A stretch of DNA of 63,386 nt, filler included, from Circinaria calcarea (Eukaryota), in the NCBI GenBank assembly GCA_051942165.1. It is 8 parts of 8 records of this genome, joined end to end, with 100 filler letters (N's around TTAATTAATTAA, not from the genome) between each part and the next. Parts side by side here need not be neighbours in the genome. Positions count along the whole stretch, not along the records: positions 47,630 to 55,458 come from JAVECS010001238.1; 7 more parts are not named here. One strand, given 5' to 3'. Shown here piece after piece: positions 1 through 63,386 of this stretch. The position numbers were made by a program, and so were the translations under genes. Each line of letters starts with the position of its first letter. Positions within the stretch are counted from its first letter, which is position 1. The notes under the pieces were generated by a model, which worked only from the letters and a program-made list of their open reading frames with translations, was not told the origin of the DNA and searched no databases.

Positions 1-199
1 GGATGGAGTCGGGGGGATGGAGATAGGGATAGGGTTGAAAATTGGGCAAAGCAGTCAACTCCATATTTTTGATATAGCAATATTCTCCTCGAGGGCACGA
101 TTGCGTCCGATTCAGGGGAACCGATTGGATGATAGCCCTGGTTTTTGAAAAAGGGGTTAAGAAATATTTCCGTTCTCCTCCGGGGGCGGGGGGTAGGGG

Positions 200-423
200 T
201 GTAAGGTCCTTTACGAATAATACAATGATTTTACGATTAAGGGTCGGTAAACTATGTGACAATGTGCTTCAATAAGTTCGCATAACGTGTGAATTATTAC
301 TAAAGAATTCTGGGTACAACGTTTCGCGAGAAAACCTTAGTCCTCGCCAAGCGAATACCTCATGACTTCGGTGTATAGTTTACCCGTAGGGTTCGTAAGG
401 GTTCTCTGGTGGAGGCTCTTACA
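200..423 (+). mobile_element. Solo LTR, family A, copy 1
   Basis: Starts TGTAAGG and ends CTTACA (TG...CA with short inverted termini). Aligns end to end with 52687..53049 and 61045..61263 (shared GGGTCGGTAAACT, GTTCGCATA, ACCCGTAGGGTTCGTA). No clear TSD here. Confidence 0.8.
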
Positions 424-614
424 CAAATATATTCAATAGCTCGAGATTATTTATATAATAACAGATTTCGCAAACCCAATGTTTTTCTAAAATAAGCCAG
501 ATTCCACCGGTTTTACCTTCCTATATTAAACTTGTTGTGAATTAATGGACAGTAATACAGGGTGGAATAGGCTGTATTGGCTATGGTAACTACCACTCTA
601 TGTGTATGGACTTC

Positions 615-722
615 ACTATGGAACTGCATAGCAGAAAACTCTGCTATATGTGCGTTCGGTGGATAGTTCGACCGCTCCGAATACTAGTTCCTCCACGCAG
701 TGTAGAACCCCTATTCTTGACA
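615..722 (+). repeat. Dispersed repeat, family B (probable 3' part of an LTR)
   Basis: Aligns with 23827..23933 (ACTGCAT..CAGAAA.CTCTGCTATA..TGCGT...TTCTTGACA). Similarity stops exactly at TGACA. 5' end not resolved, possibly ~535. Confidence 0.6.
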
Positions 723-1024
723 CTTGTAGCATTGTAGAGGGAGTGTTTTAATAAATTAAAAAAAGGGGAAAAGAAATCGCAGGTGCTATGATGTCAAGGA
801 TTCTTGGTATTCGCTATCCTAAGATGCCGTCTTTAATACACAAATGGTTCACCCCCCCGCTCCTTCTGCGGAAGGTCCAGGGGACCCCGTGACAGCAGGC
901 TTTTATAAGTAGAGACGGAGAATGGAAATCCCAATCGATATAGTAATGCCCTCCGACGTTATAAGGTAAATGCAGCGTAGGAGATCCGTTATGGTGAGGC
1001 AGTATAAATTGTTAATCTTAATGG

Positions 1025-2180
1025 TTAATAAGCTGTGTTTTGGAGTTTGTTATTGCCTACGTTCCCGAGGAACACCACCAAGACGGCGCAATAGCTATGG
1101 TTGAAGGCCGTTAGCGGCAGTTGCGGTCCGGGATAACAAGCGCAAAGTTGATGGAGCGTATTTGGAAAAGCAATGTGTTGTTGTACCGCATATGAAAATA
1201 GGGGGGAACTTACGCCGCAGAAGCAGCAAGGATCTCGTGACGTTGGGCCCGTGTGAAGAAGGAGAGCACAATGGAGAAGACAAGTGTAAAGCTCATCAAG
1301 ATCCCTATGCTGGCAGGATTGGAGGCTGTGAGTTCGTTCGCGGCTGATATGTGGAACAACAGATATACCGGTACCACCAGGAGAATAAAAATCACCAGGG
1401 TAATGATTAGGTTTACGAATGTTTCGATGCGCTCGCGGGTGTAGTAGTGGAGCAGCCTATTCTCGGTCTTCCCTCTTGCTTCCTGCAATGACTACGTTAG
1501 CTTGCTGCCTTACTATTCGGCCTAAGCCCGCACAGCCTTGAAGACGCCTCAGGGATACATGCTTTGGAGCAAAATATATACTGCAGAGTCCGATTAGTTT
1601 GGGCATTACGCGGCGGCTGCTCGATGAACCCACCTGGATCAATCGGCAATGGAAAGCTTTCAAAATTCGTTCTACAAAGGCGTCTAGCCACGCATGTTCC
1701 CTTCCAGGTCGTAACGTGATCAGATCTTGTTTCTCCTTGATAAATCCACAGTCGGCCTCGGACAAAGGTGCTTCGGTATCCAACCAATTTACCACACTCG
1801 TATAATCACGAGTACTTGGAGTATTCCAGGAAAGGAGCTCCTTCGATTGCCGAAGTAGTTCCCCATACTCTAGTGTCTTTTTCTCGATCCTTTGTAGCAA
1901 CTCCTTTCTCGAACTTCGCCCATGTTGATTCTTGGGTGCATCGTCCTTGCCTCTAGACCTCAAGCAGTTCTGGAACGAGTCATCTTTCCAATCCCGCTTG
2001 TCCATTTCACGCAGTTCATCTTCTAGTTCTCTCCGCTCATCTTGCTTGTAGAGGAGCAGCTTGGCATGTAAGAAGCCGAAGCGACGGTATATCGTGAAGC
2101 TGGCAGGGTAAGATCCATGCTCAAATAGCCGGCGTCTTTCTCCTGTCCCTTTCCAACGGTCTTCGTTATTCGTAGTTCCA
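1025..2180 (-). CDS. DUF6594-like membrane protein, multi-exon; 5' end uncertain
   Basis: Spliced reading FTIYRRFGFLHAKLLLYKQDE...DLITLRPGREHAWLD...FTRAQRHEILAASAA|YCAVLVVFLGNV matches the motifs I recall for this fungal family. Stop TAA at 1025-1027. No in-frame ATG found upstream of the IYRRFG motif. Confidence 0.75.
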
Positions 2181-3134
2181 CAACATCAGATCCTGGTGGC
2201 GCGCTATCCAGTAGCTTCTCCAAATGTACACATCTAGAAGCTATGTATCGGATGGCCCCGCATTACAGCTCTCCATGAGGGGACCATGGTCATCGGAGCC
2301 CTTGTGTCTTGGGTTTTTGGGCTGGCGTTGCAAGCCGCCCCCATGACAGCGGTAAATTTGGAAGAGAGCATATACCATCTCGTGCAGGAGGGTGTGCAAA
2401 TCGACCTCCGGATCGGGTTCTCCCCAGATCAAGAAGCCTGAAAGATTCCAAACACGGATGCCAACAAACGGTAAACCTCGATCTACATCAGTCCATGTTG
2501 GCCATCGTCAGCAAGCTGATTGACCTACCTATATTTACCCCGAGACTTTCTGCACAAAACGGCTGAGACGACAACCGAAGTAACCAGAAGGACTCGCTCT
2601 GGTTTAACACAACAGCGTAGAAGATATCATAATAAAGAATGACGTACCAAAGTTGAGTAGACTATAGAATTGAGAGAACATCTATATACCACTCTAATAC
2701 GCTAGCATTTTCTTTTTATTCCCCCCCCCCTCTTCCCTTCTCCTGCTTTACCCGCTCCAAGTCTTGCAAAGAAACGCTTCCATGTGCCCTCTTTTGTTTT
2801 CCCGAGAAGATTGTAAAATCGGACAAGGGGGAGCGAGAGCGAGGTCAGGGGGAAACGGGAGCCCCGCGGAAGGGAGAACGAAGAGTAAGAAGATGACAGA
2901 TATATAATTACTTACTTGGTCAGTTTATCGGCAGTGAACTCGATTTCGTTTGAGAGGTCTTGTATTTGTATTTGTATGTGTTGTGTTTCTTTGGCAAAGG
3001 GAAAAGAAAAAAAATTCACGCCGCTTGAGAATCTTTGGCAGCGCAGACAGCGCGGGCGCCTTAGGGCAATTGGAGGTTGGGTGAGGAAAGTATTGGGTAT
3101 ATATACCCCCTCTCCGCGTATTAACCCTCGCAAC

Positions 3135-4603
3135 TCACCATGCCTTTCCCTCCACAGGCGGAGTCATCTGTCCCCTTTCCCTTCCTGCTCCTCTTTCTTC
3201 CAGATTCAAATCCCCTTCACTCTCTCTTTCTTTCCGCAGCTTTCGCGTATAAACATACACATTTCTCCCCCCTTTACTCGTTCCACCCTTTGCCGCATTC
3301 AATCTTAACCCGCCAAAACTCCCATTTCCACCCATCCGCCCACTCCCATCCGACTCATTGCTATTTTCCCCCCTACCCCTCCATCTTCCCCTCAGAACCG
3401 CACTCGAAGCTGTCGAGCTCTTGCCCGGTACTGATGGCTGCGGGGAGCTCCCGATGACAGATCGGAGGATCGGGCGCATGGTGGGGAGGCAGGCGGAGAC
3501 GACGGCGATGTTGGGTTCAACGAGGTTCCAGAGGACGCCCGGGAAGAAGTTCCCTGCCGGGGGGGTTAGTCAGTTGGGTTGTGGTTTCTTTAGGGAAAGG
3601 AGAAGGGGACTCCCCGGGGGGGGATTACAAACAGGTAGGATCGATGTGTTTGAGCTGCAACCAGACGACGAGGCGGATGACAGAGACGACGGTGACGCTT
3701 TGGGGAAAGGGGTTAGTATCGAAAGGAAGAGAGCAATGGCGTCAAATTTGGGGTAAAAACGTACAAAGCACCGACAAGGAAAACGGCCGTGACGGCGAGT
3801 CTCTGCGCTCGAGTGATTTGCAAGGTCCATACAAAAGGGAGAGGCATGAAGAGAAGGATGATATCGGTAAGGATGTTTGGCACAGCTGTTCCGATCAGGA
3901 ATTTCCTAATGTCGAAGCAGTGGCCGTGCACGCTGGGATTCCAGAGGGAGCTGGCGGGTACGCATTTGAAGATCGCACCGAGTTCCTACGGCTAGACTAT
4001 TAGACGGTGCTTTTTTTGGTCTTGGGTGGCTCTGGCAGTACTCACAGCGGCAATGAACCACGCTGTCACCACCCCGAACATGATGTAAAACGGTAGCTTG
4101 AGGTGTGTGACTTTGAATATCCGCCAGTAGAAGCACAGAATGGAGTACTTGACTAGGGTGGTGGTGATTGCATAGGTGATTTCCAATATATATAAAGCTT
4201 TGTAGACGTTGTGCACTCCTTTGCGGCTGGTGGTGACCGCATGCTTCCCGATTCCAAATCGCGTCACTGCGTCGACCTATTAGAGGAGCTTCAGAACTAT
4301 TGGTGGAATGGAGAAACATACAAAGTATACCGAGGATCAAGGTACTGGAACAGGTTATCTAACTTGTTGTTAGAGACTTCAACCAACCGGCTACCGCCAC
4401 TAGGGTGTCAGCCCAGTTCATGGGAGAAAAAGTACCAATGCCATAAGAGCAAGCCAGTCATCCCACCAGTAGCCCACTCTTGCTAATCTTCTAGACAGGA
4501 AACGTAAAAACACAGCGACACCAGCCAAAGTGTAGACAGCAATTGTGGCAGCAAGTAGTATGGGCCCCTTGTCTACCGTTTCATGGACTGTTGTTGCCAT
4601 CAT
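3135..4603 (-). CDS. Pth11-like (fungal rhodopsin-domain) integral membrane protein, no CFEM domain
   Basis: LRFLSRR...WWDDW, GIGKH, KYSILCFYWRIF, NILTDIILLFMPLPFVWTLQ, VEPNIAVVSACLPTMRP over several GT-AG introns. Confidence 0.9.
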
Positions 4604-5658
4604 TCGACATGGCAGTACAAGATGGACATTCCGGGAAAGGAAAGCAAAGCAAAGGAAGAGTCTGGTCATGTACCTATGAACCTTCCAGCCAGTCGTCTTG
4701 CTTAGAACCTAGATATGGCTCTTACGGTAAAGGCTGGATAACACGAACGCATGTTGCAAATACGTGCCGTACGCTCATCTTGAGGCAGAGCGCAGTGCCA
4801 ATCATCGCACCTAGAACATAGGGGATCCAGGGACGGATTCTTTGCTAAATATCAGACTCCTCCGGCACCAATGATTCCAAAGACGCAAAGGAAGGTTGAA
4901 AACTAGGAAGCAGGTATAAACGAGAAACGTGGAAAGCCGCAGGCATAACTGCCAGCATTCCCGGTATCAAGATAGACGATGCAACCTGCCTGTATGACAC
5001 CATTAAGCGTGGGGTGCCACAAGCCGGACGACCAGATATAGATAGATGATTGGCTCAGCCCAATAAACCCAATGGCAAGGGTGAAAACAGAGTGCCTCCG
5101 AACGTTGGTTGTATGAGATCAATCTCAAAGTCTAATGTAGGTTACAGTGGTAGTTTTCCTGTCACAGCACCTGCTGCGGCCTGCATCAGCTGAGTCAGCT
5201 CGTAAACTTAGATCCATGGGTTTCATCCAATACGTGTGTAATAATAGACTCGTTGGTATTATTGCACAACCTCCTCCCACAGAATCTCGAGATAGATTCT
5301 CTTCTAACCTGGTGTCGCGAATACCTAACCTCGACTTCTCGGTCTCGCGTACATCACCCGGTCCCAAAATTTCGTTATCCTCGCCGTTTTTCAGAAACGA
5401 GGCGCCTGCCAAAAGTACAACGTCCTGGGCATCCGTAATGATCTTTAGGGTGACCGTAATTAGTACTGGCACCTGTTGTCGCTTGCGCGGCGTTGACGTA
5501 AGGTTCCATTCCCCCAGATCCAAGACTCAGCTCTACCCACAAGAACTCCTCGGTCCTTTATGTAAGGAATTTCACGCCAGTTGCGTCCTACCTTGCCTCT
5601 CATTCAATATCTCTTCCCCCCCAAAAAAACCTCCAGACCCCGAACCCCATGCCTGAAC

Positions 5659-6659
5659 CTACGCGGTTGTTGCACTTCCTCCGGTCCTCTTCCGTATGCC
5701 AGCCTCCCACAGCTCCCTCAGCCTCGGCAACGCCTTCTGGTTTCCAACCTCATCCCTCTTCACCCTGATCCTGATCGGTGTCTCCTCTTTGTCCATGCGT
5801 AAATCTACCATCCCGAACACCGGCACCCTTCCCTCGAGATCTTCTGCCATGATGGTCTTGTTCGAGACTCGGAAGCCTGAGTAGTAGCCTTGCCGAGATA
5901 TGTAAGCTTGGTGATTGAGGGTCGAAGGTGAAACGTGGATTTGGACTTCGCGTAGCGGGGGCTGAGGATCATCGATGGATGACGGTATCTGGACTGAAGA
6001 GGAGGGTAGTGGGAAGGGCAATGGAGGGTTGGCAACGGGAACAGAAGAGGATGGCGGTGTCGAATCAGGAGGAACAGGGGATGGTTCAGGTGGAGGATTT
6101 GACAAGGCTTGGACGCTCGGGAATGTAGTACCCCACGGCTTTCGATCCTTCAGCTCCTTGATAGCCGCATCGTCTGCGTCCGATATGGGCCGTTTAACAC
6201 CCGTTATCTGGTCTTCGATTGAATCCTCAACCACTTGTCGCGTGGCCTCTTGCGTAGAGTCTGACCGTATTCCAATCCTCTGATCGTCTCGTCGTTGGTT
6301 CTCGTCCCCGGCATTAAGCCCGTACTCCTTCACCTTCCCTTCACTTGTTCCAAACACAAATCTCATCGGACTAGCCTTCATGGCTTTCTCAGCGCCGGTG
6401 GTGTACCGATAGATGGCGAGAGCCGAATTGGGCGCGGGAGCTTGCGGTTCATACTGTACTTGACCGATCGATCAGCTGCCGCGATTAGACTTGGGCAAAA
6501 AGCCCAGCACACCTTAAGATGCTTAAACATGACCACTTCCCCATACCTCTCCAGCACGCGCAGCACCTGGCGCGATTCAGCGAGATTCCGGGGCCGGGGA
6601 TGGATCTTGATATGTACAGCCCGGCCGGCGACTACACTCGCTGTACGAATAGTCGCCAT
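5659..6659 (-). CDS. Fungal hypothetical protein, 2 exons
   Basis: Exon 1 MATIRTASVVAGRAVHIKIHPRPRNLAESRQVLRVLERYGEVVMFKHLK splices (GTGTGC...TACAG) to YEPQAPAPNSALAIY... which runs into ORF 5659..6381. Confidence 0.75.
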
Positions 6660-7044
6660 TGTCAGCCGTGTAAAGATTACATTAATTGTAATAGGAATTA
6701 GGTGATGGAAGTAATTAGGTAGGGAGGTTCCGCTTAGTCATCAGATCACCTATGGTAGAATAGTGGAGTGGTTAGAGTACGGCAGGTATTAGACGATGGT
6801 ATGAGCTGAACTCCGAGAGGGTCGATAACTTGGATAGACTTCAGGGTGATTAAAATGATCAGGATAAGGGATTTGGAGTTAACAATAAGCTAACCAATCC
6901 GACGCAATCCATAAAGTAACCATCCATCGACCATCTGGGCCCAGCAAGGTCCAGCGGCAGCCCACCTTCTCTCCAAACCCTAACCTGCGTATCCCAGAGT
7001 CCCAACTCGAGAATCTTATCCTCTTCATCTATACCTTATCACCT

Positions 7045-7843
7045 TCACTCCGGAATCAAGCGATTTCTCTTCCGAATCTCCGTCCACCTCGTCATGGCTC
7101 CCAGCTCCAACAGGCTCATCCGCCGCGTCGTCCCGCTCGGCCGGCCGATAATCACTGGCTTCCATTCGTCCTCAGGCCCGCTCAGCACATTGGTGCCGTA
7201 GCGCTCCGCCGGCACCACCTGGACCGTCCGCACGCGCGTCAGGATGGCGATGAGGAGTAGGGTTAGGGCTAGCAAGATACCGGCCACGATGGCCGTCGCC
7301 CGCTGCGCGCCGATCCGGCGCACGACTGCGCCACCGGTGGCGCTGGCGGCCGCAGCGATGAGAAAGGCAAAGGACTGCGTGATGGCAAAGGCCGCGGTGA
7401 CGCGAGGGAAGCACGAAAAGTTGGTTCGTCTTTTCCTCACTTCCTCCGGCAATATCCGTCGGGGGCGACCGGTCATCCCTGGCTGAAGGTCCGAGGTATC
7501 ATACGTCTCCATGATGATACCATTGCATTCCGCAATCGCGAGGTTGGAGAGGAATCCAATCAGGCCGGCAAAGAGCGTCGGGAGGATGAAGGGGATGTGA
7601 CGGCCGCCCGAGGTGAGCGTATATGCCAAGCCGGCAAACGGCAGTACGATCATGAATATCGCTCGACGGACGAGGTGCGAAGTCCAGGTGACGCGCTTCT
7701 CGAACGTCATGCTATCAGTGCGAGGGGGATGGTGTCTCGACCGACTAAAGAGAGACGCTTTCTGAAAAGGAATAGCCAGCAGTGCGCCAATGGGAATGGC
7801 CATCACACAGAGACCGACATACTGCGGGCGGAACCGATAGTAT
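7045..7843 (-). CDS. MFS transporter-like protein, C-terminal part (truncated by contig end)
   Basis: Open frame with several hydrophobic helices (AIFMIVLPFAGLAY, FAGLIGFLSNLAIAECNGIIMETYD, AFAITQSFAFLIAAAASATGG). Confidence 0.75.
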
Positions 7844-7943
7844 NNNNNNNNNNNNNNNNNNNNNNNNNNNNNNNNNNNNNNNNNNNNTTAATTAATTAAN
7901 NNNNNNNNNNNNNNNNNNNNNNNNNNNNNNNNNNNNNNNNNNN
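7844..7943. other. Artificial contig linker
   Basis: N44-TTAATTAATTAA-N44; stops in all six frames. Confidence 0.99.
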
Positions 7944-8047
7944 TGTATAGGCTTTCCCACTATTCCAAGTCCTGAGAGTGGCTAGCGCTCAGCGGACACT
8001 TGACACGCCTAAATCAAGTATACTCAAGCCGCTGACATAACTCACAG

Positions 8048-8232
8048 GCCGCAGGACATGCGTGGGCAAAAACTTGGCACTTACACAGATCCGTCTCGTG
8101 ACCGCTATCCTACTTATGAAATACCGCGTGCGTTTCGCACCAGGAGAGAACGGAATATCGGTAGAACGTGATATGAAAGACCAGCTTACAGCGCGACCGG
8201 GGGAATTCAAAGTTGTATTCGAGCCTAGGTGA
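8048..8232 (+). CDS. Cytochrome P450, last exon only
   Basis: After a CTGAC...CACAG acceptor: GRRTCVGKNLALTQIRLVTAILLMKYRVRFAPGE...FKVVFEPR*, containing the haem-ligand Cys motif GxRxCxG. Confidence 0.85.
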
Positions 8233-8651
8233 ATATGCAACATGAAAGGGAATCCGGTAGACTCATTAGTTTATATAAAAAGGCCCTTTTTGAGTGCATC
8301 CTTCTTCACTTATGATTATAAACCGATAGCCTCCCTATGTTCGATGCCAGGGTGTAGATAATATGGACTCTGACCTCTCAAGTGTCAGTAGGCCGCATTC
8401 AGCCTAGAGTCTATAGACAGAATAGCACTTGAAAGTTCATGTGCTCGCCTACTATATCAAGGTTCGCTGTGCCTTGGAAGCTGCACGTCCACTTTGATTC
8501 ACAGCAAGATTACCTTGTTTCAGTGGCTTTGGCACAGGCGCGTCATATGGAGTGAATGACAACCATGGATTACTACAGTAGAGATGGTCATCTACCGTTA
8601 CCCACTAATTGATGGTGAAGTACTTACAACTGCTCTTCCTATCGAGCTACA

Positions 8652-10475
8652 ATGCGCTCCCAATTGATCGGCAAACGGCTTCGAAGCACCTCCCTGAGCA
8701 ATCTACCACCCTCACAGACCTCGGAAAACTACTCCCCAGACCTTGCAAACATAGCAGCGCATATTCTTTACCGTTCCCCGTTGCCATCGGAGAACGATCT
8801 TCCCATTTTCATCCTTAACGCCGCGGCTCTTCCAGATGCCAAAGAAAACACCTACGACGCTTTGCTACCTTATGTACTCGCTAGACTACCAGACGAGGAA
8901 GAATTAGTTGGTGGGAAAGGGTACGAGCTCATATGCTTTGCCAGTGGGGAAGACGGAGGAGCTTCAAACACTAAGAAAGAGCGGCCTGGATGGGGCTTTT
9001 TACTACAGGCATACCATGTCCTGACCAGGGCAATGAGAAAGAGGTTACAAAGGTTGTATCTAGTCCATGAGAGGACCTGGATTAGATTGATGGTGGAGAC
9101 TTTCTCGACTATCGTGAGTCCTAAGTTTAGAAAGAAAATCATCCACGGTGAGTACTTGAGCTCGTAGAACGAGAATTGAGAGAGATGCTAATCATTGATA
9201 TGTATAGTCTCATGCCTCAGCGCTCTTGCCTTGTATATTCCGATCGAGGATTTACTCATTCCTCCATCCGCCTACCTATATGACCGTCGCGGCTCTTCGG
9301 ACATTCACGTTCCATATGTGAGTGGTAGGCGTGCATTTGGTGTGTCGGTGCCACTTCCAATCTCTTCAGCGAGAACCCCTAGGCTTCCTAGGGTACTAAG
9401 AGAGGCCACAAGTTTCGTGCTAATGGATCAAAATATCAAGACCGAAGGGATATTTCGAGTCAACGCGCGTGTCATAACGGTAGATGTTCTCAAGGAGGCT
9501 TATGAGAGGGGACAAAAATTCATAGTATGGAGGGAAGGACAATGTGTATCAACATTCAGCCATTGGAAGGAAGGACACGGAGACGTCATGGTGGAAGATG
9601 TGGAACAGACCGAAGGATTTGGATTGTTTCCGGCCGCCGGACTGATAAAGCGGTGGTACGCTGAGCTTCGACATCCAATTTTCGCCGAGTCGTGTTATTC
9701 CCAACTAGAATGGCTTTTTGGGGATGGCCAAACCACAGTAGAGGTCTCCTCTTTACGCGATCTGATTTGTGTGGATGCAGAATGGTCACTTCTCAGCAGG
9801 ACTTCTAGGCAAATTATGTACATGCATCTCCTCCCTCTTCTATCCAAGGTTGCCGAATACCAAGACTGGAATCAGATGACCCCTTATAACCTTGCCGTTT
9901 GCTTTGCGCCCAACCTCGTGCGCGGTCGAGACGCTATTATAGATGCAAGAATAGCTGGTGTGGTGCGTCGTATCCTAGAAGCTGCGATAATACACTGGAG
10001 GTCGGAAATATCGCCAAGCTGTGGAATGGATCATTGGCAGTTTGAGGAATCTCTGAGAGCTCCAGAGTCCAGAGAGGACCGGGAAGATCCACAGGAAGTA
10101 ATCAAGTCGACCCTACTACCAAACCAAGTTGCAGGGGTCATCACACTTGTCGATAACGAAGACATTACTAAAGATGGTCCTGAGAGTAAACCACCTCTTC
10201 CACCTAGACCTGATAAAACACGGCCGATGCTCATAGATGGCAATACTCCTCTAAGGAGGAAACCTGCGCCAACTGTTCAAGCACCCCCGCGATACTCCAC
10301 ACTCATTCTACAGAGCCCGGTTGATACAAATTTGGCACCAACACATGGTGGAATTCCTACTGAACATAGTACGATGGACCCTCATCAATACCAAGATTTC
10401 AGGGACGGAACATCGAGCTCTATGCAGGCTGTGGTACCGCGGAAGCCCTTGCCCGAGAGCTCAAAAAGCAGCTAA
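8652..10475 (+). CDS. ECM25: CRAL-TRIO + RhoGAP domain protein (Ecm25-like), 2 exons
   Basis: YHVLTRAMRKRLQRLYLVH...SPKFRKKIIH (CRAL-TRIO_2-like); one intron near 9148-9208; TEGIFRV and NQMTPYNLAVCFAPNL (RhoGAP). Confidence 0.8.
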
Positions 10476-11872
10476 GAATATGCTAATGGCATCTGTCTTC
10501 AACGCTGGGCAAAACATGACAGCTTAACTTAAGAGCTTCGTTCCTGAAAAATCGCCCAATAATACACCCTAGAAGAACACTTTACATGTCATTGGAGGAG
10601 AATTCTTCTAAAAACAGAACCCATGGGGCACGGCACCCATCATGAACATTTGCATAGAGACGAGCCTGCGCAGCATGCTTACATGCTTGATACGTAGGCA
10701 TATACTTAATTCCTCGGGTTGGATAAAACATTAGTTTCTGGGCGATATCTAGTACCCTTGGACTCTGTGTCTCACCGTGGTCAAAACTTTGAGGGTTTTG
10801 GCAGGATTGGCATATTGTTTGAAAGCTAGGCAGGACTTCAGCAGAATCCTGGACTGCATACACCGCAGACGGTGGATAGCTTGTATTTCCTCACAGGATG
10901 GTTGTACGTCCTCCATGGTTACCCTTTTTAACTCTTCCCTTTTCTAATCTGTACTAGCTAAACATTGGGTACATGACAATGTATTTCCTAAGGAACTTCT
11001 CTTAATGGTCCTTGAAACTATCCCCTGATTGGGCAAGTGCTTGCAAACTTTCAGAGGGCACACACCTACACCAAATTATGTTTAAATTTATCTAGCTCGT
11101 ACGAACGATCTCTTCGAGACTTGGGTATAACGGGAGGTTATCGTCCCCGTCGGGCTCTCGGGTTCACCTGTCTGGGCGGCCTGTGGCTTACCACAACGTA
11201 TGTTAAAACACATATCTGCCTGCTTCTCTTGCATAAGGGTATGACTAGGTAGAGGCGCTGACAAGATGTCGAGACCGAAGTCTTTAAATTCGGCTTAATA
11301 ACAGACTGCTACATAGGGTAACTTGGTCTTTTCCCAGATGCAATACATGACAGCATCCCAGATCAGCAGCTGCAAACCCATCAAGTATAGAACGAAAACC
11401 GTAAAGCCAGAGATCCCGTAGCTCACCCCTCACACCACATATATTACTCCTTATAAAAATAGAGTCTCATAAATCTGGGAGTCCATTTCGGACACGTCTA
11501 TGCTTATATGAAATCCCCGTTCAAGTGAAGGCCTCATCTCTAACATTCGTATCTGGGGATTCTCCCGGCACTCATCTCCAAGACCGTGTAAGCAACAGAT
11601 ACCTGGACAGTGGATTGGGCGGTTGAGATGGAGAGTTGGGATGTTGAGGTGTTTATTCTTGGCTACTAGGGCTCGTTTGTGAGTGTGAAGGAGATCAACT
11701 TGAGTTTACATCGGTTTTACAGCTTACCTAAATGGTAGGGCGGCGCTTGATCTATTCCAGATCAGGGCGAGGACTCGGAAAACATTTCTTGGCTTCTTTC
11801 CTATTGGACATCAACCCAGTATGTCATTGGAAAACCTATGACATTCTTGTTTGAGAGCTCTTAACAACTGCA

Positions 11873-12997
11873 ATGCAAAAGGTTCTCCGTCGTACTGCAC
11901 TTGCAAAGCGTCAAGCAGCCCGTCGAGAAGCGAACCGTGCTGCTAAAGATAGATCAGATGATCGAAAACTACGAGTACAGGAACAGTCCCTAATCAACAC
12001 CGATTTTCGGACCAGGATCATTGCCGCTCGTAATTCCCGGAGGGAAGACTGGTTTCTAGGACCGTTGGCGCCAAAGAGAGATGTTGGTGATGCAAAAGAT
12101 ACTTATGGTACAATTGGTACACAGGGTTTAAGAGGGGTGGAGAAGGCGAAAGGGGAGTGGAAGGACTGGTGTATCGAGGAAGGAGACAGGGTCGTAATTG
12201 TCGAGGACGGACACAGGGACAGAGGCAAAATTGGGAAAGTCCGTGAAGTAAGGGCACGGGCGGAAGAGTGTACGGTTGAGGGTTTGAACCTGGTAAATTA
12301 CCTGCCTCTCATTGAACTCTTGAATGTTGCAAAATACGAGAGCTGTTTACTAAGTCTCTTCTGATAGGCCGATGTAGCCATACCAGACTACATGTTGACG
12401 AAGGAGAGCGACAAACGCCCTTTCCGCACTTACGACTGCCCCATTCCACTTCGCTCTGTCCGCCTTGTATATCCATTACCACACCCGGAGACAGGAATAC
12501 TGCGGGACGTTGTCATTCAAGAGCTTCGGAAATACAAAAATCCTCCGAAAGGAAGTACGGATCTGAGGCCGCGAAGGTACATCGCCGGGCTCGATCCTCC
12601 TACGAATGTCCCTTATCCAGAAAAGGAGCCGGAAGAGTTTGAAGATAACGACGTCGATACACTACGAATTGAAGTTGAGGAGAGGACTTGGGTGCCCACC
12701 TTAAGGCAACCACCTATGCCATCAAGTATTATCGACGAGTTACGCAATAAATACAGCAAATTCCGCGACCGACATGACGACTCTTTCATTGCCAAGAAGC
12801 TGAGAGAAGAGGAAGAAGCTGCAGAGAGGAAGAATAGCACAAAGAAGATGATGACACCGCTGAAGGAATTGCATAGGAAGGAGAGGGCGGAGAAGAAGGC
12901 GCGGGGAAAGCCACAGCTGAGCGAGGAGACACTGCATAAGATCGGAGAAGTCATGGCGAGGAGCATGCCCTCACGATCAGCGGAACCGACTCTGTAG
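11873..12997 (+). CDS. MRPL40: Mitochondrial ribosomal protein uL24m (KOW motif), 2 exons
   Basis: REDWFLGPLAPKRD, GDRVVIVEDGHRDRGKIGKV (KOW), TWVPTLRQPPMPSSIIDELRNKYSKFR; intron GTAAAT...GATAG near 12293-12367. Confidence 0.85.
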
Positions 12998-13732
12998 GAC
13001 CCAGAGTTTGGGAGATTCTTCCACGTTCTCTCTACATCACCTGTTACTCTTCAAGGGAGATTGTTCGGCAGATGGACTACCTATGTGGCTACCTTCTACT
13101 GAGACTACATATTCAAAGCGCGTTTTGAGATACTCCCACCATCCACGTATACCCACCAGGAAAGCATGACTCTGGGGAGTTTACCTTTGCTAGGGACATG
13201 GCATCTGAAGTTCTTGAATAAAGCATAGCCACTGTCAGCGTTAATGTATCACTGTAAATCTATCATCAAAGGAACTGAAATCCGTTCGTCCTCGGCCCAC
13301 ATTCACGAATGGTGGGAGTATACCAAATGTAGACTAGCGCCTGGCTCCTTGGGAAACGGCTAGAGCAGGTGCTGCGACTGCCTAAGCATTTCGTCAAAGT
13401 CTCTGGCAAAAGGAAGATAACCACCCGCAACGACTCGTATGACCATCTGCTCGACTTCTCGAATCAACCACATCTCAACTTCCAACCCTTCCACCGTCGT
13501 CGCATACGGTCGGTGCCATTACGATAAGACAGCGAATTGGCCGTAGGTGAAACGGCTTTGTCTTTGAAGCGGTAGGTCTTTGAGCCTCCCAACAGCCTCG
13601 CATTTTCCGACCTCTACCGCCCGACCATCTCCTCCAAACGTGATTATAAACAGCACAACTGTCCAACTCCACCACTCTACCTGCGCTTACTACTTCGAAA
13701 AGGATCCTGCTAACGTGGTCGGTATCATCAAG

Positions 13733-14720
13733 ATGGCTGAGATTCGCCGCAAACTCGTCATCGTCGGTGATGGTGCCTGCGGAAAGACGTGTCTATTGAT
13801 GTAAGCAGCATCAAATCACACCAAAAGACCTTCAAACCACCATAGATATCACAGCAATCGGTAGCTAACGATCGTCGCTTTGGTAGTGTCTTCTCCAAGG
13901 GTACCTTTCCTGAGGTTAGCATAACTACCTTGGAGCAATCCTCAACCCTTGTACAACATACATCTACTGCGGATTTTGTTGTGGCTTGGAGTAGGAACAT
14001 TGGGTTCGCAACCGTTCCGATGCTGATGCTCCCGCCTGACAGGTATATGTGCCTACTGTCTTCGAAAATTATGTTGCAGATGTCGAAGTCGACGGAAAGC
14101 ATGTGGAGCTAGCGTTATGGGATACGGCAGGTCAAGAAGATTACGATCGTCTTCGCCCTCTTTCTTATCCGGATTCTCACGTTATCCTCATCTGTTTCGC
14201 TGTCGACTCTCCGGATTCCCTTGATAACGTCCAGGAGAAGGTACTCGAATTTTATTAGACGTCAAGAACACTTCTGGTGTGTTTGGGCTTGATGAGCTAA
14301 TATAGTTTTGATGAGCTAGTGGATTTCTGAAGTCCTTCATTTCTGCCCTGGTCTCCCGATAATCCTCGTTGGCTGCAAAAAGGATCTTCGCTACGATCAG
14401 AAAACCCTCGAAGAACTGCACAAGACATCGCAAAAGCCAGTGACCCCCGAACAGGTAAGATTCCAAAACCCTGCAATAACGCCTTTTTGCCCCGGAGTTG
14501 TCTGGATGCGCATAGCAGTTGTTTCAAAATCGGAGCTAGCTAGCTAATCTCCTAATGCGAACAGGGCGAGGAGGTCAGAAGGAAGATCGGCGCTGCCAAG
14601 TACCTGGAGTGCTCTGCCAAGACTAACGATGGAGTACGAGAGGTTTTTGAGCATGCTACCCGCTCAGCGCTTTTGTCAAAGACATCCAAGAAGCCCAAAC
14701 CCAAGTGCTTGATACTTTAG
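13733..14720 (+). CDS. rho1: Rho1/RhoA GTPase, 5 exons
   Basis: [58 protein letters not shown]-terminal CAAX box CLIL*. Confidence 0.97.
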
Positions 14721-15403
14721 GTTACGGGTTAAGTACGGAGGAGGTGGGCGACGTCAGGGGATGTGGATTGTCAACGGTAGGAAGCTGGGTCGTTTAAATT
14801 GGTGCAGTGGTTGGGGCCGTCTTTCAGAGGTGGCCATTCGGCAATGATATCGTCCGCCTCGGCCGGCTGTTTTATTTGGAATGTTTACAACTACGTGTTT
14901 TTCTCCATCCGAATCATGCGGCTCCCTTTCAAAGACTTCCATCCGTTGGCGCAATCTCGATTGGAAGGGGCGACTACATACGCGGTGCAAGAATTCATGA
15001 TGATTAAGTTGAAGCAGGTGGTGCGCTGGAGGCCCTCCGTCTGTCTTTCTTCGGGTCTACCGCGTTGGCATATCCCAGGGCTTGAACCATATGGCCCTTT
15101 TTCCATTCTATATGCTTGCTATCCCCCATGTCCTGCCTCTCTCGCTCTCTCTGTGCGCATACAGCGGTTGTAATAGTTATCCAATGGCGTCTATATCTCA
15201 CTTCTGGATTTCTTTCAGCATCCGACACTACAACGGGCATGAATCTGTGAATCTGTTTAAATGTGAACGTTTTCCTCATCATTGATGATCAAACACGTCG
15301 TATACATACAGCCATTTTATCACGATTGGGCCATAATTGACCCTCCATGACTCTAGTCCAAAAATTCCCGGAGAATTTGTCCGTTTTGCAACAACGGGAA
15401 ACC

Positions 15404-15565
15404 CCCTCCTCCTCCTCCTCCTCCTCCTCCTCATGGAGCATTTTGTCAGGACATTGGAACTGCACAGTATAGCATACCATAGCAACTATGGGGGTACCTC
15501 GGATATGTTCGGCAACCAATCGTCTCCTGCCCTAACCCTAGCCTAGCCTAGCCTAACCTAGCCTA
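15404..15565. repeat. Simple repeats: (CCT)n and (CCTAG/CCTAA)n
   Basis: About 9-10 CCT units at 15404-15432 and degenerate CCTAG/CCTAA pentamers at 15531-15564. Confidence 0.8.
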
Positions 15566-15785
15566 TGCATTGGCGTATACTAAAACTCTTCTGTGGTAAG
15601 CCAAAGAGTGGAAACGGTTCCCAACTCTCCTTGGTCATTTCTAACCCCCCTTCCTTCCCTTTTCCCTTTTTCGCAGTTCGAGGTTTAAATTCACTTCTAA
15701 TGGCAATGGCAGTGGCAATGGGCATGTAATGAATGGATTGATGAGTGTATTATTTTTTTTTTTGGGGGGGGGGCGGGGCCAGGGA

Positions 15786-15885
15786 NNNNNNNNNNNNNNN
15801 NNNNNNNNNNNNNNNNNNNNNNNNNNNNNTTAATTAATTAANNNNNNNNNNNNNNNNNNNNNNNNNNNNNNNNNNNNNNNNNNNN
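15786..15885. other. Artificial contig linker
   Basis: N44-TTAATTAATTAA-N44. Confidence 0.99.
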
Positions 15886-15983
15886 ACTCCATTTGCCCCC
15901 GAAATCAGGCAAAATCCGGGCGTAATGTTTTGATGTATATACATTACGCCCGGATTTTGCCTGATTTCGGGGGCAAATGGAGT
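15886..15983. repeat. Perfect 43-bp inverted repeat with a 12-nt spacer at the contig start
   Basis: 15886..15928 is the exact reverse complement of 15941..15983. Confidence 0.95.
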
Positions 15984-16324
15984 TTCTCCCCAGAAGTAAA
16001 ATTCACAAGATCGTGAGGGAAGAAAAAGTCCAATGCCCGTTTATCCAAACGTGCCGTTTATTCATTTATTTATTTTTTAAATAAACTCCTTGCCTAGTGT
16101 ATTTAAAGAAGGGGTATTGATCTCAGAGGTCTATAGCACAATTCAAGTATGAGATCCTGAAAAGAAGTTGGCTCTATTCCCACTATCTGGCTCGTGGATT
16201 CTCCGAGCTTTTATCATTAGAGTTGAAAGGACGTTGCTTCATTCCGTTGTGGTAAATAAATACTCAATTCGAAACGTCAAAGGCCCTTGTATAACCCAAA
16301 CATCAAAAAATGTGTCAGTCAGAC

Positions 16325-18233
16325 TCAAATCCATCCGCCAGGGAGATTCGCAGCTTGGTCTGATGACGGCGGAATTCGACCTTCATCCGGTGGATGTAAC
16401 CGTAACCCAGAAGGGACTTCTTCTTGGATTTGTGGAATAGGAGGTAAAGATTTCATCAGCTGATTGGGTCGGGTTTTGTATGCGGGGGAAGCTTTTCGCT
16501 TTGTTGCCCACTGACTCTTGAACGCAGGTTTACTGACTCGTGTGCGTGGCATAAGAACATCGACTGATGTGGCATCCGTACTCTGCCTCGATGAAGGATG
16601 CGGTGACTGATCTCGAACCGAGCGACTCGGGGTTGACTGGATTGGTAATTCGAGAGAAGCTGAGGAGGAATTATTGTTGTTCTTGTTGTAGGACGTCGTG
16701 TGACTTAGACGTAAGCCAATGTGTACCGTTTCAGTAGACTGATTGGAGAAATCTCGCCGGTAGTTCTGTGAAAAGAGAGGAGCGGGAGCATGGATAATTT
16801 CGTCATCCCGTCCAGAAGGGGCAGTGCTCCATGAGGGTTTCTGTACGAAAGAACTCTTAGGAAAGACAGAGTAGCTTGATTTCGCTGAGACTTGCCGCGT
16901 AACCGACTTTGGAGGTGGCGGTACTCGAGTGGAAGGCATTTGAGCTGTCTCGAGGTGTGCGACAGTAGTCTCCTGAACACGAGGTTTGGTTGAATTGTTT
17001 ACGACCTTCATGTCTGTGGAATACCTGCTCGGCGTCTCCTGGGTGTTGCCACTTCGTTTAAGCATTACAGGTGTAGATATGTGCACGCCGATACCCAGGT
17101 CATTCCGTCCGAAGAGACGTATTCGACGTTTTTCGGACCAAGAGGTATCTGCGGGACGGATAGCTAATCGCTCAGAATTCGTCCGCAGAATCAAATACAA
17201 TAGACCGTTGGAAAGGCCACTCAGATTGACGACGATGCTGGCCATATAAGATATGTGCAATGCAACCTGGCCCATCAGTATCTGGACAAAGTACGGTATG
17301 GTGAGGGCCTATATATGGTTAGCGGGTAATCTCTCTCAAGGTGGCTAGTCATACAAGGATGAAGACGCCGATAATGAGATAGTAAACGGTCCTTGTAGCT
17401 GCGATGCGTTCGTCCCTGTCCACGTCTATAGTCCTGACGAGCTGTATAGTGATGATGGCGGCACTCAGAATATAGATGAAGCATAGACTGGAGCCAAGAA
17501 CTAGTCCAATTTCTGCGTAGTGCCCGGTCCACCAAATCAGAGTGGCTAAGCAGTGATTCTCGGCTGGAAGCAGCAGCGAAGGTACCCAAGTTGCTATGAT
17601 GAGAACCATGACTGCCAGTATACAGATAAGCGTATCCCAATTCCCCCGCTTGCGGAACCGTATGCGTTTGAAAGACCGGATTGTGGTCTCAAGCCCAAAC
17701 ACGAGCAATGTGTAAGCGACAATCCACAGCGCTAAGTCTTCATCAGCTACCATGATTGTGTAATAATGCCAGTAGACTTACCTGGCCAGACAATTTCTGC
17801 GGTTTTCCTGCAGCCTGTGACAAAGACACTTTGCATACCCTTACTCTGTACCGCAATGAAAACGGATCCTTGAAGTATCACGGCTACAGAAATGACAAGA
17901 GGAAACAGTTCTGCTGGGTGTATGATAGCCCTATACCGTACATGACTAAATTGATTTGTTAGGAAAGTACTGGAGTAAATATCTCAGGATAGCTTGCCGT
18001 TTTCTGCTTGGAATGGCCTGCTCACGGGTCGTGAAGGTATCAAAGAGAATGCTCCCCAATACAGCCAATGCCGCGGCAACGTTGAAAGAACCAATGATGA
18101 TGATAGTTATCCTGGTCCGCCGACTGTTCTCAAGGACCAATTGCTCAATGAGTTCCATGGTAGGACCACCGGGCTGGGAAACATCCGATGCCAACCTGTC
18201 TGTAATGTCCACAGACCTGATTGTACTGAACAT
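16325..18233 (-). CDS. Fungal multi-pass membrane protein with long Ser/Pro-rich C-terminal tail, 4 exons
   Basis: Spliced hydrophobic segments IIIIGSFNVAAALAVLGSILFD|HPAELFPLVISVAVILQG...IVWP|ALWIVAYTLLVFGLET...ERIAATRTVYYL, then ORF 16325..17275. Confidence 0.75.
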
Positions 18234-19684
18234 TCTTCGGCTCTCCTCTAGGTTTCCGGCCTTCTCTATTCCTACGCTCAAGAATGATCTGTGATAGCCA
18301 TTGGAGCGTCCGATGGTTCAGTGGTAGAAAGTGACAGGAGTAAGTTGCGAGAGAATGTTGAGAGATGCTCTATACGAATCATCCATTCTGCCAGATTTCG
18401 AAGCGGTGGTCTCTCGCAAAGATAACAGACAGATAGGACTAAGAGAAACGATTCCTGCTACAGTGGCTCGGGAGAGCGATGCATGATGCTTAACGAAATT
18501 AAGCATGACCTTGGTAATTCCCCAAGGCCATGCAGGGATCGTCACTTCGCACATGGGCAGGGCAGAAACCCTTGAGCAAATCCTCATAGCTTAAAAATGA
18601 TGGAAGCGCCATGCATGTAGATGAGGAAGACGTGAGGCTCAATTGGTTTCACAGAACAGTCGCGAAGAGCGATACTCCGCGGACCACCCGGCTAGAGCTG
18701 TGACGCACGTTAAACTACAGGTGCTGCGCCATGTTGAAAGCGCGATGCGCAAGCAGACACGTTGAAAGACGAGGAAGAATAATGTTCCTGGAAGCAGTTG
18801 CTCGGAAACGATGCGCTTGAAGCTCATCGGCGGCAATGATGACTACAGATCATCCCCCCCATCTGTCATTGAACGCTTACATACCTGATAAGCCGTGATC
18901 CGCCTAGGCGGGTCAGAACCCCCACGGGAATGGCAGTGCACGATGTTCGGAATAGAGTGAAACGGTACGCATAAGGGATATGGTCTTAAGCGAGTTTCAG
19001 GTCATCAGCGGCCGTCATCCTGGCCCCGTGGTGGTAAGAGCTTAGGCTTCACGAGTGCTGGCCTCTTGACAAGGCCAGTCTCAAGGAGTAACCTTAAACA
19101 TGATTTTACCAATGGTTCTCATGCTGAGGTGGCTTTCAACAGACCACCCTGGATTAGCTTATAGAACGCGGAGAGTTTATTCCACCTCGCCGCTTAGCCA
19201 TCCATAAACAGAGATGAACATATGAAAACAGACAAAAGACTTATGGATACTGGCTAGAAGCGTTCACGGGTTTTTCAAGTCGAGTGATGGAATGACGATA
19301 AGGGGTGTTGGGTGAATGGAATAGAAATTGGTAGCGAAACAATAAACGCGTTCTGGAAGACGGGTGATAGTTTCCATCTATAATGACAAGGGAAATATGA
19401 GAAGTTTCCAAGGCGCACTTAGAGTTGTAGAAAACTCAATGCCTTGTATGTAGGTACATTTCTGAGTATAACGACGCACGATTCGAGTAACGGGAATGAT
19501 TATTGTTGATATTATTGAAACCCACAAGAGGCGTTGGATCGTGTCGAGACAGGAAAGCCAAGGGAGACTAGTCTTAGGTTGTTTTAGCGTTAGATTGCGC
19601 TTCACATGCGATTTATCGTGGTTGGTTCTAAAATTAGTTGCCGACTGCAAAGGTACTTATAGAATAAGCACCGAATAATAATGT

Positions 19685-22564
19685 ATGAAGAAGTCGATGA
19701 AGTCCTTGGCCTTTCGGCCCGTATTGAAGCCATGGAGTTCACCGCATTCTCGTCACAACTCCCGCCATAGAAATAATTTACGGGTTTTGTCGACGAGTAC
19801 CGCCCACACGCGACCCGATTTCCAAGCTATCGATGCAAAATGGCAGAAACAATGGCAAACTACACGCCTGGGTCATGCCTCAACGAAAGAGGGCCCGAAA
19901 TCATATGTTCTCCCAATGTTCCCATATCCATCCGGTACACTCCATATGGGCCATCTACGTGTCTATACCATTGCCGACGTTTTGGCGCGTTACCAGCAAA
20001 TGCAGGGTAAACATGTCATGTATCCCATGGGATGGGATGCCTTCGGGTTACCAGCGGAGAACGCTGCCATTGAAAGAGGCGTGGAGCCGGCAGCGTGGAC
20101 CATACAGAACATCAGTAAAATGAAGGATCAGCTACGAGCTATGAATGGAGGATTCGACTGGAGCAGCGAATTTATGACTTGTGATCCCGACTTCTACAAG
20201 CACACCCAGCATATCTTTTTGATGTTGCACAAACGAGGCCTTGCGTATCAAGCCGAATCATTCGTTAACTATGACCCTGTCGACAGGACAGTCCTTGCAA
20301 ACGAGCAGGTTGATGTTAATGGTTTTTCATGGAGATCCGGCGCCAAGGTAGAGAAACGGTTGTTGAAGCAGTGGTATCTACGCATTACAGATTTCAAAGA
20401 GGCCCTTCTCAAGGGCCTTGATTACCTGGGGGAGGATAAGAAATGGCCTGAACGAGTACTTGCCATGCAACGCAACTGGCTCGGCAGATCTGAAGGGGCA
20501 CGGATTAAGTTTCAAATCAAGACGAATGTAGGCAGGGAGAAAGCAAAAGAATCGGTGGTGGTGTTTACCACTCGACCTGACACTCTGTTCGGAGTGCAGT
20601 ACATTGCGCTTTCGGTTTCTCATCCCATTGTTGCACGCTTAGCCCCAAGGTACCCAGAATTACAGTCATTTTTGAACATGGCTCCTTCGTTGCCGACAGA
20701 TACGAAAACTGGTTTTATCCTACCTGAAATATATGCTTTAAATCCCCTTTGCTTATTGAACAATTCATCAGAGCACGTCCGTGAGCCTTTACCTGTATAT
20801 GTTGTGCCGTACGTCTTGAATGATTATGGGGAAGGAGCAGTTATGGGTGTCCCCGGGCATGACACACGCGATCATGCCTTTTGGATGCAAAATGGAGGCA
20901 AGGAAGCCATCCGTCAAGTGATATTGTCCACCAAGCTTCTCGTTGATGCTAAACCCGCCCAAGTAGGGAATAAGATTCAAGATGTGCCCTTCCTATCTCA
21001 CGGTATCTTGTCTGCATCATGTGGTGAGCTGGCCGGTCTTACGTCTGCTGATGCATCGACAAAGATTATAAGTGCTCTTAGGTCCGCTGGTAACTTTGCA
21101 GAGCCCGCTGAGTCGTGGAGACTTCGTGATTGGTTGGTTAGCCGACAGCGATATTGGGGTACACCGATTCCAATTGTTCATTGCTCATCATGCGGAGCGA
21201 TACCTGTCCCTATCGACCAATTACCAGTCGAGTTACCGAAGTTGGAAGGAAGTTGGTTCCTGAGAAAAGGAGGCAATCCCCTTGACTCTGCACCGCATTG
21301 GGTGAATACCACATGTCCTAGCTGCGGAGAGCATGCAAAGCGGGATACTGACACTATGGATACCTTTGTGGATTCGTCCTGGTATTTTATGCGTTTTCCC
21401 AGTGCCCATGTTTCCCATGAGCCGTTCTCTCCAGACTTGACAGACTCGATGCTGCCTGTTGACATTTACATCGGTGGCGTCGAGCACGCGATCCTTCATC
21501 TACTCTATGCCCGCTTTCTCTCCAAGTTCCTAGCATCCACTCCTTTGTGGCCTTCAGGGGGAGGTCCGAAGAATAAGGGCGAGCCTTTTCAAAAGCTCAT
21601 CACCCAAGGAATGGTGCACGGAAAAACCTTTTCAGATCCCGAGACCGGACGTTTCCTGAAGCTTGAGGAGGTTGATCTGAGTGATCCTCTTACACCGAAA
21701 ATCAAGCTTACAGGTAAAGTTCCCAATATTAGCTGGGAGAAGATGAGTAAGAGCAAGCATAACGGGGTAGATCCCAAAACTTGTATTGAAAAGTATGGAG
21801 CTGACGCAACACGAGCACATATGCTATTCCAAGCTCCTATCGGCGAAGTACTCCAGTGGGAGGAGGACCGCATCGTGGGTATCCATCGATGGTTCGGCCG
21901 TATTTGGCGTCTTGTAGCAGACGTCTCCTTTGCAACTTCCAAAAACCAAGACCACATTGGAGCCACGAACCGAATCCCATGGCCATCCCTCTCCTCCCTC
22001 TTAAACACCGAAAAGGCCATCTGGATCACACTCCAAGACACCATCGCCTCCGTCTCCACCGCCTTCAGCACCACCTACACCCTCAACACCGCCGTCTCCG
22101 ACCTCATCAAGCTCACAAACACTCTCACCGCCTCTCCCCTCACAAACATCCCCCTCGCCTACCACGCTACCAGTGCCCTCCTCCGCATGCTCGCGCCCAT
22201 CGCCCCTGCCTACGCAGAGGAGTGCTGGGAACTCCTTCACCCCCCTTCTTCTCCTCCTCTCCCAAAAGTAAGCATCTTCCAACACCCTTTCCCCACGCCC
22301 GAGGATGTCCCCGTGAGCGAGACGCAGACGTGCTCCGTGCAAGAGAATGGGAAACTGCGCTTCACGGTCGAGATCACGAGACCTCCTGCTGAGTTGCTGG
22401 GGGAGGGCAAGGAAGAGCGGTTCAAGGAGTGGGTTTTGGGGCAGATTGAGGGAACGGAGGAGGGAGCGAGGTGGTTGCGGAGTCGCAGGGAGAGGGAAGG
22501 CGGGAAGGGTTGGAAGAGGGTGGTTTGTGTGAGGGGGGGAAGGACAGTGAATTTTGTGGGATGA
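19685..22564 (+). CDS. NAM2: Leucyl-tRNA synthetase, mitochondrial (intronless)
   Basis: 959-aa ORF with [13 protein letters not shown] (HIGH), [10 protein letters not shown] editing domain, [17 protein letters not shown] and a basic N-terminal presequence. Confidence 0.96.
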
Positions 22565-23726
22565 AAAGTCGTGTGAGTTGGGGGCCGGTTGGGTCAGAGG
22601 ACGCCTTTTTTATGTTTCATTGACTAGAAGAATGTCAGGGGAGAAGCGTCTTTGGTATTTTTTAACCCTTTTTTCTTGACATGGGGACGGCAGCTCCGCT
22701 TCGCTTGTAGAATCACAGTATACGCTCCCTCGTCTTGTCTCATCGCTGGATCGATCAAAAGATTACGAGTTAGCACCGTGGACCTTTTTTTTTTTTTTTT
22801 TTTTTTTTTGGCCAAAACGGGCCAGAAGTTTAAATAACGTGGACGTGTCAAACGAATATGTTTTATTTCAGATCTAATCGCGATATACCTAGGTGAAATT
22901 TACCTACTACGTAGTAAAGGTACCTAAAGATACCCCCCCCCCCTCTCTCTCTCTCTCTGACTGTCTATCTATACTATTCTGTCAGCTACGGAATTGGCCA
23001 ACCAGCTTGGTACTCCCGTAAGGGATGGCCAATGCTTGTGAGATCCGGTTCATGGTACGGCGTAGGTAGGCATTGTAGGGAACTGTAGGGAACTGTTTTC
23101 AAGACTACCTTATCTACTCTGAGTTTATAGACGTTGAGCTCGTTTACGAGTAAAAATAATCATTTGTGATTTCCTATCCTCTAACCCCCTCCCCCCATAC
23201 CTATGCAACTATGCATGCGAGAGAGAGAGAGAGGGTAGGTCCATGTATTCTGCGACTAGAATTTGAATACGATGCACCCCGTAACCCGCCCATCCGCTTG
23301 TCATACATATTACATTATAGAGTACATCATCGCACTCCGTACGAAATACTCAAAAGCAGACATTTTCCTTCTGGGTAGAAATCTCGAGTAAAGCCGTGAT
23401 TTGCCTGAACGATGCCCTAACTGGATTAACACCAGGTGGCGAGGGGAGTGGAGGCTATTCATTCCTATCCTTACGCTGAATGATCCATGGCGGGGGTTGG
23501 GAACTTTAATTACCTGAAGGGGATTGCTTGTACGGATGTAAAGGAAATGCGTGAGGACTGCTTTTTCGAGTCGGAAAAGAAGCTACCCGCGGTCCGAATG
23601 TTACATTTTGGTTTTACCAAAGGTTCCACGAAAATGAATTGAGAAAATGACAATAGGGATTGAAAGGTAAAGGCTACAGGAGGAGAGCCTTGATACGATT
23701 TCAATGCTATCCCAACATATTAAGGA

Positions 23727-23826
23727 NNNNNNNNNNNNNNNNNNNNNNNNNNNNNNNNNNNNNNNNNNNNTTAATTAATTAANNNNNNNNNNNNNNNNNN
23801 NNNNNNNNNNNNNNNNNNNNNNNNNN
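23727..23826. other. Artificial contig linker
   Basis: N44-TTAATTAATTAA-N44. Confidence 0.99.
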
Positions 23827-23933
23827 ACTATATACTGCATTACAGAAACCTCTGCTATACATGCGTCACGGTTGGTTACTTAACCTGCTCCGTAGGTTTG
23901 TTCCCACGTAGGGTCGAACCTCTGTTCTTGACA
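23827..23933 (+). repeat. Dispersed repeat, family B, copy 2 (cut by contig start)
   Basis: Aligns with 615..722 and ends TTCTTGACA. Confidence 0.6.
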
Positions 23934-24246
23934 GGGTATAGGGCGTAGAGAGGGGCAGCTTAGGTGGTATGGAGTGGGCCAGTAAGTTAAAGGCAGGCTA
24001 ATATCCTACCCCATATAGCAGGGTAGCGTTTAGGGTAAAACACCTCGATGTTAGGGTGTATAGCTTTTGTGGTATTCACCTCAAACTAGTATTCTGGGCC
24101 TTTGAATTGATATGGGCGAGGAAAAGATGAGGAACACGAAGTTAATTCGGGAGATTAAATGCCAGAGGGGCTAATGATAAACCAATCTCCTCGTATTTTA
24201 GCAAAACCCCTGTGTTTATTTCAAACCTATTTCAAACAGAGGAGAC

Positions 24247-27200
24247 TCAACAGCCAGAGGCACGACGGGTGCTTTTTCTCTCGGCAGCCGACAATATAAC
24301 ATATTTCCACAAAACATCGATTAATTCTCCGTGGCCATGATCTTGGGAAATATCACGCGGAGTCTTACCTCCGTGATTGGAACTGGTTAGACTTGCTCCA
24401 TAGCTAATCAGCAGTCCGATTATCTGCTCTTGACCTTGAACAGCCGCATAATGTAGTAGGGTATCTCCTTTTTCGTACCGAAAGCCGACGTTGAGCCCGT
24501 GCTCTAGTAAAGCTTTGACTATTTCTGCATTGCAATTCTGTACAGCTTTACGCATAACTGAGTAAATAAGGGGATTTCTGTAAATAGTGCCATCGGACTT
24601 GAGCTCGTCGGAATAATCGGAATTAGTAAGGATTTTGCTATTCTCCAATCTTCCGCATTCCACAGCTACTGCTGTCACGCTGTAGAGCTCATCTAAACTA
24701 AGGCCCTTTGCTTGAGTCAATACGTCGAGGAGCGGCGAACGTGCTTTTACACAGATTGCCTGCGCAGCATATATTTTTTCGGGGCGTGAAAGGCCAAGGG
24801 AGATCCAGTGGCTGAAAAGGGCAGAGTGATCGTTCTCAATGATCCAGTTGGTAACTTTTCTGGACTGACTGATCCATTCGCTGGCAGTCCACGGTGTCAC
24901 GCCCAGAGAGCTGTTGCCAGCCAAGAGGCCTTTCCATGCAGCCCAGGTCCGACAATGGCCTTCAGTAAAATCGGTTGTGTGTGCTAACCAAAATTCGCGA
25001 GCATAGCTAAGGAAAGCGTAATTTATTTGAAGCGTCTGAGCTGAGGAAATTATCCTATCGGATTTTTTTCGGGATATACTACGGACAAAGTCAAATCCTT
25101 TGGCCTGTCGAGCGTCCCAAAATCTGTCTAGTTTTAAAAAGGACTTCGAGATGCGGGAGTTAGAACCACTCGCAAGTGAGGTCTTTAAAATCTCTCTTGC
25201 TTCGATGGTTCTGTTCGGTTTGGCGTATCTAATGAGCTGTCTTTTGAAGTCGTTGAAATTAAGGTAGGTTACACAAATCTCACCCGCAAGGCGGTCAGAA
25301 TTCTGCATCCGAATATGAAACATATGTAGCTTCGGCTTTTGAATCAGGCTGAGGAAAAACTGTTTGACAGAATGATGTGCAAACTGCACAGTCATTTCCT
25401 CTTCCTCGACACTGACCATATTTCCGCAATAGGAAGGAATTTGGTTAACGTCATTCAATTGACGGTCCAGTTTCATGTACTCCTGACATGGCTCTATTGC
25501 AATCGCTTCCCGAAGTTCATCTAGAGACAGAGGTCGTTTGACAGCAGCAATCCATTTGAAAACTTTTGCAGCTGTACTTGATTTCCCACTATCGATGATT
25601 TTGTTCAAAATGCGCTCATATGTCTCGTCAAGGTTTTTTGGGAGATTGCGAATGATTTCTCTAATACCTTCATCGGTTTCTTGGTCACAAAGATCTTGTG
25701 TCTGAAAGTAAACCCATAGAAACCTTAATAACGTAGTTAGTCAAGGGGTTCGGAGTCTTGTATATAAGTATTTAGGTAGGCAATATGCATATTTCGAATA
25801 AGTGAGCCGTACGCACATGAGACACATCCCGAATATTAGACAGAAGTTTTGTATCTCCAATTACTAAATCACCGTCGCTATACCTTTCTCTTATTGTGTC
25901 TTCGATGTAGGATTGTATATCGCATCGAACTTCCGGGGATTTCATACCTCTGTGATAGATGGTCCCGAATTTATGCTTAAGATCTTGGCCAACCGATTCG
26001 CGACCGGCAATGAAAATCTTGACGTTGGAAGAGGTCGTTGAGAGAATACTCTCCAAGATGCTCAAAATCGAATTCGTTTCAGACTTGGCGCACTCATCCA
26101 GACCGTCAATGATGATGTATTGTTTCGGGGATGACTCGACCACATCAGCGAACAACTGCTTGAGGTCTACTATATCAGGGTCAGCGTTTTCGAATAGCCC
26201 AGCCAATCTTGTCTCGAGATTCGGAAAGTTGACACCCGTCTCGAGCGCTTGGCGAAGGAGCGAGCCTAGAATTGTCCTTGACTTCAGAGAATGTTCTTCA
26301 TCGTAACGGCAGAAGAATAAGCTGACTCTTTCGGAAGGTAATCGACGGCAGAATATATCGTCGATGATAGCGGCAGTGAGTACAGTTTTACCGGAACCAA
26401 GAATACCTGAACACCAGAAGACTGACGATTTATCGTCGTTCAGCCAGTGTTTGTAATCATCCGTCTTGCTCAACCATAAGCTCGTTGTTCCATGTCGCTT
26501 CTTGCGCATCTGTTTAAGGAGGGCCAAATGATCATAATTTGAAAGTCTTGCCATCAAGACATCTTCCACCTTTCTAGTCTTAAGTCAGTAAAGCTCTGAA
26601 TTCCAAAGCACGAATGGCAAGACCATCCGGAATAATGCTAATATGGACCATCATGAATTGCCTCAAAGCATGTCGAAGGTAGTCAAGTTCAGGGGCAAAA
26701 TGGTTAAGACAATAAATGTCCGCTCACGGGAACAGAAAAGCAACAGCTATTGTTGTTACAATCGCCTAGAACTCAGCTGGTAGGAAAAGTGGTTCTCACT
26801 TAGCCTGCGTTCCTCAGCCTGATATCTCCATTCCTGGATATCGGCACTATTCTTCGTATATTTCTGTCTGAATCTCCGAGTGTGCTCTCTATCAATGATC
26901 TGTAACTGTCGTTCTTGGTGTGCAGCTTTATCTGCGGCAAGGCGGATTTCCTCCCTAACTTCTTTGCTTTTTATCCGTAATTCGGTCTCGAAAGGGCCGA
27001 ATTCATTTTCGAATGGTCTGAAGATCGACTTCGCGGCATGCTCCAGAGCTGTACGTGGTATTTGTTACCTGGAGTCCGTTTAAAGAAAGAGAGTCAGTGG
27101 CCTTTTACTAACCCGTCCGCTGCAGAGACCCAACGGCGTGCTGGCAGAATCTAACGACTGTCGCGTAGAAGCTTAACAAGGCACTCTGTAGTCTAGGGGC

Positions 27201-27718
27201 GTCTGCGTAGAGTAGCTGATACTCGGAGAAAATTGGGCATTCATTTCGTAGCTGCATAAACCACGCTGACAGTTTGTCGAAGTAGGAGAAAAAGTTGCTG
27301 GCTGCCTGTATAGATCATGTCTTAGCAAGAACCACAAGTTCCTTCAGTCGGGAGCTTACAAGCATAGTAAACTTGACGCTTCCCCATACCAACGCCGCAA
27401 TCCCCGGATTTGCTTGAACAAAAGTATCAACCACGGAGGAAAACTGCTGGATAGACTGCAGCACGCCCATCAGCCGGCTTGCAACGCCTCGACTACTGCG
27501 CTTCGCATTTTCCCGGTCGAGTTCGGCTGTGAAAGTCACTACAGTTGAAGCGTCCGGAAATTTTCTGAGCAGGAAGAACTCGGTTCTCTGGGAAGGGGTG
27601 AGGGAGGCTTGGAAGTCTGTCAGAGCATCTTGCAGTGGATCGATAACACTGAGGGATATGGATTAGCTTCTCGTACTAGAACGCCTGTGTCACTCTTGAC
27701 TTACGATATCGACGCCAT
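24247..27718 (-). CDS. Fungal NLR: N-terminal helical (Goodbye-like) domain + NACHT + winged helix + ankyrin repeats; possibly frameshifted
   Basis: MASIS|VIDPLQDALTDF...SIQQFSSVVDTFVQANPGIAALVWGSVKF; P-loop GILGSGKT; Walker B IIIDGLDEC; FLWVYFQ; RPLSLDELREAI; FAHHSVKQF; ankyrin GDTLLHYAAVQGQEQIIGLLISYGA. Two splice junctions do not keep frame. Confidence 0.85.
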
Positions 27719-28231
27719 TTGGAAGCTTGAGTAAGAATGATTGCGAGTCCATTGTGAGAGGAGATCTCGTTAGAAACCGGACAAGGCAATCTGCCTGCAG
27801 GCTGTGCATGGAATTCAGCGGAACCACCATCCAATCACAGGGGTTCCCACCATAGAAGACCACTTTATTCATGAGTTCGAATGCAGTTGCGTAGGTGACC
27901 TCAATTCAGGACAAACTTCGCCAGGTGATTAGCCTACACTCAGCATTTATATTCATTCAGTGTAGGGTAAAGCTGTTAACCTCGCCGGATCTCAGCCTAG
28001 CCGTTTTTGGAGATTGCGAGTGTGGTGATAAGTGGTCGACCTTTTTGAAAATAGATACCCATACAAAATGAGGTTGAATGCAACCGCAATTGGAGAAAAC
28101 AAAATACCCGTTTCAGTGTTTTCATACCATAGTATATCTAGTTGAGTAAAGAGAAGTTAATGTCCAAAATCGTCATTATCATCCCGCCCTCCCTTATTTT
28201 CTCCTAAGCTCCGTGTTTTCTCGGAGCATAA

Positions 28232-31200
28232 CTAAGCGAAAACGTCGCTGGCGAACCTCTCATTCCTAATTCCCTTGAACCACTCCTCTCCTTCCTTCCT
28301 CCCCTTCCCAGTCCCCTCCTCATAGATCCGCAAAACCACCTCCCTCACCGCCTCCCCGACCTTGCCGTTCCCGCATACGAAAATCCGTGCTCCCTTTCGC
28401 CACAGTTCCCTCGCCTCCTCTCGTTCCTGCCAGACCCGATCCTGTACATACTTACAACCTTCACTGCTTTCAGGATCCTTGCTGAAGGCGTAGCGGAGTT
28501 GGACGGCCCCGAGAGATTGCCAGTGGTCCAGTTCCTCGGCGTAGAGGCGATCGCGGGTGGGGTGGCGGCAACCGATGAACAAGAGGGCGGGGGCGAGGGT
28601 GCGGCCGGCAGAGATCTGAGCGGCTCGTTCCATTACGAAGCCCCGGAAGGGAGCTAAGCCAGTTCCGGCGCAAATCATGACGAGAGGGATATTCTGGACG
28701 TCAAGCGGCGGGTGGAATGCTTCATGGCTTTTTCTCACAGCGACACGGGCACGGTCTCCTTTATCGAGCTCCGAAAGGTAGTGGGACGCGATTCCGATAT
28801 ATCGCTTGCCGCCACCGCCCAAAGCTTCTTGATCGAGGACAGAATAGGTCAGAGTGCAGGAGGTGGGATCTATGAGCGGAGAAGAGGAGATGGAGTATTG
28901 GCGGACCCGCATAGGGGGAAGCATGGAAAGGAAGGTGCCGAATGTGAGAGCAGCTGTGGGGTGACGTTCCAAAAGGTCGAGCGGGCTGAGGCGTTTGACG
29001 GTAATCTCTCTTGTGAATTCTTCATCGGAGAGAGATGCAAGTTTAGTACGAGTGTCCTCATCAGGGATTGTTTGAGCAATGGCAGCGACATTCTGAGTTA
29101 GATTGTCAGGAGGATATTAGCCAAACCTAAGGCGCGGGGGGACTAACCTTTACAGTCGCAGGCTGATTGAGCTCTAGATATGCGGACAACATCGCAAATA
29201 CGGACATGTCTTTACCTGTTGGTAAGAGAGTGTTTTGGCCTTCTTTGATGATGATCTTGGCGTCCCATGCTAACCCAAACCTATTCATAACGCGCTTGAC
29301 GATTTTAGCATGATTGATTGGAAGTATAGCGAGGTAGTCGCCAGTTCGATAGGTCATACCCGTGGGTAGCTGTAGCTCGATATGGCGCTTCTCCGGTTCA
29401 TCTGGTGCGGTAAGAGCTCTAACATCTTTCACTATTGCCTCGCTCACATCCTGTCGAAGGTTACTGGAGCGAGTGTGCGTGGTAATCTCTATGTCGAGTC
29501 CATGACTGCTTTCGGTGTCTTTGACTTCGCCACCGTATTCTTTTACTATCCCCGGCCACAAATTATGGTCGGCCCACTTGTCGAAATCATTGAAGATATC
29601 TCCATTTCCGGCGTCTGCATAACCTCGTTCGGCAAGTCGTTTGGCACCTCTCTCCTCGAAGAGCTTGTCTGTAAGGGCAGGGATTCTTTGGAAAGTGGCT
29701 TGCCAATCACCTGTTTCCCGTAAGTGCTAGCCCTTTTGCTTATCTTGCTATACTTACGATGACCGCACCCGAACACCGCGAATCTGGAACCTTCTAACTC
29801 ACTCCCTTTAAGATTTTGTAGCCACTCGATGAAATGAGCTGCATTATCTGTTGGCTGTCCTTCGTAGCTAGCAGTTATTATTACGACCGGATGATCCTTC
29901 GGAACTGCATCGGTGGCGGCATCAAGAGCCTTGACAGTAGCATTATATCCATGGTCTGAAGCCCTGCCGGCGAGTGTTTGAGCTAGCGACTCGCATGTAC
30001 CTGTATTTGAGCCGAAAAGAATGGACATTGGCTTCTTGGGGGCTCTAGACGTGGCAATCTCTTCCACTTTCTTATCTTTGTCACTCACCACCTTCGTAGC
30101 TTCCGCTCCATATAGTTTGCGCTCAAGCCCGATGGGGTCAATCTTATCTCTCAGTGTGGCATACATGTAGAAGCCTTTAGGTTTGATGGTCAGCGTCTGT
30201 GAGATAGCCATTTGATAGCTAGGATCATCTGCTCGGAAAGTAAAATTTTGTAAGAGGAGGGCAACCACCAGGAGCGCTTCTTGCCAAGCGAACGGTCTCC
30301 CTATGCACGCTCTCATACCGTTTCCAAAGGGCTGGAAAGTTTGTCAGTAGAAGACAAAGGCTTTGGCGTTTCAAACAGATACTGACCTTCCAAGAATTTG
30401 GGGGTAGTTTGTTGAAATTCTCATCCAGACATCGTTCCGGGACGAACTCATCGGCATCTTCGCCCCACACGGAAGGATCCCGATGGACGCGAGGTAAGAA
30501 AGACCCGATAGTCTGCCCATAGCCGACTTCATACTTCTTCTTTCCTATGTAAATAGGGTAGTCCTTGGGGTCGTCCGATATCGGTTTGACGCTGAAGCCT
30601 GGTGCTGTGGGATACAACCTTAATGTCTCCCGTAGACAGGCGGTTATGTAAGGAAGCTTTGCCAGGTGTTCATAAGTAACCGGTCCCTTCCCCACCACTT
30701 CGTCCACCTCCTTCTGTGCCGCCTTATAGGCCGCGGGATGTTTAAGCAGCAGGACGAACAGAAAAGAAAGCAATCCGGATGTGGTCTCATGACCTATATA
30801 AGATCAGTATAGCGCTATTTCAAGGAGAATAAGAACAAGTTACCTGCAATCAAGAATGTGATCATGTTGTTCATAATGTTATCATCAGGTAAAGTCCTCC
30901 CGGTTTTGGGATCTTTGCCAAAAAGGAATGCATTGACGAGATCTTTTTTGTCACTAGGATGCGCCCTCCTTTCCTGGATGACATGCTTCGCAACAGACTG
31001 CATGAGCTTGATACTTTCAAAGTATTTCCTTGTCGATTCCCTGTATAGGACGTTGGACATGAAATCCGATCTTTGAGCTCGCGCGCCAGACTCTTTGAGG
31101 AAGTACTAAGAATATCTAATAAGCACCCATTTCCGCCAGGAAAGAAAGACGCCCCGTTAGAAGGCTTACCTGCATTACCTCCACAAAGGGATGAAGATCT

Positions 31201-31662
31201 TCACGGTAGAAGGAGTTGAAACGGGTATCCATCGCACAACTAGAAAAAGGTATCAGTACCAAACCTCATTAATGCAACGGTCCTCATCTCACAGTGCAAT
31301 GCTATCTAGGGTTAACCTAGTGAAGTCCTCCGTGACGGGGATCTTATTTTCAGAACCATATCGAGCCCATTTGGAGACAAGTTGTGAGGCAATGTCATGC
31401 ATTTCTACCCCCAACGTTAGACCTCCATGCAAAACTCCATTCACCAATACCTACCATCAAACATATCACGAATGGCCAGGGGGCCAAAAGCGGGCATCAG
31501 AATCCGATGAGCTAGTCCCCAATTCTCTTCAAACGAAAATGCAGTAAACAATCCATCTCCTATCCCATTGCGCACTTGCAGCAAGCCTCCCGAGGGCTGC
31601 TTAATAAACCTTTTCTCGTCACACATCTCGTTCAACAGCTCCTGGGTGGTGATGGTGATTCT
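28232..31662 (-). CDS. Bifunctional cytochrome P450/NADPH-P450 reductase (CYP505 family); 5' end truncated
   Basis: [28 protein letters not shown] haem motif, flavodoxin GSNTGTCE and [31 protein letters not shown]-terminus RFASDVFA*. Confidence 0.95.
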
Positions 31663-31762
31663 NNNNNNNNNNNNNNNNNNNNNNNNNNNNNNNNNNNNNN
31701 NNNNNNTTAATTAATTAANNNNNNNNNNNNNNNNNNNNNNNNNNNNNNNNNNNNNNNNNNNN
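31663..31762. other. Artificial contig linker
   Basis: N44-TTAATTAATTAA-N44. Confidence 0.99.
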
Positions 31763-32016
31763 GTGAAACTGCAGCAAGGTGACACTGGCCGACCATCGAA
31801 TGAGAATGTGCGGTTTTTCGAGTCCAGAAAGTTATTGAGGGTCTTGGGCTTATTTCTGAAGAGTAACGTGGCGATCCCATCTGCAGCTGTAAGATCACAC
31901 ACGGCGGTCTTTTCCTGTATGGATTTCTCGTCGACAATATGTGCAAACCCGAAAGGGGTATCCGGGGGGAGTAGTGCACATGAGGAGAGATAGCGGATTA
32001 CAGGGTCATCGGCCAT
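31763..32016 (-). CDS. Hypothetical protein, N-terminal fragment
   Basis: ATG in a CCC ATG G context; open frame MADDPVIRYLSSCALLPPDTPFGFAHIVDE... runs off the contig; family not recognised. Confidence 0.5.
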
Positions 32017-32762
32017 GGGTGAGGTTGGGAATATTGGCCAACAGCGAAATTAGCAGTCAATTCAACTGGTCCCACGATCTGAGACAAAAGGAAGCTGTAT
32101 CACTAGGAAGATGCACCACTTTCTTGATAGAGCTTTCGTGCTTGTGGCCCGTATTTTGATTTTCAAGGGACGCTGAAGACGTCAATAAGCCTAGAGATTT
32201 CTGAATGATTGAGATGAAGTGGGTTCAGTGGTTAGGAACTTGACGGGTATAATGGATGTATAAGTACTGCAATCGCGATTGAGTTCTAGAAAGTACTACT
32301 GTCTTAGGAGAATGACTTTGTAATATCATAAGGAAAGCAGCAGAAATCAACGCCTTTCTTGACAATGAAGGTACAACTGCAGGACGTCTGAGGCACATCA
32401 TTCAAGCTCCCTCCGGAAGTAATAAGAAACCGCATCAAAATCACGATCAAAATAGTTGCATGTTCAACTGACAAGCCTGTTCGGTAGAACCGGAACGATA
32501 CTTGTAGGAGAAAGAGTAGCAAGACTTGGACAATAAGGCTGAGACGGGCTAAAGTAGCTCCGGTTGCCAGCCGACCAGTGCCTTCTTGAACCCTGGTGTC
32601 TCCTACGGCAGCAGCCCATGGCTTGCTCAGCATACACGGCAACCTCTGTGCTAGAAAGGCCTTTTGAGTTGTAAGGAAGAACTCGGCCTTGAGAGATCTA
32701 TTCTAAAATCCGATGACCTCAATAAATGGCATCGGAGACATGAGGCTACCACGACGGCTCCG

Positions 32763-35700
32763 ATGAGCACAGTCCAAGATGAGGCCGAAGCAGGTCCAGT
32801 GGAAACATTGTCCGAGACCGAGAATAGTTCATTCCAAATTCAGGAGGCCAACATCAACAACTACGGCCCGATCGAATTTGGGACAGATGCAGAGAGACAC
32901 AGCTCTTTAGGGTGGGAGGAAGCTGGGGATGAGGAACGAGAGGAAGTAGGGAAAAGCTCGCGGCATGGCAAGAAAGCTGAGGATTACGCAAACTCTATCA
33001 AAAGTGATGAGAGCTCCATAGAAGCCAGTGGAGGGACGGTAGCAAGTAAGGCCCAGGAGAAGCCATCAAGTGCTGATGGATCTCTCTCAACGCCGGACGA
33101 TACACCGTCTGTACAGGTACGAGGGGAGCTCTTATTTACACCGTTACAAGAGCTCAGTATGGAGTACAGAACTCTCTAGTATCATCTCGAGGGGATCGTC
33201 TGGGTCTTCGGGGTCATGGACAGAGTCCGACACCGTCTCTCCGCCCCTTCGATCGACGGTTTCAAGCACGGCTCTCGCCATCGCCTTTGAACACTCCACG
33301 GGCTACGTCTCCATCTTTTCTTACAGCACACTCGCGGCAATCTTCTGTATCAAGCCAACTCCTGCAGGGATCTGAGGGAGCAGATACACCTGATTCGCCC
33401 TGGGAAGTTATTCGTTGGACGAAACTCAGGAAGATTACAGGTCAAGCATTCTCGGAAAGTGGTAAAAGAAACTTTGGGCGTCCTACGTGCATCGCTATTT
33501 CGTCATCAATTGCATTGGGTACATCGAGAGGCATCATTCTGATCTTCGATTATCATCAGAACCTCAAAGGCATTATTGGACCGGGAACCAAAGGTGAGCA
33601 TCTCCGATACTATTTGAATGTGGTACTCAGCTGACATGTTCTGTACAAAGCTGTTGAATGTGGTTCTATAACGTCAATCGCCTTATCGGCTGATCATTCT
33701 ACAGTTGCTGGGGGTCATGCTACTGGTAATATCTTCACTTGGGAGATTGCTAGACCTGCGAAACCCTTTCTGTACATTCCATCGACAGACAGGTCGCGAG
33801 CCCGAGGCTCAGAATTCGATGGCCACGTCTCTGGCGTTGCAATTCTACACCTTGGATTCTTGGGCACCAGGCATACAGCCCTCGTATCTGCTGACGATAA
33901 GGGTATGGCATTCTCTCATCTTGCTACTAGGGGCATGGGCCTCGTTGCGAGGTCAATACGAACGACTCGCATTCTAGGACGCTACCCTGATTTTACCCCT
34001 GATGTTCCGCCAACTAAAAAGCCTAGCTCCGTTCTAGCATTTTCGCCATTGCCCCTTGGTGTTACTGAGCACTCAACCGATCTAATGGGCCTGGTGGCCT
34101 TACTGACGCCGTACCTACTCGTGATTGTCTCAACAACACCAGTGGCACAAACTCAGCACAAGGTTACCAAACCTAAAGAAATAGCGGTGCATGGTGCAAT
34201 GAGCGCAGCGCTAGCTTGGTTTCCAGCTGTCCAGGACGTTGAAGGGGATGCTCTTGATTCGGAGTCATTGCCGAAGATTAAGTTAGCTTATTGCTGGTCG
34301 AATGTTCTTATGTTACTTGATGTTATGGATATGGATGTATCGAGAATGAATGACAAGGACAAACCTCCTGAGTTGCATTTCAAACCGCGGAAGAGATGGA
34401 AGGCAGAGGAAGCTATTGTTGCTATTCAATGGCTTAGTCGTTCAGTGCTAGCGGTAATGACGATCACCCAGCAACTAATCATTCTCGAGGATGCCTCACT
34501 GCATGTCACCGATTCATTTGACCTAATCAAAAAGCACGTATATCACGCAGATCTATTTTCACAGCAGCTAAGCCCGTTGATCGAGAGGTTGGACGAAGAA
34601 GACATGTCAATGCATGGAGTCGTTGCAGATGCCTTCTACATGAGTTTCAGAGCGTATAAAGGGCGGCTATTCCTACTGGGCTTCAATGATGTATCAGTAG
34701 GAACCTTGTCCAACTGGGCTGATAGGTTACTTGCACTTATGGAACAAGGAGACTTCATTGGCGCTATTAAACTAGCAACCTCTTACTACGACGGAGAAGC
34801 AGAGAAAGCCACGATCGGTCTTCCAGAAGACAGCGGTTCGAGGCATACTTTGGTCCGAGAGAAACTGCTGGAAATGATGTCTGCATCGTTGCGATATGCA
34901 TTCGGCAAGAATGCAGAAGCAGGGACAACACGGTTGCCAGAGTTGCAACTCAAAGAATTAGCTGCTGCATGCTTCCATGCCTGCAACAGCATTGGGGATA
35001 TGGAGTTCTTATTTGAAGACGTCTACGCTTGGTATTCGGACGGAGACGTTCAGGGAATATTGCTCGAAATCTTGGAGCCGTCTATAAAGGAAGGCCGCGT
35101 CAAAATACTACCTCCCTCCGTAGTCAAAGACTTGATTAATCATTTCGTCGACCGACAATGGGCTGCTCGGCTTGAAGAGCTGCTATGTGATTTAGACCCA
35201 AGCACGATGGACATTGACCAGATAACGACCTTGTGCAGAACCAACAGGTTATACGATGCTCTTCTCTACCTTTGGAGCCAAGCACTTGGCGATTATACCA
35301 CGGTGTTACAAGAGCTCATGGACATGCAAAAAGGCCTGCAAAGTAATGGTGTAGATGAAGATACGGATGAACGCTTTATGTTCTTTGATCCTACGTCGAA
35401 GATCTTTCCATATCTTTCATACATACTCACAGGTCGAATATACCCGACAGGAGATCAAATGCATATGGACAAAGCAACTATGGCAAAAGCGGACATTTAT
35501 AGCTTCTTATTCTCCGGGAGCAACTCGAAAGCTAATGGCATCAACAGCACACCTACTACTGAATCTTTATATCCTAGCCTCGAGAGTGTCCTCGATATTG
35601 ACGCGCCAAGCTTCTTGAGCGTGATGAACGAGGCTTTTGAAGATAGCTTCTTGAATAATTCCGATGAATCTGGTAGCGGAAAGGGAGTTGCAATGACAAC

Positions 35701-37645
35701 GGAACAGCGGTTTGGCCTGTCCCTTAATCGACAGTACATTGTCAGCATTCTCCTCGAGGTCATGAACCCGCCAAGATATGGCCCAGAGGACATAGTATAC
35801 ATGAATATGTTTGTGGCTCGAAACCTTCCAAAATTTCCGCAGTATATACTTCTCCCTGGTAGCGTTCTTCACAAGATTCTTGTCGACCTTTGCAATTATT
35901 CAAGCGAAGACGTTGAAGATGACTGTCAACTCAGTGTCGAGTACCTTCTCTCCGTATACCGGCCACCGGATCTGCCATCGTTGATAGCGTTGTTTTCACG
36001 AGCTCGCTTTTACCGGGTGATGAAATCCATCTACAAGGCTGAAAGACAGTACGACCTGTTACTGCAAACCTGCTTCGAAGATCATGAGGACCCCGAGGCC
36101 GTATTCGGTTGCATCGCCGATTGTCTTAGACCCGGTGCTGGACTGAACGAAAAGCAACTGCAAACTGTCCGCGATGTTGTGGCGGAACACGCCAGAGAAA
36201 TGGTTTCTGTAGATCTTTCCAGAGCGGCCTCGACCATCCAACAATACGCCCCCGATCTTCATGGCGTTCTGTTAGATGCCATCGGCGATGATGAGCACGC
36301 CCAATTCCAATATCTACAAGCCGTGCTTGAGCCTCAAGAAGTAGAGGGAGTTAATCCACAGTATCGAAAAACAGACAATCGCTTCGTCGAGTTGTATGTT
36401 CGCCTCCTGTGTGAATTTGAGCCGCATCATGTCAGCAAGTATATAGAGAGGCTCAAGGTTGGTGATCTTCGATTAGAAGAAGTATTACCAGCCCTTGAGA
36501 ACAGCGGTGTCATTGACGCTGCCGTAGTCCTTTTGGCAAGAGAGGGAAAAGTTCGTGAAGCCCTTGATCGACTTGTTCAATACCTTATGACTTTGGAGGC
36601 TGCTTTAATTGGATTACTCGACGGTGCCGAGTCCGCTCCTGATCCTGGCAATATTCAAGAAACAGCCGGTGACTTGGTGGAATCGTTTGATAAATTCGTA
36701 CGGGTTGGCATCTGGCTGTGCCAAGGGCAATCTAAGAGTATCGACAATTCCAGAGCACCTATCAAGCATCTTAACAGTAATTCGTCGTCGGGCGAAGGGT
36801 TGTCTGCGAATGAGGTCTTTTGGGTTGATCTTATTGATGCAGTTGTGCAAGTAACGCGTAATGTGGGCGAACTTCTCGACACTCAATATCCAGCGGATGG
36901 GTTAGAGAATCCCGATAAAACCCGACAGTCCTCCAAACCACAGAAATTGGACGCTCCAAATCTCCTCCGGTCTCTCCGAAAATCAGTACAGGACGCGTTC
37001 ACAGCTCTGCTTGCAACTACCAGCATACCTCCTGCTAATGAACCGCGTCACAAAAATATGGCTTTCTTGCGCATCCTCCGTACGTTCCTGAATCGCGCAT
37101 CCCTCTCCTCGCCGTCCTTGTCGAACCTTCGGGCAGTGCTTGCTGCCGTCTTCTCGGCATACTCTTATGAGGAGTCACTGCTTGATCTCGCCAATCGGTT
37201 GCTGGATAAGGATTTGTTTGTCCACGTATCCGAAGTCACGGTGCGGAGAAAACGCGGCTGGAGACCGCTTGGGCAAGTTTGTGAAGGGTGCGGTAAGAGA
37301 GTCTGGGGGCCTGGTGCTGGAGAGGGGATTTGGGATGCTTGGGTCGAAAGGGGCCAAAGAGCAACCGATACAGGTGAGACCGTTGATTTTGCGGTGCCGC
37401 GAAGTGAAAGCAGTAAGGGTAAAGCTGTTGCCAAGTCGGATGACAAGCATGTCGATTCAAGGGCTATGATAGCAGAGGACATGCATGATGGTCCCGTCTC
37501 CGAGGAGTCAAGCCCTCTTATAATTTTTTCCTGCCGACATATCTTCCATCAGACATGCCTAAAGGGTATGCAGACTACCGCAAGGGATGGAGATGGCGAC
37601 ACTGGACCCAGCAAATCTGGATATTCATGTCCATTATGTAAATAG
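32763..37645 (+). CDS. VPS8: CORVET subunit Vps8, 3 exons
   Basis: PWEVIRWTKLRKITGQAFSESGKRNFGRPTC, WD-like N-terminus, LSNWADRLLALME, C-terminal RING-like CEGC...CRHIFH..C...CPLC; two introns near 33117-33169 and 33594-33650. Confidence 0.92.
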
Positions 37646-39598
37646 GAAGTGCTCTACTCGGCGTAGGGAGAGGGGAGGCTGGTCCATGAGGGTGGGTGGC
37701 TCTTGCTTGGGAAGTAAAGTAGAATACCCTAGTTATATCATGTTCGACATCAAGCTACTGAGTTCCGCGGTCCGTTCGTCGTCTAGGATGGTCCATCTCA
37801 ACGTCAATGCGCTTCCTCCTTCCGGGGTTAGCTATTCATTCCAGCCGATCTCTCTCTGTAGGAGGGAAAGAATACGCATGTAGTTCGACGCAATGCTCTG
37901 CATCTAACTCTGCTGGCGGAACGTGGGTTAGATCGGCCGGATTGCAGACGGTGCCCTGCAGATTCTCTTCTACCGGCCTGTGATTCGAGCGCTTATATTT
38001 TCCACATAGCAAAACCGATCTGCTCCGCAGGTATGGGAGTATCTGCAATCGCACAGGTACGACATGTACGATTTTGTTGTCAGTCTGGGCCCTCGGGGTG
38101 AGGTGGTATGTAACTGTAGATCCGGCCGGTTGGGAATCCTGGTTTCTAGATGTTCTAGTGCTGTTGGAGTGCAGCTTTGATGTTTCCATGCCCGGGTCTT
38201 GTGCCTGGAGCTTCTTTAATCATTCGAAGCTCTTGCTGTGTGCGGCCTGATGTTGCGTGCAGTTTACTGCCAAATAACTAGTCAGGATTTGGTTGCTGAC
38301 AATTGGAATAGCACGCTCCCAAGGGCAAGGGTTTCATCTGCATCTATGTCGGATAACCATAGAGAAGAGTGACGGCATCGGGGAATGCACATATTACATC
38401 AATCATCCCGTGTCGAGTACACAATAATCCGAGAGCGTTGGCTGCTCTTTTTGCCATTTCATGCTCCATCTCGGTGGACTATGCCTATCATAAGCATGGT
38501 GTCCCAACTCCCTACTACAGATTGTCAGTTCCTCTACCCAAAACCCCTACGTCCTCTACCGACCCCTAGAATAACGCCGACACCATCTACACCAATACAA
38601 CATCAAAGCTTACCAGCTCCCAATGCTGATTCGCCAACCATGTCTCAAAATAATCACCATCATATCATTCTATAAGCACTATCAAATGCGTTTTATTGCT
38701 GCATCCATGCCATGCTTGAGCAGCACTACTACATATCTGCTGCTTCTATCTGGCATTCTAGATACGCACAGACGGTGCCTTTGTACATTCCTATTATGGT
38801 TTTGCATCCCCTGATTCCAATTCATATACCCCGTCCTTTCTCGATGCTGTGTCTTCCTGGTAGAAAATTAGTGTGCGGTGTGTATCTCTACATCCTCGCC
38901 TGGAGCGATGGCTTCCGCCTAGGTCGACAAGGTCAGAACATTATTCGATTGAGATTCTGGGTATGTGGTGTGGCCATCATCCCCATCCACGGTCCCCGTG
39001 GCACGCCTCGTACCAAGGGCTTTGATCGTCTAGCGAAGTGTGTAGTTTGGATTTTCAAAGCACTCCAGTTTTACCCTTCAAGGTGTGTTGTCACTGCACC
39101 GTCAATGCTCTGTCCATCGTGCTCTGTATGGTCAATGGAAGGAATATTACACTATGACACTACTCCTCCTTCCCTCCCTACTCTGCCTTCCAACCCATGA
39201 TTACCCTTTCATGAACCCAACACGTTCCCCTCCCTCGTCCACTTGAATACATACCTTCCCCATTCAGCCCCGAGCCCGTCTTCCTTGCCTTCTTGCCAAC
39301 ACGCGCTGCAATTACGAGTTCCTTTTTTTCCGACTCGATATTTCCGAAGACGACCCCACGCGAAGGAGAGAAATAAGATACAGGCGCGCCATGGAAATAG
39401 CAGAGCAAGTTCATGATGAAAAGACGTCGGAGACGGAAGATAGCTGTGATTCGAGGGAATAAAAGGGGGTCATGCGACGCAAATTGGGGAAGATATCTAC
39501 GAAAAAGTGTAGGGTAAGTGGGAAGAAGAATGGCGGGTGGGAGAAAGGGACTGGAGAATGTGGATACGGAAAATCGGGCTAGGGGAAAGGGGGAGGGG

Positions 39599-39698
39599 NN
39601 NNNNNNNNNNNNNNNNNNNNNNNNNNNNNNNNNNNNNNNNNNTTAATTAATTAANNNNNNNNNNNNNNNNNNNNNNNNNNNNNNNNNNNNNNNNNNNN
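39599..39698. other. Artificial contig linker
   Basis: N44-TTAATTAATTAA-N44. Confidence 0.99.
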
Positions 39699-40921
39699 AT
39701 ACCACACGAAGGTTAGGAAAGGGGCCCAAGCATGTACAAATCGTATTCGACCAAACAGCCTTGCAGACTGGTCAGGAGCGGAGCGGCCAACGTGCTCAAG
39801 TGGCTTGGATAGTAAGAAATCCGCCACGATGAGACTATACCCTCGAACTGGGGTGTCGTCGGAGCTGTGACCGAGGAATTGTCGCGATGACAAGACACTG
39901 ATGACTACCACTCTCGTATGGAGTTGGCCGAAGTGTCAGAGTGGTGGGCTTACCTGTCTTGCAATGAGAGTATTTTTATCCAGCGGACCTCGCCACGCCG
40001 GTTCACCTCAGCTTGACAACTTACCAAGGCCTAACCTCGCATACTCGATTGCCATATCGTAAAGTAATTCGAACGACGTCAAGTAACGACTCACGGCTAA
40101 AAGATACCTATACCCTGGGCCTTGGTCGACTGCGGGATTGATGGCAGAAAAATGGTAGTGGCAGTGGTAGCAGTGAGTGCACACCGAGACGAATACGAGA
40201 AGCGCGGACATGAAGCAGTTTGGGGAAAACATACCCGACAATATACTTACTAATCATGCCCCAAAGTCTCCTACGATTTGGCTCAGTGTGGTTCTGACAT
40301 ATTATAGCTATTAGCAAGCTCCCAAAATATGGCCTTTTCGGAGCCCTAATACGGCGTGTCGTTGTTGATCAATACATTAAATTGATTTCTCACACAAAAC
40401 ATGGTGCTCTCCACACCCAAAAAGGTTGCGTTTTGCTCGCACGCTGTTTTTAGCATCAACTAACCATATGAAGCTAGTCAAAATTACACGGCAGCAAAAA
40501 CACAGTAGTCTGAGTTTCCGAGATAACTTACAATCAAATTGAGGGAAAGTTATATCCGCAGGAACTATGGTCTTGATTCGAAGTTCGACAAGGTATGAAT
40601 TTATTGAATTATTCTAATGCTGTGACTATTTGCGGTAAGGTGCTTTCACCCAGCTAACCACCTGTACCATCTACCGAACGTTACCTTTGGTTCCTTACTT
40701 TCCCAAGGCCTCTAGGCCAGCTGTTTCAGTAAATTGGGTGTCCCGTAAGCGGTCACTGGATCCCGCTCTTAGGCTGTGTTCAGCTGGCAAAGGTAACAAA
40801 TGGCATGGGTCGGCTAGAGTAGAGGTCTTTCCCTGGTCAACTCGTGAAAGGAACAATTAGGGATGTAGTTTAATAATCATCAGCCCGTACACCACTTTAA
40901 TCCTCCATCCAACCATGACCA

Positions 40922-42480
40922 TCAACCCAGCCGCCTTCGGATTTTGGAGCGTGACTTGCTTCTATCGACTGTGGAACTCAGCCTAGAGAGTCTTGGCCAG
41001 TAGGCGCCACAATCGAGACAGAAATAACGAGCTTTGCTGAATCCCATGGCACCGTACCAGCCCTAAAAGATGCGGTTGGGATATCCCGGAGGATTTGGCC
41101 CCATACTGATGTGGTTTAATAAGATCGGCAACCACCCAGCGTCGGGACAGAAAGCGCCTGGTAATGCTATAAAGGTCGTTGCCAGGTGCTCCTATCGGAC
41201 CTAGGTTAACCGAAAGTTTACGATACTGCCGCGCTTCGTGCCGCCCTAATCCACGCGGGGGGACAACACCAGAGTATCGTGGGTGCACCAAGCTTATCCC
41301 GTGGACTGAAGACGTGGGCTGTAACCTGCTCAAAAGGTATAGATTAGAACGCGGTGAGCGATTAGAATTATTAAGGCGGGGAATATAACATAAAGAAGAA
41401 AAGCAATATTGTTGACTCGTTTGACTCCGGTCTTGATTCCATCCTTTAGGTCGGTGATGGCTTGTTTGATGTATTGGGTTATCTTGCCCAGCCCGAAAGC
41501 CTGAACTTGCCTTTAAAGAAATATTAGCTGTGGCAGGGGGTTGTGTATATCCCGAGAACACCGGCTCGGGTGTCTGTTTGTGATGAGTTACAAACTGGTG
41601 GAATAGGTACTGCATGCACCGCGCACCCCTAGTTAAACGACGATGAAAAGCTAAGATCTCATCGGTGCGTATTATCACGTGTTCCCGCAGCTGGCGCAGA
41701 GCCCGTAGTTGATATTATATGAAATTTACAAATGCATCCTCCAGCGAATCTAAATATGAGGTATTCGATAGGATGAAAAGGTCGGTATAATCCTCGTCAG
41801 GGTATAGAAAGTCTGTCGAAATTATGCTGAGAGGTTGACGGAAAAGGGACGGGTCGAGTTCCCATGATAAAACGAGGCTAAATCTGGCTTCGATAGCTTT
41901 AACGGTTTTATAGGCGATATATCCGGCGCCTATAGAAAATATTTAATCAAAATTAATCAATTATAGTTTGTCGTGCATACGCACCCAGAATCTGGTAGGC
42001 CATATCCTAATTAATATTAAATAACAATTTGACGACTTCCTGGCGGGATACAATAAGAATGCCAGGATTAAAAGCGCGGATCCAGGGTCTTATAAAACTG
42101 CCATGCTGAAACTCTAATACATCCAACAGGCTTGCCAAGGTCCATTCGTAAACCCCGCGGTTAACGGCTCTTCTGTGGTACTAGAACGAGGTCCAAATTT
42201 CTTCGGAAGCTGCTCCAGGTGGCTTGGGAAATAAAGATAAATAATCATCTTCCCGACGAGGGATTCGACACATGATCAACAGACGTAGGGGATCACGAGT
42301 CATCACATTATTATGCCATACGGTGTGTTCCCGCTGCCAAGCTACAAGACTTTGATGGCTGCGTCCAAGCTTAGCCACTTTGTCGTTCAACACGATCATA
42401 AAGGAGTTCATGATGGAGTTCTCAATTGACAGCAAAGTGGGGCAATAGCTTAAGAATGGCGTTCCATTTGGGAGGTTTAG
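40922..42480 (-). pseudogene. Multi-exon gene of unknown family inactivated by TAG/TAA stops (RIP-like)
   Basis: Long reading frames broken only by TAG/TAA (..EEIWTSF*YHRRAVNRGVYEW..; ..AFVNFI*YQLRAL..; ..NRIF*GWYGAMGFSKARYFCLDCGAYW..), with recognisable intron signals. Confidence 0.6.
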
Positions 42481-43472
42481 CTAAATTTTGTTATGCTCGG
42501 AGAATGTTAGGCAGGTGCGGAATAACTGTACTCCCAGCCAATCCATACCCTGCTCCGGAGGGAGCCCCAGTCTAGCTTTACGTAGCTCCAATGTTATTTA
42601 CAACGGAGCTATGTTATGCTAGTGGGACCACTTCTCACCAATATAGAGGCGCAGATTTTAGGCCAGCATGGTCACTTAGATCTTCCCACATCAGGCTTAA
42701 GGTGTCGGTGCCAGCCTTCCGTACATAACACACCTCTTACAGAATTTTGCTAAACCTACCATTGCTTGAATGATAATAACGTTGGTTTCATCCTAGCTGA
42801 CATTGTATGACGTAGAGGTGGCTGCAAGACACTGTCAAAATCTGTCGCTGGTTTATCAGTCGAAAGGACTTGCTAATTATTGATGTGGTGTGAATGTCAC
42901 AGAGCCAGAAGCACTTTGCTAAGGCGGCGATGCCAAGAAATAACAAGCGAGGTTAATGTGCAAGGGTGCTGTCTGGAGTGGCACGCACTTGACTAAAAAC
43001 ATTGCAACCCTGAATTACCCCCAGCCGTAGCTACTAACCCTTCCAGCCTAGAATTACGGTCGGGGTTACAAAGATTTTTGGTCAACCGCCATGTACACGG
43101 TCAGTTGGTGGACGGGTTTATCAATCAAATTAGGTTTAAGTCCTAATAACGCTGTTTTTTGGCGACTTGGTTGGTGGCCCCGTCCTGCTTTCTATAACAC
43201 GCAGCATAGCATAGTACGCGGCATGGCAGCACACGCAGCATAAAATGGCATAAAGCTCAGTATAAAGCAAAATACGCTACGCTGAATGTAGTAAATTTTC
43301 TCCCTAATAGGGTAAAAAACTAGGCTTAATCGAGCGAAAAACTAAAACCTTTTAAGCCAATTTTGAGGCCAGAGTGCGAATACCGCAAGATTTTGCTTCG
43401 GTTCGGAAAATCTCCCGCCGAGGTAAACCCTTTTCATTTCGTTTCAGGGCATTCTTGTAGTTTGCCGATGAC

Positions 43473-45196
43473 TTATTTAACCCGAAATCTGACACCGTTT
43501 ACATATCTCTTCGGCTCAGCAATAAGCATATCACTATAGATGTCCACATCATCCCTCGTTGTCTCGTATAATTCCAGGTTGACTCTTGTACAGATCGAAG
43601 CCATCATTATATAAAGTTCCGCCCAGGCGAGACTTTATTCTCGTTAGTTCATGACTTCTAGCTATTGGGAATTGGAATAGTGAGGCGATTCAATCTTGTC
43701 ATAGGGTGCCATAATTAAAGAGATGCGTGCCGAACTTACTTAATACCAGCACACTGCCTGGTGCCTTTTGAAAACGGTACTAGATACCGTTCCATCCGCT
43801 TTCTTTCTTGCAGATCGAGCCAACGCTCGGGAATAAAATCCAGAGGCTGCGGGAAGATGTCGGGATTCTGGTGAATAAGTGTGGACGTCATGCCTACTGG
43901 CGTACCCTTCGGAATCTCCCAATCTCGGAAGTAGATGCTGCGGTCCGGCGCAACACGAGCGAGCCGAGTGGAAACGCCGTTACTCAGCCGAAGACTTTCC
44001 ATGATTACAGACGTCAAATATGGGAGCTGTTCAAGCTGTTGTAGCTTAGCTGGCTGGTGCGGATCCCGTATGATCGATCTGATCTCGCATTGTAGTCGTT
44101 CCAGCTTCTGCGGCTGCACTGTGAGATGGTACATGGCTACAGTGAGCGTCCACGCAGTAGTAACGGCTCCAGCACCGAGTATGGCTGCCGCTTCTCCCTC
44201 TAAACGTTTCGGCGTTTTTTCCGTTGGCGGTAAGTCAGAGTGAATGATCTCGTAGAAGACGGTCCTGTGCTCCTTCTCCTCATACTTCTTGCTATCCGTC
44301 TCGGTCAACATTCTCTTGGCGATTGCATTGCAGTCTCTGAAGAAGTCTAGTAACAATTTGAACTTCGGGTTCAATAAAAGGACCAGCCAGTTAGGTAGGC
44401 TGTTCATGATATCAATCAACGGTGGAAAAAGTTTCTGTAGATAGCCCATCTCTCCGAACCCTCGCTCTAACTCGCGGAAGTCGCTACTCCATCCAGGAAG
44501 ATCGAGGTAGCCGAAGTTCGTGTCAAGGGAGTACTCTGTGATGACGTCCATTGTAAAAGCATCAAAGGCGCACTCTATTGGCACAACCTCGTCGGTATCT
44601 CTAATCCTTTCCAACTTCCTGCAGAGCTTATCGGCCAGCCGTTGTATGACTGGTTGCAATTGCGCGACGTTCTGCTTGGAGAAGAACGGATTGATGGCTG
44701 CTCGCCGCAAGCGATGGAGATCGTGATTAACAGTGCCGAATCCTGAGACAGTGTTCCCAAACGAATTCACATAGAACGGGTTCTTCTCCCACTTGCCTTC
44801 CCGATTATAGAGGCTGTCATAGTAGTCGGGATCGTTAATGTGCAGCTCGGTAGGATTAATACGAATAATAGGTCCTGAAGTCTTTGAGGTTAGCAATCCT
44901 GTTCCAACTCCTACGCTAATAGAAGGTGATCGAGACTGACCATATATAGCATGCAAATCTCTAATCTTGAATGTGTATTTGCCCCTCTTTATCACGTCGT
45001 AGTAAATCTCATATAGATATGTCGCGGCTGCCAGCTTAGGTCCTGGGAAATTTGCAATCGGGCTTAAATACAGCCTATAAATGCCTAGGCCGACGAAGTA
45101 GAGAAAGCCTATGATAAGAAACATAATGGGGAGGATGCCGCCGCGCAGATTGCCCTGAAACGAGATGTTGGAGAACGAGAGGTTATACGAATGCAT
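43473..45196 (-). CDS. Cytochrome P450 (trichodiene oxygenase-like type), 3 exons
   Basis: N-terminal anchor, SPIANFPGPKLAA, GPIIRINPTELH, GAGAVTTA, ESLRL, PERW, PFSKGTRQCAGIN|LAWAEL; last exon ends GVRFRVK* at 43473. Confidence 0.95.
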
Positions 45197-46950
45197 AGTG
45201 AATTGCTTGAATAACTATGCTATAAGAAGAGCGCTTTAAGCTGCCTCAGTGCCACCTTAGCAAGTTCCAGAGAGAAAGGAGGAGTATTGCAGAGAGGACA
45301 CTACTGTCTTCAAAGGGCATGCGTGGTATAGCCACAGCGAAAAGATAAATATGCTACTAAAATACTACGTACAGTGCTGCAAAACGTGCAGTATGTGTAG
45401 TGTGCAAAGTAGAAGAATCGGACCCAGAAAAAAGGAGTGGGAATCGCTGAGATATGGAGCCAGAAGCGCGCCCAATTAGCGTAGTTTCCCCGCCTCCTTC
45501 CCAGTACAGCCAATCGTTGTTCCACGTTTTCTTTGGCCAATATTGGTTGATAAGGGTGCTTGATTTCTCACTGCTACGACTATCGGTCTTAAGTACTAAA
45601 AGGGCTGATTATATAATCAAGCCTTATGGTATATCGTGTAATTCGCCTATTTCCGTCGCATTTCGAAAAGTCGGGTTTCATGGGGGCGGCTATGACACTA
45701 TGCTTATTGGCTACAGTTTCAATCTAGATCACAATATTATTTAAATAGTATCATGCTGCTTTAAAGCTCTTGTTCAAAGCGGCAATTGTTTCTTTTTGGT
45801 GGCGATGAAAAAGCCTCCAAAGGCGGCCATAAACACCCCGCAGAAGCGAGGTGCACCTCACCATAACCCCCGTGGCTCCGCGTGGGCGATGGGATCAATT
45901 CGACGGCATGTACTTTATTAGCCGGAATATTCTGTTTCTGATTATTCGAGGTTGGTCCGATGCTCGATCAATCTGTAGACTGCTGGTGCGAAGCTTCGAA
46001 CAAAGAGCAGCCATATCAATGCACGTGACATACCTTAGAACAACGTCCCCGTAAAGATTCGTTTCCAAAGACATCGAAGTGTATAGGGAAACCAGAGTAT
46101 TAAGGACACTACTGTGGTCGTAGGGATAATCAAACCTTATCACTACAAACTCAAAAGTGGGTGGAAAGGCACTGGCTACATGATTGACAATGCAATCCAT
46201 TTATCCAACTAGCCAAACCCGTTTGATCAACCAGACGGGCTTGCGTGGAGTTACGGACTCTTCAGCTTCACGCTGTTCCAATCAGATATCTGCCATCATC
46301 GCAGGCATTAGAGCCACCGAGCAAGAAATCGGGCCCACCAGTGCGGTAATCAACGCTTGCGAAATCATCCGCTCGAGCAGCTATTACCTGGACCTGACCA
46401 AGCAATTTTGAAGAAACGGGATACTTTCCAGAGTGATGTAGGCTCTATCAATGGTATTGAAGGCCGCGTACATGGTAGATTTTATAGAAGATGGACATCT
46501 TCGATGCTGTTATTTATGTCACAGATAAGGATTTAATTCGGGGAAGTTGTGCCGATGAAGCTTGTGCCGGGATTTTCCGGCCTAATTTATCATTTAACAA
46601 CTATACCTTAGGCAATCTACCGTTCGTAGGGGTCCAAACTTTACTACTCGTCGGTCCTTGTACGGGCAACAATTCAGTCCTCCCACGAACTCGGTTCCGC
46701 CACAGGATTAAGGTACTCTGTACCAATTACACTCGTTACAGCTTTCTGTTTAAAGGCTTAGGAAGAAGACGGCGATAGCAGCTGACATACTCCGGAAGAG
46801 TAAAAGGGACGAGGAGTAACCAACCGACAAGGACAAGCCACTGTCGACCTCGAGCTCTGCCGCCTTAGCCAATTCAAACGTTTCATTGATAACTCGTTGG
46901 CTCCTTTTGATTGATCACCAGTATCTCTCCGATCCATCCGTTGACTGATA

Positions 46951-47529
46951 ATGCACGCGGACTTCCGGATGAAGTTCCACCAGTTCTTGATTCTGAGCGC
47001 GGCGGCTACCTGTGTGTCGGCTTTCTATATTCCAGGTAAGTGATCTGAGAGAATACCTATCCCTGGCGAGGTATCGTAGTGCGGCTCATAGAACTCTACC
47101 GCAGGCTACTCGATCAAGAGCTATGAGGACGACGAGGCGATACCACTCCACGTCAACAAAGTCTACTCTGACAACACCCAACTTCAATATGCCTATTACG
47201 ACCTACCATTCGTTTGCCCACCTACAGGCAAGAAACACGCCGGTCTGACAAGTGGGCGAAGCGTTTCTTTGAACCTGGGCGAGGTGCTCCGGGGCGATAG
47301 AATCACGACTTCCGACTATGACCTGGTAATGGGCCAGGATCAGGAATGCAGATATCTATGTAGCCATCGAACGGATCGGGCAGGCGTCAAGCGCGCTCAA
47401 CAGCTAGTTGAAGACGGCTATGTGGCCGAGTGGATCGTCGATAACCTTCCTGGCGCAACCAGCTTCGTCACCGTGGACAGAACCCAGAAATATTATGCAG
47501 CCGGCTTCAAAATGGGGTACAAGGACTTT
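46951..47529 (+). CDS. Transmembrane 9 superfamily (nonaspanin/EMP70, Tmn3-like) protein, N-terminal part
   Basis: Signal peptide, AFYIPG|YSIKSY, VNKVYSDNTQLQYAYYDLPFVCP, NLGEVLRGDRI, WIVDNLPGAT. Confidence 0.92.
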
Positions 47530-47629
47530 NNNNNNNNNNNNNNNNNNNNNNNNNNNNNNNNNNNNNNNNNNNNTTAATTAATTAANNNNNNNNNNNNNNN
47601 NNNNNNNNNNNNNNNNNNNNNNNNNNNNN
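47530..47629. other. Artificial contig linker
   Basis: N44-TTAATTAATTAA-N44. Confidence 0.99.
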
Positions 47630-48370
47630 CCTCCCTCCATCAAAAATCTGAAATGTTACTCCTGCAAAGGGGTGGATGTGCAAAAACTCTTCCAGCGCGA
47701 CCATCGCATTTGCCGCCACCTGCCAGGTCATGCTATCTACCCCGTTACTCCACAGATTCATCATCAGGCCGAGCGGTGCATCACCCATCATCTGGAAGAA
47801 GCCGTGGGGTATGGGGTTGTTACCGTTAGCACGTAATTCTTGGGTCGCGTGGCGAAAGGTGTTGCCGATGACGTTGAGGGCGGCGACAGTGAAGGCAGGG
47901 GGAACCCTTGGCCGGCCGGCACCGGCGATGATGAGCTGGATGTAGGTTTGGGTGGAGGGAGTGCACCAGTAGAAGTCTAAGGCGCGGGCATGAAGACTTC
48001 GGGAAGAGGGCGGAATTGTGGGTAGGGACCGTGGTCGGCGTGGGTGGAAAAAGCTGTTTAGAAAAAAGGATGGAGAGTTAATGGATTGGCTTTGCTGGTT
48101 TACCAATTGGGGAACACGAGAACGGGAGAGAAGAGGGGGGAAATGTTTATAAGGCGAGGTTAGAGGACAAAAAGGTTACACTCACGTCCCAGCCAGAGTA
48201 TGCTTAGCATTACTGCAAACCCGCTGATCTGGCGCATATTCGACGGCCGGATTTGGCCGGCGGCGCGGGACGATGGCCTTGAAGCCCGTGACGGGAGGAG
48301 AGGAGCCGAGAGGGTGAGCCAGAACGAGAGTGCTGGAGAGGACGACGGTCAGGAGAGAAATGGCACGCAT
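47630..48370 (-). CDS. Small secreted protein, 2 exons; 3' end truncated
   Basis: Signal peptide MRAISLLTVVLSSTLVLAHP; intron GTGAGT...CTAAACAG; second exon ..LHARALDFYWC...MTWQVAANAMVALEEFL...TFQIFDGG. Confidence 0.75.
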
Positions 48371-49498
48371 TTTGCAGAAGGCTCTTGAATTGGATTGAAT
48401 TGAATTGAATTAGGTCTTTTAGATTGTGCAGAGAAATTGTGGACTCCAAACGCAAAAGGGAATTAAAAGCCTTGAAGGTCAAAGATCGAAACCGAAACGA
48501 AGACCGAACCATTTAAACCCGTTGGCCCATAGTCAAACTCATTCTCGTGCGATGTGCGATGTGCGATGTGCGCTAGGTAGCGCAAATATAGTCTCATACC
48601 CTTCCGAGTCCCAGTCCCAGTCCGAGTCCTTGTCCAGGACAATATCTTTTCGAGGAAAATTAGGCACTAGTCATACTGCTCCAGGGTCAGGACTGTGAGA
48701 CGAGTATGGCGACGAGCAAGAGACAGGGACAGAGGCAGGGACAGAGACAGAGACAGAGACAGAGACACAATGCGCTCGGATACATGTACGGATATATGGG
48801 CGTACAGGACGAAGAAGGAAAAAGTAAGGTCTGAGATCTGAGAAAAGAGAGAGAGAGAGAGCGCCAAAAGAAAGCAATGCGAATTAGGATGCGATACACA
48901 TGCAGTAGATACCTGATCGATCCTATATCGCCTGTGCTACTTTTTCGCCACGCTCCCGATGCGCATACGGCAATTGTGTAAGAAATTTTATCGCGTAGCG
49001 TATGTAGCAAAATTCCAGATGGCTGATGGGCTGAAACGTGTCCCGTGCTCAGGAGTGAAACCACTTCAGTATCTTTAACTGCCGAATCTGGGAACAGGGT
49101 CGCCGCGTTTGGCCGTCAAAACCGTGAGATCAAAGACGCGCGAGGATTGGAAAATCTGGAGGGCGAGTCGGGTTTGGGCCCGGTTTCGCAGGCGAAAGAT
49201 ATGGGGGCGTTGGTCGCGAGAGCATGGGCATATTAGTTGAGTAGCAAGGGAATGGAAAGAGAGGGAGATTCAGTGGTATGCAAGTATTGAAATTGAATGG
49301 ATTTAGGTAGAAAGCGCATTTGTACATTGTTCATCTCGCCAACAACACGACGCAGCCTGGCTTTCGACTCAGACGTGAAGGTAAAGCTGCCTTGGTATGG
49401 ATAAGCTCGTCCCGTTTACCGTCTTCCCGTCGTGTAATAAGAGCCTGGCTGTCAACATTGTCTTTGCCCTCTTCCTCTCGATATGTTCCGCCGTCTGC

Positions 49499-50362
49499 TC
49501 AAGAGCTCTGTGCATAGACGGAACCTGAGTATAATGGTTCGGGATATAGTTCTTCCTTCAGGTTTACGCCCATTTCTTCCCTCAAGTCTTTTAAGTCGCG
49601 GAGATATTCGTCGTATTGGCCTTTGTTTTCGACTTTGGCTTTGATGCCTGGATTCGTGTGCACAACCGATTAGCTGCTTTGCTCCGCTAGTCATGTAATC
49701 AATTGGGCAAAGAAAAGTCTAGAGTGAGATTTGCCAGATAGGCAATCAGACGGGGCAAGCGTATCTGTGCCGTACCTTCAAAGATCCGAACGGCTGTAGG
49801 GTAGTCATTTACTCTCCTTGCGGCGCGCAGGGCAGCTGTGATGACGGAAGGAGACGGGACGAGATCATAGGCAAAGGCGTTGTTGAGGTTTCGCTACAAG
49901 GACGTATGTATTAGCAATGGGCAATGGGGGAACATGAGCTTGGGGGACATTGAACATTGAGGAATCGTACCTGGAGCTCAAAGACATCCTGAACGCCATC
50001 AAACTCCTTCTCGTATCTGCAAAGTCCCATCCCATTAGCTCCGGCCATGCCGATAGATAGCTCACGCAGCCGATACCATCCTACTCTACCGTAGACCTCG
50101 AGGCTTCCATTGGCTGATACATAGAGGTTGGGTGTAGCTTCTACCTTGCCGTGAACTCCTCAAAGCTCTCCTCATGACTATCTGCCGCTTCCTGCCCGTC
50201 CTTATCCACTGTCCTCCTGGCAGTGGTGCTGAAGCTATTGCATGTCCCAACTCCTGCGGAAGCAGCTGCCAGCACCGGTAGTCGCCGTGCCGTCGATGGC
50301 AATCGGAAGATGTGAGAGGTATGAGTGCGTGATGCCAGACGTAAGAAATGGACTGTCGACAT
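49499..50362 (-). CDS. COX6: Cytochrome c oxidase subunit Va (yeast subunit VI), 4 exons
   Basis: HEESFEEFTAR|YEKEFDGVQDVFELQ|RNLNNAFAYDLVPSPSVITAALRAARRVNDYPTAVRIFEG|IKAKVENKGQYDEYL. Confidence 0.96.
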
Positions 50363-51100
50363 TGAGAGTGGAGAGTGGGGGGAGTTCTTGGAGCTTTGGA
50401 TCTTTCGGATGTGAGGTATTTTGTCGATTGATCGAGAGTGATTGGTCTTGGCGTGAAGTGTGACTAAAAGTGGACCTAAGCTACTTATGGAGTGAAGGTG
50501 ATGACGTTTCGGACCTGATTTTGGAGACACCTTCACGATATCATCTCCTACCAGATTATACACTTACAATTTAAAAGGTGAAGACAGTTCATAAATGTTG
50601 AATAGCATCATCAAACACACGGACGAGTAACCATTCATCACCAGAATACAGTACCGCAAAGAAAGCATCATTGAACTTCGGGAACATATATCCCTCGTCC
50701 AAAGATTTACCAGGCTAGTACATCACCCTAGATGCCCACTCATTCTTGCCATTCGCTCTTTCCGGCAATGAATCTACAATTCTCTTTCGTACCACTGTTC
50801 GATCCGATAAGAGGGCGGGCTGACGGTGCTGGAACCAAAAGGATAATACAATTAGTTGCCCTAGTTTTACATAGCCTTTCGACGGTACCATCTGAATGTT
50901 CTACCCCACTCTTGTATAGGGGAAACTGAGCTCGCTTTGTTTTACAGAGTGGTGACTGATGACCCGATTGAGGAAAGTCGGGTTGAAGAATACTTTCTTT
51001 AGGGCATGGGGTATTAAGATGTGCGCTTGGTATTTTTCAATGCCCAGTCTCGCCGGTTGGTTAGTCCAGCAGATTACCTTGCTAGAGCTAAGGTTTTCTT

Positions 51101-51690
51101 CTATATGCAGCCATCTTGTAGTAGTTTAAGTCTTTCAAGGGTTTGCCGGACATGGCCTTCCTCCTGGCTCGCTGTGAGTCGTCTGGTCGACCGCCAGGTC
51201 ATTTGGCATCAAGAGCCGGTGGAAATAATTTAAGGATATCTGATCCTAACTTGGGCTGAGACGTTGCTGGCCTTTTCTTCATCGGTATCGTATCGATCTC
51301 GATATAGGTCCGTCTTGTTGTGGATCACCGAGAATAATGGGATTCCGAATTACATTGAGAGGGTTACCGCACGAGAAGTCGAGTGTTCCAAAAGCAAAGA
51401 TATGGACGAGACATTCTTTTTAAGAGCGCGTATGCGGCATAATCCTAACTCGCGGTCTTATAGGAAAATGGCTGAACTCAAATTGCATTAACAGCTTATT
51501 CGACTACGGATAAAGAACTCTTCTCTATCTGAGCCGCGAGAGCCACTTTCCAACTGGGCCATAAGCTTTCCAAGGTCACACTCTTTTTTTGGTTCTATAA
51601 CAGACCTGCCACCACCCCAGCAAGCTCTTTGTGCACCAGAATATCAGAGGCTTTCAGCCAGTTATTCTGACGTAGGGGAGTTAATAATGC
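51101..51690 (-). pseudogene. Decayed partner gene B, copy 1 (unknown family)
   Basis: Aligns with 54134..54760; minus-strand frames conserved with synonymous changes (ESLWPSWKVALAAQIEKSSLSVV; TLDFSCGN; YDTDEEKASNVSAQ; VRQTLERL), but with stops and frameshifts. Confidence 0.5.
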
Positions 51691-51793
51691 CACCAGAATT
51701 AAATCGCCGTCACGGCGTGACAGAGCCTTATTGAATTTGTGCTAAATTTCTAACACCACAAACTATACTTATTATTCCACCGATTATACCGAC

Positions 51794-51912
51794 CGTATTC
51801 ATTATTTCGTATTCATCATTCCGCATTCATTATTTCGTATTCATTATTCCGCATCCATCATTCCGCATTCATTATTCCGCATTCATCATTCCGCATTTAT
51901 TATTCTGCATTC
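51794..51912 (+). repeat. Minisatellite, 8.5 x 14 bp (CGCATTCATCATTC)
   Basis: Units read directly; all unit differences are C/T transitions. Confidence 0.92.
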
Positions 51913-51942
51913 CATTCATTGTTCAATAATTCATAAAAAGGT

Positions 51943-52488
51943 TTAAAGGCGGCTATTTCTTCTGTAAAGTTTATTCATCTAATATAATTTCTTGACGCTG
52001 GTTCCGAAGCTGCGATGGATTATTACACCAAATGTTTTGACCAGAATATAAGCTATATCGAGAGCATTTTGACTTCTCTGCCTGATTATGAAAGTCAGCT
52101 CCCGCCCTGGGAGTATAAGAGGTTAACTGTCTGGACGGTGGAAGCCAAGTACCTACTTAAGGAATTACACGCGATGATAGAATCACCCACCAAAACGCGT
52201 GGTATAGTGGCTCTCTGGCGAAGGGTATGCTTCGATACGAAAAAAGCCGACTTGCTAGATCGCTGGGTGACACGGTGTATTCTGCGGGTAAATATAATCC
52301 TTGCTAAAAGGTATGATTAACAGTTCCTAATCGCACAAACATCCTTGCTAACCGGTTTCACAAGCTTCTTGCAGATACAAGAGGAGGATGAGCCAGAAAG
52401 CCTTAATCAGAAAGCCCTTGGGAGAAACCAGCTAGAAGAAGAGGATTTGCCAAGAAGCCTTGGGCAGAGAGGCCTTGACAACATATAG
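51943..52488 (+). pseudogene. HeLo-like/SesA-like stand-alone domain gene A, copy 1; N-terminus disabled, ORF restarts at ATG 52015
   Basis: Paralogue of 54922..55458 (QLP..EYKRLT.W, TRG, RR..FD.KKA). Same 54-nt intron (52311..52364). The codon aligned with the ATG is TTA, and there is a TAA at 51985. Confidence 0.65.
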
Positions 52489-52686
52489 AGAGGCCTTGAC
52501 AACATATAGAGAAGCGGAGAAGAGAGAACAGTGTATTAACGCGTGTTATGCTCTTAATATTCTGTGGAATTCATATGCTCATCAGCGTGATACTTTTCAC
52601 CTATGCCATAATTATATTCCAAGTAACATGATCGAAAGTAATTATCAGTTGCCATTCAGCCATACGAGAACCTATATTTGATAATT

Positions 52687-53049
52687 TGTAAGGATCCTCT
52701 ACTAATAGTATGATGATCTTACGAAAAGGGGTCGGTAAACTGTGTGATAACGAGCTCAATGGGTTCGCATAGCGTATGAATTATTGCTAAAGAAATCTGG
52801 TATCCCTTAAGCCGTTGCTCACGCGTACACGTCCGTGCCTTTTCTGCACGGACCAGAATCTGGTTCGTGCCAGCCTAGCTGGCCAATCCTAACCTTGTAT
52901 TCAAAGCGTGCACGGACGTGTACGCGTGAGCAACGGCTTAAGGGATAACACTTCGCGAAGAAAACCTTCTTCGCTAAGCCAATACCTCGTGACCTCAGTG
53001 TATAGTTTACCCGTAGGGTTCGTAGGGGTTCTCGGGTAGAGCCCTTATA
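52687..53049 (+). mobile_element. Solo LTR, family A, copy 2, with 5-bp TSD and nested MITE
   Basis: TGTAAGG...CCTTATA flanked by TAATT on both sides (52682-52686 and 53050-53054); aligns with copies 1 and 3 once the insert is removed. Confidence 0.88.
52804..52944. mobile_element. 141-bp MITE with perfect 35-bp terminal inverted repeats
   Basis: CCCTTAAGCCGTTGCTCACGCGTACACGTCCGTGC and its exact reverse complement; absent from the other two LTR copies. Confidence 0.9.
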
Positions 53050-53476
53050 TAATTATTCCCCGCGATAATCTTCGTCCTACTGCACTGAGACTCCTTAGCT
53101 CGCAACCGCCATAGATATATTAATAGATAAAGTACTCTGGTGGACTATCGTATGCGACGGGAGCTGTATTAAAGTAGTATATTTTTTGACCATCGAACCC
53201 TGGAGCTTGGAGTTTGAATGCAATTATATAGGCAGGTAGTTAAGGTGCTACTTAGGACGACTTTTGTTATGATCAGAGAACATTAGTGTAAGGGCGCTGC
53301 AATCCTTAAGGCACAATAAGGAATTATGTCATGTCCCGATTGGTGATAGCACGGTTATAAAGGGTGTAGTTGAACTGTTGCCCTAGGCTCAATATAAAAG
53401 GAGTATATTGAATTCGTTATGGTTCTATAAGCATGCTATCCTAAAGAGCGGGAAAAGCCTGCTATACATAATGCCT

Positions 53477-53585
53477 TGCTCATCTTGCTCACAGCCGCCA
53501 AGCGCTCCGAGCATACTGAGCATAGTCCCCTGCTCACCCTGCTCCTTTTGCTCACTCGCACTGAGCATCATGAGCATACGGAGCA
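53477..53585. repeat. Mirror array of TGCTC/GAGCA pentamers at 9-bp spacing
   Basis: TGCTC at 53477, 53486; GAGCA at 53509, 53518; TGCTC at 53531, 53540, 53549; GAGCA at 53563, 53572, 53581. Confidence 0.8.
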
Positions 53586-54133
53586 ACCGGACGAGGATTC
53601 CTCCGTTCCGGAGTTATCCTTCCTTAGGTATGGCACGCACGCCATAACAGTTATGGTAGGTAGGCGCGGAATAACAATACCCCCAGCCAATTATAAATCT
53701 ACAATGGAATTTTGTATATGGGGTGGATTCCGCTTCTGCTAACTATACCTTATGATATCAAGCTTAGCGTATCGTTGCCGACCTTCCGTATATAATAACT
53801 TTTTACAAAATTCAGCGCAATGTCCTAATTAATAATATTGTGGAAGAAGCGATCTTGAAGCCCAAGTATCCGCCCTCTAGTAAATGAGTACCTCGGCTCC
53901 TCGGGTTGCTAGGAGTCTGGGACCAGACCACCCCCTATCTCTAGCGTGCCTGGCTAAAATTTGCATGGCGTCGCGATTCAGTCCTAAATAACGAACATGA
54001 AAGAAATCACTGCAAGCGATTATTGAATTTTAGATATGTGTTTCAAACCCTTGATTTATCATCTTGGGGTATCCGAATCGATGACTCTGAGAAAATGCAC
54101 TTAGTGCTTTATAAATGAGACAACGAGGAGAGG

Positions 54134-54760
54134 TTAAGTGCTCGGTCCATGCCGATTATCTTCAGCCGAGATCGAAGTGGTGAGTCTTTCAAGGCTTTGG
54201 CGGACAAGGGCTTCCTTCTGGGTTGCTATGGGTTGCTGATAACCTATTCCAGAGACACCGTGTTGTCTGGTAAAAAGCGGGTTGAGTTAGTTTAAGAGCT
54301 TTGTTTTACCTTAGGCTGACACGCTACTTTCCTCTTCTTTATTGGTATCGTATGGTCGATATAGTTCGTTTTAAACCATCAGAAATAATGAAGACTTTGA
54401 ATCCTATGGAGAGGTTTCCGCAAGAGAAGTCGAGTGTCTCCAAGAATTAAAATATCGACAAGACTCTTAGGATGTCTGATTACCAGTGGACTATATGTCT
54501 CAGGGTAAGAGCGAGCATAATCTAATTCGCGGTCTTGAAGGCGATGGCAGGACCATTGCCTCGAGAACTTCTCCGACAATGGACAAAGAACTCTTTGTCT
54601 GAGCCGCGACAGCAATTGTTCAGCTGGAGCAAAAGCTTTCGAAGTTCACATAGTTCTTTCTCGGGTCTGTGACAGATCTGCGGCCAATTCGGGAGGTTCC
54701 CTATGCACCAGAACAACAGAGATTTTCGGTATGATCAATCTGAAGCGGGAGATAACAATG
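54134..54760 (-). pseudogene. Decayed partner gene B, copy 2
   Basis: Homologous to 51101..51690; minus-strand intron signals GTAAAA...CTAAC...ACCAG (54309..54267); last-exon frame ..ATQKEALVRQSLERL..; internal stops. Confidence 0.5.
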
Positions 54761-54799
54761 CTACCAGATTATATAGCAGTCGCCGCGCGCCATATCACC

Positions 54800-54909
54800 A
54801 CCAACCACATTCATCCTTCTAACCAACCACATTTATCCTTCTAACCAACCACATTCATCATCTACCAAGCACACATTTATTATCCCACCAGCCACACATT
54901 CATCATTCC
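54800..54909 (+). repeat. Minisatellite, ~5 x 20-23 bp (ACCAACCACATTCATCCTTCTA)
   Basis: Units read directly; ends 12 nt before the ATG at 54922. Confidence 0.88.
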
Positions 54910-54921
54910 ATCACAGCAGCT

Positions 54922-55458
54922 ATGGAAGCGGTCACCGTAGTCATAGAACTCATCAAACTAGCCAATGCTCTTAAAGAGGCCTCCAAAGCTGCAAGCGACT
55001 ACACCACAAGTTTCAACGAGGGCATAAGCATCCTCGAGGAGATTCTGATTTCTCTGGCCGATCCTGAAAATCAACTCCCGACCGGGGAATACAAGAGGTT
55101 GACTGCCTGGAAAGTGCGAGCCGAGGACCTACTCGAGGACTTGCGCGCCCAGACAAGATCATCCATCGAGACACGCGGTGTTGGGTTCTCCAAAGCCGCT
55201 GTCGCTACCTATCGAAGGCTACGCTTCGACTCGAAGAAGGCCGAGAGGATAAATCACCGAATGATAGAGTGTCTGTTGTCCCTGAACACAATAATTATCG
55301 CTATTAATGTACCCAAACGGTATGACTTGGTAATCCTGGTCGCGCAGACATGCTTGCTAACCCGTCTCGCTAGGCAATCCAAGACATGCCCACCCTTGGT
55401 GTTGCAGCTGGGAGAGGAGGATTTGCCAAGAAGCCTTGGGCAGAGAGGTCTTGACAAT
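54922..55458 (+). CDS. HeLo-like/SesA-like stand-alone helical-domain protein, gene A copy 2 (intact up to the contig end)
   Basis: MEAVTVVIELIKLANALKEASK (amphipathic first helix)...YRRLRFDSKKAERINHRMIECLLSLNTII resembles by eye the N-terminal helical domains of fungal STAND proteins. In-frame 54-nt intron 55320..55373, then tail QLGEEDLPRSLGQRGLDN. Confidence 0.7.
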
Positions 55459-55558
55459 NNNNNNNNNNNNNNNNNNNNNNNNNNNNNNNNNNNNNNNNNN
55501 NNTTAATTAATTAANNNNNNNNNNNNNNNNNNNNNNNNNNNNNNNNNNNNNNNNNNNN
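55459..55558. other. Artificial contig linker
   Basis: N44-TTAATTAATTAA-N44. Confidence 0.99.
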
Positions 55559-55675
55559 ATGGTGATTCGTGAGAGTCTGCCTAATCAAACAGCCATAGAG
55601 TAGATACCTTAAGCATACACGGTCCTAGCTCGAAGCGGCGTGAAGACTGCAGTCCCATTTGGAGCGGGGCTACAC

Positions 55676-56594
55676 TCAAAACGAAACCAAGTACAACAAC
55701 CCCGCCGCCGTCCCCTCCCGTAACCCCACATGAACATCTACCCTCTGCGTCCCCACCGGCACCGTTGGAATCTCCACACTCGCACAATCGCTACACTGTT
55801 GCTTCCCGCCGTCGACTGACACCCACAACGGCGCCTCGTGCACAATCGCCCGCTTCTGCGCAGTAATCTCCAAGCGGGCCACCGTGACCACGGCTCGCGA
55901 GTCCAAAGTCGTCATCACCGCCTCGACGCTATACGGAGTCGTGCCGCTGGCGAGGACGGGGCCGACCCCTTGCTGCACGTTTGCAGGCGTCGTTTCATGG
56001 GTGCGGTGGTCCTGGGCGATCCTGACGAAATTCTTGGTGCTGACGCAGTAGGCGATATGCTCAGACTGAGTATAACGGCCGCGATAGTTCTTCTGGACGC
56101 AGATTTCGTGGGGGAGGCAGGTGGTTTGGTAGATGTAGAAACGTGGGCCGGTGTGGCCGACAAAGCTACAGACGATGCCAACACCTCGGGGACTTGGATT
56201 CACGGTTGAAGTGGAGCGAATGCAATGGGACTCACCGAGCCAATCGTGCCCTTGGGGACAGGTATTCATAGGGCGGGATATGTCACGTTTTTGGTTTCCC
56301 TGGAGAGAGTCAGGCTGGTGATGGAGGAGGATAGTCATGCGGTTGGAGGCATCCTGGCCCGTTGCATCAGTGACAACTAGGTTGAATATGGGAGTGGTTT
56401 CTCTGCTGGCAGATGTCCGGTTAGTGGTAAATCTCGTCCCGTGGCCGTTTCCAGTCCAATACTTACATGGACGTGTTTGCAGGCCCTGCAGATGTCGATC
56501 CAGATTGCAGAGCATGGCCCACAAGAAATGGGGCGGCTGGCGCTTGATGACTGAAGCTTGATAAGAGAGTCAAGCAGTAGATGACATATCGCAT
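55676..56594 (-). CDS. Secreted Cys-containing protein with pro-region and KR site, 2 exons
   Basis: MRYVIYCLTLLSSFSHQAPAAP signal-like start; intron GTAAGT...CTAAC...GCCAG; pro-region ending GNQKR; mature part with 8 Cys (CPQG, HCIR, VCSF, TCLPHEICVQ, AYCV, CSDC). Confidence 0.75.
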
Positions 56595-57889
56595 TCTCAA
56601 AGGAACTTTATCTTATTCTCACAGAATTCCCTACCAGCCATGTGGTTGGTATCCGCCTGCAATGGAATATGAACAAACAATCAGTATATTGCGGTTTTGT
56701 TTTATAGTAAGCGCAGTGAGAGACTGGCGCAAGTATAAAGGAAAAAGAGTTTCACATCCAAAACTCATGGCGGCGAACAAGAACCTACGATGTTTCAGCT
56801 GTCATCGCTTCACCGCAGTTTTATTTGCTCAAACCTATGCGAGGCACCCCCTCCCCTCGGATCTTGGCTCATATGCGTCGGATGCCATAAGACCTTGTGC
56901 GATGTTACACCCAACTATCAACCGTTTTATCGAGAAGAATGGTCTGGATGAACTAGGGAGGTTGAAAGGATACAGCTTTATTGCTCCCCGCGATGGCTTA
57001 GTAGTCCCCAAAACGTTTGAGGCAAGCTTTGGGGCCGGATTGATTTTTTCATCTTCTCTTGCCTGCTCTGGAGATTTGGAGGACTTTGTCTCCAGTAACA
57101 GACAAGCTGATAGAGTATCAAGGTTGGACGAGAATTGCCACGCTTGAATATTATTTTCCACTTTCACAAATTGAAAAGCGTTTGACGATATCCTGTGCAA
57201 CCTATATTTTTGGCACTCCTTACTATTGCGTAATGGCGCGGTGTGCTATGTCGTAAAGACGAAGACTATGCGGGGGATTAATAGTCTGCAACCTCTCCTC
57301 TAGAATAGTTGATAGTTGACCGTAACGACAACGAGTATGAAGCAGTTTCGTGGGATACTGTTCTTGTTGACCTCCCTAGGGAGGTGCGACGACTGTGGTT
57401 GTGATGATACCGTAAACAAAGTCCGCTAAGAGGCGTACAAACAAACACTAGAGGGAGCTATGGCCTACGGTGAAGGCGACTAGGTAGGCACTGTATGGGC
57501 GCAGGCTTTACGTACCAAGATCTGGGAGGATGAATGTCGTATGGTTGTGGCGGAGGTCAGAGTTGTCTGCCGTAGCTTTGCTGCCCTTGTGGTTTGTGGC
57601 TACACGCTGAGCAGATTTAGTTGATTGTTGGCCGTACGGAGAGCTGTTCAACAGCGGAAGTGGCAGTACGTGGTGGCTCAGTGATGAGCTAGCTGAATCT
57701 AGCAACAGAGAACTACTATAGTTATTCCAGGAAGACGTTGGAAAAGCCGGTGGCAATTGAGAACGTAGTAAAGGAAGCTAGTATAACTATGGCTGCGGTG
57801 ATCAAGTTAACATTCTATTGGCATTGGAGGTGGGACAAAAGTAAATTGCCTGTCGCGAACTGATATCGACGGGAATACCTCCGGTTATC

Positions 57890-58507
57890 ACAGCCTTCCG
57901 CTTCCCAAACTGACTCATTTCAGCCCAAGCGCCAAAGCTTCTCAAACCGCTTCCCGTTTTGAATTCCCTAAGCTTTCCTGTGTCAGCGCCATACCCGTCG
58001 GTCCCAAACCAACGAAACGTTTTCCCTCTCTCTCCAAGTGCCCAAAATTTATCCTTACGTATTAAATTGTCGGAATGTCCTTCCCCGTTCTTTTTTTGGA
58101 ATATCTCGTAGCCTCGTCGGATGTCAACTCGTCCCCAGCTAGACTAATTGCCTTTTTCTCCCAGGTTGGATTTCCGGGTTCGAGAAAGGCAGCAGCACCA
58201 AAGAGCCTAATATCAATATTCGCGATGACTTGAAGCTTTTTCCTGGGTAGCAGAGAGATCTTCCAAGCCGTAGCGATGATTTCCCCCGTGAAGCCCCACT
58301 CGAGATTATCGAGGAAGAACAGCGGCCGCAGAATTCTATAGCTCATCCTCCCCTCCGAGCCTTTGGTCTTTAGTTTCAGGTGTTTTTCATCCTCATGCTT
58401 GGATTAAAAAAGGGGTATCTCGGTAGAATTTTCATTGCTCTTCTCTCCACCCCTGTCGAGCCGCCTTGTTTTCCTGTAGCATCGGTGATGAGCAAGGACG
58501 CGGACAT
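57890..58507 (-). pseudogene. NmrA-like family pseudogene
   Basis: MSASLLITDATGKQGGS abuts DRGGEKS...IPLF*SKHEDEKHL...ILRPLFFLDNL...ISLAGDELT...FRWFGTDGYGAD; internal deletion, stops and frameshifts. Confidence 0.8.
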
Positions 58508-59294
58508 TTCGAGAAAGTGTTAGAAGATCAGGTTCGGGGTAGATAATGACCTTGGTGTGGAGAACGAGGGAAGTTGAGTCAGTTGCTTTTGAGAATGCAG
58601 TGCTTTTCAAAGCAAGGCCGCCTTGACTATGGAGACTCATATCCATGTACATATGTTTCTGTAAAGGCCATGTAGCCAGTGCAACTCTCCAAGCTCGGAA
58701 GCAACACAACCAAGGCTCCCCCGGATTGGAATCATGGCTCTTCGTTGCTCAGCCATCTTTACTGTGCAAGACATCTAATTGATAATACAATTTACGGAAT
58801 GTGCTCGGATGCCAAAACATGCCCGAGGTCCATTCTGGTAGGGCTGCTTGATAAGTCCGGAGAAAACCCCTGTCCGGCCTGCCCGGGTCTCTTCCGGTCC
58901 GTTGCCTGCATGAGAGTAGCCGCGGTTCCGTTCCGTATTTACGCTAGCACTAGTGGAATTGGTTGTTCTTTGACGAAAGTCCCTCGGAATATGCTACCTC
59001 AAATCATCTTGAAGCAATTCAGATGCATGGAGGGCTCAGTCAGGGAACGAGACGTCTATGCAGAGCTGCTCTCAAACACACACTTGCTATCAGACTTACC
59101 AAGCCTCTCACTTATCGAAGCATGAACAGAGACCCCGATTAGCCCAAAGTTCCGATCATACGAGGCACAGAGGTACCAGTGCTCTCTCAATCAGATGACC
59201 GCTTAGTTCGACAGTACCTAAAACAATACGAGATGGAATCGCTGCTATCATCTCCAGAAATTCCGAGATCTACAAGGCCGAACAGCTTCGTGCC

Positions 59295-60863
59295 ATGACT
59301 CCAACGGCCACTTCTCCGCCAATCCGGTCGACATCGAGTACGCCAGGGTCCATGCCGGCTGTTTCACCGGATACTCTATTAGATGATAAGGACGAGCTGT
59401 TGCATGACCTCCTCATCGCGACACATAGCGCCAGGACCGGAGACGCCACGGTTGCCCTAAGAATAGAGAGCATTATTGCTGAAGTCGTTGACTGCCTTGC
59501 CGACCACAGGACCCTCTTCATACCCTTAAAACGAAGGTGGCGGGTTAAACTCACACCGTCTGGAGCTGAAGTCTCCACGCCTGCCACCGAATGCGAAGGA
59601 GTGTCGTACCCAGGATCAACACCGCGAGAGGCTTGGAGATTTAGTACGACCTCCAAAGCTCCGGCACCATGCCAACTCTAACACTGAGGAGCTGTGTTAG
59701 TCACTATACTCGAAATAGTACACGAAGCACTTGTCAATAATACTATCGTCACTAAGAGGTGCTACCACTTTTCTGCATTTACCCCTATTTACATATTTTA
59801 CTCACGAGGCTAACGCCGTTTCTTTCTTTTCGACTAACAGGGAGATCTACTATAGAGATCCAGAACTCTTCCAGAGTCAAACTGTGGTGAACTGTTACGT
59901 TGACGATCTAGCGTTTTCCTTGGGTGTTCGGCGAGCTTGTCTCAATGTTGTTGGGTTTTTCTTTAACTTGCTGATCAGACTTTACCATTTACTAACACGT
60001 CACTTTGCAAGGTCGCTACGGCAAGAGGACTCGTTGCTGGATCTTTCATAATCAAGCTCATCAACTGTACAACCTTGGATGGCGCTTCCGAGTCTGGAGT
60101 TGCCAACCCTCTGAATTGGTGGTCTGGCTGGGAGACTAACATTTATAGGGAACGATTGTAACCAACGCGCATGAGATCGAGTCCTTAATGACTTCGGGTG
60201 TAGCTTGGATATTAGTGACTGAGAAAGAGGTACCACTAATATACCTTCTCAGTGATCTTATTTCTGAATAGCGATAGGCTACATTCCGATCCCTAGCATG
60301 CAACAAATTTTACCAAAATTCTGTTGTTGGAAATGGCATAATCCTTACGGTACCCTGCTTATGCTATCAGTACTTAATGATTGTGCTGAGGTGCTTTTCA
60401 GGCCAAAGGCTATCCTGACATCTCTACCCGCGAGTTCCTCCATTATCTCTCCACCGTTACCTTTACCGTATACCCATCTCCGCCAATCTATTGTCTCATG
60501 GACTTCGACCCCGATGGAATTGCCATCATGTCGACCTACAAGTACGGCTCTTCAACATTTCTACACGAAAACGCGTACCTGAACGTGCCCACCATCCGCT
60601 GGCTAGGGGTTAAGAGTAGCGATTTACAATTTCAGCAAGAAGGCAAGGATGATAGCGGACTCCTAGAGCTAACAGCTCGAGACCGGAGGAAAGCTGTGAA
60701 GATGCTCGGGAAGGAGAAGTTTGCAGAGGAAGGTGTAGAGGTCGAGTGGAGAAGGGAGCTGCAGGTGATGTTGATGCTAGATATGAAGGTGGAGACACAG
60801 CTCTTGAGCAGTAAAGAGGGAGGACTGGAGCAATGGTTGGAGAAGAAGCTGGCGAATGGATAA
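59295..60863 (+). CDS. SPO11: Meiotic recombination protein Spo11, multi-exon; 5' end uncertain
   Basis: TKR|EIYYRDPELF (catalytic Tyr), VDDLAFSLGV, VATARGLVAG, VTEKE|ATF, AKGYPDISTR, DFDPDGIAIMSTYKYGS; the exons join in frame. Confidence 0.92.
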
Positions 60864-61044
60864 TATGCCCGAGGTTCTGAATCGGGGTGAGTCATGTCAA
60901 GGTATATGATAATAATAAGAAGCACAAAGGTAGCTGTTGCGAACGCTATTAGCTTATAATATTATTATGGCGTTAACGCCATATTAGGGGAGGCTAGCTT
61001 CGGAACGGACTAATCTTGAACCGTGCTCAGTATACTCATAGATA

Positions 61045-61263
61045 TATAAGGATTCTCTACGAATAATATGATGATCTTACGAATAAGGGTCGGTAAACTA
61101 TATGATAATGAGCTCAATGGGTTCGCATAGCGTATAAATTATTGCTAAAGAATTCTGGTGTAACGCTTCGCGAAAAAAACCTTCTCGCTAAGCCTACACC
61201 TCGTGACCTCGGGGTATAGTTCACCCGTAGGGTTCGTAGGGACTCTCGGGTAGAGCCCTTACA
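61045..61263 (+). mobile_element. Solo LTR, family A, copy 3
   Basis: TATAAGG (TG mutated to TA)...CCTTACA; full-length alignment with copies 1 and 2. Confidence 0.82.
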
Positions 61264-61500
61264 GGATTTTACCACTAAACCACTAACGCTTTAGATATTT
61301 AAATTTATGTTTCCTATAATAAAATATATTTATATATAATTCTGCCAGCTAATCAGCTCAGCCCAAATCAATTATATAAAGTAGCTACTTGAAATATTTG
61401 CGCAAAAAGCTCTTGGCAAGTTATACTTGCGCGGATATTTAAATGGGCTGTTAGAATAAGCTACTTTTAGCCGAGCTCCGAGAGTAACGGATCGCCTTAG

Positions 61501-63386
61501 CGCATCCTCTTCCCCCACCTTTTGAGACGACGATCTCACCGGCATTCTTGGCGGGGCTGGGGGGGAGACCGCCCTTCACAATCACATCTTGAAACACTTG
61601 AGACCTCAACGCTGGAGGGATTCGATTCAATCGCGAAAGTGCAGGAGAGGAAGGAGCAGGAGTTGGGGGAGAAGCACAACCATGCCGCAGGCGAATCGCT
61701 GGGAGACAAGTCAAGGGAGGCTGCGGCTGCGGAGACGATACAGGTACGCCCCAGATTGAGGTGAAGCGCTTGACAGAGTAGGTCTTCCGACAAGACTAAT
61801 ATATTTCCTACTTACTAGCGTACCTACAGAGGTCATCGAGCGCGAAGGCAGTTGAACGGGCTCAGCTTGGATGCTACAACGAGATGGACTGAGGTAAAAG
61901 TTTTCGGAACCCGACTATTCTCTAAATCCCGCTTTTCTCGAAACGCGCTTACTTACGAATTCCAAGGCTATCAAAGAAGCCCAGTACCGCCATCTCACCA
62001 CTCCCCGTCCACGACAGCCACTCAACGTAGAATCTCCTCCTGAGGGAGCGCCCCAGAATTCCTCTCGAGCACGCCAGAATTGGCGGCGCGTTAGTGGAAT
62101 TGCCAGCCGAGCCCATGGCGAAGGTTCTGCTCCCGAATCTGACTCTTCGTCTTCCTCCTCTGCTCTCGCTAGACCTCACACCCCCGCCAAAATACTAGAG
62201 CGACGCAAGCGTCGCCGGAAAGAGGAATGGAAAGGCAAAATGATGGATCTGTCTTACTTTCTCGAAATGGTCGATCTAAAGCACCGATACGGTAGTCACT
62301 TACGCGCCTACCATGCTGAGTGGATGAAAGCAGACACCCATGAGAACTTCTTTTATTGGCTTGACTATGGCGAGGGTCGAAACATCGACTTACAGCTCTG
62401 TGGCAGAGACCGACTGGACAGGGAACAGGTACGCTATCTGAGCCGGGAAGAGCGAATGGATTACTTGGTAGAAGTCGATAAGGAAGGAAGGTTATGCTGG
62501 AAGAGAAACGGCGCGAGGATTGATACAAGTGAGGAGTGGAGGGATTCGATACATGGCATCGTGCCAAGAGGAGATGACACGCCGATGTTTAGAGCAGCGG
62601 AGCTAGAGGGTAAGAAAGGAAAAAAGACACTAGCGGCAAAGGAGTCTTCGGACGAGTCGGAAGATGATGAAGGATCGGACGAGGAGGAGGAGGAGGAGGA
62701 AAAGAGGTATGCGGATAGTATGAGTAAGGCGAAAGGGCCGAAAAAGATCCTACATGTTTCGCCGGCAACCATACTAAACTCTCTATTACGAAAATCCGTG
62801 AAAAAGAATACTTGGATCTTTGTACGTACAGTCACCTCTTTCCCCTGAAAGGGGCTTTATTCCCTTTCTTAGACCCTCAACTCCTATTCACCACCTAAAC
62901 CTAAACTGATCAGACCCCTCAGGTCGCAGACACATCCATGAACCTCTACGTCGGTATCAAACAATCCGGCGCTTTCCAACACTCCTCCTTCCTCCACGGC
63001 TCCCGTATCTCCGCCGCCGGCCTCATCAAGATAAAGCGCGGCCAGCTACGCTCCCTCTCCCCCCTTAGTGGACACTATCGGCCCCCCGCATCCGCCTTCC
63101 GTCACTTCATTGCCCATCTTCGCTCTCTGAACGTCGATATGTCACGCGTCTCCATCAGCAAGAGCTATGCGGTACTAGTGGGACTGGAAAGCTATATGCG
63201 GACGAAGAAGAGTCTCAAGGGAGCAGTGGGGAAGGTAGGGAAGGGTCTGGAGAGGGTAGTGAGGCCGGAGGAGGTGAGGAGGAGGGAGGAGGAGGAAGCG
63301 GATGGGAGTATGAGTGCAAGGAGGGAGAAGGAGGTTAGGGAGGAGGAGGGGCTGAGGGGAGGATTGAGGAGGTTAGCTGTGGGGGT
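61501..63386 (+). CDS. IQ calmodulin-binding motif protein (IQM-like); start not found, 3' end truncated
   Basis: AAETIQ|RTYRGHRARRQL (IQ motif), YFLEMVDLKHRYGS, FFYWLDYGEG, VRYLSREER, WIF|VADTS, FQHSSFLHG, SPLSGHYRP. Confidence 0.88.

What the first reader, a model, noticed from the sequence alone, without database searches (positions are those of the whole stretch)
51101..55458. Tandemly duplicated two-gene cassette built around a stand-alone HeLo-like/SesA-like domain: candidate cell-death, allorecognition or toxin-antidote module
Seen: the unit [minus-strand gene B]-[minisatellite]-[plus-strand gene A] occurs twice in direct orientation (about 51.1-52.5 kb and 54.1-55.5 kb), separated by LTR/MITE debris. 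Gene A encodes a ~135-aa helical domain, a conserved 54-nt intron and a short tail, with no NTPase or repeat domain in the complete copy 1. The A proteins are only about 40-50% identical by eye. Established: HeLo, HeLo-like and SesA domains act as effector domains of fungal NLR systems, and stand-alone versions (HET-S, HELLP) are controlled through short C-terminal motifs by a neighbouring gene. Inference: this could be an undescribed variant whose partner is a small non-NLR gene.
Basis: partly seen in the sequence, partly recalled or inferred. Interest (0 to 1): 0.75.

Follow-up and report, generated by a model that had tools for sequence, protein, structure and literature searches.

The report
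HeLo-like gene in Hsp70 three-gene unit
A lichen fungus carries a small stand-alone protein shaped like known cell-killing membrane domains. Its proposed neighbour 'gene B' is only duplicated flanking DNA, but the protein sits repeatedly beside a membrane protein and an unusual Hsp70-type ATPase, which may be what controls it.

Summary
The duplication is real, but the proposed partner is wrong. The window is a string of unrelated contigs, and copy 2 runs off contig C1238. Contig C1267 overlaps that end by 115 identical bases and completes it: A2 is a 162-aa stand-alone protein with no NLR part. A is a divergent HeLo-like (PF17111-type) four-helix protein by profile comparison (91%, 126 columns), though below Pfam's cut-off. 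Copy 1, not copy 2, is the damaged one: it lacks the first helix.

'Gene B' is not an intact gene. It has no spliced ORF above chance, 15 of 22 alignment gaps break the frame, and it is absent beside the third paralog.

The conserved neighbours lie beyond the contig end: a convergent gene C with an N-terminal membrane helix, then a divergent Hsp70-fold ATPase D. This A-C-D order recurs at a second locus and, with a weaker A-like gene, at a third. All three A copies keep a charged, non-amyloid tail motif found nowhere else in the genome.

Best reading: a HeLo-like effector gated by an Hsp70/membrane-protein pair instead of an NLR. The anatomy is shown; binding, expression and toxicity are not.

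The parts
54922..55458 (+). Gene A2, intact. Exon 1 54922-55319, intron 55320-55373, exon 2 from 55374. The last codon and the stop lie on overlapping contig C1267. 162 aa: a HeLo-like four-helix domain plus a tail of about 30 aa.
   Evidence: model with four helices, pLDDT 73.7; hhalign 91% to a PF17111-hit profile
55405..55457 (+). Conserved tail motif DLP[RK]SLGQR of A2; 92% nt identity to A1, and 8 of 9 residues shared with A3, whose domain is only 30% identical
52015..52488 (+). Gene A1, 5'-truncated paralog. ORF from ATG 52015, intron 52311-52364, 139 aa. Lacks helix 1; keeps the tail and a partial second copy of it.
   Evidence: 4 of 4 gaps against A2 are in frame; dN/dS 0.55 over 98 codons
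51943..52014 (+). Decayed 5' end of A1: 24 codons homologous to the A2 N-terminus, no ATG, TAA at 51985-51987
   Evidence: 49% nt identity
51129..51735 (.). 'B1': upstream flank copied along with A; no intact gene
54183..54790 (.). 'B2': upstream flank of A2; no intact gene, no third copy
51793..51912 (.). Minisatellite, 14-nt unit x 8.6, upstream of A1
54800..54906 (.). Minisatellite, 22-nt unit x 4.9, upstream of A2 (different unit from copy 1)
52682..53050 (.). Dispersed repeat, interrupted by a 143-nt hairpin element (52803-52945) flanked by TA on both sides; other genomic copies lack the insert
53282..53663 (.). High-copy dispersed repeat (over 40 listed copies, 75-90% identical); LTR nature not tested
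55458..55458 (.). End of contig C1238. The locus continues on C1267 (reverse). Gene C: C1267:5900-6887, convergent with A2 and about 0.7 kb past its stop, 311 aa (P0014). Gene D: starts at C1267:4938, divergent from C across 961 nt, Hsp70-fold ATPase.

Best explanation
Shown: A2 is an intact stand-alone, divergent HeLo-like (MLKL-type four-helix bundle) protein. It is one end of a three-gene unit, A -> <- C -> D in gene order. C has an N-terminal hydrophobic helix and a helical body of no named family. D is an atypical Hsp70-fold ATPase head-to-head with C. The window's 'cassette' is an old local duplication of A with about 0.8 kb of upstream and about 0.14 kb of downstream flank. Copy 1 lost helix 1, and repeats filled the gap. 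Inferred mechanism: C anchors D at a membrane and acts as its cofactor or sensor. A is kept off by docking its charged tail motif on D or C. When the C-D pair is disturbed (non-self contact, a foreign effector or stress), A is released, and its amphipathic first helix inserts into the membrane and oligomerises as HET-S, HELLP and MLKL do, killing the compartment. The Hsp70/membrane pair would replace the NLR-plus-amyloid switch. A1 is either a late pseudogene or a helix-less decoy that competes for the same docking site. My odds: anatomy and B as non-gene about 0.9; A, C and D work together about 0.75; the output is cell death about 0.45.
For: A2 ends six bases into C1267. HeLo-like homology: ESM Atlas neighbours at 0.94-0.95 include clusters carrying PF17111 (11-22% of members) and PF17107. 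hhalign of the 9-member A alignment to a profile of 20 in-genome PF17111 hits gave 91%, E 9e-7, 126 columns, score 41.8; 30 column-shuffled controls reached at most 18.4 and the reversed control 18.1. The model has four helices. Order: tblastx of the C1238+C1267 locus against C821 matches only A (about 30%), C (about 40%) and D (56%), in the same order and orientation. C1361 carries D-like (34%) and C-like (21-22%) genes and a convergent helical ORF in the same order. C is found only at these loci. None of 50 other PF17111/PF17107 loci (1.5-kb flanks, some overlapping) had a C- or D-like match. The tail pattern has 4 matches, which are 3 places, all A tails; the control pattern has 0. D matches the DnaK/Hsp70 nucleotide-binding domain at E 2.6e-8. 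C's N-terminus has a 19-residue hydropathy of 2.21. HeLo/HELL domains kill by an N-terminal helix (PMC12881547, passages).
Against: No A-family member reaches a HeLo, PigL_N or SesA Pfam match even at E<=1 (0 of 9). The fold match is not discriminating: ZAR1 coiled-coil Z 9.6, rmsd 5.4, 108 aligned, tied with unrelated bundles, and Foldseek gave nothing at E<=0.001. A2's first helix is less hydrophobic (1.07) than all 20 in-genome PF17111 hits (1.19-2.56). The C1361 ORF does not align to the A family (0.15%) and matches the PF17111 profile only over 27 N-terminal columns (55%); it lacks the tail motif. All synteny evidence comes from one genome; two metagenome scans gave no usable locus. The tail rests on predicted splicing; the deposited proteins P0001 and P0004 stop at the intron. 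One D paralog (C426) has no C or A in the 10 kb fetched.
Confidence: 0.45

Rival explanations
1. A, C and D work together but not in cell death. A is a non-lytic helical adaptor or co-chaperone of a membrane-tethered atypical Hsp70 module (protein quality control, signalling or a symbiosis interface).
For: Same synteny as the best explanation. A2's first helix is weakly hydrophobic. The fold is a generic bundle. PF17111 is now named after a pigment-cluster protein (PigL_N), so the domain is not confined to death effectors.
Against: A diverges as fast as its non-coding flanks (exon 68%, intron 70%, upstream flank 73%) while keeping its frame. This, the small paralog family and the repeat-rich setting fit conflict genes better than housekeeping adaptors (inference).
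Confidence: 0.3
2. The three genes are neighbours only because a block was duplicated; there is no functional coupling.
For: All loci come from one genome, and no interaction was shown.
Against: Order and orientation persist at 21-56% protein identity while the flanking genes are unrelated. C was never found without D and a convergent helical gene (3 of 3 loci).
Confidence: 0.12
3. One reading: A and a small divergent gene B form a toxin-antidote or allorecognition pair.
For: B-region DNA is duplicated with A at 73% identity. A 70-codon open frame exists on the minus strand of B2. A long-dead gene cannot be excluded.
Against: Best spliced ORFs are 53, 42, 70 and 108 aa, against shuffle medians of 63-71 and 90th percentiles of 94-131. 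15 of 22 gaps break the frame, against 0 of 4 in A. Different reading frames, on either strand, score alike. There is no third copy and nothing B-like upstream of A3.
Confidence: 0.06
4. A is a HET-S/HELLP-type effector switched on by an NLR through an amyloid tail, in cis or in trans.
For: Stand-alone HeLo-like domain with a conserved short C-terminal motif; A1 has two imperfect copies of it.
Against: The tails have no GxQxG, are 30-34% charged and contain 2-3 prolines. The motif occurs only in A tails. There is no Walker A motif in any frame of 100 aa or more in the five stretches scanned.
Confidence: 0.05

Closest known systems
HELLP / HET-S / SESA stand-alone effectors with a neighbouring NLR (PMC5485727, PMC12881547; passages read)
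   Same: Stand-alone HeLo-like four-helix domain followed by a short conserved C-terminal motif; kept in a small gene cluster
   Different: The tail is charged and proline-containing, not HRAM, PP or sigma-like. No NLR is adjacent and no other gene carries the motif. The neighbours are a membrane-helix protein and an Hsp70-fold ATPase.
HeLo-like / PigL_N domain family (PF17111) and the Goodbye/HeLo/MLKL superfamily (bioRxiv 10.1101/2022.03.16.484565; passages read)
   Same: End-to-end profile match and four-helix model. That paper notes hundreds of stand-alone basidiomycete MLKL-like domains, few with amyloid motifs, whose controllers are unknown.
   Different: Below the Pfam cut-off; a small divergent subfamily (7 family members among 11 hits). 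The word Hsp70 does not occur in that paper's main text.
MLKL and the plant CNL coiled-coil domain (ZAR1, 6j5t)
   Same: Helical-bundle likeness (Z 9.6, rmsd 5.4, 108 aligned)
   Different: The match is tied with unrelated bundles; there is no pseudokinase and no NB-ARC/LRR
DnaK/Hsp70 with GrpE; HSPA12-type atypical Hsp70s
   Same: D has the Hsp70 nucleotide-binding fold and sits head-to-head with a helical partner
   Different: D is far below the Pfam HSP70 cut-off (11.9-13.3 bits vs 20.6). GrpE likeness of C was not shown; its nearest named Atlas cluster is MIEAP at only 0.76. The HSPA12 label is recalled, not tested.

Membership tests
HeLo-like / PigL_N (PF17111) | Score above the Pfam gathering cut-off | tested here: not met
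   No match at E<=1 for 9 of 9 members; the A loci are absent from the 60 in-genome matches
HeLo-like / PigL_N (PF17111) | End-to-end homology at profile level | tested here: met
   hhalign 91%, E 9e-7, 126 columns; controls at most 18.4 vs 41.8; Atlas 0.94-0.95
HeLo-like / PigL_N (PF17111) | Four-helix bundle | tested here: met
   H2-44, H54-85, H89-101, H104-129; pLDDT 73.7, pTM 0.61
HeLo-like / PigL_N (PF17111) | Hydrophobic membrane-inserting N-terminal helix | tested here: inconclusive
   A2 1.07, family 0.58-1.75, in-genome PF17111 hits 1.19-2.56; hydrophobic moment typical; absent in A1
HeLo-like / PigL_N (PF17111) | Membrane permeabilisation and cytotoxicity | not testable with these tools
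   Needs expression
SesA (PF17107) | Sequence or profile match | tested here: not met
   hhalign 5%, 13 columns, within the shuffled range; not among the 27 in-genome matches
Amyloid-switched effector/NLR pairs (HET-S/NWD2, HELLP/PNT1, SESA/HET-eN) | C-terminal amyloid motif (HRAM, PP with GxQxG, sigma) | tested here: not met
   No GxQxG, 30-34% charged, 2-3 Pro; a composition test only, no amyloid predictor was run
Amyloid-switched effector/NLR pairs (HET-S/NWD2, HELLP/PNT1, SESA/HET-eN) | Adjacent NLR carrying the same motif at its N-terminus | tested here: not met
   No Walker A in frames of 100 aa or more on C1238, C1267, C821:1-10000, C1361, C4501; motif only in A tails
All-in-one fungal NLR | NACHT/NB-ARC and repeats in the same protein | tested here: not met
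   A2 stops at residue 162; A3 at 161; no longer relative found, which is weak evidence
Two-gene toxin-antidote / het locus (A-B) | Intact partner gene B, linked to A at other loci | tested here: not met
Hsp70 family (gene D) | Actin-like nucleotide-binding domain homologous to DnaK | tested here: met
   Profile of 5 paralogs matches 115 PDB sequences, best DnaK E 2.6e-8
Hsp70 family (gene D) | Canonical substrate-binding domain and lid | tested here: inconclusive
   The last exons had no Pfam match, but the whole spliced protein was not scanned or folded
GrpE-type exchange factor (gene C) | GrpE fold or sequence match | tested here: inconclusive
   Model too poor (pLDDT 49.9); no GrpE among the rows

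The most novel reading that the evidence does not exclude
A fungal cell-death switch with no NLR, amyloid, kinase or protease. A membrane-anchored cofactor and an atypical Hsp70 ATPase hold an MLKL-type effector by a short linear tail motif and release it on a danger signal, with the helix-less duplicate A1 acting as a decoy. This would give a controller to orphan stand-alone HeLo-like proteins and a function to the atypical Hsp70 branch.
Probability: 0.3. Interest if true: 0.85.

Novelty: new variant of a known kind. Interest (0 to 1): 0.55.

Why it matters
Most stand-alone HeLo/MLKL-like proteins of fungi have no known trigger. In PMC5485727, 155 of 579 carried a HET-s-type motif. In the bioRxiv survey, only a few of 500 basidiomycete ones had any amyloid motif. 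A conserved link to an Hsp70-fold ATPase and a membrane protein names a concrete candidate controller, and the short tail gives a docking motif that can be mutated. The three genes total about 1,000-1,100 residues and can be co-expressed in yeast.

Tried and rejected
B as a gene: six-frame comparison, spliced-ORF enumeration against 60 shuffles per strand, own-genome DNA and protein searches, Pfam and the region upstream of A3 gave nothing beyond the two copies.

NLR continuation: rejected. Longer fused relatives of A: none at E<=0.01 among 8,000 candidates, weak evidence.

Metagenome loci: 595 stretches for A2, none a relative. For D, 2 of 348 were confirmed; neither gave an A- or C-like match, and one looks like a chance phage-type hit.

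Sequencing runs: none was listed, which is no evidence on expression.

Complex prediction of C(50-311) with the A domain, without the tail and without alignments: no verdict.

Fold of C: low confidence and no informative match. PDB sequence search with the A profile: nothing meaningful. The two-sequence D profile found no PDB match; the five-sequence one did.

Shared promoter motif across 6 independent regions: best 8-mers in 3-4 of 6, against a shuffle maximum of 3 (18 of 20) or 4 (2 of 20). CGGCTCAG is seen by eye in four regions but is not above chance. One 11-mer reached 4 of 6 against a null maximum of 3 in 20 shuffles; it was one of five word sizes tried and was not followed up.

RIP: indices give no clear signal. 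The C1824 hit of the C1361 ORF lies inside an unrelated long coiled-coil frame.

Literature: no paper held all terms (Hsp70, HeLo-like, fungal NLR; HSPA12, fungi, heterokaryon incompatibility; Hsp70-like, HeLo, allorecognition; atypical Hsp70, filamentous fungi, gene cluster; HeLo-like, Hsp70). One search returned two general Hsp70 reviews and only unrelated NLR papers. The library lacks most subscription papers, so absence from print is not proven.
Full report
1. Setting. The window is not one piece of DNA. Linkers of N recur about every 7.9 kb, and the finding lies at the end of contig C1238, window 47630-55458, in a 31.5-Mb, 5,512-contig fungal assembly. The source label shown for proteins of this genome is a lichen-forming ascomycete. 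Sequence after 55558 is another contig.

2. The duplication. Two direct copies exist. Segment identities are: upstream 'B' region 73% over 569 columns, exon 1 68%, intron 70%, tail motif 92%, 3' flank 80%. The unit runs from about 0.8 kb upstream of A to about 0.14 kb past its stop. The minisatellites differ in unit. The spacer holds two dispersed repeats. One is split by a 143-nt hairpin flanked by TA, and other copies lack the insert, as expected for a MITE (inference).

3. Gene A. A search with the last 85 bases found contig C1267, which overlaps the C1238 end by 115 identical bases. A2 stops six bases further on: 162 aa, no NTPase. A1 is the damaged copy. The 24 codons before ATG 52015 align to the A2 N-terminus but have no start and one TAA. 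The rest keeps its frame (4 of 4 gaps in frame; dN/dS 0.55 over 98 codons), so it was under selection for much of its history. A third paralog, A3 on C821, is 30% identical. It has a 52-nt GT..CTGAC..CAG intron at the same position, and the spliced frame ends in the same motif, DLP[RK]SLGQR. A back-translated pattern finds this motif at 4 matches, which are 3 places, all A tails; the reversed control finds 0. The splicing is predicted, not observed.

4. Relatives and family of A. Relatives are few. One 81% identical cluster was found, and five more distant proteins were among 11 profile hits, the last four of which are repeat-protein noise that I dropped. Four of the five end at the intron column, which suggests a shared intron; the fifth is shorter. 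Pfam finds no HeLo, PigL_N or SesA match in 9 of 9 members. But the Atlas puts A2 next to ascomycete clusters with PF17111/PF17107 members (0.94-0.95). hhalign to a profile of 20 of the 60 in-genome PF17111 hits (chosen for near-full length from the 30 with loci) aligns 126 columns at 91%, score 41.8 against at most 18.4 for 30 shuffles. The SesA profile (13 hits) does not match. The model has four helices. The ZAR1 coiled-coil ranks second at Z 9.6, tied with unrelated bundles, and Foldseek has no significant hit. So A works like a divergent HeLo-like domain, but does not pass the Pfam membership test.

5. B is not a gene. No reading frame stands out between the two copies. 15 of 22 gaps are not multiples of three. 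The best spliced ORFs (42-108 aa) lie inside the shuffle range. B matches only its two copies. Contig C4501 continues C821 upstream of A3 by a 141-nt overlap, and nothing there resembles B. B is best read as promoter/leader DNA copied with A. A long-dead gene cannot be excluded.

6. The real neighbours. On C1267, about 0.7 kb past the A2 stop, lies the convergent gene C (311 aa, P0014), with a hydrophobic N-terminal helix and no Pfam family. Head-to-head with C lies D, an Hsp70-fold ATPase, far below the Pfam HSP70 cut-off. tblastx against C821 matches only A, C and D, in the same order and orientation; the flanking genes are unrelated. C's second exon has 2 matches in the genome, both beside A. 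Of 9 D matches, the top three carry C. The third, C1361, has a C-like gene (21-22%) and a convergent 254-aa helical ORF. That ORF resembles PF17111 only at its N-terminus, does not align to the A family, and has a different, twice-repeated tail. The fourth D (C426) has no C or A in 10 kb. As a control, 0 of 50 PF17111/PF17107 loci with 1.5-kb flanks had C- or D-like sequence. No Walker A motif was found in the five stretches scanned.

7. Mechanism. Shown: anatomy, order, tail conservation, absence of an NLR. From established knowledge: HeLo and HeLo-like domains kill through an N-terminal helix, and stand-alone forms are switched by a neighbouring gene through a C-terminal motif (PMC12881547 and PMC5485727, passages). 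Inferred: because the tail is charged, proline-containing and lacks GxQxG, and no other gene shares it, it is more likely a docking peptide than an amyloid. The only conserved candidates to read it are C and D. I propose a membrane-tethered C-D ATPase pair that holds A and releases it on a signal. Against this: A2's first helix is less hydrophobic than all 20 comparison domains, and no interaction is shown. A non-lethal adaptor role remains a serious rival.

8. Prior notes and print. I recorded the A-C-D reading and the GrpE idea, before seeing earlier notes. These are unchecked AI notes. I confirmed the triad within this genome, could not confirm a shared promoter motif, and could not test other fungi. 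Five paper searches combining Hsp70 terms with HeLo-like, allorecognition or gene-cluster terms returned no paper. Hsp70 occurs 0 times in the main texts of the fungal NLR effector survey and the 2025 cell-death review (passages only, supplements not seen). For PMC13149161 I saw passages on HSPA12. The HSPA12 label for D is recalled.

9. Verdict. What remains is a divergent stand-alone HeLo-like gene in a recurrent three-gene unit with a membrane protein and an atypical Hsp70. I did not find it in the papers searched, but this scan has already noted it in another genome. New variant of a known kind; interest 0.55.

Noticed in passing
window 7844-7943 and every ~7.9 kb after: The N44-TTAATTAATTAA-N44 runs are linkers between unrelated contigs. 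Neighbourhood across them is artificial. True continuations were found twice through exact 115-141-nt overlaps between contig ends.
   Followed up: yes
G000:C1361 (L027) 1088-5933: Third, distant D-C-helical-gene locus. The helical ORF (5172-5933, minus) has a tail with two copies of an SPSxxRALEGKS-type repeat, and C has a long low-complexity extension.
   Followed up: partly
window 52372-52512: A1's tail holds an imperfect second copy of the motif 57 nt upstream (72% identical), and a 21-nt tandem duplication covers its stop codon.
   Followed up: partly
window 54758-54921: An upstream ATG ahead of the 22-nt minisatellite is out of frame with A2 here. In the related protein P0003 it is in frame and adds 47 residues, so repeat number may change the N-terminus or translation.
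   Followed up: no
window 52803-52945: 143-nt hairpin element with TA on both sides inserted into a dispersed repeat; another copy of the host repeat lies at window 61042-61273 without the insert.
   Followed up: partly
window 51529-51540 and 54599-54610; C821 and C1361 C-D spacers: The word CGGCTCAG occurs upstream of A1 and A2 and in two of three C-D spacers; not above the shuffle level.
   Followed up: partly
G000:C426 (L028) 505-5760: A fourth atypical Hsp70 has a 640-aa ORF upstream that looks like a piggyBac-type transposase (recalled), with no C or A partner detected.
   Followed up: no
window 49300-50300 (minus): Intron-rich gene that looks like cytochrome c oxidase subunit Va (label recalled, not tested); the left neighbour of the unit. 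C1267 ends with a fatty-acid-elongase-like gene, and C821 carries RanGAP-like and Sec10-like genes (labels recalled).
   Followed up: no
G000 whole genome: Large HeLo-like repertoire: 60 PF17111 and 27 PF17107 matches; many lie in open frames of only 130-180 aa and could include further stand-alone forms.
   Followed up: no
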